64,000 nucleotides of DNA from a virus (Duplodnaviria; Heunggongvirae; Uroviricota; Caudoviricetes). The notes below the pieces were generated by a model that saw only the letters and a program-made list of their open reading frames with translations, was not told the origin of the DNA and did not search any database. Of the stretch, positions 1 through 64,000 are shown in pieces. The position numbers were made by a program, and so were the translations under genes. The stretch lies in IMG/VR virus record IMGVR_UViG_3300028030_000006, positions 29,611 to 93,610 of that record; one strand, written 5' to 3'. The number at the start of each line of letters is the position of its first letter. Positions within the stretch are counted from its first letter, which is position 1.

Positions 1-1
1 A

Positions 2-3000
2 TCCGGCAATATTTGTAGAGATGCCCATTCTAGTGGGTATTTTGTGGGTGGGTATAATAATATTGGGGCCAGTAATACAAAGACCAACCCAATCTTCACG
101 ATTGGTGGTCATTACTTACCTGGGGATAATGATTTATGTAATATGTATGGTATCGGCTATTCGCACTGTAATGCTAATTATGATGGTATCTCTACAGTAT
201 TACATAATGGGTGGGGAATGTATGTAGCAGCTGCTGGGTGTGCTCGTATTGGTCTTAATGCAACAGCTGGTGTTGGCTGTGCTGTAGGGTGTTGGAAAGC
301 TCCTACTGTTTGTGCTGATTTAAGACTAGCTTCAGTTTGTGGAGCTATTGACAATCTTTGTGTAAACTGTGCATGTATTAACTATACTACGATAGACTGT
401 GCTAGTATAAATCATTTAACAGCTAATACATGTGTTAGTGGGACCATTACGGCTGAGTATGTATGTGCAACTAACACCTTGTGCAGCTCAGACATGGTCG
501 TTGGTGATACGTTTAGAGCTAACTATGCGATGACAGTAGGACGTTTCAGTAACGATGATACGACACACAGTGCTACAATTACATTTAAATCTACAAAATG
601 TGTAGATAGTGCTGACGATATATGTCACGCAGGTACACTTACGTACGATGAAAATGGTGGGTTTCACCTTTCAAGTACTCTACAAAGTACTACATTTATA
701 GGGGATTGTTTAAGTATATCTGGAACTACATGCTTATATAGCGATGTAAGTATGAATAATAACCTATGCGTAGCTTCTAAGGTAAATATACAAGATACTT
801 TAACAACAGCAAGCTCTAAAGTAAGTAGTTATGCTGGAGGTAATGGGGCTCCTGCTATAGCTTTATGTAATAGCGATATCAATGGAATCAATGCTCTAGT
901 TTTTAACGACCCTTCTAACGTTACACATGAAGGTATTTTAGTTCCAACAAAAGATTCCCCTACACAGTTAGCTGACTACTCAAATCTAACTGCGAGAACA
1001 GATGGACAATGGTACGTAGCACCTAAAGCTAATGGTACTGCGTATAAGGTTTGGACTCAAGGCAATATGGGGCCTGGCAGTGGTTTAGACGCTGATAAAA
1101 TTGATGGGATTGATAGTTCTCAGCTAGTGTATGGGGATAATAGTACCGGTACTCGCTGTAATGATAACTTTGATACCATAACTAAATCTGGATTTTATAA
1201 TGCGCAGAATGCTACAGGTTCTCCTTATGATACACAGTGGACTTGGTTAGTACATCATGAACATTCTAACGATAATGGTTATGGGTTTCAAATGGCAGTA
1301 TGTAATGCTGCTACTGCACGTTTAGCTATTAGAACTAAAATGGATGGAAGTGTAAAACCTTGGAGAGAAGTAGCATTTTTAGATAGTGATATTAGTGGAG
1401 ATACTACTGGAAATGCGGCAACTGCAACAAAATTGGCTACAGCGCGAACAATAGGACTATCTGGTGATGTGTCAGGCTCAGCATCATTTGACGGCAGCTC
1501 AGATGTAACTATTATAGCTACTGTAGCGAATGATAGTCATACTCACGATACTAGATATTATACTAAGACTTGTACTGATAGTAAGTATGGAGCGAAAAGT
1601 GGGAGCTTAGATCAGTTTGCAGACTTTGCTGATGGCGATAATCACTGGCACACTGCAGGTAGAGACTTAAAAGTAAACAATAAAAGAGCTATGGTAGGTT
1701 TCTCTAGTACCGATGGTAATAAATTAGTTATTAATTATGACGACGATTTTTCGAATGGTACGTGTATATGTAAAAAGCTTAATACTGGTTGTGTATATGC
1801 CGGATTGTTGCAAGCTACATCAGTATGTAGTACATCTACAGCACGTGTTGGTTATCATAGTAATAATAATTCTACTCATTGTGGAGCTGTAGATTTTAGA
1901 TCAACATTGTGTGTTGACGGTGCTGATGACATCTGTAAAACTGCTAGGATACACTTACAAACTGACAATACACTATGTATTAGTAATGATACTTGGGCTC
2001 CTAAATTTACTGCTTGTGATATTGTAACAACTAGATATGTCTGTGCTCCGTACGTCAAAGGAACTACTTGGGTATGTAGTCCTACTGTATGTGCTACGTC
2101 TAAAGTAAGTACTCCTACACTGTCTGTTGGTACTGTTTCGGAAGGGTTTAGTGTAGGTAGTGTAACTAAAACATCCGATACCACTATTCGTATTAAGTCT
2201 GATGATGGGCATCAAGCGTCTTTAATGGTCTATGGAGATATTCAAGGTACTGGTAGAGTTTATGTAGGACAGTCTCCTACTTATGGTGGTGGTATAGAAT
2301 ATAACGGGGATAATAATCCTGTAACTACTGGTGCTGGAGCCGATTATGTTACAATGTTTAGACGTAATTCAGGTACTGATTATTGGACGGCTAGAAATAA
2401 GTATGATGGGAATGATTGGGAATTTCGTGAAAATGCTATAGCACGACAATGCTTAGTAGCAGGTTATCACAGTAATGATAATACTTCGCATGCTGGTAGT
2501 TTGGTACTTAGAACGACGTGTTGTGTTGCTGATGCTGATGACGTATGTAGAACTGCAAAAATACAGCTATGGAATAATAATTGTGTTTATATAGATCATG
2601 GAATTGTTACTGGTGGTTCTGTTAAAGCTTGTGGTATTATTTGTAGTTGTAATGCAGATGGTAATGTATGTATTGGTGCTCAGAATACAACTTGGGCGCA
2701 TCTAATGACTGATAGACCTAGTTTTTACACTAATAAGTCTTTATCGGTTAATGGTAGTATTTGCGTACATAGTGGGTTAGCTTGTATAGGAGCTAGTGGT
2801 ACTATATTAGCTAAAACTTGTATGATTACACCTATGTTGTGTGGCTGGACCGGTGGTGTAGTAGGACGCTTCAGTAATGATAATACTACACATGCTGCTA
2901 CTCTTACATTTAGATCTGCTAAATGTGTAGATAGTGCTAATGATACTTGCTATTCCGGGTATTTAAACTTTACAGAAAATGGGTATTTTCAGTTATCTGA

Positions 3001-5014
3001 TCACTTATACGGACAAGATTTTCATGGTGGTTTATTTTCAGGTACGTGTTTGAGTATTAATGGTGTTGCTTGTGTATATAATGACATACGTACTAGTAGT
3101 AAAGTATATGCTAATAGTGGTATTTGCGTATCTAGTGGTACTATTACTACTGCACCAGGTAAGAATAGTAGTTACGCCGGTGGCGGTGGAGCTCCTGCAA
3201 TTGCATTATGTAATAGTGAAATTAACGGAATTAACGCTTTAGTGTTTAATGATGTGTCTAACGGTCCTGGTGAGGGTATATTAGTACCTAAAACAGATAA
3301 CCCGTCAGGGTTAGCTAACTACACTAGTTTATATGCTAGATGTGACGGTCAGTGGCATATAGCACCTACTGCTTGTTCTACGTCTTATAAGATCTTTCAT
3401 CAAGGCAATATGGGACCTGGTAGTGGACTAGATGCAGATACTGTGGATGGAGTTGAAGCTAACTCATTAGCTAGGGCAGCTTTTAGGACTGACAATTCTG
3501 GTACAGACAGTACAACATGGTATAAAATTGCGAGAGTGACTCTATCAGGACGTTACCAAAATTATAACACGGAACTTCACTATATGAGTGAAGGTAGTAG
3601 TAATGTTATGCCGTATGTAGGTAAGCTTAATTTGCGTGTTAAGCAGCAAGCTGACTTTGGGAATGATCCTTATGTATCGGTATATGATTATTATGATGTA
3701 GCATCAGTTACAGATTTTAGTTACGTTATTGTTGATAATTCAGGACCATCTATTGTAGATATCTATGTAAAAAATAAATTAACTTATAACTATATTATAG
3801 GTACGCGTATTGAATCTTCTAGTGGTGCTGATAAAGTTGAATATTATGATTTAGCTACAAAACTTACTACGGAGCCTGCTGGGTTAGTACCTGCAGTTAA
3901 GCAGCATGTTGGACGTAGCTATGTGCAGACTTGTGGCGATACTATGACAGGCCAATTAAGTGTTTGTGGTAGTGGTACTATTGGTGGACCTAATGGTAGT
4001 GTTAATAATGGATATATTAGAGTTACGTGTGGTGGTGCTACGCTAGGTATAGATCCTAACGAAATTCAAACTACTGAGAGTGTATTGGGTTTATCTACTG
4101 CTGGTGGTACTGGGACATTAAAATTTAATGATCATACAGTTTGGCATGTAGGAAATATGGGAAGTGGGCATGGTTTAGATGCTGATAAGGTAGATGGATT
4201 ACACGCTAGTCAATTTGTTAGAAGTGATGCTGAAGACCATGCCACGGGTAAATTGTGGTTAGATGGCGGAGCTGTAATAAATAGTCACGTGTGTTGGACA
4301 AACACTAAGAATATTGTTCTTAACGCTAACGCAGATAACGCTGAATGGTCATTTGATTTACATAAATGCGGATATACTGGTGCTAAGTGGCATGTATGGG
4401 ATGAAGATAAAAGTTCATTGTTATCCGTACATCCTGATGATGGTACTGTTTGTACTCACTATAACTTAAGAGTCGGTAGTGCGCTGACTGTTGGCGGGTC
4501 AGCTGGACACTTTTTCAATGATGGTAATGGACGTACTGCGTATACTGGTGCGGACTTTTATATTCAGAGTGGTGCCCCTGTAACATACATTTATAGTCCT
4601 AATATCTACTTAGGAGATTCCGCAGGCTCTACTGTGTGGATGCGCGGCAATGCTTTAGTTGGTAATAATTGGGAGTTTAAAACTTCTGGTGAACTGTTAA
4701 TACATAGCTCTACACCGACGATAAGATTAAAAGATGTAGATAGTACTGGCTCCAATAATGCTATTAAATTCCAAACAGGTGCTAGTCAGGACTTGGCAAT
4801 TCGTCATGAGATCTCTGATAGTAATTTACCAACACCAGGGCAAGCAGTCGTAATACAGAATACATCTGATGCAGGTAATCATACGCAGTTAATAGTAGAT
4901 GAAGATGTATATGTACATGGTGGGAGTGGTACTGATGTATCAGGTGCTGTTAGGGTGCTACATTTAGGAGATTGTGATGATTTTGAAACGGCATATAACG
5001 CTGCCAAAGCGTAA
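2..5014 (+). CDS. Giant tail fibre protein, 5'-truncated by the window start. Internally repetitive, with a repeated ~33-aa Cys-containing motif (GYHSN/RFSNDDTTH...CVDSADDIC) and a repeated 'GNMGPGSGLDADKIDG' motif.
   Basis: The open frame runs from nt 2 with no upstream stop. Residues from nt 2 (SGNICRDAHSSGYFVGGYNNIGASNTKTNPIFTIGGHYLPGDNDLCNMYGIGYS) are near-identical to an internal segment of the next gene (nt 6020-6190). The 1656-aa ORF has low-complexity beta-rich G/S/T/N composition typical of fibres. A ~200-aa module is duplicated at nt 540-1130 and 2860-3470. Confidence 0.7.
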   Translation, partial: SGNICRDAHSSGYFVGGYNNIGASNTKTNPIFTIGGHYLPGDNDLCNMYGIGYSHCNANYDGISTVLHNGWGMYVAAAGCARIGLNATAGVGCAVGCWKAPTVCADLRLASVCGAIDNLCVNCACINYTTIDCASINHLTANTCVSGTITAEYVCATNTLCSSDMVVGDTFRANYAMTVGRFSNDDTTHSATITFKSTKCVDSADDICHAGTLTYDENGGFHLSSTLQSTTFIGDCLSISGTTCLYSDVSMNNNLCVASKVNIQDTLTTASSKVSSYAGGNGAPAIALCNSDINGINALVFNDPSNVTHEGILVPTKDSPTQLADYSNLTARTDGQWYVAPKANGTAYKVWTQGNMGPGSGLDADKIDGIDSSQLVYGDNSTGTRCNDNFDTITKSGFYNAQNATGSPYDTQWTWLVHHEHSNDNGYGFQMAVCNAATARLAIRTKMDGSVKPWREVAFLDSDISGDTTGNAATATKLATARTIGLSGDVSGSASFDGSSDVTIIATVANDSHTHDTRYYTKTCTDSKYGAKSGSLDQFADFADGDNHWHTAGRDLKVNNKRAMVGFSSTDGNKLVINYDDDFSNGTCICKKLNTGCVYAGLLQATSVCSTSTARVGYHSNNNSTHCGAVDFRSTLCVDGADDICKTARIHLQTDNTLCISNDTWAPKFTACDIVTTRYVCAPYVKGTTWVCSPTVCATSKVSTPTLSVGTVSEGFSVGSVTKTSDTTIRIKSDDGHQASLMVYGDIQGTGRVYVGQSPTYGGGIEYNGDNNPVTTGAGADYVTMFRRNSGTDYWTARNKYDGNDWEFRENAIARQCLVAGYHSNDNTSHAGSLVLRTTCCVADADDVCRTAKIQLWNNNCVYIDHGIVTGGSVKACGIICSCNADGNVCIGAQNTTWAHLMTDRPSFYTNKSLSVNGSICVHSGLACIGASGTILAKTCMITPMLCGWTGGVVGRFSNDNTTHAATLTFRSAKCVDSANDTCYSGYLNFTENGYFQLSDHLYGQDFHGGLFSGTCLSINGVACVYNDIRTSSKVYANSGICVSSGTITTAPGKNSSYAGGGGAPAIALCNSEINGINALVFNDVSNGPGEGILVPKTDNPSGLANYTSLYARCDGQWHIAPTACSTSYKIFHQGNMGPGSGLDADTVDGVEANSLARAAFRTDNSGTDSTTWYKIARVTLSGRYQNYNTELHYMSEGSSNVMPYVGKLNLRVKQQADFGNDPYVSVYDYYDVASVTDFSYVIVDNSGPSIVDIYVKNKLTYNYIIGTRIESSSGADKVEYYDLATKLTTEPAGLVPAVKQHVGRSYVQTCGDTMTGQLSVCGSGTIGGPNGSVNNGYIRVTCGGATLGIDPNEIQTTESVLGLSTAGGTGTLKFNDHTVWHVGNMGSGHGLDADKVDGLHASQFVRSDAEDHATGKLWLDGGAVINSHVCWTNTKNIVLNANADNAEWSFDLHKCGYTGAKWHVWDEDKSSLLSVHPDDGTVCTHYNLRVGSALTVGGSAGHFFNDGNGRTAYTGADFYIQSGAPVTYIYSPNIYLGDSAGSTVWMRGNALVGNNWEFKTSGELLIHSSTPTIRLKDVDSTGSNNAIKFQTGASQDLAIRHEISDSNLPTPGQAVVIQNTSDAGNHTQLIVDEDVYVHGGSGTDVSGAVRVLHLGDCDDFETAYNAAKA

Positions 5015-5031
5015 ACTAAAAGGATAAATAT

Positions 5032-8000
5032 ATGGCAGATATGACAAGTTTAGGTACCTTAATTGGTACCGATATAAAAAATATAAATACATGTTTGGGT
5101 ACAAAGTTGAATTGTGCTGGTGGGGCGCTATCTGGAACATTGTTAATGGATAAAATTGGTAGTTGTTCACAATCTATCTATTTTAAAAGCTCTGATTCGA
5201 CCTCTGCTGATTTCGCTATCCGTTCTTACGGTGAAGGGTTAGATTTTTATGAGCCAGAAGATGGTTGTAAATTGCATATGAGAATTTGTGATGACTCTGG
5301 AGTTAATGCTGTCTATGGCTTGATGGAAAATAATGTTAAGTTATGTAATAAGTATTTAGGAAAAACAGCTAAAGCAGCGGATTCTGACAAATTAGATGGC
5401 CAATATAGTAGTGGGTTCAGGAGATCAATTGGTAATGCGTCTGCTAATGTTGGAGTTAATGGAGAATCTCATTGGGTAACTGTTGCTAAGAATGTCGGTG
5501 GTAGGCATAGCGGTACTGTTATTGTCAGTGACCAAGATAGTGGAGATCACTCATTTATTGAAATTAACTGGGTGCGTTCTTATCTAGACTCCTCGTTTAA
5601 TGTTATTAATATTGGAGGACATGCTAACAAGATAACAGGTGTGCGGGTATTATATAATAACAATAATGATGGGTCTAATGGAAATATCTATAAAGAAAAA
5701 TTGTTACAAGTACAAGTGACTGCTCAAAGTACATATTCAGTAAAAGTTATAAGTGACTCATACACACCTGGTTGGGGTGGGCATACTGTAGTTACACCAA
5801 TTGTGGAAGATACAAAAACTGACTATTTAACTAAAGGCCCAGTACTTACAGATATTGCTTGTAATACAAGTGCTATACAGAAACATTTGACTGTTGGGGG
5901 CGATACTAAAGTACATGGAATGATGTGCTCCACTAAATCTTGCAGTAGTTGTGACTATGGGGCTTATATGTGCAGGAGCTGTATCAATACTATTGTAACT
6001 TGTGCAGATAAAGTATTGATGTCAGGTAATATTTGTAGAGATGCCCATTCTAGTGGCTATTTTGTTGGTGGGTATAATAATATTGGGGCCAGTAATACAA
6101 AGACCAACCCAATCTTCACGATTGGTGGTCATTACTTACCTGGGGATAATGATTTATGTAATATGTATGGTATCGGCTATTCTAACCATTGTGCTAACTA
6201 TGATGGTATTTCTAATGTGCTAGGTGGCAGTAATTGGGGTTTATATGTGGCTTCTGCTGGGTGTGCTCGTATTGGTCTTGGATCAAGTAATGGTGTTGGC
6301 TGTGCTGTGAGTTGTTGGAAAGCTCCTGTTATATGTGGAACCACTGCCGTATGTACAGCGTGTATAGCTACTGGGCGATTGGAGGCTACAGCAGACATTA
6401 CTGCTCAAGGTTGTATTTACTCGAATAGTTGTATTGTAACAAGTGGTATTATTAAGGGAGCTACAGTTTGTGGTTTTAATAAAGTAATTGGTCCTGTTGG
6501 ATGTTTTACTACACAAAACACGGTAGGGTACTACAGTAACAACGATACAACACATTGCGGAAAAATAGAATTTCGTTCAGCGTTAAGTGTAGCAAATGCT
6601 GATGATACGTGTCTATCATCTTGCCTATATCTGCACACAAATAATATATTACACTCGAATGTATCTATATGTACTCAAAGATTATACACTAACATTACCT
6701 GTACTGATAGGATTAAATTTAAGCCTGGTACGGCTGGTAGTGATGATGCGTCAATTGAGTGGTTAGGTAGTGACAATGCTGGATGTTTAAGGATATCAAC
6801 TAGTGATGATAATGGTTCTGAGCCAATAGAGTTTGGGGATTATGATAATACACACCAAGGTGGAGCTTTTTGTAGTTGGGGTAGATGGAATAGAGCAGGA
6901 TTACAGCTATCTAATGATTTAGTAGTTAAAGGTGGTGATATATGTATCTGTAACGTTAATAAAGGTATCAGTTTTCAAGACTGTAATAGGATGTGGTTAT
7001 CTACTGGTGGCAATAAAGACTGGGGGTTATTTTGGAATACTGATACTAACTCATTTGAGTTGAAGGCTGCTGGTACAACTAAACAGATCTTTGATATTGA
7101 TGCTAATAGTATTACTGCTGGCTGTTTTTGCGGTAAAGCTAGTAGTGCTAATGGTGCAGATTGTGCTGACCATGCAAGATTTGCTTGTTGTGTATGTGTA
7201 CACCAGACGGATACTGGAACTGGTGAGTATGAGATGGTTTGGCAAAATGCTGATAAGTGTCTGTATAGTTCGACTAGCTTTGTTATATACAGAGGTGGCA
7301 CATCACGGGAAACTCCATTTATTAAAATTGGTGCTTGGGGGTCTGATGACGTAGATAGAACGTCAGCTATCTGTTTTAGAAGTCAGTGTAAGTGCGGTGA
7401 CGGGGATACTGTATGTCATGCAGGATCAGTATACCTTGCAAAAGATGGAGACTTATATACTGCACAAAATTTCCACTCTAACGCACTATATTCTGGTGCT
7501 TTATGCGCTAATACTATCGGTGTAGGACAAACAGACGGTGTTTGTGGCCATGGTGTAAGTTTGTACGGTGGTCCGAGTAGCGGCATGCCAACATACGGTA
7601 TGGCATTTGCAAAAACTTGTACGTATGGTACATATGGTTGTGTGTCTGGAGATTGGGCGACTTATCTTACTATGAGCACTAATGCAGGACGTGGGTGGAT
7701 ATTTAAAGCTGCTGGTGGTAGTAATGTCGCAAGTATTAGTAATGACGGTAGGATGTGGTTAAATAGTAGTATGTACTCTCCTACCATTTGTGGTTGTAAT
7801 TACCAGACTAGAGACCAAAACAGTGGATACTGTCTAAAACACGTATCTAACAGTACTACACCTGTTTGCAGAACGTCTGGTAATATTATAACAGGTGGTA
7901 GTGATTATGCAGGGTTAGGTAAGCTTAACAATGTTGCGGTACAGACATGGTATGGATTTTCTATTAGTCCGACTATTAGTGGGCAAGCTATTGCTCAAGG

Positions 8001-8934
8001 TAAACCAGCATTTAGTGTTAACGCTAGAAATGGTTGTACGATTGTCGCAGGAAATGCTACAGCATTGGGATCAATTACAGCAGAATGCTCTATCACTGCA
8101 GGGCACTATAGTAACAACAATACGATCCATGGTGGTGTTATCCTATTCAAAGGGTCTAAATGTGTAGCGGATGCTGATGATATCTGTATTGTACAGCGCA
8201 TATGTTTGAACCCTTATGCTGGCTCATTAGAGACAGCTACAACATTTTGCGCCTCACAACTCCATACAGATCTAGTATCAGCGTGCAACCTTCACGCAGA
8301 ATGTACTGTAGAGATCGGTAGTATATCGTGCAATCGAGATAGTAAGTTGTCTGTATTTGCTGGCGATGCTAATGTAGCTACAATACAGGCACTAGGAAAT
8401 AGTCAAGGAACAGGTAGATTATTCGTTGGCCAGTCCACTACTTATGGTGGAGGTATTGAGTACAATGGTGATAATAATCCTGTAACTACTGGTGCTGGAG
8501 CCGATTATGTTACGTTATATCAAAAACGAAACGGAACTTTTAATTGGACTGCTAAAAACTATGTTAATAGTTATAATTGGGAGTTTCGAGGGGATGTTAA
8601 AGCTGTATCGTTTACAGAGACTTCTGCTAAACGGTATAAAACTGATATTTGTGAGTATGGTAAACAAACTTGCGTTTTATGTAGTTTAGCTAAATTAAGA
8701 CCAGTTACATATAAATTAAAGGAGGATTCAAATCATTGTAATCAGTATGGATTTATTGCAGAGGATGTGGAACAAGTATTCCCTGAATTTGTTCAGTATG
8801 ACGTATCTGGTGAGCAGGTAGAAGGGCTTCAGTATGCTAAAATGGTTAGTGTACTAACCGCAGGTATACAAGAGTTAAAAGAGCTTGTTGAGAAGCAAGA
8901 TAAACGAATAAAAGAGCTAGAGCAGATACTTTAG
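5032..8934 (+). CDS. Tail fibre protein with C-terminal intramolecular chaperone (peptidase S74-like) autoproteolytic domain
   Basis: RBS AAAAGGA precedes the ATG at 5032. The 1300-aa product shares modules with the upstream fibre (nt 6020-6330 ~ nt 2-330; GQSPTYGGGIEYNGDNNPVTTGAGADYVT at 8428-8510 ~ 2268-2350). The C-terminus '...QYGFIAEDVEQVFPEFVQYD...LQYAKMVSVLTAGIQELKELVEKQDKRIKELEQIL' matches the endosialidase/T5 L-shaped-fibre chaperone domain pattern. Confidence 0.75.
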   Translation: MADMTSLGTLIGTDIKNINTCLGTKLNCAGGALSGTLLMDKIGSCSQSIYFKSSDSTSADFAIRSYGEGLDFYEPEDGCKLHMRICDDSGVNAVYGLMENNVKLCNKYLGKTAKAADSDKLDGQYSSGFRRSIGNASANVGVNGESHWVTVAKNVGGRHSGTVIVSDQDSGDHSFIEINWVRSYLDSSFNVINIGGHANKITGVRVLYNNNNDGSNGNIYKEKLLQVQVTAQSTYSVKVISDSYTPGWGGHTVVTPIVEDTKTDYLTKGPVLTDIACNTSAIQKHLTVGGDTKVHGMMCSTKSCSSCDYGAYMCRSCINTIVTCADKVLMSGNICRDAHSSGYFVGGYNNIGASNTKTNPIFTIGGHYLPGDNDLCNMYGIGYSNHCANYDGISNVLGGSNWGLYVASAGCARIGLGSSNGVGCAVSCWKAPVICGTTAVCTACIATGRLEATADITAQGCIYSNSCIVTSGIIKGATVCGFNKVIGPVGCFTTQNTVGYYSNNDTTHCGKIEFRSALSVANADDTCLSSCLYLHTNNILHSNVSICTQRLYTNITCTDRIKFKPGTAGSDDASIEWLGSDNAGCLRISTSDDNGSEPIEFGDYDNTHQGGAFCSWGRWNRAGLQLSNDLVVKGGDICICNVNKGISFQDCNRMWLSTGGNKDWGLFWNTDTNSFELKAAGTTKQIFDIDANSITAGCFCGKASSANGADCADHARFACCVCVHQTDTGTGEYEMVWQNADKCLYSSTSFVIYRGGTSRETPFIKIGAWGSDDVDRTSAICFRSQCKCGDGDTVCHAGSVYLAKDGDLYTAQNFHSNALYSGALCANTIGVGQTDGVCGHGVSLYGGPSSGMPTYGMAFAKTCTYGTYGCVSGDWATYLTMSTNAGRGWIFKAAGGSNVASISNDGRMWLNSSMYSPTICGCNYQTRDQNSGYCLKHVSNSTTPVCRTSGNIITGGSDYAGLGKLNNVAVQTWYGFSISPTISGQAIAQGKPAFSVNARNGCTIVAGNATALGSITAECSITAGHYSNNNTIHGGVILFKGSKCVADADDICIVQRICLNPYAGSLETATTFCASQLHTDLVSACNLHAECTVEIGSISCNRDSKLSVFAGDANVATIQALGNSQGTGRLFVGQSTTYGGGIEYNGDNNPVTTGAGADYVTLYQKRNGTFNWTAKNYVNSYNWEFRGDVKAVSFTETSAKRYKTDICEYGKQTCVLCSLAKLRPVTYKLKEDSNHCNQYGFIAEDVEQVFPEFVQYDVSGEQVEGLQYAKMVSVLTAGIQELKELVEKQDKRIKELEQIL

Positions 8935-8961
8935 TTCTATAAATAATTTAAAGGAAACAAA

Positions 8962-9261
8962 ATGGTATATTTAGAAAGTTTAACAATGATTGATGGGACA
9001 GAGATTGATGGTGTAGCTATTAGAGTTAATAGTGTACAAGTTCGTAGAGCTATGATGGTAGCTGATACAAAGTTTGAGTGTGAAGCTAATATAGAATTCT
9101 TCAGATACGATAAAGAAAATGAGCAACTAGGGGAGTATATACAAATACCTTTCTATAGTTTACAGTTCCCTTATGATGGTGCAGAAGATGGTAATATTAT
9201 CAAACTAGCATATCTTGAGGTTGTAAAATTGCCGGCATTCACCGACGGCGTAGAGATATAA
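8962..9261 (+). CDS. Hypothetical protein (possible fibre-associated/assembly protein)
   Basis: 99-aa ORF with RBS AAAGGAAAC 5 nt upstream of the ATG. It sits between the fibre and lysin genes. Confidence 0.45.
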   Translation: MVYLESLTMIDGTEIDGVAIRVNSVQVRRAMMVADTKFECEANIEFFRYDKENEQLGEYIQIPFYSLQFPYDGAEDGNIIKLAYLEVVKLPAFTDGVEI

Positions 9262-9284
9262 AGTAAAACAGTAAAAGGATATTT

Positions 9285-9809
9285 ATGAGTAATTTTGAAA
9301 AGGCGTTAAACGAAGTATTAAAAGATGAGGGAGGGTACGTAAAAGACCCTCTCGATAATGGTGGTGAGACATTTAAAGGTATATCTAGACGTTACTTTCC
9401 TAAGTGGGAAGGGTGGGACATTGTAGATGTAAACCATTTTGATGAACGTTTAGATGATCTTGTGAGTAAGTTTTATAAGCACTACTTTTGGGATACTTTA
9501 AAGTTGGACGACGTACAGAGCCCATTTATAGCTGAAATGTTATTTAATGTTGGAATAAATCAAGGTAAGAAAGTTGTAACGAAGAAAGTGCAGCGTATCT
9601 TAGGCGTATCCGTAGATGGTATTATTGGGCCTAAGACGATAAGTGCTTTGAATAGTGTAGATGAAGGTAAATTTGTATTTCAATTTATTCTTGAAACTAT
9701 TGACTTGTATGTACATATCGTAAACACACATACAAACCAACGAAAGTTCCTACTTGGTTGGTTAAATAGGGCGATGCGTTTATATCATAAATACCTACGA
9801 GAGGGTTAA
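9285..9809 (+). CDS. Peptidoglycan hydrolase: GH108 N-terminal domain plus C-terminal peptidoglycan-binding domain
   Basis: N-terminus 'FEKALNEVLKDEGGYVKDPLDNGGETFKGIS' matches the GH108 signature (EGGY..DP.D.GG.T..GI). The C-terminal 'VSVDGIIGPKTISALN' is a PG_binding-like motif. RBS AAAAGGA is present. Confidence 0.7.
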   Translation: MSNFEKALNEVLKDEGGYVKDPLDNGGETFKGISRRYFPKWEGWDIVDVNHFDERLDDLVSKFYKHYFWDTLKLDDVQSPFIAEMLFNVGINQGKKVVTKKVQRILGVSVDGIIGPKTISALNSVDEGKFVFQFILETIDLYVHIVNTHTNQRKFLLGWLNRAMRLYHKYLREG

Positions 9810-9819
9810 ATCTCTCGTA
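9796..9819. terminator. Hairpin at the convergent gene junction (8-bp stem TACGAGAG/CTCTCGTA, 8-nt loop). Candidate bidirectional terminator.
   Basis: A perfect inverted repeat overlaps the lysin stop codon and lies 14 nt from the stop of the convergent - strand gene. No clear U-tract is present. Confidence 0.35.
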
Positions 9820-9832
9820 AGTATATGGTACG

Positions 9833-11032
9833 TTAAAAGTGTACAACCTTAACGTCCTCAATTCTCCCATCAGACTCTACAAATAATAACGTCTGACATG
9901 GTGTAATAGCAGAAAATCCTGACTGAACACCATATGATGTGTTACCAACCATTGTACCATTTACAATATTTAGACCTTTGTACTGGTTAGTTGCAGATAT
10001 AAATGAATGTGTATGCCCAGATATTGCGTGCCTGTAAGGTTTACCAAACAGTTGGATACAAGTATCTTGAAGTTTAGATCTAGCTGCTACTGTAGTGGGG
10101 CTGTATGTACGTTGAGTATCTCCGTGCATCAGCAAAATATTTGCAGTATTTACATTTAATAGCTGGTAGCCTGTATCGGTCGTGTGTATTATTACATTAT
10201 CCCATTTACCTGCTGTGATGATCTGCTTTAAAAGTAAATCGATTAACCTACCATAATCAAGATGTTTATTAGTTGTTTTAATGTCATCAGTTAAACGCTC
10301 ATGATTAGATCCTGTTGAATATAGTTCTACTACTTCATAATGTGCTCGCAAAGTGTTTAGCATAGCAGTGTACAACTCAACGGCTTTAGCAATGCTCTCA
10401 ATCACACTTCCCTCAGTTTCCCACATACCTCCATGAATCACACCTTTTAAGATATCTTTAAGGTCTGCAATTATTAACCTTTTTGACTGCTTATTACTAT
10501 TTAGGATAGCTGAAGTAAAACGCTCGATACGTAATTTTGCCACTTCATAGTTATACTCATTATCCGGCACATCATTTGGTGTTACTACTTCACCTAAGTG
10601 AATATCAGACATAACTGCAATCAGACCATACATTGGTATATTAGCGGTAAGCTCTGCATGTGTAGTTAGCTCAGGCACCTCTATAGCATCAACAACAGAT
10701 GATAATACAGACGTAAACTTATCTAAAGCTGCACCTTTAGCGATACTTCTACGTTTCGTAGCTCTATGATAATTCAACTCATTTCTAGAGTGTTGTAGTG
10801 ATTTTTCTAACTGTAATGCTTTGGTTTCGATAACATCAAACTTTGTCTCAATACTTTCACCACTTAAATACTGCTCATAGCTTTCAGCTCTATCTTTAAC
10901 CCTAATCTTCAAACCTTCTGATATGAACCAACGGCGTATTGCGTACTGATTAACACCAATAATGTCCTGCATCTCTTTCATAGATTTACCTTCTACATAC
11001 ATAGAAAGCAATAACTCTTCATAATCCTCCAT
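9833..11032 (-). CDS. HTH (sigma region-4-like) DNA-binding domain fused to a calcineurin-like metallophosphoesterase
   Basis: N-terminus 'SMKEMQDIIGVNQYAIRRWF' is HTH-like. Metallophosphoesterase motifs are present: 'AVMSDIHLGE', 'GNHE', 'LLMHGD', 'GHTHS'. Confidence 0.5.
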   Translation of the reverse strand: MEDYEELLLSMYVEGKSMKEMQDIIGVNQYAIRRWFISEGLKIRVKDRAESYEQYLSGESIETKFDVIETKALQLEKSLQHSRNELNYHRATKRRSIAKGAALDKFTSVLSSVVDAIEVPELTTHAELTANIPMYGLIAVMSDIHLGEVVTPNDVPDNEYNYEVAKLRIERFTSAILNSNKQSKRLIIADLKDILKGVIHGGMWETEGSVIESIAKAVELYTAMLNTLRAHYEVVELYSTGSNHERLTDDIKTTNKHLDYGRLIDLLLKQIITAGKWDNVIIHTTDTGYQLLNVNTANILLMHGDTQRTYSPTTVAARSKLQDTCIQLFGKPYRHAISGHTHSFISATNQYKGLNIVNGTMVGNTSYGVQSGFSAITPCQTLLFVESDGRIEDVKVVHF

Positions 11033-11041
11033 ACTACAACC

Positions 11042-11950
11042 TTATTTAGACTGTAGTTGTTTATCTAACTCAGCAATAATAGTATTACTATCGATACTGA
11101 TATAGTATGGATCAAACGGGTTAAACTCTTGAATTTTCCCTTTGAAGTTAGTTAAGTTTGTATGTATTTTCCACCCAAACTGCCAAGCAGGGATACCACC
11201 ATATAATGCTATAGCTGGTTTGTTATTTGCTGCCGCCATATGACATAAGCTACTATCAATACAAATTATTGCTTTAGCGTGCTTTGCAAGAATATTATAT
11301 GCTATTGATGGCAACTCTAACTGCGTTGTATGAGGAAATTTAGGGTGCTCATTTGGTAAACTATAATCAACTATAGCAAGATCCGGATACTTAGCATGTA
11401 TCTTCTGTAACAGCACATTAACAAATGGTATAGGATAATTACGCTGCTCATGCATCAACCCAGTATGATACTGCGACTCTTTCGGGTTAAAATCTACAGG
11501 ACTTTGGCCTCCTGTAAACTGGACTAAGATAAAGTCCACTAATTCCTCAGCAATACTTTCTGCATGCTTTGTGAGATCTTCAGGTATGACTGGTAACTGC
11601 GGTAAATTGTCTGGAGAATATTCAACCCCTAACTCATTAGCCCAATACTCGAGTAGATGCTTATCGCCATATAAACTAAAATTACCTTTGTATGGTTCGC
11701 TATAAATTAAATCTGTAGTTACTCTACGTAAATCCTCAGTACCTACAGCATCTGGAGTAAATACTCCTTGAACCCCTGGTATACCTACATATACATCAGG
11801 ATATGGGGACACGATATTGATAGCCCCGACTCCTGATTTACGTACCAATGCTGGAATCAATGATGTAAACATTATATGCTTACCTATACCACCCTCCACA
11901 TTATAGGTTGGTGCTTTGACAATTTGTTGTGTTTGTTGTTTATTTTCCAT
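11042..11950 (-). CDS. Glycosyltransferase family 9 (heptosyltransferase-like)
   Basis: C-terminal 'AIICIDSSLCHMAAANNKPAIALYGGIPAWQFGW' fits the GT9 'DSGpmHLAAAlg.P.vaLFGpT' motif. Confidence 0.45.
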   Translation of the reverse strand: MENKQQTQQIVKAPTYNVEGGIGKHIMFTSLIPALVRKSGVGAINIVSPYPDVYVGIPGVQGVFTPDAVGTEDLRRVTTDLIYSEPYKGNFSLYGDKHLLEYWANELGVEYSPDNLPQLPVIPEDLTKHAESIAEELVDFILVQFTGGQSPVDFNPKESQYHTGLMHEQRNYPIPFVNVLLQKIHAKYPDLAIVDYSLPNEHPKFPHTTQLELPSIAYNILAKHAKAIICIDSSLCHMAAANNKPAIALYGGIPAWQFGWKIHTNLTNFKGKIQEFNPFDPYYISIDSNTIIAELDKQLQSK

Positions 11951-13604
11951 TTGTTTCCTTTTTTGTTACTAATAGGTTTTGGTCAGCAAAGTAAATATAC
12001 TTAAATTCAGCATTGTCTAACGTGTGTAGTGCATCTTCTACAGTTTCAACAAGAGGTTCCCCACTTAAGTTGAAGCTAGTATTCCCTAATACGCCTACTC
12101 CACTAAGTTTTTTATACTCGACAAGAATGTCGTATAGTACTTTGTTCTGCTCTCGAGTGACTGTTTGTACTCGTGTTGTTAGATCATGATGAACTACAGC
12201 AGGTATTTGTGCTTTAACATCTTCAGTTGTAGGAAATGCTACCATCATATAAGGACTACTAGTGATACCAATAGGATCCCAAAGTGTTGATAAATCTTCT
12301 TCAAGTACGCTACAAGCGAAAGGTCTAAAGTACTCACGTTTTTTAACGCGATTCATACTATCTTTCCCGTCGTGTAATGTTGGGTTAAATAAAAATGAAC
12401 GATTACCTAAAGCTCTTGGACCTGCTTCTGAACGTCCTTGGTATAAAGCAACAATCTCACCCTCATCCACCAATTTAGCGATTTCTTTAAGATTTCCAGG
12501 CTTAGTTACCATGTACTCATAAATTGGTACCACATCATCAGCAGTATACTCCCCACCGGTGTAGTAGTTATCTATACCGCGAACCTTATTAATATCTCCA
12601 CCTGCTGTGATAAATCCGTACTTTGCTGCACCTATACTATTACCTGAATCATTACAAGTAGGCTCAAACCAGAACTCGTAATCTGGAAACTTTTGAAGAA
12701 GTTTCGCATTATTTACAACATTTAACCCGTACCCGCCAGAGATACAAATATGTTTACTACTTGGATTCATTGCAATAGCCCTACTCACAAGCATAGTAGC
12801 TAGCTGTTCGCTAGTATATTGAATTTTTCTAGCGATATTTTCAGCGAACCCTTCAGGATTACCTTTATTTACCTGAGCTGTTACTGTATCTGTAACGCTA
12901 GTTGTCGCAGGATAGTGCGGTTCAAAGTACTCTAGCTTACCTCGATTACCTGTATATAATTGAGGGATACGACTATCGAATTTACCATAAGCAGCTAAAC
13001 CCATTGTTTTTCCTGCTTCGATAGGGTGCCAACCTAATAACTGAGTTACGCCTTCATACATCTTCACTATGGTAGGCTCTGGCGCTACAGTTACATCACC
13101 AGACGTGCCTCTCAATTCAACGTTATTGGTTATAGCTTCTAGATGTAAGCGTTGAATACCTGCAGAAGCAGAAGCTTTAAATATCGACTCTGCCTCATAA
13201 GCAACATCAGTATCTGTAACTTTCAGCTCACTACCAGCACCATCAATGACAACTACAGTAGCATCATTAAATCCGCTATTTAAAAATGCGTTAGTAGCAT
13301 GCATAAGATGGTGTTTATCGCTTACATCTATAACATTTTTAACAGTCGCTCCTAGTTTTTCCAAGAACTCAACGTAGTAACTCGTACCATTCCACGGCGT
13401 TGGTGTAATAGGTGTGGTTGCTGATAGTACTAATGTGTCAATCTCTTTTGTATATTCAAGTACTTTTAACAGTGCTTTAAAAGGATTACCATCTCTTTTT
13501 ACTCTTGATAAGCGTTCTTCTTCTATATGCAGAACTAGCTCACCATCTTTTAGTAGTGCTACGGAACTGTTGTGTCCTATAGCAACTCCAAGTATGTAAC
13601 TCAT
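11940..13604 (-). CDS. NodU/CmcH-family carbamoyltransferase
   Basis: N-terminus 'MSYILGVAIGHNSSVALLKDGELVLHIEEERLSRVK' matches the carbamoyltransferase N-terminal (ASKHA-like) signature. The 554-aa length is typical. Confidence 0.6.
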   Translation of the reverse strand: MSYILGVAIGHNSSVALLKDGELVLHIEEERLSRVKRDGNPFKALLKVLEYTKEIDTLVLSATTPITPTPWNGTSYYVEFLEKLGATVKNVIDVSDKHHLMHATNAFLNSGFNDATVVVIDGAGSELKVTDTDVAYEAESIFKASASAGIQRLHLEAITNNVELRGTSGDVTVAPEPTIVKMYEGVTQLLGWHPIEAGKTMGLAAYGKFDSRIPQLYTGNRGKLEYFEPHYPATTSVTDTVTAQVNKGNPEGFAENIARKIQYTSEQLATMLVSRAIAMNPSSKHICISGGYGLNVVNNAKLLQKFPDYEFWFEPTCNDSGNSIGAAKYGFITAGGDINKVRGIDNYYTGGEYTADDVVPIYEYMVTKPGNLKEIAKLVDEGEIVALYQGRSEAGPRALGNRSFLFNPTLHDGKDSMNRVKKREYFRPFACSVLEEDLSTLWDPIGITSSPYMMVAFPTTEDVKAQIPAVVHHDLTTRVQTVTREQNKVLYDILVEYKKLSGVGVLGNTSFNLSGEPLVETVEDALHTLDNAEFKYIYFADQNLLVTKKETNGK

Positions 13605-14359
13605 TTGCTACCCCCTTTGCAGTGTATACCAACATTATTAAAGTCTCTAAACTCATTTACTGGTCGTATAACATAACCTTTTTTGTTTACCCGTTGTAGT
13701 GTGCCTATTTTTATAGTCTCAACAGGTAATTTATATGTATTTGTTTGCAAATTGTCATTCCAAGATAATTCACTCATTTTATCGTCCCATAGAATGTCTG
13801 GAACACCAACCCATAAATCTTCAGACGGGACGATAAGTTTGGCGTCTGACAACTCAGTATAATACTTAGAACGCAAATAGTTCTCCTTTCCAAATAACTT
13901 ATAAATCCAGTAACTATCACATAAGTCGTATAGTCCTGTCGTTTTCTTAACACCTGACGCAAGAACTAATGAGATAAACTCAGGACTGTCATCATTTGTA
14001 GCGTTAAACATATCTACTTTCTTTGCGGTACCTTTACCAGTAGCTAATTTTTTGACTTTAGTCACATGACTTTCTGCAAACAATAAATGCTCAGTCATGC
14101 ATAGATCCTGTATCATCATATGTAGGGCAGCTAGAGGTCTAACAGACGTACTATTAATACCAAAAGGTAGACTCTCAATTACAATTGTAGTAACATTAAA
14201 TTCTTTAACTAATTTACGTAACTCAGATAGTATGTAACGTATCCTCAATATGGTCTCTTGTTTTGGATCACTTTTAATGACTGTAAAACCTTCTAACGTG
14301 CCACCCTGCCATATTGTAACACCTGAAGCTGTTAGACTTTGGTCTATACTCATAATCAT
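13601..14359 (-). CDS. RuvC-like Holliday junction resolvase with a C-terminal extension
   Basis: 'IMSIDQSLTASGVTIW' is the RuvC motif I (IlGIDPG...G.a). 'IVIESLPFG' carries the catalytic Glu. 'DLCDSYWIY' carries the Asp motif. Confidence 0.55.
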   Translation of the reverse strand: MIMSIDQSLTASGVTIWQGGTLEGFTVIKSDPKQETILRIRYILSELRKLVKEFNVTTIVIESLPFGINSTSVRPLAALHMMIQDLCMTEHLLFAESHVTKVKKLATGKGTAKKVDMFNATNDDSPEFISLVLASGVKKTTGLYDLCDSYWIYKLFGKENYLRSKYYTELSDAKLIVPSEDLWVGVPDILWDDKMSELSWNDNLQTNTYKLPVETIKIGTLQRVNKKGYVIRPVNEFRDFNNVGIHCKGGSK

Positions 14360-14871
14360 AAGACCAAATCCCGAACAGGTGCTGGCAGTTTCAACTGTTG
14401 GACCAACTGTAACAAATCACGCTTGTCGTTATAAGTTAATACGCCTATTTTCTCAATCCCAGAGTGTGGGACAAGATACAACTTAAAGCCGATATCAAGC
14501 TCATTCACAATCCTAAATGTCTTAATAAGGGCACGCCGATCTGTATAGCCAGGCACCCAACTAGGTAAATCGATTATAGTAGAACGATCTATAGTCGGTA
14601 AAATAGGTCTAATCTCTAATAAAAATTGGACGGCCATAGGGTATCTAAAAAGGTATGGTATATTGTCTGTTGTAGCAATAGCTGTAAGTGGGGCTAGTAC
14701 TCCGTCAAACTCAAGATCTGTGTTGTTTGTAATCTCCTGTATAGCCGTACCTAACAGCTTATGCTTTGCTAAGGTACAGACAAGTCCAACTAACACATCC
14801 TCGATACCTCTTGGTCTGTAGGTTGGCTTTAAATGAAAGCCATCCAGCAGTGCTGTTGCTACTGATTGCAT
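14356..14871 (-). CDS. Hypothetical protein
   Basis: 171-aa ORF, tightly packed with overlapping start/stop contexts. Confidence 0.4.
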   Translation of the reverse strand: MQSVATALLDGFHLKPTYRPRGIEDVLVGLVCTLAKHKLLGTAIQEITNNTDLEFDGVLAPLTAIATTDNIPYLFRYPMAVQFLLEIRPILPTIDRSTIIDLPSWVPGYTDRRALIKTFRIVNELDIGFKLYLVPHSGIEKIGVLTYNDKRDLLQLVQQLKLPAPVRDLVL

Positions 14872-15786
14872 TTAGACCCCCTCAAGTAATGTTTTAACAT
14901 AAGTTTCCTTTCCCTTAAATTTACCAGACTCGCATACCTTACTTACTAATGTCTGAATCAAGTCTGTAGAGTCTGGTATGTCTTCAACTTCTGCATTTGT
15001 AACATCAATTACTTTAGTATAAAATACATTATTAAATTTTGGTAGTTTATTTAGCTCTTCTAACGTCCCATTTACAACTACTTTGTAAAGGTCTGTAGGA
15101 TTTGGTTCAAAATCCATGAAAGCATCGGCTTCTCCTACTAATTTAATCTTTTGTGGTAGTTGTAAATCTACATACTCCCAAGATAAGTCATCATTAATCA
15201 CAATATAAGAACCAGTAGGTTTACTAGATGTGAATGCTACTTGGTATGGGGATGAGGTATAGAAGGCATTACTTGCAACTTTGTACTTATGATGAATATC
15301 TCCAAACACGCAAAGTTTGTAGTTTTTAATAAACTGCATATCTCGCTCAGCCTTAATATGCGGAGGCATGTTGGCTCTAACATGTGTAATTAAAACATCA
15401 GCTGAACCAGTAGTAAGTCTCTTTAATACGCTCCAAGACGTGAGGCGGTATGTATTACCATCTAAACTGATTATCTTATCTTTAATATATTCACAATTGT
15501 GTGGAAGCACAAAGTCATATAATGATAGTCGCTTTTTTACGTTGATAGCTTCGTGATTTCCATCTAACAATAATACCTTAGAGACTTTACTTATCTCAGT
15601 AATAAAGTACTGAGCGAGCTGTACCTCCTCTAAGGTTGGTGGCATACTGTCCAGCAGATCACCATTAATGATAACTACTTGGTACGACTTATCAACAAAA
15701 TGTGCCGCCAGCTGCATCACACGACGTTCCTCAAACAGCTTATGCTGCCTGAGTTTAATGTGTATATCGGATACTACTGCTACCAA
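14872..15786 (-). CDS. Mre11/SbcD-type nuclease (calcineurin-like phosphoesterase)
   Basis: Motifs 'VVSDIHIK', 'INGDLLD', 'GNHE' and 'GDIHH' are present. It lies in the same cluster as a Rad50/SbcC homologue. Confidence 0.7.
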   Translation of the reverse strand: MVAVVSDIHIKLRQHKLFEERRVMQLAAHFVDKSYQVVIINGDLLDSMPPTLEEVQLAQYFITEISKVSKVLLLDGNHEAINVKKRLSLYDFVLPHNCEYIKDKIISLDGNTYRLTSWSVLKRLTTGSADVLITHVRANMPPHIKAERDMQFIKNYKLCVFGDIHHKYKVASNAFYTSSPYQVAFTSSKPTGSYIVINDDLSWEYVDLQLPQKIKLVGEADAFMDFEPNPTDLYKVVVNGTLEELNKLPKFNNVFYTKVIDVTNAEVEDIPDSTDLIQTLVSKVCESGKFKGKETYVKTLLEGV

Positions 15787-16601
15787 GCTAGATCATCATC
15801 CGGCTCTTCTTGAGTACCAGACCCTACTGGAGTAGCTTGCTTTGTACTATCAGGTGCTTGTAAACTCTCACGCCATGCTGCCATTTTCTTAGCTACGTCT
15901 GAAATCATATCACGAGTTTCAGGATTTGAAAAGAAATCAGCTGGACGCGGTGTAAATACACTTGCATCAGTATCAATAACCGTATAAGTTGTACTACCTT
16001 TTTTCTCTTTTTTAAATTTTAATGTATAAATTCCGTCCATGAGACCTTTTGACGGTTTATTATCAGTCAGAACCCCAAATGTATAATATGTTTTCCCTGA
16101 AATCTCATAGATTGCTGGAATCCAAGGACTTTTAGCATCAGAACGTACAAGTACGCCCATAATTTTACGCATTTTCCAACCTGCGGCCTTTTTATCTTCC
16201 TTAGATTTAGGTAATGGTTCACCATTAGCTAGGTTAACAGCTGAAGCCATCCCAGTAGTTACATCAGTAAACACATTTGAAGTCTCTGTACGTTCTTTTA
16301 CGTCGTCCCAACGACTATATTGATATGCTGTATCAATCACGAAAATATCAAAAGACACACCTAAATTGATACCCTTATCAGTAATAATACGCTCACCTGC
16401 ATCATTTTTCTCGGACTGTACGTTTACAACATGCTCACCCCATTTACCTAGTTCGCTGTCCATATCGGCAATCTTCTTTACGAATGAGAATGGTGCACCT
16501 TTTCCGCCAGTATTTGATTCCATTTGTGCTAACATTAATGCTGCTGTTTCTTCTCCAAATACTGCTATTAACTCTTCTCTACTCATTGTTACATTTTCCA
16601 T
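15780..16601 (-). CDS. Hypothetical protein
   Basis: 273-aa ORF in the recombination cluster, with no recognisable motif. Confidence 0.45.
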   Translation of the reverse strand: MENVTMSREELIAVFGEETAALMLAQMESNTGGKGAPFSFVKKIADMDSELGKWGEHVVNVQSEKNDAGERIITDKGINLGVSFDIFVIDTAYQYSRWDDVKERTETSNVFTDVTTGMASAVNLANGEPLPKSKEDKKAAGWKMRKIMGVLVRSDAKSPWIPAIYEISGKTYYTFGVLTDNKPSKGLMDGIYTLKFKKEKKGSTTYTVIDTDASVFTPRPADFFSNPETRDMISDVAKKMAAWRESLQAPDSTKQATPVGSGTQEEPDDDLAW

Positions 16602-16756
16602 TATATTTCCTTTGTTTTACGCTGTTGTTACGTTGTTTAAATTTATGTATTGTTGAACTATTAACCTTACCTCTTACCACGTTATTATGAGTCTTGTGTT
16701 ATGCTGATATCATTTGCACTCCTTATTAAATTAGTTTAATTATACACTATTAATGC

Positions 16757-17461
16757 TTAATTTAAGCTTAAAGCATACTCAATAAATGGTAATTTTGGTT
16801 GAAATTTCGTACCATTCCACGTGAATTTTACTTTATTTGTAGAATTTGACAAATGTTGAGCAGTGTATGCCATATAATGTACTGTAAAATTACCAATCTG
16901 TTGTCGAATACTACGTTTAAAGTTTTTGTAGTTAAGAGTCACGACTACTGGTTCCGTACTATAAAAGTATTCTGTAAACCTCTCCAATTCAAGTTTGCAA
17001 GGCTCACAAATACCTGTTTCAGTAACCTCAGTATCTCCACAGATAGCACATACAGGAATATCTATCGGCCGACCTAAAACCTCATAAATATTTATAACCT
17101 CAGCAACATCTACAAGTAATAGTAGTAATTGACCTTTGGTTAATCCTAGTGTTTTAGGTGTTGATAAGTAACTTAATACCTTAAGTGTTTTGAATGATAA
17201 CTTGGAGCTATCTTGGGTATTAAAATAACTAATAATATCAGTTAATAGGTCATTGGGCTCTCTTGTAGTATGTCGCATCTTAGGCCTCTTAATTACCTCT
17301 GCTGCCATAATATTTAACAGCAGAGGTAATCCTGGGATATATATATCTTGTATTATCCTAGTCTCTTTAAGCGCTAGCGTTTTTAGGCTAGCAACATCAT
17401 CAAATACTTGTAATATATCATCAATATTTATACTTGAATCACTCATATATAACCTCCTCAA
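16757..17461 (-). CDS. Hypothetical protein with C-terminal zinc ribbon (CAICGD...CEPC)
   Basis: 234-aa ORF with a CxxC...CxxC pair. Confidence 0.45.
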   Translation of the reverse strand: MRRLYMSDSSINIDDILQVFDDVASLKTLALKETRIIQDIYIPGLPLLLNIMAAEVIKRPKMRHTTREPNDLLTDIISYFNTQDSSKLSFKTLKVLSYLSTPKTLGLTKGQLLLLLVDVAEVINIYEVLGRPIDIPVCAICGDTEVTETGICEPCKLELERFTEYFYSTEPVVVTLNYKNFKRSIRQQIGNFTVHYMAYTAQHLSNSTNKVKFTWNGTKFQPKLPFIEYALSLN

Positions 17462-19061
17462 TTGTAGCTATCCCACCCTCTTTAATAACTTTGATGCTTC
17501 CTGTAAACGCAATTTTATCTAGTTGCTGTCCGTGTGATACTAATGCAATAAATTTTTGATCATTAGTAATTAGATAGTCAAACAGTTTCGCTAAGTCATC
17601 ACTAGCTGATGAATCTAAAGTATCTAACGACTCGTCGAATATTAATAAGTTTGTGGACGCATTTGTTAGATCTTTAATCGTGTATAGCATCCCAAGCAAT
17701 AATATTAAACGCATTCGAGTCTTTTCTCCACCAGATAATGAGTTTACGTGTATATTTTTGTTAAATCTTACATCATAAATAACAAAATCCACGCTAGATT
17801 TACTAGTTGTAGCTTGTACCGAGATATAAGGCAAGTTTACAAACGTTTTAAACTGGTTTAAGTAGGAGTTTAAGACCACTACAAATGTCTGTAATAGCTG
17901 CTTATGTAGATTTCCGCTTTTTATAATGCTTGACGTGTGGGATAGTATGTAATAGTCATCCTTCAACCTTCCCAATACAGCCTCAGCTTGTACTAAATCT
18001 TTGCGTAGGTTAGCTGTCTTATCTAAATTATCCTCATATATTTGATTCTTGGTATCAGCTGCTGTGATATCTAGTGTGATTCTATTGATTTCATCTGATA
18101 GCTCGATCTTCGTATCCTCTAACAGTGTTATAGTCTTAAAGATATCGTATGGCAATTCAGCTAAACTACGCTCAATCTCTGATAACTGCAACTCCAGGTC
18201 TGATATCGCTAGCTGAGACACGTTAATCGCGGCACCACAACACTTACATAATCCACTTTTCATATCTAGAAGTTTAGCTTCAGTGCTTGTTTGCTCTTCT
18301 TGTAAGCGTCTAAGTTGTGTACGGTACTCTTTATACTTAGTTAGTTTCGCATTCACATCAACTAACTTGGATACAAGTGACGCTTTATTTTTATGCATCC
18401 CAGACGTATCTATTTTGGTATATGTTGATAGCAAATCTAAACTGTTATTTATAGTTTTGATGCTAGACACTTTGCTGCTGATTTGGGAGTCTAAATCCTT
18501 AATTCGAGCTTTTACTCCTTTATCGATTGCAGATATCTGATTAAAGTCTAGTATAATTTTCATCAGACTAGAAGATGAGAAATTATCTAACAAATCACTG
18601 ATAGTTGTATGTGTGATGAATGTAAGAGTAATAAATGTAGTCAAATCCATACCAATAATATCTTGGATACGGCGTAACGCTCTTGGTATGGATGTTAAGC
18701 CTAGGTCTTTACCATCCTCAAGGATTGTTATTTTCATTAATTCTCTGTCATTAATTACTGTGTACACATGTCCAGACTTTTCAAACTCCGTAGTAAGTTT
18801 ATACTCTACTGTAGTACCACTCCCTATAAGCCGCCTAGATGTATCCTCAATAGGGATATTCAACGTCGTACGATTAAACAAACACTGCTGTACAGCCTCA
18901 AGTATAGTAGTCTTGCTACTACCATTTGATGAGAAAGGTCCATCCCTATTCTCACCATAGATTGACCACAAACCGGCCTTGTATTCTAATTTTACATCTT
19001 TAACTGCTTTAAAGTTTTGTATATGTATCCAGTTAAACTTCATTTGTTCCGATATCTCCAT
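17439..19061 (-). CDS. Rad50/SbcC-type ATPase (short form) with CxxC zinc hook
   Basis: N-terminal P-loop region 'NGSSKTT' is present. The central coiled coil carries a 'CKCCG' zinc hook. The ABC signature 'LSGGEKTRM' and the D-loop 'LLIFDESLDTLD' are present. Confidence 0.7.
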   Translation of the reverse strand: MEISEQMKFNWIHIQNFKAVKDVKLEYKAGLWSIYGENRDGPFSSNGSSKTTILEAVQQCLFNRTTLNIPIEDTSRRLIGSGTTVEYKLTTEFEKSGHVYTVINDRELMKITILEDGKDLGLTSIPRALRRIQDIIGMDLTTFITLTFITHTTISDLLDNFSSSSLMKIILDFNQISAIDKGVKARIKDLDSQISSKVSSIKTINNSLDLLSTYTKIDTSGMHKNKASLVSKLVDVNAKLTKYKEYRTQLRRLQEEQTSTEAKLLDMKSGLCKCCGAAINVSQLAISDLELQLSEIERSLAELPYDIFKTITLLEDTKIELSDEINRITLDITAADTKNQIYEDNLDKTANLRKDLVQAEAVLGRLKDDYYILSHTSSIIKSGNLHKQLLQTFVVVLNSYLNQFKTFVNLPYISVQATTSKSSVDFVIYDVRFNKNIHVNSLSGGEKTRMRLILLLGMLYTIKDLTNASTNLLIFDESLDTLDSSASDDLAKLFDYLITNDQKFIALVSHGQQLDKIAFTGSIKVIKEGGIATIEEVIYE

Positions 19062-19425
19062 ATTCTTTCATCGTAATCTCCTCAAGTATTTTATCCCCAT
19101 ATGGGTTTGGTATAAATTTAAACTTATACATCTTGGTACGTAATTGTCCTTGTAAATAACCTTGCACGTGGTAACGTGTTTTATACTTCTGTAGGCGTAG
19201 TACACCGGTAGAAAACTTAATACCCTCACCATGACTCAAAGCGTCATCAATAACAGCTCTAAAGGCCTTATACAGACGTTTCCCGTAGGTATTAGGTACC
19301 TGCAATTCATAAGCTAGACGCTTCGATAGCTCTTCCTCAGAAATGGATTTACCTGGAGCAGCTCGTGTCTTTTCAAAATCTCTATTAGTCCAACGTACGT
19401 CTGGATCTTCTAAATTATTTCCCAT
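19033..19425 (-). CDS. HU/IHF-like DNA-binding protein (tentative)
   Basis: 'GEGIKFSTGVLRLQKYKTRYHVQG...YKFKFIP' resembles the HU beta-arm pattern (G.G.F.v..r..R.grnP.tG...i....FK). Confidence 0.4.
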   Translation of the reverse strand: MGNNLEDPDVRWTNRDFEKTRAAPGKSISEEELSKRLAYELQVPNTYGKRLYKAFRAVIDDALSHGEGIKFSTGVLRLQKYKTRYHVQGYLQGQLRTKMYKFKFIPNPYGDKILEEITMKEYGDIGTNEV

Positions 19426-20386
19426 TAAATACCTTTCTGGCTGCTTCTGTCAATATTATTGGACGGTTAAAATACTCAAAACCTTTATTAAATGCGTCAA
19501 ACTGTTTATCTGGCAGTGGACGCTTTAGTGCTGCAATATACTGCTTCTGTTGTTCTGGTGTAAGCTGTGAAATATCCATCAATGTGCTTCCAAGTCTATA
19601 ATTAACATCAATAACCTCATCTATCGTAGACGCTACACCATATTCAACATACTTTGGAGGGACTTTAAATACTGCTGGATTCTTCTGCTTGTTTATGAAA
19701 TTGTGAATCTCCTCTCTTAAGATGTCCAGAGTAACCTCTCCTCGCATTTTACAACTCTCCCATATAATATCTGCTTTTTCTTTTCCGAGGTAGCGTATAT
19801 TTATAATAGAGTCTCCATCATCCCCGTATAAAGCTTTGCGTAGAGTAAACTCTTCACGAGTACTAACATTATACATTAAACGGACGTATTCAGGACCTTT
19901 ATCTTCTTCTCGAGGATAAGGGCTAATGATCTTCACGTTATCTCTATTAATGACAGAATGTAGCCAATCTAGATCTCTAGTGATTAACCCAACCCTATTA
20001 TGTGAATCTTGTGATAACGTATGGGCTAGTATCGATGCAACATCATCAGCCTCTACATCATTTATATCCATTACCGTTATAGGGAGCTCATTTTTAAGTA
20101 GTTCAATAAATTTAACATACTCCTCACTAAATAACTTATGAGCATCTTGTTCTGCTTGTGATTTCTTTGTCATCTGTTCTCTACGTTTACCTTTGTAGTA
20201 AGGTGATATAGCTAATCGATGCGTAGAAGACCCTAAATCAGCAACAACGTACACCTTACCTTTAGGTCTGCTAATTAAAGTCCTAGCAATATCATTTATA
20301 GACTCTAATACATCTCTACCAGTCTGTTTACAGCCGTAAAATATCAACTTAGTGTCTACTATGTAATGGTACGTAAAAGTGCTCAT
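19415..20386 (-). CDS. Flap endonuclease / 5'-3' exonuclease (RNase H-like, T5 D15/T4 rnh class)
   Basis: 'VYVVADLGSSTHRLAISPYYKGKRRE' and 'ITVMDINDVEADDVASILA' are PIN-like FEN motifs (the 'EADDV.a' signature). Confidence 0.7.
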   Translation of the reverse strand: MSTFTYHYIVDTKLIFYGCKQTGRDVLESINDIARTLISRPKGKVYVVADLGSSTHRLAISPYYKGKRREQMTKKSQAEQDAHKLFSEEYVKFIELLKNELPITVMDINDVEADDVASILAHTLSQDSHNRVGLITRDLDWLHSVINRDNVKIISPYPREEDKGPEYVRLMYNVSTREEFTLRKALYGDDGDSIINIRYLGKEKADIIWESCKMRGEVTLDILREEIHNFINKQKNPAVFKVPPKYVEYGVASTIDEVIDVNYRLGSTLMDISQLTPEQQKQYIAALKRPLPDKQFDAFNKGFEYFNRPIILTEAARKVFNGK

Positions 20387-20541
20387 ATTTTAGGCACCTC
20401 TACAACTGTAACTTCTTTTGTTATGTATCTTATAATATACCATAATGCTTGTAACTTCGAGTCTACCAACTCGTACTCGTACGAGTTTGTCTTTTTATCG
20501 TATATAGATACTAAATATGCTGTGCTATATGCTTTTTTCAT
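20383..20541 (-). CDS. Small ORF (52 aa) translationally coupled to the flap endonuclease
   Basis: RBS AAGGAGACAATTA precedes the ATG (revcomp 20539-20541). Its stop TGA overlaps the FEN ATG (ATATGA). It is below the ORF-track size cut-off and contains a 10-bp palindrome, CTCGTACGAG. Confidence 0.3.
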   Translation of the reverse strand: MKKAYSTAYLVSIYDKKTNSYEYELVDSKLQALWYIIRYITKEVTVVEVPKI

Positions 20542-20557
20542 TAATTGTCTCCTTTAT

Positions 20558-20866
20558 TCATTTACTCTCGATAATTTCGCGTCGTAACAGCATTTCTTTA
20601 TATTTTTCGACGCGACTCCTGTAGCCTACACACTCACGATATGCGATGAGCTCTGCAAAATCCTCTCTGCTAATAATCTGCAGTTTGGCGGAATACTCAA
20701 CATCTCCAAACATTGTACTAAACCGTTTATTTATTTGTGTGTGGCCTAATAAAGTTTCAGCTGCCTGCTCCGTAAGTCTTCTTTTTACCATACCTTCAAT
20801 AGTCTCTTGCGGTTGTTGCTCCAACAACTCATGAGAAACCTTTACTGTGGCTAATACCTCCTGCAT
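20558..20866 (-). CDS. Hypothetical protein
   Basis: 102-aa ORF with RBS TAAGGAGGTACTA before the ATG. It lies downstream of the iteron region. Confidence 0.45.
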   Translation of the reverse strand: MQEVLATVKVSHELLEQQPQETIEGMVKRRLTEQAAETLLGHTQINKRFSTMFGDVEYSAKLQIISREDFAELIAYRECVGYRSRVEKYKEMLLRREIIESK

Positions 20867-21018
20867 TAGTACCTCCTTACTAATAAAAATTTGCGGAATT
20901 CTTTCCTTTACAACTCAGAGCTATGCTCTTCGTATAGATATAGGTATAGATTACTATAACGTATTCGTGTTGTGTCATATAACTAAATGTTATATCAAAA
21001 TACAAGTGAAATTTTTCA

Positions 21019-21070
21019 CAACGTTTATATGTTTTTATACTCGTTTATAGACGTTTATATACGTTTAAAG
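21019..21070. promoter_or_regulatory. Three to four copies of 'ACGTTTATA(T/G)' (ATATAAACG on the - strand) in an AT-rich spacer
   Basis: aacgtttatatg / ctcgtttatagac / gacgtttatatac / tacgtttaaagg lie within 52 bp. A related 'gacgtttatat' recurs at 54287-54297 in another large intergenic region. Confidence 0.4.
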
Positions 21071-21107
21071 GTTAGCGAAACATCGTGCTACAGGGGTCTG
21101 TAGAGGA

Positions 21108-21213
21108 TTCTCAACACTTGATAATGTAATTTCAACACTTGATAATGTAATTTCAACACTTGATAATGTAATTTCAACACTTGATAATGTAATTTCAACA
21201 CTTGATAATGTAA
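21108..21213. repeat. Five tandem 21-bp direct repeats (TTTCAACACTTGATAATGTAA). Iteron-like array.
   Basis: Perfect copies lie at 21130, 21151, 21172 and 21193, with a variant first copy at 21108. The array sits in a 360-bp AT-rich intergenic region between two - strand genes. Confidence 0.85.
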
Positions 21214-21227
21214 AAACTATAAAAACA

Positions 21228-21911
21228 TCATATTTTGGTTCTACGTTTCCATATCAGTGTTTCATATATCTCGTCATACTTTACACCACTAAATGTCGAT
21301 TCATCATCATTCAAAGCCTTAACAACTTTCTGTACTTCATATATATTTGCTTTTGATTTTGGTAGTCTGCAAATATCCACCATATCATCTAGCGTAATAC
21401 CTACACGCTTTCGTATGCGATTATCCTGCATCGTAAGATACCAGAACAAGGCGCGCTGGTGTGGTCCAGATAAGCGCATCAACATCTTAAGCGAAGCTGA
21501 AGCAAACTTTTCAGATAAATTTAAAAGGTATGGCGCTAAGCGTTGGTTGATTAGTAGTGTAATCTTCCCAGCTTTCCATATACTTGTCGTAAAAATTACT
21601 TCAGTGATACGTTTATCGGTGTCTTCGTCAGTAAACGTAACTGTGACGCCTACAGCCTTTTGTACAGCTAAAGCACAGTTACGTTTACTCATAGGCATCA
21701 AATCGGTGAAATCCTCCCAATCAATCTGTATAGGTTTTATTTCACAATCTCCGTCACCAGATGTACCGTTATGGATATGACTTATAGCGTAATACATAAG
21801 GGCTGCTGTATTGGCCTCTTTAGGTACATCTATCACATGTCTAGCCATATCATTACGCATCACCACTTGATAATTTTCAACATTACGTATATATCCTTTA
21901 CGCTTACTCAA
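21228..21911 (-). CDS. Hypothetical protein adjacent to the iterons (possible DNA-binding or replication-associated)
   Basis: 227-aa ORF, basic, with no recognised motif. Its position directly upstream of the primase and beside the iterons suggests an origin-binding role, but this is inference only. Confidence 0.45.
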   Translation of the reverse strand: MSKRKGYIRNVENYQVVMRNDMARHVIDVPKEANTAALMYYAISHIHNGTSGDGDCEIKPIQIDWEDFTDLMPMSKRNCALAVQKAVGVTVTFTDEDTDKRITEVIFTTSIWKAGKITLLINQRLAPYLLNLSEKFASASLKMLMRLSGPHQRALFWYLTMQDNRIRKRVGITLDDMVDICRLPKSKANIYEVQKVVKALNDDESTFSGVKYDEIYETLIWKRRTKI

Positions 21912-22825
21912 AACTCATCTCCTGGATCCCATATTATAGGTTTGGCTAAGCCTTTACTTTTAACACCTTCTAGAAACTCATTAGCGTCCTTATATGGCGA
22001 GTTACGTACTAGTGTGACCATTGGATGGGCTACAATATTGAACCACTGCGAGTAGTATGGGAGCACACTAACCATACCTAATTGTCCAGCCTTGTCATTA
22101 TCGAAGGCTATAGTTATATCCTCTACACCTATAGATATTAAATCTTCAATACGCCGTATTGTTGGAGGCGATACGCCAAACGACGGTATCGATGGAACAC
22201 CCATTTGGATATAGGATACCGCATCCATAATACCCTCCGTTAAGACTACATGCTTAACTTGTTGTTCTTTTAACTGATCGTAGCGATATACAATTGAAGT
22301 AGCTGGCATAAGTTTAGGACGTAACCATTTAGCCTCTTTAGCTCGCGCTGTGTCGTCAACAATACGAGCATCAAACCCTACTGGAGCGCCTCTATAGTAG
22401 ATTGGGAAAATGTAACGACCTCTAAATCTGCCACGACTGCAATAATAAACACCAAGCTCCTGTAATAGCTTACTAGATATACCTCTCCAGTCCGTAGAGA
22501 CATAATAATCTATAGGCGGAAGATTTACCTTAGTAAAGTCTGCAATATCTTCAGCGTCCTCTGTCAGAATATTGGAATATCTCATCTGCCATAGTAGTTC
22601 TTCTTCATCTACCCCGGCAGTATCATCTTCTGTTATAAATTTCTCGGAGTGTCCACAACTGAAACAGTTAAATATGGCACTGTGTTTATTTATCCCTGCT
22701 GAAGGGTGCGTATCGTGGTGTTCTGGATTTATGCAACGACATTTGATCCAATCCGATAATGGGTTGTCAACATAGTCAATATGAAGTCTATCTAACTTCT
22801 TCTTGATTAGTTCTGTATAGTCCAT
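21908..22825 (-). CDS. DNA primase (CHC2 zinc finger plus TOPRIM)
   Basis: 'CINPEHHDTHPSAGINKHSAIFNCFSCGHS' is a CHC2 zinc finger. 'VLTEGIMDAVS' and 'IAFDNDKAGQ' are TOPRIM motifs. Confidence 0.7.
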   Translation of the reverse strand: MDYTELIKKKLDRLHIDYVDNPLSDWIKCRCINPEHHDTHPSAGINKHSAIFNCFSCGHSEKFITEDDTAGVDEEELLWQMRYSNILTEDAEDIADFTKVNLPPIDYYVSTDWRGISSKLLQELGVYYCSRGRFRGRYIFPIYYRGAPVGFDARIVDDTARAKEAKWLRPKLMPATSIVYRYDQLKEQQVKHVVLTEGIMDAVSYIQMGVPSIPSFGVSPPTIRRIEDLISIGVEDITIAFDNDKAGQLGMVSVLPYYSQWFNIVAHPMVTLVRNSPYKDANEFLEGVKSKGLAKPIIWDPGDEF

Positions 22826-23629
22826 CTATTCTCCTATTGCTAGTATGACAGGATTACTATGTCGTAACTCATTTGGATACCCAAACGGATTTACTATAAT
22901 ATCGGTCCCAGCAATGGTAGCATGTGCTTTTGTATGAGTATGGCCAGCTAACCAATACTGCATACTTCCATCTTTTACTAAATCTTCACAATCCATCACA
23001 AAAAACCCAGTAGTCGGCTCCAATCTGTACTCTGGAGCTAGTAGTGCTTCATTCATTGCTGGTGGATAATGTGAAATCATTACATCACATTCCTTATACA
23101 CAGATTTTAGCTTAGGAAGCTCCATTAAATACATTTCTTCAGGATCGTCTAAGTTATCTATCCAAACAGCATCGTTTAGGGTCTGGCTGTAAAATCCTAA
23201 CACTTTATCCTTATCCCAACCAAACTTTAGGACTTTATTGATGTATGGGGTACCATAAGACCAACCCATAGCACCACCAAATGTTACACCATCTATAGTT
23301 TTAGTTGTGCCGTTAAGTATTGTTACAACTTCTGATTCGTAGTTTACGTACTCAGTAAACCGTTTCATCGACGTATTGTGATTATCATTATATAGATCAT
23401 GATTACCTAACACAGCAATCACATGCTTAAAGTTAAATATTACTGCAATTCTTTCAAGTACGTATAAGGATTGTTTAGTGTCGTGCCCTAAGTCTCCTGG
23501 AACACACAATACTTCAACACTAATATCAGAACTTAAAACATCCTTAAACACCTCATAAATTTCAATGTCCTTTGCGTTAGCACGTACATGTGAGCTAATA
23601 TGTAAATCAGAAAGTACATTTATCTTCAT
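22826..23629 (-). CDS. Calcineurin-like metallophosphoesterase
   Basis: Motifs 'MKINVLSDLHIS', 'VPGDLGHD', 'LGNHD' and 'GHTHT' are present. Confidence 0.6.
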   Translation of the reverse strand: MKINVLSDLHISSHVRANAKDIEIYEVFKDVLSSDISVEVLCVPGDLGHDTKQSLYVLERIAVIFNFKHVIAVLGNHDLYNDNHNTSMKRFTEYVNYESEVVTILNGTTKTIDGVTFGGAMGWSYGTPYINKVLKFGWDKDKVLGFYSQTLNDAVWIDNLDDPEEMYLMELPKLKSVYKECDVMISHYPPAMNEALLAPEYRLEPTTGFFVMDCEDLVKDGSMQYWLAGHTHTKAHATIAGTDIIVNPFGYPNELRHSNPVILAIGE

Positions 23630-24288
23630 AACATCTCCTTAATGCAACACGTACGCAACACGTACATCTTTGTCGTAACACTTAGTACATGTGTCGCAAG
23701 TTTTTGTGTCTTACTTGGATCGGAAGCTGGACATACCCAAATACCATTCTTAGCAGCCTCAGGAATATCATTCACTCGTATTACAAAAGACATAATACCA
23801 GTACGTTCTAAGTTATTTAAGCCGATAGCGTCAGCTGATGGTCTTATACTTACATTTGGCAGCTTCCGAATATCGATATTTCCATCCATAAATAGTGCTG
23901 TTGCAATCTTATAGATCTTATCTGACCTAGTAGGAATCCAGTGCTTAACGTTAGGGGTTTTAAGTATAACCTCTTTTATTTTTAATGCAGTAGCTGCATC
24001 TGGAATATCTCCAGAATCAAACCAACGAAAATAATCATATTTAGCTACCTCTTTAACCATATTGTTTACCCAATCTGGATTTTGTAATCCTTCTAAATTG
24101 TAATCTCTAACTGCTTTTACTACAGGAAATCTGTACATACCTTTTGTCGCATAGCACTCCTTACAAACGTCTACTATTTCGCCGCTTGGATATTTACTCC
24201 CTGGACACGTTTTGCGTGCCTGGAGACTCCAACATCCTACCTTTTTACCTGTTATTTTCATCTTACTTGGTTTACTTATTTTAATCAC
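23626..24288 (-). CDS. Hypothetical Cys-rich protein
   Basis: 220 aa with N-terminal 'GCWSLQARKTCPGS...VCKECYA' and C-terminal 'CC' clusters. No family assigned. Confidence 0.45.
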   Translation of the reverse strand: MIKISKPSKMKITGKKVGCWSLQARKTCPGSKYPSGEIVDVCKECYATKGMYRFPVVKAVRDYNLEGLQNPDWVNNMVKEVAKYDYFRWFDSGDIPDAATALKIKEVILKTPNVKHWIPTRSDKIYKIATALFMDGNIDIRKLPNVSIRPSADAIGLNNLERTGIMSFVIRVNDIPEAAKNGIWVCPASDPSKTQKLATHVLSVTTKMYVLRTCCIKEML

Positions 24289-24301
24289 TTATACTCCTAT
24301 A

Positions 24302-25534
24302 TTAGGCATTTAATCTAATGCCGGTATCTTTAAATTTCATCCAATGTAAACGTCCTTCGACTAGACTATGGATTAATTTAGCGTATCTATTTTTAACTGC
24401 ATATACTACAAATGCGTCCTCATCAGAGGCGTCTAACTTTTTAGTGTAGAGCACTACTGATGAACTAAAGACTAATTCAGCAGATCCTCTAGATACTAAT
24501 GACACATTGTATTCATTTTCAATCTTAACTTCTGCTACCTGAGCTGCAGTTACAACAACAATTCCGTGCGTTACCGTCATTTTATGTAGGGATTTTACTA
24601 AATTACTCAGCGTTTTCCATGAGTCTGTTGCTGTAGAAGATCCGATCAATCCTAAGTAGTCAATATATACACCTCTAACGTCACTTGTTTGGGCTTGAAC
24701 AGATACCATAGCTAGTAGCTCTTTATCATCTAACTGCTCTGTGACAATCTTAAAGTCATCTTGACGTTCACCCCAAAATTCTTTCATTTTAGTGTCAATA
24801 AGTTTTCGTTCTTCTTCAGTAAGGCTATCTTGAATTATCTTATTGAAATCAATTTCACAAACATGAGATTTTAAACGAGCACCTAATGCTTTAGCTGATA
24901 ACTCTAACGAAATAAATAGAACAGCTTGACCTTCTTTAAAGGCCTCAATAGCAGACGATAACAGTTGTACAGTTTTACCGCCACCGGAGCTTGCTGTAAT
25001 AAGAGTAACGCCTGAAAATCTATTACCTAACAGTTCATCAAATTCTTCTCCAAATCCTGATGGGACGCTGTGTATTACTTCATCATTGTCCATAACATCA
25101 GCCATAGCGTTTATCTCTACACTACCTAATGATACTTCTTGCAAGGTCTCAGCTAGTAATGTTTTAACTGTGTCGAAGTCTTTATTACGTTGAGCTTCAA
25201 CTAGCTGCTCCATTTTATCGTCTACAGCGCGTAGTGTCCTTGCACCTTTTAAACCGGATATAACTTCATCATCGCCAACGTCTGAAACATCTTCAGGTAA
25301 AGCCTCTACGACAGCTTGAAATGGGCCTACCACGTTAGCAGGTGCTCGATTAGCTATTGTCGCTGACAGTGATAACTTATTTGGTAAGGTACTGTTATCT
25401 GCATAGTGCTGAATGATTAGTGAATATATTTTATTCTCTTTCCCTGTAAATAAGCTCTCATCTAAATCTTGTAATATTGTAATATTGCCTTTTAGTAATT
25501 TAGCTAAGGCTAATCTTTGATAGTTTATTCGCAT
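24302..25534 (-). CDS. DnaB-like replicative helicase
   Basis: Walker A 'TLITASSGGGKTVQLL' and Walker B-like 'VLFISLE' are present, as is the H4-like 'GVYIDYLGLI'. It is adjacent to the primase. Confidence 0.65.
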   Translation of the reverse strand: MRINYQRLALAKLLKGNITILQDLDESLFTGKENKIYSLIIQHYADNSTLPNKLSLSATIANRAPANVVGPFQAVVEALPEDVSDVGDDEVISGLKGARTLRAVDDKMEQLVEAQRNKDFDTVKTLLAETLQEVSLGSVEINAMADVMDNDEVIHSVPSGFGEEFDELLGNRFSGVTLITASSGGGKTVQLLSSAIEAFKEGQAVLFISLELSAKALGARLKSHVCEIDFNKIIQDSLTEEERKLIDTKMKEFWGERQDDFKIVTEQLDDKELLAMVSVQAQTSDVRGVYIDYLGLIGSSTATDSWKTLSNLVKSLHKMTVTHGIVVVTAAQVAEVKIENEYNVSLVSRGSAELVFSSSVVLYTKKLDASDEDAFVVYAVKNRYAKLIHSLVEGRLHWMKFKDTGIRLNA

Positions 25535-25599
25535 ATCTCTCCTTTTAAATTGTTAGCTTAATAGCTATCAGAAGGGCTGTATCGCCCCTCAAATAGATA

Positions 25600-26319
25600 T
25601 TAATCATGCTCTTCGGTTGAATCCCCTGACCATTTATCTATTACTTCTTGAGCTTTTTCAAACTCTTCTTTAGCTAAGCGTTTTTCCTCCTCCTTTAAAT
25701 ACTCTAAAGTTTGTGCCTTGCGTGCAGCCATAACAGACTCCCAACGTTGTAATATCTCATCTCGCGCCATAAATATATCAGTACCAGCAAGTACCGACTC
25801 AATTTCATCAGAGGATAAAAATGTGTCATATACATCACGGAAAAATGATTCAAAGTGTGGCAAATCAAACTTATACCGAGCTTTGTGCTCATTCGCTTTT
25901 AATACTCCGTTAGACCCAGACCACGCATGTATCATTATCGAGCCCCAAGTACTGACCTCGATAGTATCCATAGCCATTAATAGCATAGTACCTGCTGATG
26001 CTACATCTCCAACTACTCGTCCGTGTATACTAGCTTGGCATGTCAATATTGCATCTAATATAAACATCGCAGTATAAGCATCCCCACCAGGAGTACTTAA
26101 TATAAATTCGACAGTATCTTGCTCCTTCGCAGCTTTAAGTACTTCTACTATCTCAATAACGCTGTGTGGATCACCTAATGCGGTCGTAATGTAAATACGT
26201 GTATGTAATTTGTCACAACCAGCTTGCGTCGATAATATTGGATATTGCTTACTCCAGATATCTTTAGCTTCATCGTCAACAAGCTCCGTTGTATTTCCTT
26301 TTAAACTAGCACTAAACAC
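25600..26319 (-). CDS. ClpP-like serine protease
   Basis: 'GDVASAGTMLL' is Ser-nucleophile-like (G.AAS.G). 'IMIHAWSGS' is His-like. The fold length fits ClpP. Confidence 0.55.
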   Translation of the reverse strand: MFSASLKGNTTELVDDEAKDIWSKQYPILSTQAGCDKLHTRIYITTALGDPHSVIEIVEVLKAAKEQDTVEFILSTPGGDAYTAMFILDAILTCQASIHGRVVGDVASAGTMLLMAMDTIEVSTWGSIMIHAWSGSNGVLKANEHKARYKFDLPHFESFFRDVYDTFLSSDEIESVLAGTDIFMARDEILQRWESVMAARKAQTLEYLKEEEKRLAKEEFEKAQEVIDKWSGDSTEEHD

Positions 26320-26426
26320 TACTTATTCTCCTCAAACCATTTTAGTATCTCTTTATCTGTAGAGTACATCCCGGTAGCCTCAAAGTAGACTTCACGCATT
26401 GCCGGCGTTACTGTTTCATATTTCAT
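26319..26426 (-). CDS. Small ORF (35 aa from the internal ATG of the 67-aa track ORF), possibly coupled to phoH
   Basis: The track ORF 26319..26522 overlaps PhoH by 107 nt in another frame. Starting at the ATG at 26426 (MKYETV...) reduces the overlap to 11 nt, and a G/A-rich RBS-like stretch precedes it. Weakly supported. Confidence 0.2.
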   Translation of the reverse strand: MKYETVTPAMREVYFEATGMYSTDKEILKWFEENK

Positions 26427-27657
26427 GTTTCTTCCCTTCAAATAAATCATCAATGTATTCCACAAATGCTGACCGGTATACATTATCCAATCGTACATAA
26501 GAAATAAACTCCGTGTTTCCAAATTCGCCTCCTAACACTCTAAAACCTTCTTTGGCTCTATTTATACCATATACCTGCCCTACTGGATCACCTGCCAGTA
26601 TAACTTTCGTACCTTCACCTGCTCTAGTTAATAACATTTTCAGCATATCACGAGATAGTAGTTGGTACTCATCACAAATAATGGCCTCATCTTGCTGCAA
26701 GCTTAGCCCTTGTATACTTTCTAAACTTACGAACTCAAAAACTTCTGCTAGTAGTGTAGCTGCCTGATCTTCCCCTAATAGGAATTTTAGGTTTGATGTT
26801 ATACCCAACAACCACTGAGCGGATTTAGCTTCTAAATCACCAGGAGCAAATCCAAGTTCTAGTGATTTATCAATAGGAATAGGGGCTCTTGTATAGTAGA
26901 TTTTCTTGTACTTTTTGTGTTGTCGTTGTCCAATAGTCCTAGCAAGTAGGCCGACAAGTGCTGACATAGTTTTAGAGGAGCCAACACGACCCTCTAAAAC
27001 TGTTAATGATACATCACTAAATGCACTGTCCCAAGCGCACTGTTGTAGTGCGTCTAAAGGTGTTACAAGTATTCCAGCGTCTTTATAAGGTTTCGATGTT
27101 TTAGCTACACGCGTTACTTTCGTACCCTGCCGTTTCCATATATCAGTTTTTCCACCAACACGTTTAATCATAACATACTGGTTAATTTTCAGTTGTACAC
27201 CAATGACCGCTTCAAATTCTTCTAACGGTAACTCTTTTATTGGTACATAGTGCTCATAACTTAGATCACCGTCTACTTCAATATAGCCAGAGTACTCGAT
27301 CTGCGTAAATTCGTCAACAGTATTATCAACAACGTCTAAACCTTTGCTAATAGCTATCATACGACACCCAATATCATTAGTTAGTAATTTGCCTCCTGCT
27401 CGCCTAACACTTTCTACAATACGTTCATCGTTTGTAACGATATCTGTAGGTATATCTACTACCTCAACACCTCGCTTAATTGCTAGATATGTAGACTTAA
27501 TAGCCATTCTAGCTGCGTACCCAGTCTGCTCATTCCCTTTTAGCCCGTCCAATTCACGTAAAACTGTAAACGGGATAGCATACGTATCAGTAGCTACCCC
27601 TACCAGAAAGTCTGGATCGTCTAATAATATGTTTGTATCTACAAATATTTTTTGCAT
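26416..27657 (-). CDS. phoH: PhoH-like ATPase with N-terminal PIN domain
   Basis: 'MQKIFVDTNILLDDPDF' is a PIN motif. The P-loop 'LEGRVGSSKTMSAL' and the C-terminal PhoH core are present. Confidence 0.7.
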   Translation of the reverse strand: MQKIFVDTNILLDDPDFLVGVATDTYAIPFTVLRELDGLKGNEQTGYAARMAIKSTYLAIKRGVEVVDIPTDIVTNDERIVESVRRAGGKLLTNDIGCRMIAISKGLDVVDNTVDEFTQIEYSGYIEVDGDLSYEHYVPIKELPLEEFEAVIGVQLKINQYVMIKRVGGKTDIWKRQGTKVTRVAKTSKPYKDAGILVTPLDALQQCAWDSAFSDVSLTVLEGRVGSSKTMSALVGLLARTIGQRQHKKYKKIYYTRAPIPIDKSLELGFAPGDLEAKSAQWLLGITSNLKFLLGEDQAATLLAEVFEFVSLESIQGLSLQQDEAIICDEYQLLSRDMLKMLLTRAGEGTKVILAGDPVGQVYGINRAKEGFRVLGGEFGNTEFISYVRLDNVYRSAFVEYIDDLFEGKKHEI

Positions 27658-27658
27658 G

Positions 27659-27871
27659 CTATCCTTTCAATTGTTCTGCTGTTGCTACTAGCGGTGTTAC
27701 ATTCATATAGTCATGGTGGTCATAATAACCTTCCTGCGCTATAGGCGTATCATCAACTGGAGTCTGTGGATGTGTTTTATCATACCACTTCTTCTGCAAC
27801 CTATAATTAAGGTAAGAGCTAATCCCACCAGTTACCAATATTCCGTATATTATCACCATATACCACTGCAT
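27659..27871 (-). CDS. Small membrane protein
   Basis: 70 aa with one hydrophobic helix (MQWYMVIIYGILVTGGISSYL). Confidence 0.4.
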   Translation of the reverse strand: MQWYMVIIYGILVTGGISSYLNYRLQKKWYDKTHPQTPVDDTPIAQEGYYDHHDYMNVTPLVATAEQLKG

Positions 27872-27885
27872 ACATCTCCTTCTAC

Positions 27886-28995
27886 TTAAAGTAAAAACCC
27901 AGAGTAATCTTCATCCGTTACCTCTGTATCTAACTTACCTAACAGATAATTCGCACTATCTGTCTCTTTCATGGCAACTTGTACATTTGATAAGTTGCTA
28001 TACTTATCTACCCAAATGCATGGATTTTTTACACGCTTAACAAAGTGTGGTAGCTTCACATTAGACATAACATTATATAAATTGTACTGCACATACTGTT
28101 TCATAATAGCATTACTCACCCCTAGCAGAGGTATAGTCTCTCCCTCAGGGTAACAATAGTCTATCCACTCTAAGTCTGTTTCATACGCATCCTTATACAT
28201 CTGTATTGCTTGTTCTTCAACTTCTGCAAATGCACTAGACCACTCTAAATCGGCTTTTAGTCGTTTTATTAGGTAGTTTGATATCTGATAATGCATGATT
28301 TCATCCATAGATATCTTAGTTACAGCTTTCGCTGAACTTTCCATTATATGATTTTCTGCAAACGCAAAAGTAGTCACAAATGAAGATTTAAAGAAAACCG
28401 ACTCAAGTATGTTTAGAGCATACAGAGACAATACGATAGACTTTTTATGGTTATACTCATCATAATCTGGCGCTTGTAGTACCATCTTACTATTCAAAGT
28501 AATTGTACCATCAAAAGCCTGTGCTATTGCTAGTCCTCGCTTTATAATATGTTCATTAATCATAATATCATCAAATATCTCTTTAGCATCTACAGGTAGT
28601 GCCTTTAGGATTTCTGCGTAGGTTGGGCTATGAACTACACCCTCGAAGAACGCATGCTGGAACCACCACTCCTCGAGTTGCGGGTTTGTCGTTATAGGAC
28701 CAAATACCTCACTAACAGAACGTGCTGCAATCGAATCACCAACAGTCTGAAACTTTAAATTTTTCAGAAATAATACTCTAAGACTTGCAACAAGTTTTGC
28801 ATAATCCTCTCCATCTTTCTTATATGAAAAGTCAGTCTTAAACCAAATAAGCCCTAAAGCCTTATCTGTACGTTTTTGTATATCCTGTTCTAATGACAAA
28901 TCTAAACGTGCAACGTTTCTACCTTTACCTAAGAATAACGGCTCCTGCATAAATTCTATATTATCTGTAGTAAATGTACTAAATTTCACAACCAC
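27886..28995 (-). CDS. nrdB: Ribonucleotide reductase class I beta subunit
   Basis: The R2 ferritin-like fold is indicated by 'EEWWFQHAFFEGVVHS', the iron-ligand E/H spacing and a C-terminal acidic tail. The gene lies adjacent to nrdA. Confidence 0.7.
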   Translation of the reverse strand: MVVKFSTFTTDNIEFMQEPLFLGKGRNVARLDLSLEQDIQKRTDKALGLIWFKTDFSYKKDGEDYAKLVASLRVLFLKNLKFQTVGDSIAARSVSEVFGPITTNPQLEEWWFQHAFFEGVVHSPTYAEILKALPVDAKEIFDDIMINEHIIKRGLAIAQAFDGTITLNSKMVLQAPDYDEYNHKKSIVLSLYALNILESVFFKSSFVTTFAFAENHIMESSAKAVTKISMDEIMHYQISNYLIKRLKADLEWSSAFAEVEEQAIQMYKDAYETDLEWIDYCYPEGETIPLLGVSNAIMKQYVQYNLYNVMSNVKLPHFVKRVKNPCIWVDKYSNLSNVQVAMKETDSANYLLGKLDTEVTDEDYSGFLL

Positions 28996-31252
28996 CTCCT
29001 AAACATGCTTGTTTTGGTTGCTCTTCTACAGATGCAACTCTAGTATTGGTATAGTATAATGTCTTCACTCCGTAATATTTAGCAAAATACATATCTTTTA
29101 GTAAGGTAGCCAATGGTATCTTCCCGCCCTTAAATAAGTCTGGATTATAAAAACGATTAGCACTAATAGACTTATCTATCCACTTCTGTGTTACTGCTAC
29201 ATGCATCAAATAACGTATAGTCATATCTTTAGACTCATAAGCTAACTCATACTGATGTGCTAACTTCCGAACTTGTGGAGCGAATTGCTTCATTGTAGAC
29301 GTCTTATTATTTTTATAGGTAATAAAGTCTTTGATAGGCTCCAACCCATTTGTCTGGCTAGAAGGTCCTGCGGATGACTCTGCTGGTGGCACCATAGAAA
29401 GTGCAACATTCGCCATACCTACCAACATTACACGTTCTCGTAACCAGTCCCAATCTTGAGTATATTCGCGTTGTACTAGCTCATCTACATGTTTGTTATA
29501 CCGGTCTATTGGCATAATGCCTTTAGCGTATGTTGAACGTTCCCAAAATACTGGCGCAGGAGAAGTCTCCTCAGCGATATCAGTTGATGACTTAATCAAA
29601 CTAAACTGAAATAACTCCATCCATTCATCGTGTTTCAGTAACGCCTCTTTACTACCATACTTTAAATTTTGTTTTGCTAGCCAGTATGCATGATTTGAGA
29701 AACCTAGACCTACACTACGATACTGCTCAACGTAAGCTTGGGCTTGTGTTGTTGGATGCTTCTGGCGTAGCATAATATGCGTCTGTGCTCTCAATAGAAT
29801 ATCCACAGTATCTGCGAGTTCATCCATAGGTATTACTCCCTGATTTACATTACCTAGGACACATATAGCAATTGCTGGATCGTCTGGTTTGGTACTCAAT
29901 ACTGGTTTAGTTGGAGATACCTCCTCTACACAGATGTTGGATTGATAAATAGTTTCAACATACGGAGAGTTGGTATTAATATCATCAATATTGATCACAT
30001 AATACGCACTATTTTCAAAAGCTTCCGTGTTTAACTGCTCTAACAGCAACCTAGCTGAGATACGATGGTTATCTGGAAATTCCTCCTCTAGCTGCTCATA
30101 TAATGCAACAAACTCATCCTTGTTCCCAGAATGACATACTTCATATAACTCTTTAGAATCTCTAGTTGAGAATAGCGTAATAACCTTACCAGCTTTAGCA
30201 CGTTCATACACCAAATCACGTAATTTTATGCCATAAGACAAGTCATTAATACGCTTCTCTATTGACGTTCTAGGTGACTTTAGGGCTAGTACTTCTAGTA
30301 TTTCAGGATCGAAGAAAAGTAAGAATGGAGTTGCTGAACCCCGTCTGCCATTCTGTACCGCTTTTTGTATATCAGCATCGATAGATTTTAGTACAGGGAT
30401 TTTCCCTCCGTGGTTTATTAAACCTCCTTTAACTTTGTCACCAATCGATGCAATCGAAGAGACATCGATACCTATCCCAGCAGATGCGGCTGTATGCAAC
30501 ACTAACGCTTTGGAAGCTTCCACCCAAGAATCTAATGAATCACCCATAGAAAGCAGTACACACGAGGCATAATCCGTACTCTCAGTACGTAATGCATCCA
30601 TTTCAGGCGATGGGAACGTAATGTAGAAATCTCGTAACTTCTTGTACAGTTTTTTAATATAGTACATACGATCTTTATGATAATCCCGAAATGTGTCCAT
30701 AGCTATTAACATAAACATATGTTGTGGAAGTTCTATTAAACGTCCGTTATGCTTTTTCATGTAGCGTAACTGCATAAATTCCAAACCTGCTGTAGAGAAG
30801 TTAAAATCGTGTGAGTAATCAATCGCAGACTCGAGGTCTTGAAATTCGTCAGCAGTAAATGAGTCCAATAACACTTGACTATACACCCCATAACTTACAC
30901 CACGCTGTAAAATGTCTATTAATGGTAGCGCATGTTTGGATCTCCCAACATCTTTATACATACGATGAACCATCAAATTTTTAGCTATAATATCATACCA
31001 TATATCTTTAACGGTAGCCATATCTTTCGCAGTTTTAATCAACACCTCATCGATATGTCTAGTAGGGATGCCATTATAGAAATGCAATTTAGCGGCCAAC
31101 TCAATATTACCAATTAAATGCTCGTATTTGCCTTCAGCAGCAGCTTCAAGATGTGAATGAATTTTCCCAACGTCCAAAGGCTCTGTACTGCCATCAGCTT
31201 TGGTAACATTAATTACATTACCTTGCTGTTGAGACATCATACCTCCTCCCAA
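28979..31252 (-). CDS. nrdA: Ribonucleotide reductase class I alpha subunit with ATP-cone
   Basis: N-terminal ATP-cone 'VINVTKADGSTEPLDVGKIHSHLEAAAEG' is present. The active-site region 'NICVEE' and a C-terminal 'CLGGGCEI' thiol pair are present. Length is 757 aa. Confidence 0.8.
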   Translation of the reverse strand: MGGGMMSQQQGNVINVTKADGSTEPLDVGKIHSHLEAAAEGKYEHLIGNIELAAKLHFYNGIPTRHIDEVLIKTAKDMATVKDIWYDIIAKNLMVHRMYKDVGRSKHALPLIDILQRGVSYGVYSQVLLDSFTADEFQDLESAIDYSHDFNFSTAGLEFMQLRYMKKHNGRLIELPQHMFMLIAMDTFRDYHKDRMYYIKKLYKKLRDFYITFPSPEMDALRTESTDYASCVLLSMGDSLDSWVEASKALVLHTAASAGIGIDVSSIASIGDKVKGGLINHGGKIPVLKSIDADIQKAVQNGRRGSATPFLLFFDPEILEVLALKSPRTSIEKRINDLSYGIKLRDLVYERAKAGKVITLFSTRDSKELYEVCHSGNKDEFVALYEQLEEEFPDNHRISARLLLEQLNTEAFENSAYYVINIDDINTNSPYVETIYQSNICVEEVSPTKPVLSTKPDDPAIAICVLGNVNQGVIPMDELADTVDILLRAQTHIMLRQKHPTTQAQAYVEQYRSVGLGFSNHAYWLAKQNLKYGSKEALLKHDEWMELFQFSLIKSSTDIAEETSPAPVFWERSTYAKGIMPIDRYNKHVDELVQREYTQDWDWLRERVMLVGMANVALSMVPPAESSAGPSSQTNGLEPIKDFITYKNNKTSTMKQFAPQVRKLAHQYELAYESKDMTIRYLMHVAVTQKWIDKSISANRFYNPDLFKGGKIPLATLLKDMYFAKYYGVKTLYYTNTRVASVEEQPKQACLGGGCEI

Positions 31253-31524
31253 ATGTCTTTAAATTTGTGATCTGGTGTTGTGATAGACCATAAAGATGGG
31301 AAGTCATTTATGTATCTGAATGCTTTCGATCGAGTGACTAATTTAGTATACCCAGTACGCCGATTTTTAATCGTTACGTGGAAAGCTTCTGCAGTGTACG
31401 CCGGTGTTTTCACTACACCCTCGGCTCTAACAGCCCGTTTAGTTATATATCTTGGTTTTACTTTTGTAGCATCAACAACTCGTTTAATGCTACCTGTAAG
31501 TTCTACTTGATTGTCATCTGTCAT
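31237..31524 (-). CDS. Hypothetical basic protein
   Basis: 95 aa. Its stop overlaps the nrdA start by 16 nt. Confidence 0.4.
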   Translation of the reverse strand: MTDDNQVELTGSIKRVVDATKVKPRYITKRAVRAEGVVKTPAYTAEAFHVTIKNRRTGYTKLVTRSKAFRYINDFPSLWSITTPDHKFKDIWEEV

Positions 31525-31680
31525 GCTTTTCCTTTATTTGCTGTATAAACTTGATAATCTTTTGTATATTATCAGTGGTAGGTTCGGCATTAAGCAGCCT
31601 AGAAGCTTCTTTGTAGTGTTTACCACCGTTGTATCTAAGCCGCTGCAACTCTACTATATAAGAACACGCCTTATTTATGA

Positions 31681-32283
31681 TCATTTAGTTACCTTGTATA
31701 AAAACTTATGACTCTCTGGTATGACTTCGTATAGTAGTTTAGCCAACATTTGAATGTCGTAATGTGCATGGCTTTGTTCTCCGTAACGCATATCAAAAAA
31801 GTGCTGCAATGATTGTACATTAAAACTGACCACTAGATCATATTGCATTGCTTGTGGATATAACATAGCTAAATCTTCGGCTGATATTTTATGCTTTTTT
31901 GCTAATGTATGTATATCTTCAATATGTTTAGATAATAGGGCATTAACATGCTCATTAGGTGTTGTGGTATAGTTGGTCCCAAATTTATCAAGCTTACAGA
32001 ATCTTGAACTCATTACGCTCAAGTCTACAGCCGCTTGATGTCTGCTTAACCCTAGTAAAGTTTTCGTTGATATCCCTTGCACACTAAATGTATATTTCAC
32101 ATGCCGGCTTACTGAGTAATGTCCGTGTTGGTGCAACAACCGTTTTAGGTACTTTTCATCTGTCTCAGTGATATCATCTGTAGCTGTATCATAGTTTCCA
32201 CCTAAATGGAAAGACTGATAGCACACCCTACCACCTATAACTGCGTTACTTAGCTTTGTGTGATCTAATAATTCTACTTGCAT
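31681..32283 (-). CDS. thyX: Flavin-dependent thymidylate synthase, divergent
   Basis: 'VIGGRVCYQSF', 'HGHYSVSRHVKYTFSVQGISTKTLLGLSRHQAAVDLSVMSSRF' parallels the ThyX core 'HeSv.EH..fTF.i.g.SR....qL.RHR.aS.SqqSqRY'. Here RHR reads RHQ and SQRY reads SSRF. Confidence 0.55.
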   Translation of the reverse strand: MQVELLDHTKLSNAVIGGRVCYQSFHLGGNYDTATDDITETDEKYLKRLLHQHGHYSVSRHVKYTFSVQGISTKTLLGLSRHQAAVDLSVMSSRFCKLDKFGTNYTTTPNEHVNALLSKHIEDIHTLAKKHKISAEDLAMLYPQAMQYDLVVSFNVQSLQHFFDMRYGEQSHAHYDIQMLAKLLYEVIPESHKFLYKVTK

Positions 32284-32291
32284 ATTTCTCC

Positions 32292-32912
32292 TTAATTTGT
32301 AGTAAGTACTTCACGTAACTGTTTAACAGCTTTACCATATAATCCTGTATTATAAGATAATCCCTGTAACATTCTGTAAACTTCAGTACGAAGTTTCGGT
32401 TGTAGCTTCTCAATAGCGTCAGCTATATCTTCTAACATAGAATCTTCAACTTCATCAGTAGCATCTTGCATAGCAGTTAAGGATAATTTCACTAGCTCTT
32501 CACTGTTCCTTAGTGCGCGTTTATAAGCAACAGCAGGAATGTGTAAAGCTTCAAGTGTCATATCAATACTAGGTATTTTCTTATGTTCGACTATGTACTC
32601 ATCAATATACGTGTAGATCCTATTTAGTGTATGTTGATGTTTAGTTGATGTGGATGTAATACTACGAATAACAGCACCTGTAACAGCTTGTTGTATGAAG
32701 TTCCCGAATTTACCCTTCTCTGGATCATACCTCTTCTCGGCTACTAACGCAGCAATGATAGCCTCTGAGAGCATATCATCAACATCATGTTTTTTGCCAA
32801 ATTTACGGTGCAATTGATACACAATACGTCTGATCAGTGGTAAATACTGTACTGTTAAGCTGTCAGAATTTTCTGGTAAATCATCAGTAGATAAATTCAT
32901 CAGTAACTCCAT
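32292..32912 (-). CDS. Sigma-70 family sigma factor (region 2 and region 4)
   Basis: 'DDMLSEAIIAALVAEKRYDPEKGKFGNFIQQAVTGAVIRSI' matches region 2.1-2.4 ('DL.QEG.iGL..A...fDp..G.kFstYA...Ir..I'). A C-terminal helix-turn-helix-like segment follows. Confidence 0.5.
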   Translation of the reverse strand: MELLMNLSTDDLPENSDSLTVQYLPLIRRIVYQLHRKFGKKHDVDDMLSEAIIAALVAEKRYDPEKGKFGNFIQQAVTGAVIRSITSTSTKHQHTLNRIYTYIDEYIVEHKKIPSIDMTLEALHIPAVAYKRALRNSEELVKLSLTAMQDATDEVEDSMLEDIADAIEKLQPKLRTEVYRMLQGLSYNTGLYGKAVKQLREVLTTN

Positions 32913-33132
32913 TCAGGTATTCGAGTAACTCTGTTTTATGATTAAACACTTCTGTGACCGTTAACCCATCTTTTACTATTACAATATCATTAAGTGCAGC
33001 ATAATTGTATAAAGGTAGTACTCGAATGATATCATTTAGATCACTAATGTCCTTAAGTATAACTATTGATGTCGTCGGCTCAGGCGAAAAAACCTCCTGA
33101 GTTGTAAATTGTATCATATATTCTCCTTTCAT
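32884..33132 (-). CDS. Hypothetical protein
   Basis: 82-aa ORF overlapping its neighbours by a few codons. Confidence 0.35.
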   Translation of the reverse strand: MKGEYMIQFTTQEVFSPEPTTSIVILKDISDLNDIIRVLPLYNYAALNDIVIVKDGLTVTEVFNHKTELLEYLNGVTDEFIY

Positions 33133-33879
33133 TTAGATAGAGTATATCGGAAAGCTGCTTAAAACTTCCTTAATCTCTGCTTCAGTTACATTATTTGGTA
33201 GCGTAGTCTGATCTTTCCATGATGGTCCAATATCTAACTCAGCTTCGTTGTGGATAACTTGATTCTCACAATAATCTTGTACCATATGAGGGATAAGGTG
33301 GTCGTTTAACCATTTAATACTCTCAACATCAGCTTTCACTAAACCATACAAGGCATCATGTATTTGGTTAGTTACAATAACGTAATCTTGCATACTATCG
33401 TGCTCAATATCTTCTTGTAACCCAATACCAGCTCTGTTCATCAATAAACCGTATGACTGAATACTCATATTATTTAAAGTTCTACCTTCTTTACCAGCAA
33501 TAATACGGTCATTGCTCCATATCCTAGGGGTACGTAATTTTAACCCGAAAGCTCCAATAATGTATCCTGTAGCTTTCGATTTACGTATGTTCTCTTCTGC
33601 AAATTTAGCAGTACCGTAGTACAGCTCATGGTACCCGTCATAAACTGCATTTGCTACAGTTTTAGAGCACTTCAATAGATCCTGTATCTTACCTGGACCT
33701 GAACCATAAGCCATCGCAAAAGATGGGCTTTTACTTTTCGCCCTAATATCTGGCAACTCTGTTTTAATTCTGTTGATGGACTTTGGATCACTCATATCCA
33801 ACTCTTCGCCTAACGCTTCGTCTATCTCGTCTTTAAAGAACGCGTAAGCTCTTAGACTATGTCCATCGAACCCTTCACC
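33133..33879 (-). CDS. DNA polymerase A, C-terminal part (exon 2 or second polypeptide): O-helix (motif B) and motif C
   Basis: The open frame extends upstream of the track start (a TTG at 33801) to a stop at 33880-33882. It contains 'IRAKSKSPSFAMAYGSG' (motif B, R..AK...F...YG) and 'NQIHDALYG' (motif C, with HDA in place of HDE). Confidence 0.6.
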   Translation of the reverse strand, partial: GEGFDGHSLRAYAFFKDEIDEALGEELDMSDPKSINRIKTELPDIRAKSKSPSFAMAYGSGPGKIQDLLKCSKTVANAVYDGYHELYYGTAKFAEENIRKSKATGYIIGAFGLKLRTPRIWSNDRIIAGKEGRTLNNMSIQSYGLLMNRAGIGLQEDIEHDSMQDYVIVTNQIHDALYGLVKADVESIKWLNDHLIPHMVQDYCENQVIHNEAELDIGPSWKDQTTLPNNVTEAEIKEVLSSFPIYSI

Positions 33880-34010
33880 TTAATGTTCAACATAGGTCGT
33901 TAATCTATGCCAGTTCTCTTATGAACTTCTGTATATCTCTATACAGAGCAGATCATCTCAACATCCTAGTAATTTAAGGATGACCACCGTTTCTTCCCAC
34001 TTGGGTTCTA

Positions 34011-34196
34011 CTAGCTTACGCTATGATCGTTAGACATTTTAATAACGTCTGATATAATATTATGTGTAAATAGTTCTGTATTCCCTTTTCTCACCAATAC
34101 TCTCGAGCCTGTATACAATTTATCTTGATGTTTATTACGTATTTGTTGCTCAATTTTGTGGGCTAATTCTAAAGCTTCAAGTTCTACTGAGTACAA
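34011..34196 (-). pseudogene. Remnant of a T5orf172/GIY-YIG-like endonuclease C-terminal domain
   Basis: The 61-aa ORF 'LYTGSRVLVRKGNTELFTHNIISDV' parallels the C-terminus of the neighbouring 315-aa endonuclease ('YYGRKVIRSGNTELYTQDITEI'). Confidence 0.4.
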
Positions 34197-34393
34197 GATG
34201 TAATAATTTCACATTTATATCCGTTATTAATTTAGTACGGGATTGTCCACAACCTTACTTGTTTGGAGTTTCCCCGTTTAGATGGTTTTCGACATAAGAT
34301 TACTCTTATGAAGCCCTGAAATCAAGGAATTCTTTTCGTTTATTGGAGTCACCTGAAACCTGAGCCCCCACCCTATCTTCCTTTAAGGTTCCT

Positions 34394-35341
34394 TTAAGGT
34401 TCCTTTGTAATACTACCTAGGTATTTTGTGGTAATTTCGGTAATATCTTGGGTGTAAAGTTCAGTATTTCCTGACCTAATTACTTTTCGTCCGTAGTACT
34501 TGAATGGTTTTAATATTCCAGCTAGGTCAGCCTCTGCCTTATATGCTAATTCGCTAGAACCAAACGTATGCTGGTAGAGTACTATGTAAGGTTCAGGCTC
34601 TCCACTAAACCTATGTTTTACTGTATGTATAGTAACTCCAAGCTTCCATAAATTAAGTCGGGTAAAGTATATGACATACAAGAGTGTTTTAGTTTCTATG
34701 TCTTTATTTAAGTACCCTCGGTTACATAATGGACATCCTTTCCCTTTTCGATGGTTTTGATAGTCTTGTCTCACCTCGCCATGCACAGGACAGTCATAGA
34801 TAATCGTTGGATTTGCATCGACGCGTGCATAGATTAGGTCTTTATATGTATAAGTATGATTATGTGTTTGTATTAGTAGAGGTATTACCTGCTTTAACAT
34901 TACACGCTTCTGTTTGGCTGATGATAGAAAACCACAACACTTACAACCCTTACCTTGTAGATGATCATATTTTCTCTGTTTTCTAATACCATGCTCCATA
35001 CATATATAATAGACGTAATGTTTATCGATTTTTACATAACTATACTGATTATTATGAATTTTAGAGCAACGAATTTTAAAATCTTTAAATGATATCCTCC
35101 GATTAAGACCACGCTGCTTTCTAGCACAGATAGGACACCCATATTTAGTCTTGAGAATACCATCTGGCGTACTAGTAAAGTCTCCATGTAACTTACATGT
35201 AAATACTGATTTACATTTTGCACAAGAAAAGCTAAATTTATCTGTTAGAATCTTGCCATGGAATCTATTTTTGATTCGTTCTCTGTAAACCATAGAATAA
35301 TCTTTCACTTTACTTTCCTTCTGTTTTGTTGTTAATACCAC
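34394..35341 (-). CDS. Homing endonuclease-like protein: N-terminal Zn-ribbon repeats plus C-terminal T5orf172/GIY-YIG-superfamily domain
   Basis: Repeated CxxC pairs (CAKCKS, CPICARK, CKCCG, CPLCNRG) are present. The C-terminal 'LLYVIYFTRLNLWKLGVTIHTVKHRF...AEADLAGILKPF...GNTELYTQD' fits the T5orf172 pattern. The gene is located inside the polA interruption. Confidence 0.55.
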   Translation of the reverse strand: MVLTTKQKESKVKDYSMVYRERIKNRFHGKILTDKFSFSCAKCKSVFTCKLHGDFTSTPDGILKTKYGCPICARKQRGLNRRISFKDFKIRCSKIHNNQYSYVKIDKHYVYYICMEHGIRKQRKYDHLQGKGCKCCGFLSSAKQKRVMLKQVIPLLIQTHNHTYTYKDLIYARVDANPTIIYDCPVHGEVRQDYQNHRKGKGCPLCNRGYLNKDIETKTLLYVIYFTRLNLWKLGVTIHTVKHRFSGEPEPYIVLYQHTFGSSELAYKAEADLAGILKPFKYYGRKVIRSGNTELYTQDITEITTKYLGSITKEP

Positions 35342-35605
35342 ACTATGTCTCCATAGTGAATAGACTATATCACCACCCGTAGTGTAATCTACGGGGCTCC
35401 CCGTTTCGAGCTACCACTGCTCTACGTCTTACGACTAGTCGTTGAACCTTATCCATATCTAATAAAGACTTAGGATCTTGGCTGCTGATTGTCTCTATTA
35501 CTTAAATTTTCAGAGTTCGTTACATATTTCTATGTGATATTCTATTAAGTACCTTATAAGATATTCCAGCAATTAGAGGAGTTTTTCCAAATCTTATTAC
35601 TAAGA

Positions 35606-37393
35606 TTAGGCGCTCAAAGATTCAAGCGCCGCGTAGTCAGACGACCAAAATAAATAACCTTCTGGGGCGGGAAAGCAGGCTTTAATCAATTTTCCCATCG
35701 CCCCTTTTGAAGGGAGATTCGCGAAGTTTGGTGAGTTACTACTCAACCGACCTGTTACAGTTCCTCCAAGACGTTGATTGCCGTACAGACGTCCAATATC
35801 TCCTTGCCCTACATCTGTCCAAAGATCTTCAAACGCCTTCAAGAATGTTGATAGTACGATACTAGTCTCTGAGATAGTTATAAGATTTTCTAATGCCTCC
35901 TTAGCATCCGGATCTGTTACTTTATCTAAAAACTCTATAATACTGTCACGATTAGTTTTAGGTTGCTTTTTATCTGTAAAGTCAATAGGCTCAAACTCTA
36001 GAATATCAAAGAGTAATACACGTAGCTGAGCAGAACTATTAGGGTTAAATTTAAGATCCACAAAATCATCCGCAGTTTTCTTTTTAACTTTAGTCTTAGC
36101 ATTATACTTATCAGCAGCCTCTAGACGTAGTTGTGTTAGAGCCTGTTTGACGTAGAAATTATCTTGCAACGTATCCATAGCTGCATCATAGAGTTTCTTA
36201 ACGTGTATTTTTGCTTCTTTTGTCTTTGTTTTTGAGATAGGCAACCCGGCTACCATCATATTTACTAAGTACTTTAAAGAGGGTTGAATAATAATACGAT
36301 ATGTATCTTCTTGCTCTTCTTCTTGCATAAGCTTATAGTATTTATTATAGACCCAAAACGTGCCTACTACATCCATTGCATTGTACTTATAGAGAGTATC
36401 TTTAGGTAAAGCTAGTACGTCTTTAACGTCGACTGCATAATCACCCAAGTACTCATAAGCTAAGTCCTTCAAAGATAATGAGAATCTAGATGTACTATTC
36501 AAAGATAAAAATGCCATTAGCATCGTATCTTCCGAATCTAAATAATTAGCACCTAACGTACGCCCAATGTGATCTAAAGGGTCTGCCATAAACAGATGAC
36601 GCACTAAAAACTTAGCATCAAATAAATAGTTATGGAAAATCTTAACACCATTGTAAGCAATAAAAAACTCTTTAAGCCAACCTTTAACTTCTTCTGCTTT
36701 ATCTTTACGCTCTTGGTCAGTACCTTCCCACAACGATTCATGTATAGGTAAAGTAACCGCTTGAGTATCAGACCATGCAAATGCAATAGACACCAACTCA
36801 TCACGCTCAAAGCGTAAACCTGTAGCCTCAATATCAATAGCTAGTATATCTTTGGATAATAGATGCTGTAATTCCCTCTCAGTACGTATTACCTTATAAA
36901 AATCAAACTTGAATTTTTTATCTTCTATTTCCTCATGGTTCATCTCAGCGGCTATACGTTTTAATGCTAAGTCTTGAGTTTTCTGCCGATCAGGGTACAT
37001 TTGAAGTAACACATGACTAAGCATAGGAATTACTTTAATATGCTCATAGCCTGAAATAGCACATTGAAAGGCTTTACCAGCATTCTTTTCAATGCCTTTT
37101 GTACCAGCTAAGTAATAAAAATACTTTGAATCTGTAACAATGATACGTTCAATCCCAAGTGTATCACACTCGTCTAACACCTCACTAGCACTTTCCACTA
37201 AATCCTTCTTTTTCAGATTTCCTGTAGCTGGGTAGTATAAGCCAATAGCTCCTATGTCAGCACCTGCAGGCACCTCAGTAGAGTATTTACTTATTGGGTA
37301 GATATAATTTTTTAGTATGAGATCCTTTTTGAGATTCACTTGCTTAACTAGTAACGCCGTTGTTTGATTAGTATCTATACCAAATCTTAACAT
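35606..37393 (-). CDS. DNA polymerase A, N-terminal part (exon 1): 3'-5' exonuclease domain plus polymerase palm up to motif A
   Basis: Exo I 'LAIDIEATGL' is present. The polymerase region ends with motif A 'FWSSDYAALE' and then runs into an in-frame stop after 'SLSA'. Confidence 0.7.
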   Translation of the reverse strand: MLRFGIDTNQTTALLVKQVNLKKDLILKNYIYPISKYSTEVPAGADIGAIGLYYPATGNLKKKDLVESASEVLDECDTLGIERIIVTDSKYFYYLAGTKGIEKNAGKAFQCAISGYEHIKVIPMLSHVLLQMYPDRQKTQDLALKRIAAEMNHEEIEDKKFKFDFYKVIRTERELQHLLSKDILAIDIEATGLRFERDELVSIAFAWSDTQAVTLPIHESLWEGTDQERKDKAEEVKGWLKEFFIAYNGVKIFHNYLFDAKFLVRHLFMADPLDHIGRTLGANYLDSEDTMLMAFLSLNSTSRFSLSLKDLAYEYLGDYAVDVKDVLALPKDTLYKYNAMDVVGTFWVYNKYYKLMQEEEQEDTYRIIIQPSLKYLVNMMVAGLPISKTKTKEAKIHVKKLYDAAMDTLQDNFYVKQALTQLRLEAADKYNAKTKVKKKTADDFVDLKFNPNSSAQLRVLLFDILEFEPIDFTDKKQPKTNRDSIIEFLDKVTDPDAKEALENLITISETSIVLSTFLKAFEDLWTDVGQGDIGRLYGNQRLGGTVTGRLSSNSPNFANLPSKGAMGKLIKACFPAPEGYLFWSSDYAALESLSA

Positions 37394-37656
37394 TTTAAAT
37401 CCTTACAGGTAGTAATCAGCTCTTGCATATTTTTCTCAATAGCAGTCACAGCCTGCTTCAACGTTTTGCATTCACGGCTAGCATCAACAGTGGTAACACG
37501 TAATAGTATAGTAAAGGCGTCTAACATATCTCTAGGATAATAAACAGGAGTGAATACCTCCTCACCCGCTTGTTTGCCAGTCTTAGCCTTTGTAATCTTC
37601 CCTACTACAGGATACTCACCAGAAGTGCTAATTGCCCATGTTTTATATTTTATCAT
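37387..37656 (-). CDS. Hypothetical protein
   Basis: 89-aa ORF upstream of polA. Confidence 0.35.
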   Translation of the reverse strand: MIKYKTWAISTSGEYPVVGKITKAKTGKQAGEEVFTPVYYPRDMLDAFTILLRVTTVDASRECKTLKQAVTAIEKNMQELITTCKDLKC

Positions 37657-37948
37657 CTAACTCCTCCAATTTGAGTTGACGTATCCTCTCATCACATATA
37701 TGTTTAATTTTTTCATAGTCAGTAATTCTAGAATCGCCTTGCTTGGTACGCAATACTCGTTTAATAATGTCAGCATCCCAAGCATTTAAGCTATATTCTT
37801 TCCAGACCGCCCAAGGCTGTATGAAATGATTTGAGTAGTCACTAGTACCTACATTAGTACCACGAACTTCTGTATCTAACATACCGAGCTCTAACAGCTT
37901 TTTGTAGATAGGTTGCGGCACCACCTCCAATTTTTCCTCATCTATCAT
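37643..37948 (-). CDS. Hypothetical protein
   Basis: 101-aa ORF. Confidence 0.35.
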   Translation of the reverse strand: MIDEEKLEVVPQPIYKKLLELGMLDTEVRGTNVGTSDYSNHFIQPWAVWKEYSLNAWDADIIKRVLRTKQGDSRITDYEKIKHICDERIRQLKLEELDDKI

Positions 37949-39249
37949 TCTTCAATCCTCCCTATATGTTGAGATATGACCTTCTCTAAGGTATCAGCGT
38001 CATCCAGATCCACTCGCATTTGATCATACCTAGGTAAAAATAGACTATAAGTATCACTATCACGGCCTTTAATAAGTACATTAAACGTCACTTCGATAAT
38101 CTTACCTATTGGCGGCGTTTTAGTAAACATTTTAACATGCTCATCTGACAGTCCGCTACCGACGTTCACCTTGATCCGCCCATCAGCAGACTCACAAACT
38201 AGAGATCCTACCTGCCCAGCACGCTTACCTTTACCATTTACGACACCAACTACTCTCAATGAACATGAATTAACAGCTTTCATCTTAATCCAAGCTTTAG
38301 TACGTTTAAAGTTATATGGTGCATTTCTATCTTTAATAATTACACCCTCACCACCGGCATTTATAATCTCCTCATTAAACTGTTTAACTTGTCGCATTGA
38401 AGTCGCTAATCTAGACTCGGTAGTCTTTATATGTAGGGATTTAGTAAAAATTACACGTTTTTGTAATGAAAGTGTACGTTCATATTGAGGGTTAGACTTT
38501 CCTTGAGTTAAAAATACGTCTGTAGGAAGCTCATCAAAAGTGGAATACGTAATTATATCGTCGCTATTTGGCTGGTATCCGGACTTCAGGTTTTTATTAC
38601 AAATCCCTGATATAACAGTACGCTGTTCAGTGATTAATTCCCCATCAAACGTTAAGTCCTCACCATTAGCAACTTCTAAACATGCCTTCTCAATCTGAGG
38701 AAAGTGCAGTTCTCGGCCTTGTCGAGTAAATAGTGTACATTTATTATCTTTGATAACTGCTAAACATCTTACACCATCCTCTTTCTTTTCAACAATAGCA
38801 GGAAACTTGAACTTTACCTTCTCATCAAGCGGTGATGCTAAACCGCACTTGAATGTAGGGATAAAAGTATATCCAAAAGCTTTATTTACAGCTGTATCTA
38901 CACCTAACGCTAACTGTTTAGTGATAATACCTTCAACTACTTCTACAACGTCGGGATGTGTGTGTGACAACACGTTTAATGCCTTTTGTCGTAATTTATC
39001 ATTGATATTACTACTACGCAATATGTCTAGTAAAGATATAACATCATCAAACGTTGTAGTAGGCTCCAACATACGATACTCTTCAAATTTCTTAATCTTA
39101 TAAGAATACATAGGGTTTAACCTATATAAAAGTAAAGTCCGAAAATCTGCATCATCTTTGTACTTACGTAATACCTCAAGTTTATCATTTTTTCCGGTGG
39201 TACTTTTCAGTTCTTGTAATTTCTGTGTTGCTTGTTTTAATCGTTCCAT
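37945..39249 (-). CDS. ATP-dependent DNA/RNA ligase (nucleotidyltransferase with KxDG motif I)
   Basis: Motif I 'VEKKEDGVRCLAV' is present, along with downstream nucleotidyltransferase/OB-like regions. Length is 434 aa. Confidence 0.6.
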   Translation of the reverse strand: MERLKQATQKLQELKSTTGKNDKLEVLRKYKDDADFRTLLLYRLNPMYSYKIKKFEEYRMLEPTTTFDDVISLLDILRSSNINDKLRQKALNVLSHTHPDVVEVVEGIITKQLALGVDTAVNKAFGYTFIPTFKCGLASPLDEKVKFKFPAIVEKKEDGVRCLAVIKDNKCTLFTRQGRELHFPQIEKACLEVANGEDLTFDGELITEQRTVISGICNKNLKSGYQPNSDDIITYSTFDELPTDVFLTQGKSNPQYERTLSLQKRVIFTKSLHIKTTESRLATSMRQVKQFNEEIINAGGEGVIIKDRNAPYNFKRTKAWIKMKAVNSCSLRVVGVVNGKGKRAGQVGSLVCESADGRIKVNVGSGLSDEHVKMFTKTPPIGKIIEVTFNVLIKGRDSDTYSLFLPRYDQMRVDLDDADTLEKVISQHIGRIEE

Positions 39250-41468
39250 CTCTCTCCTTTAATTAGTTTAAAGTAATCATCCCGAAGCTTGACAGCATCA
39301 GTATACGGATATTTTGTAGCCAGTTCAATTACATGATACTCGATAGCTCTATACATATTTTCACGTATTTGTTGAAGTTTGCTTCTATCATCCTTAACTT
39401 TATATACTCTTGTTGCAACTGCTCGCATATGTTTCCAAAAACGATACCATCTAGTTTTATATTTAAATCGGTAGCCGTTAGCCCCTACATAAACATACCC
39501 TTCAACGAAGTTTTGACGATCTGCATTAGTATCTTGCTCCATCTCTTCGATATCTGCACGAAGTTCTTCTATAGTACTTATAACTTTTACTACAGATACT
39601 CGATGAACACCCTCGAACAGTACTTGTACATTAATCATTTCAACCTCACTTAAAACCTCAAACTTAATTTGATTCTTAATGGCATCGAGTAAAATTATTT
39701 CTGGTTTAGTATATTTAACTATATGTGGATCTTTTATTGGTTCGATTACTTCAAATGTGAGTGTAACATTATTATCCACTAGAAAATCTCGTAATTCATC
39801 TGTTAGATATGGTTTAAGCTGTTCACGAAACCATATACTATGGGATGATGTAATAGAGCTTTTTGATGCTATAAACCAAGCATCTTTGATAGTATCATAC
39901 GATAAAAGTCCTAAGTAACCATTAGGTTTTTCAACCTTCACGGTAGGGAATGTGATCTGGTTTGTGATTGCATCAAAATCTGTTTGAGGGTTCTCTTTAT
40001 AATTGAAAAACTTCTCGTAGCCTCTTGCAATAATGCTAGAGTCACTACGTATGAATAATCCTCGAGCTTTCGTAGATATGTCATCATACGTACCAGTTTT
40101 AAACGCTTTAGTAGTAAAGTTACAAGCAAACACATCATAGTCTAACTCTCTAACATTTACCATAGTATGTTCCTGCATTAGCTCAAATAAAGGTTTATCA
40201 TTCGCACATACACAAGTAGTTGAAGGCTCATATAATGAAGGATTAGTAGTAAAAGTATAGTCGGTATTTTTAACGGTATGTACTGTACAATCACCATCAA
40301 CAGGCACAATAACAGCTACTAACTCTCCACCATACTCAACGTTTCCTGTGATATTATACATACGATTTTTTACAACTTCTGGCTTCTGTTGTTTAATATT
40401 ACGATGTCCGTGTATTTGCAGCGCACGTGTTGGCATAGCATTAAGCCAATGTTCTTGTATCTTAGTAATATCAGAATAACTACCAACTCCTTTAATGAAT
40501 TCCTTAGTAGATGTTAGCAAACTAGGTATAGTGGGATATCCTGCATGATTAGCGAAAATAATACGATCACCAAACTTAGCATGAAACATTTGCCAATATC
40601 TAGTACGTAAACGTGTTACATCTTTTACTGTAATACCTGCCTGCATAAACTGATAAAAAGTTCGACGTGTTGCTGGGGATAGTTTAACTGTGCGTTTAAA
40701 TTCAGCATACTTATGATCTCCCGATGTACGTGCTGCTAACCACTCTTTGTAATGTATTAAGTGAGAATCATGATTACCTTCTAGTAGTACGTAATCAGGA
40801 CTGTCTTGGATAAGTTTAAATACTCCAGCCGCATCCTCTCCTCGATCAAACAAATCACCGATAAACACTGTCAACTGTTTATCCTGTTCTGTATCACTTA
40901 AGATTTGTTTAAGTTGTTTAAAGGAACTATGAACATCACCGATAAATCTAATACTATTATACTTATCCGTATAATCGAATAACGCTTCGTCTATTGTAAA
41001 CTCATCAGGTTTTACTACTTTAATCCAAGAAGGTATTATATTGTACTGAATACGCGCATACATGTTATCAATAACGTCTGCAGGAACTCTTTTAACGCCG
41101 CGTAAATCATTACGGCGGTGTAATTCTTCTAACGATACATCTCTAAAATCTACTGCAATAATTCGATATCTATACTGTTTGGCAAGTGTACGATACCTAT
41201 TAATCAGTTTAGAGCGCGTATGTGTTGCATCAATAATTGTAAAATCACCATTCTGCATTCGATGTTCTAGTAGTGTGAATAAGTGATCCCACACAGCTCC
41301 GTCATTCTTTTGTGATATGCCTTTGGATCCGTCTATCTGAGTTTCTGGTGCTTGGTACTGTAATCTAATAATGTCTGGAGACAATGTATAAGATTCTAAT
41401 CCTTGTGACGCAATCCACGTCGATTTTCCTGAAGCTGGCGTACCTACAGTAATAACTAATGTTCTCAT
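39237..41468 (-). CDS. Pnkp-like trifunctional end-healing/sealing enzyme: polynucleotide kinase, lambda-phosphatase-like phosphoesterase, and a C-terminal ligase-like domain
   Basis: The P-loop 'ITVGTPASGKSTW' is present. Phosphoesterase motifs 'GDVH', 'GDLFDRGED', 'LEGNHD' and 'HGHR' are present. The C-terminal 'VEKPNGYLGL' resembles ligase motif I (KxNG, as in Rnl2 KIHG). Confidence 0.55.
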   Translation of the reverse strand: MRTLVITVGTPASGKSTWIASQGLESYTLSPDIIRLQYQAPETQIDGSKGISQKNDGAVWDHLFTLLEHRMQNGDFTIIDATHTRSKLINRYRTLAKQYRYRIIAVDFRDVSLEELHRRNDLRGVKRVPADVIDNMYARIQYNIIPSWIKVVKPDEFTIDEALFDYTDKYNSIRFIGDVHSSFKQLKQILSDTEQDKQLTVFIGDLFDRGEDAAGVFKLIQDSPDYVLLEGNHDSHLIHYKEWLAARTSGDHKYAEFKRTVKLSPATRRTFYQFMQAGITVKDVTRLRTRYWQMFHAKFGDRIIFANHAGYPTIPSLLTSTKEFIKGVGSYSDITKIQEHWLNAMPTRALQIHGHRNIKQQKPEVVKNRMYNITGNVEYGGELVAVIVPVDGDCTVHTVKNTDYTFTTNPSLYEPSTTCVCANDKPLFELMQEHTMVNVRELDYDVFACNFTTKAFKTGTYDDISTKARGLFIRSDSSIIARGYEKFFNYKENPQTDFDAITNQITFPTVKVEKPNGYLGLLSYDTIKDAWFIASKSSITSSHSIWFREQLKPYLTDELRDFLVDNNVTLTFEVIEPIKDPHIVKYTKPEIILLDAIKNQIKFEVLSEVEMINVQVLFEGVHRVSVVKVISTIEELRADIEEMEQDTNADRQNFVEGYVYVGANGYRFKYKTRWYRFWKHMRAVATRVYKVKDDRSKLQQIRENMYRAIEYHVIELATKYPYTDAVKLRDDYFKLIKGERWND

Positions 41469-41839
41469 TCTGCACCTCCCACTTCAGGAGTTTGGCGATT
41501 TAAAGCATTTGCTTTATTTTGTACTAAGATAACTATAAAGGTCAAAGCGTCATCTAATGAAGCAAACAAAAAGTACCCTGCACGAGGATTAACGTCTACC
41601 ATAAAGTAGGCTACACCTGCGTCTAATCGATGTTCTAAAGGTGGCCCATCACTAAATCTGAAACGAGCGTCAACAGGCATAATGCAGGTTGCACTTATCG
41701 AGGATGTATGTAAATTAATACATGACTGAAAACCAACTAGCCATCGTGCGCCGTCATACTGCGTAAATTTATAACTACCTACTGTAGCAACCTCTTCATG
41801 ACCCTCTGGAACTTCAACCGTATCTGTAATTTCTAACAT
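41465..41839 (-). CDS. Hypothetical protein
   Basis: 124-aa ORF with stop/start overlap to its neighbours. Confidence 0.4.
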   Translation of the reverse strand: MLEITDTVEVPEGHEEVATVGSYKFTQYDGARWLVGFQSCINLHTSSISATCIMPVDARFRFSDGPPLEHRLDAGVAYFMVDVNPRAGYFLFASLDDALTFIVILVQNKANALNRQTPEVGGAE

Positions 41840-42039
41840 TATTTATCCTTGTCGTTAATGTGTGTCCAAAATCTGATGGCACTAATTATTTTATTTATCC
41901 GAACCGTATCACGAACTGTATAATCTACAGCTAACAGTTTTTGTAAATTACCATTAAGCAGCGAAACTCGCTTATCTATTAACTCTTGCGATATAGTGGG
42001 AACTTCTACACCCTCTCCATATAAATATGTATTTGTCAT
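41839..42039 (-). CDS. Hypothetical protein
   Basis: 66-aa ORF in an operon-like array. Confidence 0.3.
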   Translation of the reverse strand: MTNTYLYGEGVEVPTISQELIDKRVSLLNGNLQKLLAVDYTVRDTVRINKIISAIRFWTHINDKDK

Positions 42040-42272
42040 CGTACAAACTTATTTGGTTTTACTACTAGCACATGTTGTGTGCTAGTTATGTGGGCATGTA
42101 CTTCTAATTGAGGCTTAATACCAAAATCTAAAGCCTCTATAAGTTGCCTAACCGTATGATCTCGCTCAACGTCCTCTGGGTGTGTTATATAAAATTCTAA
42201 TAGATGTCGCCTATCTACATAAATGTTCATGCTTCTCCTTTGTGTACTGTTAAATTGCCTGCGTAATACCAA
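42036..42272 (-). CDS. Hypothetical protein
   Basis: 78-aa ORF with a 4-nt overlap to the downstream gene. Confidence 0.3.
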   Translation of the reverse strand: MVLRRQFNSTQRRSMNIYVDRRHLLEFYITHPEDVERDHTVRQLIEALDFGIKPQLEVHAHITSTQHVLVVKPNKFVR

Positions 42273-42397
42273 CGTATTATTTTGCTACGTACACGTTTTA
42301 CTGGTAAATGTAACGATAGTAAACTACCATCATCGAATACAAATAACGTTCTGTGTAGGTAGTTCTTTTTACGTTGCTTCCCATAAGTTTTCATTGT

Positions 42398-43054
42398 TTA
42401 GTGCTTTAAGGTTTGTATAAATTCTAGTGGGCCTATGTTATCAAAAGCACAAACCATTAATTCATCACTACCTATATTTACTAAAATAGCTTTACGGTAA
42501 TGACTGTATTTTCCTATACTAGGTATATTTTCGTCATCGTTATATCCGCACACTATTTCACCATCTTTAGGTTTCCATTTTTTAATTATACTTCTGTCAT
42601 AATTTTTAATATGATACCTAATTCCGCTAAGTGTTTCTAGGTTCTCATAATCTAAAGATGTATTCCAGCCGTATTTATCACCTGAAAATGCTTTAAATTG
42701 ATGAACTCTATTATTAGGAGTAACTATCCAATCTCCTATTGCAAATTTAGGCTCATCTGGTTTTATACGATATTTAAAAGCTTTAGAAAAATGTTGTATA
42801 GTATTCTCTACAATATTCCACTGCTCGCAATTTTTTAGTGAGTATTCAACATCTTTGTTATCAACTAATGCTTTCCTAAATTCAGCATATTCATCATTTC
42901 GTATAAATACATAAAACGACTCCCAATCAGGTTCATATGTTAATACCCAGTCTTGCAATCCTGTATCATTTCTTCTGCACCATACACCTTTACTAGGGTT
43001 ATTAATAAACCATTTGATTACTTCACCATGTTTTTCTATCTGCTCTTTTGTCAT
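42398..43054 (-). CDS. Hypothetical protein
   Basis: 218-aa ORF. Confidence 0.45.
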   Translation of the reverse strand: MTKEQIEKHGEVIKWFINNPSKGVWCRRNDTGLQDWVLTYEPDWESFYVFIRNDEYAEFRKALVDNKDVEYSLKNCEQWNIVENTIQHFSKAFKYRIKPDEPKFAIGDWIVTPNNRVHQFKAFSGDKYGWNTSLDYENLETLSGIRYHIKNYDRSIIKKWKPKDGEIVCGYNDDENIPSIGKYSHYRKAILVNIGSDELMVCAFDNIGPLEFIQTLKH

Positions 43055-43248
43055 CTAATACTCCAATTTATATATTAACACTTATAGCGTCTCGGAATAG
43101 GTAACTCTCTTAAAGCGTAATCTATTTCCACCCAATCCGTACCTTTTCGTTTACACAAGTAACCAAACCATACATATACTTCATGCTACTAGAAGAAAAT
43201 TAGTAATCTAGCTGCTTATTTTATAAAATTGTACTTTTAAATACTGGT

Positions 43249-43464
43249 TCAGTCATTTAAAAACCTTTCACAATCGAAAGCAGATAACATTGGTATATCT
43301 GTAAAATGTTTATACCTGTATAAACCATCACTATTTTTAAATCTAATAGCCAGTTCATACTCATTCCGTTCCTGACTTATAATGGGAATGATACTTGCAT
43401 CATATTTTTCAAGCAATTCTTTAAAGTCTTTTATAAAGTTACACATTTCCAGCAACCTCCCCAT
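43249..43464 (-). CDS. Hypothetical protein
   Basis: 71-aa ORF. Confidence 0.3.
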   Translation of the reverse strand: MGRLLEMCNFIKDFKELLEKYDASIIPIISQERNEYELAIRFKNSDGLYRYKHFTDIPMLSAFDCERFLND

Positions 43465-43556
43465 ATTTCCAACTAACTGTGTTGTTTCTGGTTGAAGACC
43501 AAGAGGTCATACCACTAGCAAATGTGTACCTTCTACATTCTTCTTTTGTCATTTTG

Positions 43557-44027
43557 CTAATTTTTTAATGATTTTTGTGCTTCTATAGCCCAGTCAGGGT
43601 ATTCCCAAGGCATAAGTTTACGGTAGTTATCATAAATAGCGCCATCTCTTGTACCATCAATTGAAAAAAGACAAGTATTTTTAGCATCATAAAAACTAAT
43701 TCTTCGAGTGTACGGATGGGCATTATCCCAACATTCTACTAAGTCTTTATCACATAATTCGTTAGGATTATTGACTTCTTTCCATTTATTTTTATTACTG
43801 CAATCAAACCAATGCTTACTATTATGTTGTATAGGATATTCAGAATTTTCAGCAGTTGCAATTACTGTTCCTTCATACATATTAGTAAATTCAACTATAA
43901 ATAATCTACTTTTGAATTTATTGGTTGCTAACATATATTTAGGATAATTGTTATTTAATTTCTCAACTTGCTGTTTAAGCTCTTCTATCTTTTTTAGTAA
44001 CTTTTCTTTTTCATTGCACACAATCAT
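43557..44027 (-). CDS. Hypothetical protein with N-terminal coiled coil
   Basis: 156-aa ORF. Confidence 0.4.
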   Translation of the reverse strand: MIVCNEKEKLLKKIEELKQQVEKLNNNYPKYMLATNKFKSRLFIVEFTNMYEGTVIATAENSEYPIQHNSKHWFDCSNKNKWKEVNNPNELCDKDLVECWDNAHPYTRRISFYDAKNTCLFSIDGTRDGAIYDNYRKLMPWEYPDWAIEAQKSLKN

Positions 44028-44042
44028 TATTTCTCCTTTAAG

Positions 44043-44267
44043 TTAATTATTTTTACAGTATTTAGCTTTTTTATATAAGTAATATGTTATCGCTGGTATA
44101 ACTAATGCTGTTAATATTGCTCTAATCATATACCCCTTTAGTTCCCACTTTATGAATGCTGTAATACTAAGCCCAAATAGTGCTAAAATAGATACTATAC
44201 TTAATATCACCAATATTAAGTATATAAAACTTTTATCTGCCCATTTTTCAAAATCTGCCATTATCAA
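44043..44267 (-). CDS. Small membrane protein (two predicted TM helices)
   Basis: 'SFIYLILVILSIVSILALFGLSITAFI' and 'AILTALVIPAITYYL' are hydrophobic helices. Confidence 0.4.
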   Translation of the reverse strand: MIMADFEKWADKSFIYLILVILSIVSILALFGLSITAFIKWELKGYMIRAILTALVIPAITYYLYKKAKYCKNN

Positions 44268-44332
44268 TCTCCTTACTTTTATTAATCTATATCAACGTTA
44301 CTTATAACGCTCATATAATGACCCTTCGGGGT

Positions 44333-44599
44333 CTAGTATAAAGCATACCACTTACTTATTGGGTAACACTGCATTGCAGGTGCAACCATTTTGTCTGAAC
44401 TTGCTATAAGTACAATACAGTGCTTGATAGGCTTTACTCTTGTAGTAAATTCGTACACTCGTGGGTTGACACCGGCGGTATCTATAGTATACGATGCTTT
44501 CGGTTTAACCTCTTTCATAGACATACCTGCAACCATACTATATAGTCCAGCATTAGCTACGGTACCTAATAATACCGCAGCTATGATAATTTTATACAT
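44333..44599 (-). CDS. Secreted small protein (signal peptide)
   Basis: N-terminus 'MYKIIIAAVLLGTVANAG' is signal-peptide-like. Confidence 0.45.
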   Translation of the reverse strand: MYKIIIAAVLLGTVANAGLYSMVAGMSMKEVKPKASYTIDTAGVNPRVYEFTTRVKPIKHCIVLIASSDKMVAPAMQCYPISKWYALY

Positions 44600-44600
44600 A

Positions 44601-45902
44601 CTATTTGACCTTCTCTAAGATATGAAGATTTGTTAAATCTTGAAGAGATGCTCCAGATGTACCTTCTCCAGCGTTTGTCATAAACAAGTTAGTAGGCATA
44701 GTAACAGCAGTGTGTTCTAATGCTTTATACTTAGCCAATTGTGTAATCTTCTCAACTTCTAGCTCTAAAATGTCTTTACGCACTGCTAAGTAATTTGCTT
44801 TCTTAACTGCAGCTTCTGCTAACCCTTTCTCTTTTATCGCTACAGCTTGAAATTTGGCTGCCTCTGCTGTTGCTTTCTGAATACCTTTGTTGGCTTTGGC
44901 AATTTCCAATTCTTTACGTTTACGTACGATTTGAAGTTCTGCCTCTTTTTGCTCTAAGTCAACTTTTTTCTGTGCTTGAATTACGGCTGCATCTTTTTCT
45001 CGTAACATCTTTTGTTTAGCCTCAATACGCTCTCTCGTACCTTTTAACTCTGCTGTTACTGCGGCTTGACGCTCATTTTCCTGCTCTTCAATTAACTTCT
45101 GACGTTTTGCGATTTGGTCTTTTTTACGGTTGATAAAGTCATTCAACTTAGGCTCTGGCTTAAAGTCATCAATAGTCAACTGTACGATTTTGATACCGTA
45201 CTTAGTAGTAGGTAGTGCTTGACGTTTTGGTACGCCTTTATCATCACGCTGAATCACATTACGGTAAATAAATGATTCACGTTGAGCACGTTTTTTAGGA
45301 TTTTGGTCATTTATACCAATATCTGATGCATTTTTAGAGACTTTAACTTTTTGACGTTTGGTTACATATAGACCATTATTGCCTTGGTCTTCTACCCTAA
45401 TCTGATACTCATTTTGCCCTCCTTGCATAAACTCTTCCCCAGTTATTTGGTTAGCTGTATATGTTAATAGCTGTTTGGAGACAGGTTCTAACCCACTACG
45501 GATTAAATTAGATTCGTTAACGTATGCCCTATGCATCGACACTAATAATGTCGGATCGGCAGGTAATTGATATCTAATAGTCCCACCTATAAAACCACCA
45601 TATGTATCAGCAAATGTAATCCTTTTCATAGTGCCATGCGTTTGTGGATCGCCATCATCATCGTCCTCATAACGCACTGTTTGAAATTGGTCGTACACAT
45701 GAACTGTAGACAAGAACGGTGTTTTAAAGTGTACTCCAGGTTCTATAATACCAATAAGCTTCCCACCAGGTGTTCGTTTAACCGCATACTCAGTACCTCC
45801 TAATATATAAAAACTACTAAATGCAGTCACTACTACAATAAAGCCTATTAATGAGGCTAAAATTGTTTTAATCCCTAACTTTTTAATTTGATCAAATGTC
45901 AT
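44601..45902 (-). CDS. SPFH/band-7 (HflK/C-like) membrane protein with a long C-terminal coiled coil
   Basis: An N-terminal TM helix is present. 'YAVKRTPGGKLIGIIEPGVHFKTPFLSTVHVYDQFQTV' matches the SPFH core (GE.aVv.rfGk....l.PGlhfkiPfi..v..vd.r). A 150-aa Lys/Glu/Ala-rich coiled coil follows. Confidence 0.5.
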   Translation of the reverse strand: MTFDQIKKLGIKTILASLIGFIVVVTAFSSFYILGGTEYAVKRTPGGKLIGIIEPGVHFKTPFLSTVHVYDQFQTVRYEDDDDGDPQTHGTMKRITFADTYGGFIGGTIRYQLPADPTLLVSMHRAYVNESNLIRSGLEPVSKQLLTYTANQITGEEFMQGGQNEYQIRVEDQGNNGLYVTKRQKVKVSKNASDIGINDQNPKKRAQRESFIYRNVIQRDDKGVPKRQALPTTKYGIKIVQLTIDDFKPEPKLNDFINRKKDQIAKRQKLIEEQENERQAAVTAELKGTRERIEAKQKMLREKDAAVIQAQKKVDLEQKEAELQIVRKRKELEIAKANKGIQKATAEAAKFQAVAIKEKGLAEAAVKKANYLAVRKDILELEVEKITQLAKYKALEHTAVTMPTNLFMTNAGEGTSGASLQDLTNLHILEKVK

Positions 45903-46020
45903 GTGTATCCTTTTAATTTTAGTACCTATCCGACTTGTTTTACGGAATCTATTTGTATCGATAGGTATGATAGACCAACCTTAGTCTTGTTTTAAACAGC
46001 TGTCTAAGGACGTTAAATGG

Positions 46021-46698
46021 TTACCATTGGGGAGTATACTCTTTACGCAGCTGTGCGACATCTTTAGCAGCTTGCAAATAGTCTTCGTAATGTTGTATGA
46101 TTTTATCATCATCCTGTTTTATACGTCTATTTAACTCTACCTTTATAAATTTATTAAGTAGTGTGTACTGCTTTCTATTATCGTAATCCTTATTGCGCCA
46201 CTCAATCAATGCAAACAAAAATGCAGCGTTTATAGGACTACCTCGCAATTCCATTGTTTCGTTAAAAGTAAACTTATATTCATAAGGTAGTGTATTAGTC
46301 CCAACGATCTCTATAATCGTAGCTATCTCCTGTATATTTATAGCATATCGTGATTGCATAACTTCAGTATACTGAAAAATGTCTATGATGTCATCAAATG
46401 TTATATCCTTAGGACTATCATAGATAGCAAGTAGTATTTGGTGATTAAGAATTTTGTTAAAGTGGATAAACTTGTCTGGCATCCTTCTAGAAGAGCGTTC
46501 ATTAAATAGAGACTCTACTAGTGTTAATATCTTAAAGAGCCTAACGGCTGTAGCAAAAGTATCCTTTGGTATCTTACTATAGTATGGTAGCTCCGTGCAA
46601 GACAACTGATGGTAAAATCGCCATAACTCCTCCAGCCGCTTTATTGTTTTAGCTGCCTTAATTTGCTGCATAGCTGCAGCATACTCAAAATCATTCAT
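46021..46698 (-). CDS. Hypothetical protein
   Basis: 225-aa ORF. Confidence 0.45.
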   Translation of the reverse strand: MNDFEYAAAMQQIKAAKTIKRLEELWRFYHQLSCTELPYYSKIPKDTFATAVRLFKILTLVESLFNERSSRRMPDKFIHFNKILNHQILLAIYDSPKDITFDDIIDIFQYTEVMQSRYAINIQEIATIIEIVGTNTLPYEYKFTFNETMELRGSPINAAFLFALIEWRNKDYDNRKQYTLLNKFIKVELNRRIKQDDDKIIQHYEDYLQAAKDVAQLRKEYTPQW

Positions 46699-46716
46699 TA
46701 TAAGTCTCCTTGATGT

Positions 46717-48108
46717 TTATGGTAATACAACATTAGTACCACCATAAATAGTAGTATCGATAGGACGCCCATCGCTTGGACATAGCCAGAACGTAGTAAT
46801 TTTGCTCAACTCAGGATGTTTGTCCCAGTAACGCTCAATATCTGAGTAATTATCACTAAATGATATGTATATCAGTTTGGTTAAATCTTTACCTTTTACA
46901 TACTTCTCTATATTTTTAAACACATATTTATGGCTAGTACCTCCGTTACACATCCTGGTAGCTAATGCTGCAGCAAAATCTGGATCATCTGTAATCTTGT
47001 TAAGTGCATCTAAATCATAAGTCACGATATCTACGTCATGCATTATCACACGCAGACTTTTTATGTATTTAGCGCGACTTTTCACCATACCTAAAACTTT
47101 CTGCAGATCTTCGGTATGGATTGAGCCGGACTGGTCAATACTTAGAATTAAATCAATCTTATCCTCTAAATTTACATGTACCGGGGCTTTAAACTTTTTA
47201 CGGTATCTTAATGATATGCTCTTCCAAGAACTATAACTTTCTTGAGTTTTGTAAAATACATCACGCTCAAATGCACTTTTCAATTTGTCAAACCATGCTG
47301 TATCTATTGTAATGGCTTCAAACTCTGCTTTAAAACGAGCACCGGCACTTGTACCTTTAGCGTGTGTTTGAATTATGTCAAAAACAGCTAACGATAATGA
47401 ACTTAAAGATCGTGTTGGATCTTCCATCATATCTGTAGGACTGCTTATAAATAAACGTTTTGATGGTACCGTGTATTTAATACCATCAATATTATACACA
47501 TCAACACTCTTTAACGTTTTTATGGGCTTGACGTTTTTATGTAATGCAGCTAAGTTTTGTAGGCATACTACAGGATCTGCACTAGCGGTAGTGTCTATAA
47601 CGTACTCAAGCTCACCCCAATATTTCTTAAATTGTGAGTCAATAAAGAAGTCTTTTAGTCCTTTATTTACTGCTTGAGTATCAGCTATTAGTATTAGTGT
47701 ATGGGGATCTGCCTTTTTCAATACGTGCTTGATCATCATCGAATGGTGAACCGATGTGTACATTTGGCGTAATACGAATTGGAGTTGTACCATATATTTA
47801 AATGTAAAGTAGAGTGTATGTTTAGTTACTATTTTAAGAATATGTTTAAGGTGCTTATCATCCTTATACTCGAATACAAAAAGTACTGAGTTGGTAGAAC
47901 TATCAAAAGTCGAATAAAATATTTTATCTAGTTCAATAATACCCATTCTAGTAGTTCTCTCAAGTTCTGGAGTCTTCTCAAAGACGACTTTTATAGGTAG
48001 CCGTAAAAATAAGCCGGTTGATAGAAAGCTGGTCTTACTTGTTCCTATTAGTTGGTTAATATTAACTACCAAGTTTGTTAGTAGTATTTTCTCTATCTGT
48101 TTTTTCAT
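46717..48108 (-). CDS. von Willebrand factor A (vWA) domain protein. Partner of the upstream AAA+ ATPase.
   Basis: MIDAS-type 'DLILSIDQSGSI' (DxSxS) is present. The 463-aa gene lies immediately downstream of a MoxR-like ATPase with a 14-nt gap. Confidence 0.5.
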   Translation of the reverse strand: MKKQIEKILLTNLVVNINQLIGTSKTSFLSTGLFLRLPIKVVFEKTPELERTTRMGIIELDKIFYSTFDSSTNSVLFVFEYKDDKHLKHILKIVTKHTLYFTFKYMVQLQFVLRQMYTSVHHSMMIKHVLKKADPHTLILIADTQAVNKGLKDFFIDSQFKKYWGELEYVIDTTASADPVVCLQNLAALHKNVKPIKTLKSVDVYNIDGIKYTVPSKRLFISSPTDMMEDPTRSLSSLSLAVFDIIQTHAKGTSAGARFKAEFEAITIDTAWFDKLKSAFERDVFYKTQESYSSWKSISLRYRKKFKAPVHVNLEDKIDLILSIDQSGSIHTEDLQKVLGMVKSRAKYIKSLRVIMHDVDIVTYDLDALNKITDDPDFAAALATRMCNGGTSHKYVFKNIEKYVKGKDLTKLIYISFSDNYSDIERYWDKHPELSKITTFWLCPSDGRPIDTTIYGGTNVVLP

Positions 48109-48122
48109 TAGATTTTCCTTTA

Positions 48123-49295
48123 TTACAGAATATATGCAGATGCTTTAGCTAGTAAGGCCTCAGGATCTTCAAATTTGATGGATTTAAGAGCTTTTAAGTG
48201 TTCAGCAGTATTATCGTTATCCAATAATTTATCGTAACCTAACAGCTTACTGATCACTAAATCTAAACCAAGTGATAGGTTTTCTCCTCTTGACCTTGCC
48301 TGATACTTTGTGTATATTGCAGCCATTAAATATCCAATGTAAGTCTCTTCATCTATGTTTTGATTTATCATCTTAACCAGATATTTAGCGTCATCAACCG
48401 TATGAATATATGGAATCATAAACGTATACAATATTTGATCAATCGTATTTAGTTCAGAAATACGTACCAGTTTCTTCTTTTTCACAACTGAAGCAAAATC
48501 AATTTTCATTAAATATTGTACGTGTTTAGTAAATTCAACAGCTGCTTGTGGAGAGACATACTGCCGTGTGATCTGCTCAAGATTTGCTACTACAAAATCC
48601 TCGTCCAGCAACTTAATTTGATCACTTAAAGCTTCCCAAGATCTTGGAGTACCATAAGGTGTATTTACATTTTCAGGTTCACTTAAAAATTCCGCATTGT
48701 TCTTGAGAAAGGACGCGACAAAGTGATGATAAAATCTACCAGCAACATCGTACCACTCTTCAGGACTAATCTCAAAACGTAAAAAGGCTAAACGATTGAC
48801 AACCGCTGAAGAAAATCCTGTGAATCCCGCCTCATCACTTGTATTCATAGTGCCAACAATTGCTACATTATCATCTAACTTAAAGTTTTTAAGCTTACGC
48901 TCCAATAGAAATTCATAAAGTGCTTTTTGGGTTGATCTATCAGACTCATGGATATCCTCTAACGAGATAACTACTGGAGTACCTTCAGAAGCATACATAT
49001 TGGCCTGATAGATCACCTCTGGACAACTCCACTCGGTAACTAAATCATTCCCGTGAGAGCTGTAAGGTAATAGTTTAGGTTCGTGCTTATCACTAGGCAA
49101 CCCAGAAAGTTCAGAGATGTCCATTGCAGCTATAGAAGCATAAATCAAGTGCCAACCGTTATCTTTACAAATTTGCTTGAGGGTTGCTGATTTCCCCCTA
49201 CCAGGTGCTCCTTGTAGTATAACCGGAGCAATTTTTTTAGTTCTATCGAACTGACCTCTGATGTTTGATTCTATAATTTTTATTGTCGTTTTCAC
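48123..49295 (-). CDS. AAA+ ATPase, MoxR/CobS-like
   Basis: Walker A 'LQGAPGRGKSATL' and Walker B 'VVISLEDIHESD' are present. 'AIVGTMNTSDEAG' is sensor-1-like (..atqNp). Confidence 0.6.
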   Translation of the reverse strand: MKTTIKIIESNIRGQFDRTKKIAPVILQGAPGRGKSATLKQICKDNGWHLIYASIAAMDISELSGLPSDKHEPKLLPYSSHGNDLVTEWSCPEVIYQANMYASEGTPVVISLEDIHESDRSTQKALYEFLLERKLKNFKLDDNVAIVGTMNTSDEAGFTGFSSAVVNRLAFLRFEISPEEWYDVAGRFYHHFVASFLKNNAEFLSEPENVNTPYGTPRSWEALSDQIKLLDEDFVVANLEQITRQYVSPQAAVEFTKHVQYLMKIDFASVVKKKKLVRISELNTIDQILYTFMIPYIHTVDDAKYLVKMINQNIDEETYIGYLMAAIYTKYQARSRGENLSLGLDLVISKLLGYDKLLDNDNTAEHLKALKSIKFEDPEALLAKASAYIL

Positions 49296-49341
49296 GTCGT
49301 TTTCTCCTTTAATGTTGTATGTAAAACCAAGAAAGTGTTAC

Positions 49342-49650
49342 CTATTCTCCAATTTTCAATAACTTTAATGCGTACTCTGTACCATCTTTAAAACCGTCTA
49401 AATATGTTACACCATCTGGTATTTCTATAGCATCCCCTATAGTCTCTACTAAACTTATTGCTTCGTCCTTATCACTCGTTGTATATACATTTGTAGCACC
49501 AGGAGTTCCGTGTAGTGATATATCTACACGATAAATAGGTTGTTTAGTATCCCAATGGACATCTTCAAAGATTGACACACTAGCAATAGCCGATGGGACA
49601 ATAAAAATTGGGTTTTTATTTATTTCTAGCCTCATATTATTTTCCTTCAT
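49342..49650 (-). CDS. Hypothetical protein
   Basis: 102-aa ORF. Confidence 0.35.
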   Translation of the reverse strand: MKENNMRLEINKNPIFIVPSAIASVSIFEDVHWDTKQPIYRVDISLHGTPGATNVYTTSDKDEAISLVETIGDAIEIPDGVTYLDGFKDGTEYALKLLKIGE

Positions 49651-50233
49651 CGAATAACAGTTCAGCTATTTGTTTTATGTTTTTATAGTGCAAGTTATCC
49701 TCTTTTTCAGCTTTAGCTATTAACTCATCTAAAATCCCATAAAAACAACCTCTATTAACGTATATAGTATTGTTATACCTTACCAAAGTTAATACACCAT
49801 TCTCATAACCGATATGGGATATAACTTTTATATCCTTTTGTCTTTTTAACTCAATGTCATCAAATAAAGTACCATATAATTTTGTATATAGCTTTGCATT
49901 ATTAAACATTATTGCATTATTAAACATTGCTGCATTATTAAACATTGCTGCATTATCATATAGCTTTGTATTATTGAACATTTCTGCATTATCATATAGC
50001 TTTGTATTATTAAACATTGCTGCATTATCATATAGCTTTGTATTATTAAACATTGCTGCATTATCATATAACCAACAAGTACCTTCTTGACTTAAGTTAT
50101 GTTCGTTGTTTACATAACCCCCTAAATCACCTTTTTTAACATTACCAAAGTCTTTTAATGCTTTAATTTGATAATTAACACCAGCACCATAAAATTTATG
50201 GTTTGGTTGTAATTTTATTAATTCATATTTCAT
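49637..50233 (-). CDS. Hypothetical protein containing an in-frame tandem 12-aa repeat (KLYDNAAMFNNT)
   Basis: The 36-bp DNA unit 'attatcatatagctttgtattattaaacattgctgc' is repeated about 3 times, plus 18-bp sub-repeats, at roughly 49890-50075. Confidence 0.45.
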   Translation of the reverse strand: MKYELIKLQPNHKFYGAGVNYQIKALKDFGNVKKGDLGGYVNNEHNLSQEGTCWLYDNAAMFNNTKLYDNAAMFNNTKLYDNAEMFNNTKLYDNAAMFNNAAMFNNAIMFNNAKLYTKLYGTLFDDIELKRQKDIKVISHIGYENGVLTLVRYNNTIYVNRGCFYGILDELIAKAEKEDNLHYKNIKQIAELLFDEGK

Positions 50234-50694
50234 TCTTGCTCCTTATTATAGTACATCATGTATACTAAAGATTTGGCTCTGTTACCTGTTTGATGGTACC
50301 ATAAACTAGATTTCATATGATTTGCAGCGGCATGCCAATATTTGTTTTTGAGGCACCAAATAAAGCCTTTGAATTGAAGAAGTTTAGCTAGACCTATGTT
50401 GTAGGTCATATCTAATAATACAACTTTACGATTTATTGGAAGCTCGTTGTACCATACGTATTGTTGTAGTTGATGTTCTACAATAGAAAGTCGATGTTTA
50501 AGAAGAAGAGATGCTTCTTCTTTTGTTATACCATAGGTTAAATTTGTGCCATACCCTATGGAATACCCGTTGGTATCAACATAAAGGTGCTTAGAATAAC
50601 CTTCATGTTGTTTAATCAATCTGGTAGCATGCGTTAATGTTTGTTCAGCGAACACACTCGATACCACAAATAGTATAAGTAAAAGTACTCGCAC
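50230..50694 (-). CDS. GH24 (T4 e / lambda R-type) lysozyme with N-terminal signal or signal-anchor sequence
   Basis: 'MRVLLLILFVVSSVFA' is a signal-like N-terminus. 'LIKQHEGYSKHLYVDTNGYSIGYGTNL' matches the GH24 catalytic E...D...T(IGyG) pattern. Confidence 0.6.
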   Translation of the reverse strand: MRVLLLILFVVSSVFAEQTLTHATRLIKQHEGYSKHLYVDTNGYSIGYGTNLTYGITKEEASLLLKHRLSIVEHQLQQYVWYNELPINRKVVLLDMTYNIGLAKLLQFKGFIWCLKNKYWHAAANHMKSSLWYHQTGNRAKSLVYMMYYNKEQE

Positions 50695-50698
50695 TTTA

Positions 50699-51595
50699 TT
50701 ACCTCATCAGAAAGTCTTTAACACTTATATCGTTTTTAAATAGATACTTCGCTACATCGCCGAATGATGTTAATGGGTACCCTTTTGCCAGTACCGCAGA
50801 AATAATATATGATCTAGGGTATGTGTCAAGCTCTTCTAGTAAATGTACCAATCTAGCACATTTAAATGGTTTTAACATATCTATAATATCTTTTACATGT
50901 CCAGGGTGTGTTACAATAACTTCCCATAAAGATGGTGATATATTACAGTGTTCAACAGACGTAGTACCATCATCAGCAGACGTAGTATCATCATCATCAG
51001 CAGACGTAGTATCATCATCAGCAGCAGACGTAGTATCATCATCAGCAGACGTAGTATCATCATCAACAGATGTAGTATCATCATCAGCAGACGTAGTATC
51101 ATCATCATCAACAGACGTATTACCTCGTGTAGCTGTTAATAAAAGGCCTATAATTGTAGTCCCGCTTGGAGCATTCTCCAACTGCTCAGCTAGCTGTGTG
51201 ACTGTTAAGTCACCTACATCTCTTTTTGTATGTACACCTAAGAAAAATAGAGCTGTAGGCAATTCTGTAAGTACTTGATCTAATACGTGCAATTTTTCAG
51301 ACTCTTGATTGTCTTTGAGTAACTTTTTAATTTTACTTATATCAGAGATCTTGTGAAGCTCCTCCCAACTAAGAGATTTATTAGTACCTGTATGACCATT
51401 AAGCTCATCTCTCATCCGTCTATTTATACCAGACCAAAAAGCGTAACCTTCGGGAGTCATATCCCAACTAAATGCAGTAACTAGGGTAGTATATTTATCA
51501 GTACAACTAATGTCACATTCTCCAATGTTCTCTTTTACAGCTTTCCATAAGTTATTGACTTGAAGCCATTGTTTTTGTTGTTTATTAAATTTCAT
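50699..51595 (-). CDS. Hypothetical protein with an acidic (D-D-D-T-T-S-A)n tandem repeat
   Basis: The 21-bp unit 'gacgtagtatcatcatcagca' is repeated about 7 times at roughly 50945-51125. Confidence 0.45.
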   Translation of the reverse strand: MKFNKQQKQWLQVNNLWKAVKENIGECDISCTDKYTTLVTAFSWDMTPEGYAFWSGINRRMRDELNGHTGTNKSLSWEELHKISDISKIKKLLKDNQESEKLHVLDQVLTELPTALFFLGVHTKRDVGDLTVTQLAEQLENAPSGTTIIGLLLTATRGNTSVDDDDTTSADDDTTSVDDDTTSADDDTTSAADDDTTSADDDDTTSADDGTTSVEHCNISPSLWEVIVTHPGHVKDIIDMLKPFKCARLVHLLEELDTYPRSYIISAVLAKGYPLTSFGDVAKYLFKNDISVKDFLMR

Positions 51596-51623
51596 TTTGT
51601 TGTCCTTTATTTTATATTTAGTG

Positions 51624-52973
51624 TCATTTATCGACTATTTGTCGTTCTAATGCTTGTTCGAGTTGTGACCAAGTATGTCTAGTCACTTTATACCCATTCT
51701 GTTTATATGCTTGTATTCGCCCATATGGGTTCTGGCCACGAAATACAAGATCAAAGATAAATGCCCCATCTTTCCCTGGAAAAGATCTTAGCGCTCTTCC
51801 TACTAGCTGGACGTTTTTCTCCTTTGAGCTGACAAAGGCTACACGAATTATTGTGGACACTCTAGGCATAGATAGTCCTGCATTCAACACTGCCGCCCCT
51901 ATAATCACTTTAATCTGACCTGAATCAAATTTCTGTAAAATATCATCTCGAGCAGACTTAGAAGTTTGACTATTTAGTATACCAACAGTTGTATACCCTG
52001 ATAACCGTTCATAAAGCTTCTCTTGGAACTCTTGAATATTGACCGCTATCAGAATATGTCTATTTTTAACTAAGCTTTTCTTAACTAAAAATTCAACTTT
52101 ATCGGCAATACTGTCTTGACGAAAAAACTTTTGCCGTCGTTTAACGGTTGTATGTTTTGATATGAATCTAGGGTATTGTTCATCACAGTAGACCATCATT
52201 ACACTTGGTACGATGATATCAGGGTTAACTAACTCAAATATAGTACCACCGGATAAATCCATCAATGCTTCGGTTCTATTATCTACAGAACGAGAGAATG
52301 TAGCACTTACAAAAATACGATATTTTGCATGAGCTCTTTGCAAAATCCTTAACATAGTTAAAGCTCCAGCTGATTCACTTTCATCTACAATAATGCACCC
52401 AATATTATGCTTTATCTCTCTCCACAGCTCAGGGCGTCCTGATATGAATTGGGATGTGGCAATATTGACATCTTTAAGTTCTAGATGCTTATCATCTAAA
52501 GTTGTTATATTGGCATCAGTAGCAGCACTAAGCTCTTTAAACAGTTGCGTTGTAAGTAACGTCATATGAGCAATGACAAGCGTCTTGATATTTAAGCTAG
52601 CCAGTATTGCCGCGATTAATACAGACTTGCCTGAGGATGGTTTACCAGATAAATTAAAAGTTGTACCACCAGACTCAAAAAACTCAAGTATTTCCACCAA
52701 TAACGTCTCTTGATAAGGTCTTAAAGTTAGACCAGTAAGGGTTATTGCTTTATTGGTGTGCGGAGCAATACGTTTATCTATTAAGTTAGCTTTAGGAAAC
52801 AACGCTAAAAACTTCTGCTTATTACCTATAGGAAACCCATAACGGCCTTTACTATATACATAAGTTTTAAAAGATGTTAGCTCGTGAGGGTGATGGTAGG
52901 TATAAGCGTGTAAAATCGTAGGAGTAACGTGGGCTTCATCAACCCAAGCTACACCAGTAATTACAACATCCAT
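51624..52973 (-). CDS. Superfamily 2 helicase (DEAD/DEAH-like)
   Basis: Walker A 'SGKPSSGKSVLIAAI' and the DExx box 'CIIVDESE' are present, with a helicase C-terminal domain. Confidence 0.6.
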   Translation of the reverse strand: MDVVITGVAWVDEAHVTPTILHAYTYHHPHELTSFKTYVYSKGRYGFPIGNKQKFLALFPKANLIDKRIAPHTNKAITLTGLTLRPYQETLLVEILEFFESGGTTFNLSGKPSSGKSVLIAAILASLNIKTLVIAHMTLLTTQLFKELSAATDANITTLDDKHLELKDVNIATSQFISGRPELWREIKHNIGCIIVDESESAGALTMLRILQRAHAKYRIFVSATFSRSVDNRTEALMDLSGGTIFELVNPDIIVPSVMMVYCDEQYPRFISKHTTVKRRQKFFRQDSIADKVEFLVKKSLVKNRHILIAVNIQEFQEKLYERLSGYTTVGILNSQTSKSARDDILQKFDSGQIKVIIGAAVLNAGLSMPRVSTIIRVAFVSSKEKNVQLVGRALRSFPGKDGAFIFDLVFRGQNPYGRIQAYKQNGYKVTRHTWSQLEQALERQIVDK

Positions 52974-53471
52974 TTAAGCCTCGAGAATTTTCCGCTCAAG
53001 ATCTAAATCACGAACTAGGGCGGCTTTCTTTTTAAACCCCTCAGGATAGCGAGCTTTTAGTTTTGCGACACCACGCTCTGTAATATCCTCAAGAGATGAG
53101 TCGTACAATTTAGCGAAGTTATCGATAAGTTCTCTTGTTCCATAAAATGTACGCTTTAATTCTGATTCGAGTATCACAACATAGAAAAATACGTCGAAAA
53201 GTTCTTCCAACACATTGACTACATCTAACTCTTTATGGTAAAACCAATGCTTTTTATATGCATCAATTAGCTCACCAAGTTCTGTTTGAGTACCCATAAT
53301 GCCGTGTAGTAGACGAGGATTGTCGTACATCTCATCAAAGTCATCACCAATGTCTCGATCGATACTCATCTCAATTGCGTAGATATGTTGAATTACTCCA
53401 ACGTCTGGCTGTACATCATCATATGGGCATTCCGTTGTTATGATTACATCATTAGGTATTAGTTGTTTCAT
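52974..53471 (-). CDS. MazG-like nucleoside triphosphate pyrophosphohydrolase (tentative)
   Basis: 'ELGELIDAYKKHWFYHKELD...EELFDVFFYVVIL' fits the MazG EEXX(E/D) helix pattern. Confidence 0.45.
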   Translation of the reverse strand: MKQLIPNDVIITTECPYDDVQPDVGVIQHIYAIEMSIDRDIGDDFDEMYDNPRLLHGIMGTQTELGELIDAYKKHWFYHKELDVVNVLEELFDVFFYVVILESELKRTFYGTRELIDNFAKLYDSSLEDITERGVAKLKARYPEGFKKKAALVRDLDLERKILEA

Positions 53472-53484
53472 GTTATATTTTCCT

Positions 53485-54120
53485 TTAAATAAATGTTGGT
53501 TGATCTTTAAGTTCTAAACTTAAAAAGTTTGTTGGTGTTAAATCATAGTGATTTCGTAACTCTGATTTGGTAAAATCAGTCTCAATAATTAAAAGCGTCT
53601 CCTCCTTTTTGTAGTGTGTAATCAAGGCGTGTAAAATTTGCCTTGAAATATTATAATTAGTTGTAACCTCAGCCCCAACTGAATGTATTAAGACTACGTC
53701 AGCTTGAGGATTATCATGTTGTTCAAAGGCAGCATTAGCCCTTTCTGTAAAATCAATTCCTCTAACTTCTCGACCTTCATCAACTAATTGATTAATGACA
53801 GGCGCTGCAGTCCCTTTAATCACAAGCAAACCAGTTTTTGGTGCTTGTGATATCTTACCCTGTAATTGCTTAGCTCTAGCTAAAGATATTCGAGTATCTT
53901 CATAATTAAGGTTTAAGTAAGTTACTGGTAATTTGTAATACGTATAGACTAATTTGTTTTTCTGCACTAGGTCTACCTCCTTCATAGTGGTTTTAATTGT
54001 TGCGTGTGTGTGTGTTTTATTTTCCAGATCCGGTGAATACAGGAATCTGCAGTGGGCTGTGCCCGGCCCTACATCTAACATAGGTTGTATTGCGAAGCTT
54101 GCTGAGCTCTTACAATACAT
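53485..54120 (-). CDS. Hypothetical protein; start uncertain
   Basis: The track ATG at 54120 has no SD. An internal GTG roughly 153 nt downstream is preceded by AAGGAGGT with 7-nt spacing. Confidence 0.4.
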   Translation of the reverse strand: MYCKSSASFAIQPMLDVGPGTAHCRFLYSPDLENKTHTHATIKTTMKEVDLVQKNKLVYTYYKLPVTYLNLNYEDTRISLARAKQLQGKISQAPKTGLLVIKGTAAPVINQLVDEGREVRGIDFTERANAAFEQHDNPQADVVLIHSVGAEVTTNYNISRQILHALITHYKKEETLLIIETDFTKSELRNHYDLTPTNFLSLELKDQPTFI

Positions 54121-54549
54121 GTTAGATGTAGGGATTAATACTAATAGTGAGGCTACCTCACATATGCTTAATGAGTACGAAGCTCAAAATAGGCAATTAA
54201 GCCAACAATTTTATATATATATATATGCGTGTTAGGTGACTATATTTTCGATGTCTGATACATAAGATAGGTTTAAATAGTCCTCTGTAGACGTTTATAT
54301 TCCCATGAAATAAATCCTGTATTAAATTGAAGCAATTAGATTAATGAACTCTAGAGTCTAAAATCAATCTAAATATTCATTGAATATAGTATTTATATCG
54401 TTGGAATGTAAGCTGTCTTCAGAAGGACATTTAAAGATTGTATACTGTATTATATTAATATTGGAGAACCTCCAAATTACTGATTAGTTTAACCAGTTAG
54501 CTATCAAACACAAAATAAAAGATACTCGTTAAGAGTATTTAATAGCCCG

Positions 54550-55443
54550 CTAAGCGGCTACATGCTCAGCCACAATTTTGTTTAACAATTCTTCCGGTTT
54601 TAGAGCACTATCGATCGTAATAACGCCTTTCAAACCATTTATAGCTAACCCATAACCGGATACCAATTTTTTATCATATTGGACTTCCTCAAATTTAAAT
54701 ATTAAGCGGCGTAGAAAGCTAGGATAAATAATACGAGCTATGGACTTAATATTTATCCATTCATCGTAACGCTTTACACAAACGTTGATAATAGATGATC
54801 TGCCGTCAGTTGATACATCTTTTGAAAAAGAGGAGGCAAATAAACGTATCTTATGTCCTCTCTTTTCTAGAGATACAATAACAGCTATCACATTACAAAA
54901 AGCTTCGATGATTTGATTTGTTGTGACATAATGGGCTACTCCAATATTTATATAAAGGTCATAAAAATGGTCTTTATACTTTTTATTTGGTTTTAAATAG
55001 CATTCAGCATCGCCAGCTATTAGCTTACCAATGTCTATCTCAACACCCTCTACATCATAATGATAATCCTCTACCAACCAATCTGTTAATAGACCCTTTT
55101 TGTGTAGGTTATTACGTATTTTCGCTTCTATGTCTAGAACAGCATCTTTAATATCTACTGGAGGTTCACCGTAAGGTTTTAACACCAACTCCAAAGCATC
55201 CTCGAAATTCTCTGTTCCGGTAAAATTCTTATCTCCTGTGTGAGAAGAATCACGATAAGTTTGTACGTCTTTAATAGAGCTTATATATCCAGCGAATGCA
55301 GCTAAATTATGGTATGTATGAATATCTAATTTAGTTGTATCGACGCCCTCGCTTTCTAACCAAGATCGACGAATATCGATCCCTGGGATTTGGTCACTTA
55401 ATTGTGACACCTTTGGTTTGTGTAGTTTGGTTGTTTTACTCAT
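54550..55443 (-). CDS. Hypothetical protein (partner of the upstream AAA+ ATPase). Start reassigned to the internal ATG.
   Basis: The track ORF starts at 55551 and overlaps the upstream gene by 98 nt. The ATG at 55443 (MSKTTKLHKP...) is preceded by AAAGGAGAGGTT and leaves a 10-nt gap after the upstream stop. Confidence 0.45.
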   Translation of the reverse strand: MSKTTKLHKPKVSQLSDQIPGIDIRRSWLESEGVDTTKLDIHTYHNLAAFAGYISSIKDVQTYRDSSHTGDKNFTGTENFEDALELVLKPYGEPPVDIKDAVLDIEAKIRNNLHKKGLLTDWLVEDYHYDVEGVEIDIGKLIAGDAECYLKPNKKYKDHFYDLYINIGVAHYVTTNQIIEAFCNVIAVIVSLEKRGHKIRLFASSFSKDVSTDGRSSIINVCVKRYDEWINIKSIARIIYPSFLRRLIFKFEEVQYDKKLVSGYGLAINGLKGVITIDSALKPEELLNKIVAEHVAA

Positions 55444-55453
55444 AACCTCTCCT

Positions 55454-56329
55454 TTAAAATAATGGTTCGACTTCTTCAGGTGCTTCTTCAGGTGCTTCTT
55501 CAGGTGGTATATACTCTGATAACTCGATGGGCTCACTTTTCGGTAAGACAACCTTTACGTAACTTAACAACTCTGGTCGTTGGCTAGGATCAACTTCACG
55601 CAAAATTGTGGATGCTGCAGCACTCTCGTATCCAATCCATACCTCAAGCAACGCTTTGTACGATAATGCATCTCGCATAGTTAATTCATAACCACGCTTA
55701 CGTAATTCTTCACGAGTCCTTTTTATTGCTTCATCTATTCGAAGATTATCCAGTAAATCAGTTTCTAGTTGTTCATCTAGTTCCCACTCAAGTCGTAAAA
55801 ATCTTGACATAGTTGAAGCATCTAGTTTTGTACGAGCATTATAGTTATCATCGCTACCACCATAAGTGTTAGCTGTTGCTATAAGACGAAAATCAGGGTG
55901 TCTTTCTACCATACGCCCTGCAAAATATCCACGATGTCCTGCAATAGCTGTATTCAAGTTAAGTAGGATGTTATTATTAATGGCATCAATCTCCTCTATA
56001 ACAAATACGCCACCTTGCTGATAGAATTGTCCTAACAAGCTATCAATTATCTTACCGTCAGGTGAGCGGTAACCTAACATGTCGCTTTTTGTGAGTTGTT
56101 GCGAACCTGCCATGTAGCCATAATTTAAGCCTAATGTTTCAGCTAGATGTTCAGCTGCTTGGGATTTAGCGGTACCTGCTGGTCCTGTAAGCATGATAGG
56201 CATATGAAGCCCGTCGTGATTTACTGCATTACTGTATTGTAGTAAATCAGTAAATCTTTTATGTTCTTTACGTTTTTTATTGGGCATTATATTCCTTTTA
56301 ATGATAAATTTACAAAGAATCTGTAACAT
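55454..56329 (-). CDS. AAA+ ATPase (CbbQ/NirQ/GvpN-MoxR class) with a C-terminal PEEA repeat tail
   Basis: Walker A 'LTGPAGTAKSQAAEHLA', Walker B 'VFVIEEIDAIN' and sensor 'RLIATANTYG' are present. The C-terminus is 'PPEEAPEEAPEEVEPLF'. Confidence 0.6.
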   Translation of the reverse strand: MLQILCKFIIKRNIMPNKKRKEHKRFTDLLQYSNAVNHDGLHMPIMLTGPAGTAKSQAAEHLAETLGLNYGYMAGSQQLTKSDMLGYRSPDGKIIDSLLGQFYQQGGVFVIEEIDAINNNILLNLNTAIAGHRGYFAGRMVERHPDFRLIATANTYGGSDDNYNARTKLDASTMSRFLRLEWELDEQLETDLLDNLRIDEAIKRTREELRKRGYELTMRDALSYKALLEVWIGYESAAASTILREVDPSQRPELLSYVKVVLPKSEPIELSEYIPPEEAPEEAPEEVEPLF

Positions 56330-56346
56330 TTCGATCTGAGACCCCA

Positions 56347-56392
56347 GCGACGACTCGAAGGCATCCTACCCGAGGATGTCCGTCTGTCGTCG
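56347..56392. other. G+C-rich nested imperfect hairpin (cgacgac...gcatcct-acccg-aggatgtc...gtcgtcg) in the 5' leader of the AAA+ gene
   Basis: Composition is locally about 65% G+C in an AT-rich genome. It has a two-stem dyad structure. It lies roughly 20-60 nt upstream of the RBS 'AAAAGGAATATAATG'. Confidence 0.3.
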
Positions 56393-56501
56393 GTCGAAGA
56401 TCGATTATGTTAAGATATATATAGAATAGTATTGTTACTATCGAGAGGTAACCTCGAATCCTTTTAAGCTAAATTTATACAATACGTTGTAATGACTACA
56501 A

Positions 56502-56548
56502 AATGTAAATCTTGACCGTTATTAGTTACAAAGGTCAAGATTTACATT
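56502..56548 (-). terminator. Perfect 16-bp inverted repeat (AATGTAAATCTTGACC ... GGTCAAGATTTACATT) with a 15-nt loop. Candidate terminator after the 129-aa gene.
   Basis: The perfect palindromic arms lie 90 nt downstream of the stop of the 56638..57027 gene. On the - strand the hairpin is followed by UUUG. Confidence 0.4.
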
Positions 56549-56637
56549 GATATGTTATGTAGTATTAGCGATACACTAAACTAAGAGCTAGTCATTTACG
56601 ATTATTGCGTTAAAATTGCACCTAAGTAAGGTCTACA

Positions 56638-57027
56638 TTATAGTAGAGCGTTAGCTTCTGTATCAGCATTACCTAACCAATATGCAGCACCTAGTAAGTT
56701 AGCATCTGTAGCAATTGCACGACATAACTCAGCATTTAGTGAAAAGTTCTCATCAGCGATATCAGTACAAGTAGCAGCAACTGCAGCGCTATGTCGCTGT
56801 TTAATTACTTGTAGCAGTGATTCCTCATCCAACATTGACATCGATACACACCCACTCACAGTCTCGATTGTTAAATTTTTGTTAGCTTTTAAAGCTCCTT
56901 TTGAAGAACCTTTATATGCTTCTACTGCTGCTTCGACTGTACCAATGATTGTATCGATCTCTTTGTCGATAGATTTACCTTTTTGTGCTTTTTTGATTGT
57001 TTGAGTTAATAATTTTGAGAAACGCAT
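56638..57027 (-). CDS. Hypothetical protein
   Basis: 129-aa ORF with RBS AAAAGGATATAAAATG. It is the last gene of the RT operon. Confidence 0.4.
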   Translation of the reverse strand: MRFSKLLTQTIKKAQKGKSIDKEIDTIIGTVEAAVEAYKGSSKGALKANKNLTIETVSGCVSMSMLDEESLLQVIKQRHSAAVAATCTDIADENFSLNAELCRAIATDANLLGAAYWLGNADTEANALL

Positions 57028-57109
57028 TTTATATCCTTTTATTTTAAAGTTTATGGGTTATGAAGGGACTTACCAAACTAAATACTCCGACCGTAAATAC
57101 AGATAGGTT

Positions 57110-58879
57110 TTAGCTAAAGCCTTCTATAACTGTATTTATGTACTTTAATACTGCTGTATAATCACCAGGCATGATTTTTACTCCTTTACGTGGATTTGAC
57201 ATATAGATCGTTTTAATTCCCTGAGTTTTTTGACAATCTATATGTAAAGGTATATTTGAATTAAGAACAGAGGATAGTGCTTTAAATTCAATACCATATT
57301 CATCATATAGTATGTCTTTCAGTGGTTGATCACCTCGATACACACTAATAGAACGTCTATCCTTATACGCTACAAACTTAGTAGGATCAGGTAACGGCAG
57401 CGTTGTATGTTTAACCTCATCCACCTTAGCCACACCGCCAACTGTAAGCATGATAGTCCGTGAATCTAATACCTCTTTAACCTGTCTAGGGATTTTAGAG
57501 TACGAGTCTACTACAGGAAGGACAATATCTCCTTCCTTAAATGTATCTGTAACAGATACACTATTTACTGCAATAATATTTTCTGTAGTTACAGTAAACA
57601 TAGTATCACTAGACATTATAGTAATACCAGATACATCTATTGACCTAATAATACCACTGTGGATGATGGAAGTATTAGGATTGGTAAATGTTACATTATC
57701 ACCAACCTGTACAAGTAGATGACTAACAGAGTTGATAGATACTACAACACTGGTATTTTCTGCATATATATTTATAATATTCTGCTGTTGATCTACACTA
57801 ATTACCTCGAAAGTACCTCCTCGAAGGGTTTTAGGTATCTCTGGATCAAACCGTAACACAACTTTCTGGTTTGGTCTGATTTGCAGCCCTGGTGTATACT
57901 CTACAATTTCATCAAGTCGTTTGGATAACACATCCCCAGTAGAGTTTCTATATTTAATCTCATCATCACTTACCGATATAACTGTATAACATCTTGTAAT
58001 ATTCCTGAAGTATACTCGAGAGCCTACTGGCGGCTCTAATACACAATTTGACTCCCGCGCTTTAAGTTCTGGTAAAGGTTCATCACGTTGGTGATAGGAA
58101 ATAATTTCTTCACTAACAGCAGTTATTACACCTTTTTGTAACTCTGCATCTTTTTGATATACTTGTATATGATCACCAATACGAAATTTTGTGGACTCTG
58201 GTGGCATTTCTCCTCCTTTTTTAATATGTACTATTTTATTATTACGGACCCATGTAGTAGTCCCAGATGGTTGTTGTATTTTGAACATTCTCTTGAAGGC
58301 ATCTATCTCTCCAACAGTTACCTCATGAGCTATACCATCATCATAAAATAGTAGCTCATCATCAACTTGTGGCACTAGTGAGTGTACAAAAGATAAGTTT
58401 ATCCTAGTAATTTTGCGTGTTTTTGGATCTTGGACATCAAAATCTAATGATACGTCTGGCATAGAAACTACATTTACTACAGCTTGAGAGAATTCATGAG
58501 GGATGGAGACCAGTACACTCGAGTGTAATTTAATTTGGTCTCCAATATTCAACTGTAAAGGCTTGGGACACACTTCCCTAATACTGCCATAATCTTTAAT
58601 ATTTTCGTATAATAGAGTAGTAGAAGTAAATATGCCTCGAGTCCTAACATAATAACTTAAGTAGAAATAACGAATAGAGTCATCATAGTCAAATTTAACC
58701 TCATCACCAATGTCAGGTCTAAGCATTAGATGCTTAGTATCCCAGCGAGTTACCCCATGTTCTGGTATCTGTACGGTAACCACATCAGAATTTGTTGAAA
58801 GTATCGTGCCTATTGAGTCTGTTGACTTATTATATACCTTATTACCAACATGAAAAACTTTTGAAACTTCCGATGACAT
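57110..58879 (-). CDS. Large hypothetical protein built of repeated small beta-barrel-like (SH3/KOW/Tudor-like) modules. Translationally coupled to the RT.
   Basis: The 589-aa product has recurring '(V/I)GD.(V/I)...' modules: VGNKVYNK, IGDQIKLH, IGDHIQVY, VGSRVYFR, VGDNVTFT, EGDIVLPV. Its ATG lies 1 nt after the RT stop (TGAtATG), with a GAGG RBS inside the RT 3' end. Confidence 0.5.
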   Translation of the reverse strand: MSSEVSKVFHVGNKVYNKSTDSIGTILSTNSDVVTVQIPEHGVTRWDTKHLMLRPDIGDEVKFDYDDSIRYFYLSYYVRTRGIFTSTTLLYENIKDYGSIREVCPKPLQLNIGDQIKLHSSVLVSIPHEFSQAVVNVVSMPDVSLDFDVQDPKTRKITRINLSFVHSLVPQVDDELLFYDDGIAHEVTVGEIDAFKRMFKIQQPSGTTTWVRNNKIVHIKKGGEMPPESTKFRIGDHIQVYQKDAELQKGVITAVSEEIISYHQRDEPLPELKARESNCVLEPPVGSRVYFRNITRCYTVISVSDDEIKYRNSTGDVLSKRLDEIVEYTPGLQIRPNQKVVLRFDPEIPKTLRGGTFEVISVDQQQNIINIYAENTSVVVSINSVSHLLVQVGDNVTFTNPNTSIIHSGIIRSIDVSGITIMSSDTMFTVTTENIIAVNSVSVTDTFKEGDIVLPVVDSYSKIPRQVKEVLDSRTIMLTVGGVAKVDEVKHTTLPLPDPTKFVAYKDRRSISVYRGDQPLKDILYDEYGIEFKALSSVLNSNIPLHIDCQKTQGIKTIYMSNPRKGVKIMPGDYTAVLKYINTVIEGFS

Positions 58880-58880
58880 A

Positions 58881-59789
58881 TCAACGCCTCGCTCTCGGCT
58901 CTTTACATGAAGCCCACTCTATTAATCCTAATGTACGTGTAATATCTTGCTGATGTATCGCTTGGCGAAGTTGCATTTTAGTCTTTCTAGTACGATATAC
59001 CTGTGTATGATCTACCGCAACACCACAAATGATACGACGCATCCAAGGCTTATGCCCAAACTTTAATTTGGTCTTTTTAAAGTTAATCTTAAAGTTCGAC
59101 TCTTTTAAAAGATGATAAACGGTCTGCTTAATGGCTTCATAATCCATGCGATTGTTAAATGAGATCGTAATATCATCAGCATATACTGTCATACGTGCCT
59201 CAGAGGCTATTGTACGTACAGCATCATCTATTTGGTATGCTACCTCGATAAAGGCTATCGAAGCCAGTAAAGGACTTGTAGGAAGTCCTTGTCGGGTTAC
59301 ACCATTTAACAGACAATAATCGAGGATATCACTACTTATAGATAAGTTGTCAAACCTTTCTCGTGTAATTTGGTCGAAGAAGTTTTTCATGTCGAATTTC
59401 GCCGAATAGTTATACCCAATATGAGCTTTAGCATTTGTAACCGCATTGTAATTACTACGAAAGGCGTGAAACATTCCTCGTGTATCCATCAGAGACAGAA
59501 TTTGCTCAAGGTTTGGCAATAAGGATTGTAGTTTATGCTTATACTGGGTATTTGGAGCATATACATAGCGATAAGACCCATTACCTTTATCTATACGATG
59601 TACTTTACATGCTTTACACAACACTGTTGCTGTAAGTAGGTATGCAGCCTGCTTTGGCGTTTTATTTGTAATGTCATGAGTAGCTCCGTCAATAGTAATG
59701 ACATTATTATCTTCGTCGATCGTGACTTCAGGGTTGAAGCGGTAACGCCACTTCAACTCTTTCCAATCTTTGATTTTAGAGTTCGACAT
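58881..59789 (-). CDS. Reverse transcriptase (small, retron/Abi-like domain set)
   Basis: RT motifs are in order: 'GMFHAFRSNYNAVTNAKAH' (NAxxH), 'FDMKNFFDQI' (motif A Asp), 'QGLPTSPLL' (QGxxxSP), 'MTVYADDITISF' (YADD), 'INFKKTKL' and 'RRIICGVAVD'. The 302-aa gene has a strong RBS, AAGGAGGTAGT, before its ATG. Confidence 0.75.
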   Translation of the reverse strand: MSNSKIKDWKELKWRYRFNPEVTIDEDNNVITIDGATHDITNKTPKQAAYLLTATVLCKACKVHRIDKGNGSYRYVYAPNTQYKHKLQSLLPNLEQILSLMDTRGMFHAFRSNYNAVTNAKAHIGYNYSAKFDMKNFFDQITRERFDNLSISSDILDYCLLNGVTRQGLPTSPLLASIAFIEVAYQIDDAVRTIASEARMTVYADDITISFNNRMDYEAIKQTVYHLLKESNFKINFKKTKLKFGHKPWMRRIICGVAVDHTQVYRTRKTKMQLRQAIHQQDITRTLGLIEWASCKEPRARR

Positions 59790-59790
59790 A

Positions 59791-60033
59791 CTACCTCCTT
59801 GGACGTAATGGGAATACTTTCCCTGAAAATACCATATATAGCTTCCAGAAAAATCCTTTGTTTGTGTCTATGCGCCACGTTGGGTGGTCGAGTGAGTATT
59901 CCCATTTACGTCTTTTGTTTGTGGAGTAGGACGTCCCGAACAGTCTAAATGTTCGAATTTTGTGGTGAGTTTCTATGAGTACAACACCTCGTTTAAAGGC
60001 GTCTCGCATTTCTTGTTGGTGTTTGGTATTCAT
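59791..60033 (-). CDS. Small basic protein (80 aa) overlapping the inverted-repeat element upstream of the RT. Coding status uncertain.
   Basis: RBS AAGGAGAAGTG precedes the ATG at 60033, and the TGATG overlaps the upstream gene's stop. The ORF spans the 59801-59912 dyad element. Confidence 0.35.
   Translation of the reverse strand: MNTKHQQEMRDAFKRGVVLIETHHKIRTFRLFGTSYSTNKRRKWEYSLDHPTWRIDTNKGFFWKLYMVFSGKVFPLRPRR
59801..59912 (-). ncRNA. Candidate retron-like msr/msd ncRNA. An 18-bp inverted-repeat pair (a1/a2-like) flanks 76 nt and ends 1 nt before the RT RBS.
   Basis: 59801-59818 'ggacgtaatgggaatact' is the reverse complement (one indel) of 59895-59912 'agtattcccatttacgtc'. The internal hairpin 'ccaccc aacgtgg' and its position directly 5' of the RT match retron geometry. 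The region is short and overlaps an ORF. Confidence 0.25.
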
Positions 60034-60512
60034 CACTTCTCCTTATTTATTATGTTCTGTATTGTGGTATTTATAGCATCCCAAAATAAGAATCCTTCAG
60101 GCGTATCTTTCCAAACGAACGCCTGTTTTAAGGTAAGGTTCTCCATATTTGACATTTCCGCATACTTAATATGTGACTTTACAAGTCGCCAAACGCCTAG
60201 GCGTTTCAGTATACGTTTTTGCTCTTTGTTGAACGGGGTATAAGGTTTAAGTACTAAATCGTTTGGTAAACATATAGCTATCTTAGGACTAAACTCGCTA
60301 GGTTTTATCACTGAGTACTCAGCATATAACTCAATCAGTTCCGGGCTACTTGCAGCAGTAGCTAAATCACTGTACTTAGTACCATATTCTAACGTATCCC
60401 GCAAATCTACTACCCTTACGAGCAACTTAGTACTATCTAGTGTACATTTAAAGAAATGGCCAACGAATTTCGTCCAGTTTTTATCCATATATTGAGTTGT
60501 GTATTTATGCAT
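60033..60512 (-). CDS. Hypothetical protein, paralogue of the upstream gene
   Basis: The 159-aa product shares 'NWTKFVG..FK', 'WKDTPEG..FW..IN' with the 166-aa neighbour. Confidence 0.45.
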   Translation of the reverse strand: MHKYTTQYMDKNWTKFVGHFFKCTLDSTKLLVRVVDLRDTLEYGTKYSDLATAASSPELIELYAEYSVIKPSEFSPKIAICLPNDLVLKPYTPFNKEQKRILKRLGVWRLVKSHIKYAEMSNMENLTLKQAFVWKDTPEGFLFWDAINTTIQNIINKEK

Positions 60513-61005
60513 TTTCGTTCTCCTTAATATGTTTATTTATGTTAGCCCAGAAATTATACCCTTCCGGTGTGTCTTTCCAACAAAAAGCGCTTTGAAGTGT
60601 TATAGTGCTACTAATACTTCGGTAATCGTTAGTACGTTTTATATATTGATATATACGCTTTTTTGTGCGTTTCCATAATTTAAGACGTTTTAGGTTATGT
60701 TTTTCAGCCTTATCAAACTGAATTACCAACTCTAAACATATAATATCTGACAGACAGACAGACTTCTTGAGGTCTGTAACCCCTTCAGGTAAATATTCAG
60801 CATACGTAGGTTCGCCTGGCTCATTCTGATTCCTGTCCGTATATTCACGAATCGTACTAGTGGAATGTATTTCGTCGACGTCTACTAGTTTTAACACTTG
60901 TCCAAATTTTCTCGAGTCGGTAGGACTAACCACTTTAAAACGGCACCCTACAAATTTGGTCCAGTTGGCATCAAGTTGTGGAGCTGTCAATATTAACTTT
61001 TTCAT
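60505..61005 (-). CDS. Hypothetical protein, paralogue of the downstream gene (tandem duplication)
   Basis: 166 aa with RBS AAAAGGATAATACAATG. It is the first gene after promoter P2. Confidence 0.45.
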   Translation of the reverse strand: MKKLILTAPQLDANWTKFVGCRFKVVSPTDSRKFGQVLKLVDVDEIHSTSTIREYTDRNQNEPGEPTYAEYLPEGVTDLKKSVCLSDIICLELVIQFDKAEKHNLKRLKLWKRTKKRIYQYIKRTNDYRSISSTITLQSAFCWKDTPEGYNFWANINKHIKENENA

Positions 61006-61067
61006 TGTATTATCCTTTTATGTTTTTGTTTGATATTAGGTATGTGTATTATTAGGTAGGGTATTGA

Positions 61068-61150
61068 GTTACCTATTGGGTTACTTATTGGGTTACTTAT
61101 TGGGTTACTTATTACGCTACCTATTGGGTTACTTATTACGCTACCGTTTA
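61068..61150. repeat. Short tandem repeats (GGGTTACTTATT / ACGCTACCTATTGGGTTACTTATT) in the transcribed leader downstream of promoter P2
   Basis: Directly visible. The track ORF 61002..61193 merely translates these repeats (SNPI/SNPIG). Confidence 0.8.
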
Positions 61151-61202
61151 GCGTATCTCTATAGGTGTAAGTACCTATTACCTCTGCCGGCAATAGGTTT
61201 TT

Positions 61203-61231
61203 ATTATATCCAGATTTGAGCTTTTTGTCAA
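61203..61231 (-). promoter_or_regulatory. Consensus sigma-70 promoter P2 (TTGACA-17-TATAAT) directed into the - strand operon
   Basis: The reverse complement of 61203-61231 reads TTGACAaaaagctcaaatctggaTATAAT. It sits inside a ~140-bp element duplicated at 62456-62585. Confidence 0.7.
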
Positions 61232-61277
61232 GCGATTTCGCTTAAAACCATCTTAAATTTACAAATTTCAGGTAGAT

Positions 61278-61493
61278 TTAAGCCTTGACCATCGCTTTCG
61301 CTTTTGGTGTGAGGTAGTAGTCCAGACCTAACACCGTCTCCCGCAGCTCCAATAGTCCTGCTTGTATAGCTTTAGCCGGGCTTTTAACAAGCTTATTGTA
61401 AAGCTTGAATTGGCCTTTTAAGCTTGTACAACTTTCGCTATTTTCATGATGGTAGGTTTGAGACCCGCCTCCGACAAACTCTCCGGCTATCAT
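61278..61493 (-). CDS. Hypothetical protein (G+C-richer island gene)
   Basis: 71 aa. Codon composition is shifted relative to the rest of the window. Confidence 0.35.
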   Translation of the reverse strand: MIAGEFVGGGSQTYHHENSESCTSLKGQFKLYNKLVKSPAKAIQAGLLELRETVLGLDYYLTPKAKAMVKA

Positions 61494-61741
61494 TTCAAAC
61501 CTCCACAGTGTTTAGGGAAGCCATTACTATCGAGACGTGGTGTCATACCCGCCCCGTAACGAGATTCGAGAATTAAATATTCCCTATAACTTTGTGGGTC
61601 ACAATAAACTGTGACGTTATTGGGTCTATTGTACTGTTGAGGTGTTGTATATGATTCAGTATGTAGACCGCCCGCACTCTGACACGCTGAGAATGTCATA
61701 ATTATTGCGACGATGCCTAAGGCGTATTGATGTAGTTTCAT
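61490..61741 (-). CDS. Small lipoprotein (signal peptide plus lipobox FSAC)
   Basis: 'MKLHQYALGIVAIIMTFSACQSAGG' is a lipoprotein signal with the Cys at +1. The mature part is about 63 aa. Confidence 0.5.
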   Translation of the reverse strand: MKLHQYALGIVAIIMTFSACQSAGGLHTESYTTPQQYNRPNNVTVYCDPQSYREYLILESRYGAGMTPRLDSNGFPKHCGGLK

Positions 61742-61751
61742 GATATATCCT

Positions 61752-61979
61752 TTACTTGATTTCTTTTAATAGTTTGGTACAACGCTCCGCTTCTAGGCGG
61801 AATATCTCCCTATCGAGTTGAAGCGTTGTTTGTTCGGAGCGCCTATTTAGCAATTTTATGTGTACTCTCTCACAGACGTTCAGAGCTTCGCCAATAGTTG
61901 GTATATGCTTTACCCTTCGCAGAGCGATAAACTCCGCCTCAGGGAAGCATATACCACATTTAGACATACCTAATCCCAT
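61752..61979 (-). CDS. Small Cys-containing protein (possible TraR/DksA-like zinc finger; tentative)
   Basis: 'MSKCGICFPEAEFIALRRV...C' has a CxxC near the N-terminus. Length is 75 aa. Confidence 0.3.
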   Translation of the reverse strand: MGLGMSKCGICFPEAEFIALRRVKHIPTIGEALNVCERVHIKLLNRRSEQTTLQLDREIFRLEAERCTKLLKEIK

Positions 61980-62167
61980 AGTTCATCGAGCCGTGAGACA
62001 GGTTTCTTCGTAGTCGCCAAATCTTGACGCTTCTTAATAGTTAGGCGTCCTAGTTTTGCCGCCCTAGTTAGCGGCATTTTATTTTGAGGAGGTTTCGTGG
62101 TGTTTCGCTGCGCAGAGCGTTGGGTATATGGCTCCGCCCCTCTTATGTGGGTTCTACAGTTTATCAT
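61970..62167 (-). CDS. Hypothetical basic protein
   Basis: 65-aa ORF. It is the first ORF downstream of promoter P1, after a ~340-nt leader. Confidence 0.3.
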   Translation of the reverse strand: MINCRTHIRGAEPYTQRSAQRNTTKPPQNKMPLTRAAKLGRLTIKKRQDLATTKKPVSRLDELWD

Positions 62168-62384
62168 AATGATTCCTTTGTATAGTAAGAGCGATACGCT
62201 CTAAGTGACGAATAAGGTTCGTTTGGAGGCGTTAGTATCTAACGCGGACTAAAGGTGTTAAGAGATTTAATAATCCCTCCAGAGATACATATTTAGTAAC
62301 TTAATATGCTCGATAAGAATTGGAGACGGTTTATATAGGTTAGTAGGATATGTATCTATGTAAGGATTGTGAGGTACTGTGTAT

Positions 62385-62435
62385 ATTGAGCTACCTATTG
62401 GGTTCGTTATTGAGCTACCTATTGGGTTCGCTAAA
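62385..62435. repeat. Tandem repeat (GAGCTACCTATTGGGTTCG(T/C)TA..) in the P1 leader. Related to the P2 leader repeats.
   Basis: Two direct copies are present. They share the 'CCTATTGGGTT' core with 61068-61150. Confidence 0.75.
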
Positions 62436-62512
62436 CGGTATCATAATAAGTTAGCGTTTAGCGTATCTCTATAGGTGTAAGTACCTATTACCTCTGCCGG
62501 CAATAGGTTTTT

Positions 62513-62541
62513 ATTTTACCCAAATTTTCCGTTTTTGTCAA
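62513..62541 (-). promoter_or_regulatory. Near-consensus sigma-70 promoter P1 (TTGACA-17-TAAAAT) directed into the G+C-richer small-gene island
   Basis: The reverse complement of 62513-62541 reads TTGACAaaaacggaaaatttgggTAAAAT. It is in the same register as P2 within the duplicated element. A 57-bp stretch immediately downstream (62456-62512) is identical to 61146-61202. Confidence 0.65.
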
Positions 62542-62678
62542 GTGAAATCACTTAAATCTACCTGAAATTTGTAAATTTAAGCGTCCTCTAAGCTTATAGG
62601 ACGATTTCCGCCCACTTAGCCAACTTTGTTTCGAGCTTATCAAGCCAATCGTTTAAGGTTTTCATAAGGTTTCTCCTT

Positions 62679-62735
62679 CCCAGTTTTGGGGACGCCAAAC
62701 GCCCCAGTTTTGGGGACGCCAAACGCCCCAGTTTT
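62679..62735. repeat. 2.4 copies of a 24-bp direct repeat (CCCCAGTTTTGGGGACGCCAAACG), each forming a GGGG...CCCC hairpin
   Basis: Directly visible. Upstream of P1, in a non-coding region. Confidence 0.8.
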
Positions 62736-63252
62736 CATCCCATATTAAACCTTAAATTTAGCTTAAAAAGTTCGTGTAGGGTCGAAAAAATTCGAATGTT
62801 TTTCAAATTCCTTAAGCTACGATTAAGTTTATACTATAAGGAATTTTCGAGGTGGTTAAAAATTAAGCAGTCCGTGAATAGAAACTGCCTAAATTTTAAT
62901 CAGTTGGTTCGTTTCTTCTTTCGGCGATGAGGTTTCGCCTTTTTGCACCGAGGTGCTTTGATAATACCCCGAAACCTCGGTTTCGGGTTCAGCACTTCCT
63001 CGTGTTGATGCTGGTATCGCTGCAATGGTGAGCGGCAAGCCTCTCGGAACTCTGGGTCGTCCAGAAAGCGGTCGCCCAACTCCGAGAACGCTATCGTCCC
63101 GCGGTTGATATGGTATGACATAGGTGTACTCCTATATTGGTATATGTTCGATAAACGCCCCAATCTAGGGCGCTTGGTAGAAAATATGAAGATAACAGAC
63201 GGACGCGAAACGATACCATTTAACGATACCGAAACATCCGCCGAGCGGTAAT

Positions 63253-63310
63253 TGAAGCCCGCCCAAAGACGGGCGAATACTTGAAGCCCGCCCAAAGACG
63301 GGCGAATACT
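63253..63310. repeat. Two copies of a 29-bp direct repeat (TGAAGCCCGCCCAAAGACGGGCGAATACT), each containing a CGCCC/GGGCG hairpin
   Basis: Directly visible. Confidence 0.8.
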
Positions 63311-63876
63311 TGTACTAGAGCCCTCCGCTATGGGGCTGTTGGCAATTACATAATTCATCTCCAGAAAATTTCAAAACGCTTGCCGCTCCTCCCGCTAGGG
63401 GCGACCCAATAAAGGACGCGAAACGGTATGATATGAAATTTGTAGAGACCACCCCTTGCCGTTTTGGGGTGATAGAGATACGCTCTCTATGGGCGTTTGA
63501 CGCCATCGGCACTACTGCTCTAGGTGACGCCACGGGATTTATACCCACCCGCTAAGGGCACTGCCGCCAATCTATCTTAGTACCCGATACGATAACCAAC
63601 ATTTCATAGAAAACCGCTATTTGCCTTTTACCCCGTGTCGCTTCACGGGAAGATTATAGGCGGTTTGACTAAAACCACTAAGGTCAGTTGGCTATATTCT
63701 ATGCGTACATAATACGCCCCTAAAGCGGGGATATAGCCCTTCGTGGGCGGTTTTGACGGGTTGCCATAATCTTGGAAAATTCGGGGGTTGTCGTTAATCT
63801 TGGATAAATTTTTGACAGAAGTCGCCCTATCCTACTAAATAGGGCTTTGAATTTTTAAGTTAGATACAATTTATAA

Positions 63877-64000
63877 GCCATACGCTAAGCCATACGCTAA
63901 GCCATACGCTAAGCCATACGCTAAGCCATACGCTAAGCCATACGCTAAGCCATACGCTAAGCCATACGCTAAGCCATACGCTAAGCCATACGCTAAGCCA
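63877..64000. repeat. 12-bp tandem repeat (GCCATACGCTAA) with at least 10 copies, truncated by the window end
   Basis: Perfect copies run from 63877 to the last base of the window. Confidence 0.9.

Follow-up and report, generated by a model that had tools for sequence, protein, structure and literature searches.

A repeat-rich tract running into a 12-bp tandem array at the end of a phage contig, read as a composite of several elements at the head of an early gene region

The last 1.4 kb of the window, as the whole 64,000-nucleotide stretch of tailed-phage DNA analysed here is called, is read as a composite of plural elements at the head of an early gene region on the minus strand, a reading to which we give a probability of about one half. 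Followed along the minus strand, the tract consists of a 12-bp tandem array, a folded RNA, a leader, a 73-codon gene and a second short leader, after which the promoters follow. The first-pass annotation had described this DNA as non-coding, which does not hold throughout, as a conserved gene for a 73-aa protein lies inside it with an AGGAG ribosome-binding site, a terminator and homologues. The candidate RNA family and the small-protein family are represented in four lineages each, and both lie right where the early region begins. Coordinates and evidence are summarized in Table 1.

Table 1. Features of the tract and of the adjoining early region, in window coordinates
Feature	Position	Strand	Evidence and remarks
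12-bp tandem array, 10.6 perfect copies	63874..64000	none	TRF and exact-copy count; truncated by contig end
G+C hairpin GCCCTATCCTACTAAATAGGGC, preceded by A-run and followed by T-run	63824..63845	+	terminator scan
Spacer, array to RNA motif	63561..63823	-	lineage-specific hairpins
Conserved structured RNA motif, ~60 nt	63499..63560	-	covariance model, covariation
Hairpin-rich leader segment	63122..63498	-	folding; ~245 nt phage-specific
29-bp direct repeat, 2.1 copies, within leader	63252-63312		TRF, 100% match
Gene, 73-aa basic protein MSYHINRGTIAFSELGDRF...GIIKAPRCKKAKPHRRKKKRTN	62900..63121	-	AGGAG 7 nt upstream; homologues
Intrinsic terminator, 11-bp stem and TTTTT	62863..62892	-	terminator scan
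Conserved non-coding block with GACCCTACAC	62750..62810	-	74% identity to L013 1082-1141, collinear
24-bp repeat, 2.4 copies	62679..62735	-	TRF; directly upstream of ribosome-binding site
Candidate 24-codon micro-ORF MKTLNDWLDKLETKLAKWAEIVL	62594..62668	-	GGAG 7 nt upstream, read from sequence
Early promoter module B, outside tract	62384..62581	-	79% copy of module A
Early promoter module A	61074-61271		
Retron-type reverse transcriptase	58881-59789	-	Pfam RVT_1, E = 1.3e-23; retron RT_III-A, E = 1.6e-33

The G+C content of positions 63001-64000 is 48.5%, compared with about 37% for the remainder of the window. Compared with shuffled sequences, the 761-nt core of the tract folds better on either strand (z = -3.9 for minus, -2.6 for plus). 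All three direct repeats named in the first-pass annotation, with units of 24, 29 and 12 bp, were recovered by TRF as 100% matches. One of the two hairpins that it quoted, caccccttgccgttttggggtg, is present exactly at 63450-63471; the other is found at 62969-62986 but had been given with one wrong base, the correct form being CCGAAACCTCGGTTTCGG, and it sits within genuine coding sequence of the 73-aa gene. A search for tRNA and tmRNA genes found none. Relatives were also sought in IMG/VR with a 589-aa protein and a DUF7192 protein, alone and as an alignment, and none were found.

Judged from sequence, the frame running from 63121 to 62900 is a real gene, despite its atypical codon usage (G+C 54%). 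It forms the final 73 codons of a 152-aa open reading frame. The earlier statement that the tract holds no credible ORF was thus correct for the 152-aa and 77-aa frames as such, which have negative codon log-odds and match no family, but missed the 3' portion of the longer one. Homologues of 66-70 aa occur in three other phage lineages; P0079 (66 aa, 53% identity, E = 5e-6) and P0080 (70 aa, 47% identity, E = 2e-5) were found among 1.8e9 proteins, and P0082 is an additional homologue. The family alignment has 19 invariant columns. Neither Pfam nor PHROG holds a family matching the 73-aa protein, and its AF2 model is weak (pLDDT 67, two short helices) and unfit for a fold search. The intrinsic terminator begins 8 nt past the stop codon.

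The folded RNA is conserved and previously undescribed, and on comparative evidence we regard it as a candidate for a new structured RNA family. It starts with the single-stranded segment UGCCCUUAG, followed by P1, a hairpin with the invariant 11-nt loop UGGGUAUAAAU, and by a helix P2 that encloses the junction CCUAGA, the hairpin P3 and the junction CGA. With lineage L013 the motif shares 89% identity over 64 nt, compared with 62% for the adjacent gene. A covariance model matches positions 63489-63569 and three relatives with E-values of 1e-20 to 1e-25. All 15 pairs of P1-P3 are paired in the 5 sequences, against 32-41% in slid controls, and compensatory changes on both sides occur at 10 of the 15 pairs in a hand-made alignment of four lineages only. 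G-U pairs in P2, as read from the alignment, are present on the sense strand only. A long-range helix proposed by RNAalifold, CCCUUAG/CUAGAGG, was dropped and the P1-P3 model used instead because that helix is broken in L017 and L170. Rfam gave no relevant match at E <= 5 for positions 60900-64000 and none at E <= 1 in L013, L015 and L017. Loose 15-base scans for the loop returned chance matches only, and the covariance model found no extra copies.

In L013, L015/L017 and L170 a -10 box ends 15-22 nt ahead of the P1 loop, and the motif would in these relatives form the start of the mRNA. In the present phage there is no clear promoter directly before the motif, the nearest TATAAT being 104 nt upstream. 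The distance from the motif to the ATG is 440 nt, compared with 188-196 nt in the relatives. The leader has a terminator-like hairpin about 40 nt ahead of the ribosome-binding site. The hexamer TAGCGG recurs at 63325, 63392 and 63614 of the minus strand; 4 of the 9 minus-strand occurrences in the window fall within 300 nt here, on one strand.

The RNA may act in cis as a leader that controls or stabilises the mRNA of the small protein, most simply by binding a protein, possibly the product of the gene itself. Structured 5' leaders are known to autoregulate small basic nucleic-acid-binding proteins, as in the ribosomal-protein leaders and the operator of T4 gene 32. The present case resembles them in that a small basic protein is encoded by an mRNA with a conserved, covarying 5' structure, whose invariant loops and junctions suggest that a protein recognises it. 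It differs from them in showing no sequence or Rfam relation and in the distance of the motif from the start codon.

Beyond the terminator of the 73-aa gene lies a second short unit. Its conserved non-coding block may belong to this next small transcription unit as a leader or as a promoter-proximal element. The sequence ACCCTACAC also occurs 50 nt ahead of the first early gene of L005. A phage promoter family defined by GACCCTACAC was considered and rejected, the 10-mer being unique in the window. Each unit of the 24-bp repeat is a hairpin (GGGGCG..CGTCCCC or CCCCA..TGGGG), and a single-copy counterpart of the repeat, ACTGGGCGTTACCCCAAAAGG, precedes the first early gene of L005. Micro-ORFs at the equivalent position were noted in L013 (39 aa, ...NDWLTKKGWL) and L015 (22 aa); as their similarity is weak, the assignment of the micro-ORF is tentative. 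Only two consensus sigma-70 promoters occur in the window; they belong to modules A and B and lie at 61.2 and 62.5 kb, respectively, on the minus strand. Module B has the promoter TTGACA-17-TAAAAT (62541->62513), an AT-rich palindrome, a leader hairpin and 12-nt periodic leader repeats.

The array unit reads GCCATACGCTAA on the plus strand, or TGGCTTAGCGTA when taken in the direction of the early genes. The array had been reported as at least 10 perfect copies running off the window, and this is borne out: GCCATACGCTAA occurs exactly 10 times here and nowhere else in the window, none of 100 shuffles reached 10 matches, and the end of the window coincides with that of the source contig. The ENA contig k141_416043 starts at window position 63999, so that two assemblies stop at most 1 nt apart inside the array, and the count of at least 10 copies is therefore a lower bound set by assembly. 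The two assemblies are free of mismatches over 15 kb except for one 36-nt indel near 50.0 kb. The phage genome would be about 93.6 kb long, with the assembly broken at the outer edge of the tract. Scans for the exact array in IMG/VR, JGI metagenome contigs and GTDB genomes found nothing, and a peptide search with its four open translations returned unrelated low-complexity proteins only. Next to the array lies a 28-nt AT-rich stretch (63846-63873), the only such element there, and then a hairpin that looks like a terminator stopping outward (antisense) transcription ahead of the array. In the relatives an A-run, hairpin and T-run, read by eye, lie 20-30 nt beyond their arrays. The spacer contains the short direct repeat TAATCTTGGA(A/T)AA twice at 63767-63807.

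Arrays occupy the equivalent place in relatives, with units of 10 and 20 bp. Contigs with the cassette in other lineages terminate in (TTTAGCTTGTCTAGCAACTG)n or (GCTTAGGACT)n arrays, and all short cassette-bearing contigs stop just upstream of the cassette, in three further lineages. In L013 and L014 the cassette is present and the contig ends without a perfect array. Both L170 and L171 have the array internally, with a terminase large subunit gene about 3.2 kb upstream of it; one has a 100-N scaffold gap in its place and the other 3.5 copies. These scaffolds read or bridge across the array, which is thus not a unique physical end there, and the contig ends seen elsewhere are explicable by failure of assembly at a variable repeat. 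The case illustrates how a tandem array can terminate metagenomic phage contigs at an equivalent place in several lineages, and contig ends bounded in this way are not to be taken as genome termini without reads. In L170 a NikA-like ribbon-helix-helix gene was noted upstream of the array, at a distance of 2 kb.

From the end of the array to the RNA motif the distance is 313 nt in the present phage and 284-298 nt in L015, L017 and L170; the identity of the spacer is only about 45% among lineages, so that its length is conserved and its sequence is not. Periods across lineages are 10, 12 or 2x10 bp and the units have the common core YWTAGS. Between L015 and L017 the spacers are 95% identical and the array units differ. 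These observations bear on a neutral explanation, in which the array is a slippage-prone minisatellite in an intergenic spacer that merely breaks short-read assemblies, the rest being an ordinary leader and small gene. This has an appreciable chance of being right, if well short of an even one. The perfect identity of the units suggests recent expansion, the units are wholly different between strains with nearly identical flanks, two samples of one phage differ in copy number, L013 and L014 lack a perfect array, and other copy-variable repeats exist (the 36-nt indel mentioned above and a 12-bp repeat in L007). Against it stand the fixed position of the array relative to the RNA motif over spacers that cannot be aligned, the restriction of the periods to the values given, the common core, and the recurrence of TTAGCG/TAGCGG in the adjacent 300 nt and in the RNA motif on one strand only.

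A role of the region near the genome terminus or in packaging is plausible and has indirect support: cassette-bearing contigs end upstream, the two consensus promoters lie downstream, and in L170 the array is flanked by the terminase module on one side and the early genes on the other, as are the T7 terminal repeat and its short-repeat arrays. Under the corresponding model, the array, which is hypervariable among strains and shortened by assembly, would be a row of helically phased 12-bp units that offers same-face sites for a putative DNA-binding protein with the core YWTAGS at each helical turn. At the boundary where the packaging module meets the early genes, it would take part in forming genome ends or in starting packaging, and replication slippage would alter its units and copy number. 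In the full form of this proposal, array, RNA and basic protein would be one conserved module at that junction, common to phages that are otherwise distant, the array being a strain-specific, rapidly rewritten site of packaging or end formation and the RNA a new class of protein-binding leader for the first gene expressed after DNA entry. We consider this full form unlikely, though its chance is not negligible. The rapid change of the array would be explained if it were a strain-specific signal of this kind, and such an array would limit cross-packaging between co-infecting relatives.

The short-repeat arrays of phage T7 have been proposed to act in packaging. In T7 (NC_001604) the order is TerL, short repeats, terminal repeat, about 12 CCTAAAG units, the host-RNAP promoters A1-A3 and the first early gene, and the left array (nt 175-341) has a 13-bp period, roughly one helical turn, with the core CCTAAAG. 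Arrays of this type would have about 10 or more direct repeats with a period of 12-13 bp and a conserved core, and the present one has 10.6 units of 12 bp; the order may also be similar, in that promoters lie downstream in this phage and a terminase large subunit gene lies upstream in its relative L170. The differences are several. Units in T7 are imperfect and combine a conserved core with variable spacers, whereas those described here are perfect and vary between strains; the T7 array abuts a mapped 160-bp terminal repeat; and about 1.3 kb with a gene and the RNA motif separates the array from the promoters, unlike in T7. The phage itself is not T7-like, having a genome of about 94 kb and no close deposited relative. 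If the proposal were true, the T7-style layout of this junction would extend to unrelated phages of about 90-100 kb.

The array also resembles the iterons of plasmid and phage origins and the centromere arrays of type II and III partition systems in being a tandem row of 10-12-bp direct repeats, on which bound proteins would all face the same side of the helix. The parC centromere of R1 has 10 repeats of 11 bp and tubC of pBtoxis has 7 of 12 bp. No partition genes of the ParR/TubR or ParM/TubZ type were found in the 5 kb adjoining the array on the sequenced side. We think it quite improbable that the array serves as the iterons of a replication origin, where an initiator would bind and melt the adjacent AT-rich DNA. 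The AT-rich stretch next to the direct repeats, the intergenic location at the start of the early region and a minimum of cumulative GC skew near 61-64 kb are in its favor, but the skew tracks gene orientation, DnaA boxes are absent, and the genes for helicase, primase and polymerase are 10-50 kb away. Unlike in iteron and centromere systems, no initiator or adaptor/NTPase gene adjoins the array, the neighbouring ORFs being small and without family matches, and the units are not kept between close strains. Iterons of origins are usually about 17-22 bp long, imperfect and spaced apart, whereas the present units are perfect, contiguous and 12 bp long.

The analogy drawn in the first-pass annotation with the injection-stop signal of T5, which would put the tract at the inner edge of a long terminal repeat, is very hard to maintain. 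In T5 the injection-stop region spans 1662 bp, is untranslated and contains many repeats (10.1101/866236), and T5-like phages have eight DnaA or DnaA-like boxes, arranged in pairs (Davison preprint, 10.1101/866236). The likeness lies in the size of more than 1 kb, in the density of direct repeats and palindromes and in the strong host-type early promoters nearby (10.1101/866236), to which the position at a contig end may be added. The DnaA boxes, the long inverted-repeat pairs and the outer pre-early genes are all absent here: no TTATCCACA box with at most 1 mismatch occurs on either strand of 62001-64000, there is no inverted-repeat pair of about 131 bp (IRC-spacer-IRD), and only the 127 nt of the array lie outside the tract before the contig end, leaving no room for counterparts of the pre-early genes dmp, A1 and A2, which in T5 separate the untranslated tract from the genome end within a terminal repeat of roughly 10 kb. 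The longest inverted repeats touching the tract are at most 25 nt long with 72-80% complementarity, and a single 31-nt inverted pair belongs to the duplicated promoter modules. A conserved gene lies inside the tract. The DNA of 62000-64000 has no match among deposited phages in near or distant search modes, and the polymerase is only about 33% identical, its best tblastn matches being N4-like phages; no relatedness to T5 is seen.

Equally little credit can be given to the repeats being telomere-like or DRT2-like products of the retron-type reverse transcriptase of this phage, copied from a short RNA template: the enzyme is encoded 4.1 kb from the array in the same direction of transcription, both early-promoter leader RNAs contain AUACGCUAA, which equals 9 of the 12 nt of the unit, and the array is at a contig end, but no RNA carries the full unit plus overlap, seven genes and two promoters separate the enzyme from the tract (2.8-4.2 kb away), the relatives L005 and L007 share the reverse transcriptase and lack array and RNA motif, and a relative that shares the cassette has no reverse transcriptase in the 20 kb seen, with its array internal. 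The 12-bp repeat of L007, which has 9 nt in common with the unit, was rejected as a related array; it encodes an (AKPI)n linker, and the match is therefore treated as coincidence. This linker lies within a membrane-anchored protein that is lysozyme-like as read from its sequence.

The window belongs to a novel phage genome of about 37% G+C, for which no DNA-level match to deposited phages was found; its polymerase and RNA ligase share just 33-35% identity with those of known phages. The long minus-strand gene block (see table) encodes an exonuclease, DnaB-like and other helicases, ribonucleotide reductase, ligases and DNA polymerase. The DNA polymerase gene is taken to be split by a group I intron, and a polynucleotide kinase/phosphatase-RNA ligase fusion is about 35% identical to Staphylococcus phage proteins. 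Because the tract lies upstream of the entire minus-strand block, it is to be read on the minus strand.

Features of the window, with coordinates in nucleotides unless kb is given
Feature	Position	Strand	Details
Tail-fibre genes	up to ~9 kb	plus	
Nearly all genes	9.8 to 62.2 kb	minus	
Group I intron	35341-35634	minus	Rfam RF00028, 92 bits; 3' end of DNA polymerase ORF
DNA polymerase ORF	35606-37393		
Kinase/phosphatase-ligase fusion	39237-41468	minus	743 aa; phrog_8238, E = 8e-182
36-nt tandem repeat	~49970-50060		inside a gene
Reverse transcriptase (RT)	58881-59789	minus	302 aa
Tandem paralogue	59791-60036	minus	uncalled 81-codon ORF
Inverted repeat	59800-59930	minus	17 bp; z = -3.7
Tandem paralogue	60033-60512	minus	
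Tandem paralogue	60505-61005	minus	
Early promoter module	61074-61271	minus	198 nt
Early promoter module	62384-62581	minus	198 nt
Tract	62590-64000		
73-codon gene	63121 (ATG) to 62900	minus	
RNA motif	63499-63560	minus	helices P1-P3
12-bp array	63874-64000		

The first-pass annotation of the tract as a repeat- and hairpin-dense non-coding region was largely right, but the label non-coding was partly wrong. The three direct repeats it reported are all real and perfect. The 12-mer GCTTAGCGTATG, claimed in at least 10 perfect copies, has 10 exact occurrences and none elsewhere in the window, "at least 10" being a floor imposed by the assembly. One of the two hairpins quoted is exact, the other wrong by one base. 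On either strand the tract core has a more stable fold than shuffled sequence, by the larger margin on the minus strand. The G+C content is 42-60% in the sub-parts of 62900-64000, 38% in 62590-62899 and 37% elsewhere.

In codon usage, every ORF of the tract differs from the large genes of the phage. The absence of any credible ORF holds for two long ORFs without any match, but not for a 73-codon frame, whose ATG follows AGGAG at a spacing of 7 nt and whose stop codon is followed after 8 nt by a terminator with an 11-bp stem. Searched exhaustively with HMMER, a set of 1.8 billion proteins yielded two homologues matching over their full length, one of 66 aa (P0079; 53% identity, E = 5e-6) and one of 70 aa (P0080; 47% identity, E = 2e-5); a third (P0082) came from a profile search. 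Because of this ribosome-binding site, terminator and set of homologues, that part of the tract is coding. The basic 73-aa protein belongs to a new small-protein family with 19 invariant columns, including a C-terminal GI.KAP.C.K motif; no match to a family was found, and structure prediction gave a weak model containing two short helices.

The contig of the homologue P0079 (L013) is collinear with the minus strand of the window in three blocks, the best conserved of which is non-coding (64 nt, 89% identity, window 63560 to 63497), whereas the gene DNA shares just about 62% identity. The RNA motif found here also precedes the small gene in the lineages of the other two homologues (P0080 and P0082). 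A covariance model gave one match per lineage and no other in 0.4 Mb of loci; no Rfam match was found. Of the three helices in the model, P1 has UGGGUAUAAAU as its invariant loop, and P2, which by lineage is GGCGUCA/UGGCGUC, GUGAUAUU/AAUAU..CAC or GGAUACA/UGUA.UCC, encloses the junction CCUAGA, the hairpin P3 and the junction CGA. All 15 pairs are formed in every sequence and 10 of them have changes on both sides, in a manual alignment of five sequences from four lineages only, with gaps coded N and fitted to the model. In a control with partners slid by 1-3 columns, pairing was 32-41% with 0-2 both-side-changed pairs. G-U pairs are present on the sense strand only, which favours RNA over a DNA cruciform.

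The P1 loop is preceded in three lineages by a -10 box whose end is 15-22 nt away, so that the motif would begin the transcript there; in this phage the nearest TATAAT is located 104 nt upstream of the motif. The distance from motif to start codon is 440 nt in this phage versus 188-196 nt in the relatives, and the extra approximately 245 nt of leader contain the 29-bp repeat and the G+C hairpins noted previously. Four TAGCGG sites are clustered here on one strand, one of them within the motif. The element is a new candidate RNA motif.

In the database records, this phage's RT protein lies on two contigs, of 93,610 and 93,531 nt. An ENA MEGAHIT contig begins at window 63999, within the array; thus two assemblies end at most 1 nt apart, after 126-127 nt of array, and the window end, which the array does reach, is a contig end in both. 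Over 15 kb compared there were 0 mismatches, the sole difference being one copy of the 36-nt repeat near 50.0 kb. For all seven short contigs with the small gene, the contig end lies 510-675 nt upstream of that gene. Four of them were read at the end, and each terminates in a tandem array: (TTTAGCTTGTCTAGCAACTG)n in three contigs, (GCTTAGGACT)n in the other. L013 and L014, contigs of relatives from separate projects, have the identical starting nucleotide, without a perfect array.

In the P0082 phage a 26-kb scaffold crosses the array, with 3.5 copies of TGCATAGCAACTCTTAGGAC, and a 97.8-kb scaffold has a 100-N gap within the array of this unit. The same strand has, upstream of the array, a cluster to which the terminase large subunit belongs (phrog_2, E = 7.7e-23); the portal gene runs divergently from it. 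The array, lying between packaging module and early genes, is therefore an internal locus of variable copy number and not a unique physical end in that phage; it may lie inside or beside a terminal repeat. From array end to RNA motif the distance is 284-313 nt in four lineages, with spacers otherwise unalignable; between the relatives' contigs L015 and L017 the spacers are 95% identical and the array units different. The relatives' units resemble shuffled 10-bp modules (CTTAGGACTG, CATAGCAACT, TTTAGCTTGT), and the core common to units is YWTAGS. The array is a new element, conserved in position, rapidly changing and helically phased, which systematically ends contigs.

A putative role of the tract near a terminus or in packaging is plausible. 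By analogy, the closest architectural match to the array locus is the T7 junction. In the T7 record, downstream of gene 19 (terminase) and gene 19.5 come short repeats, then the right terminal repeat; at the left end a 160-bp repeat leads into about 12 units of CCTAAAG with a period of 13 bp, behind which lie the promoters A1-A3 and gene 0.3. This phage is no T7 relative, and the terminal repeat is mapped in T7 whereas none is mapped here. The proposed analogy to the injection-stop region of T5 is unsupported: repeats abound in that region too, but the features that define it are DnaA boxes in pairs and long inverted repeats lying within the terminal repeat (10.1101/866236), and neither was found in the tract. 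That the array repeats are products of the retron-type RT, whose presence in the window prompted the idea, is very improbable, since RT-bearing relatives (L005, L007) keep the synteny downstream of RT but lack both array and RNA motif, and a relative bearing array, motif and small gene has no RT in 20 kb, so that no link between RT and array is seen.

The RT of this lytic-looking phage matches Pfam RVT_1 (E = 1.3e-23) and PADLOC retron RT_III-A (E = 1.6e-33), and stays under the retron cut-offs of NCBIfam. Behind it come a variable protein (589, 502 or 323 aa by relative) and then conserved 128-aa, AAA_5 and DUF7192 proteins. The inverted repeat GACGUAAAUGGGAAUACU...AGUAUUCCCAUUACGUC, which ends at the RT ribosome-binding site, may serve translational control of RT or belong to a retron-like RNA. 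It sits in the uncalled ORF, which carries a W.DT..GF.FW motif as in the two upstream paralogues; the three share a C-terminal W(K/R)DT..G..FW motif and match phrog_16354 and phrog_10949, PHROGs of unknown function.

Past the small-gene terminator follow a block with GACCCTACAC, conserved in L013 and partly in L005, and then the 24-bp repeat, every unit of which is a hairpin like the single hairpin before the first early gene of L005. The repeat is followed by an ORF of 24 codons that has a GGAG site, tentatively a candidate gene, with micro-ORFs at the same place in L013 and L015. Directly downstream lies the first, read on the minus strand, of two copies of an early promoter module (79% identical, with a 56-nt stretch at 100%). 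Each copy contains a consensus sigma-70 promoter along with an AT-rich palindrome and a leader hairpin, and no other consensus sigma-70 promoter exists in the 64 kb. Past the modules occur 12-nt periodic leader repeats, GTAACCCAATAG and GTAGCGTAATAA, with TACGCTA in common with the terminal 12-mer, and the equivalent promoter of L005 has CCTATATATAAC repeats. The early region of L005 contains two repeat-dense non-coding tracts (679-1878 and 3002-4446, the latter equivalent in position to the tract of the window), which hold three copies of CAGCGCGAAGCC, CGTTGAGCGTA repeats, a perfect 46-bp repeat in two copies and an island of 50.7% G+C. At 1267-1295 of L007 a 12-bp repeat, AGCTAAGCCAAT, encodes an (AKPI)n linker; the protein is membrane-anchored and is taken, by its sequence, to be lysozyme-like. 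Three contigs independent of each other (L008, L010 and L012) end with their starts at this AGCTAAGCCAAT repeat.
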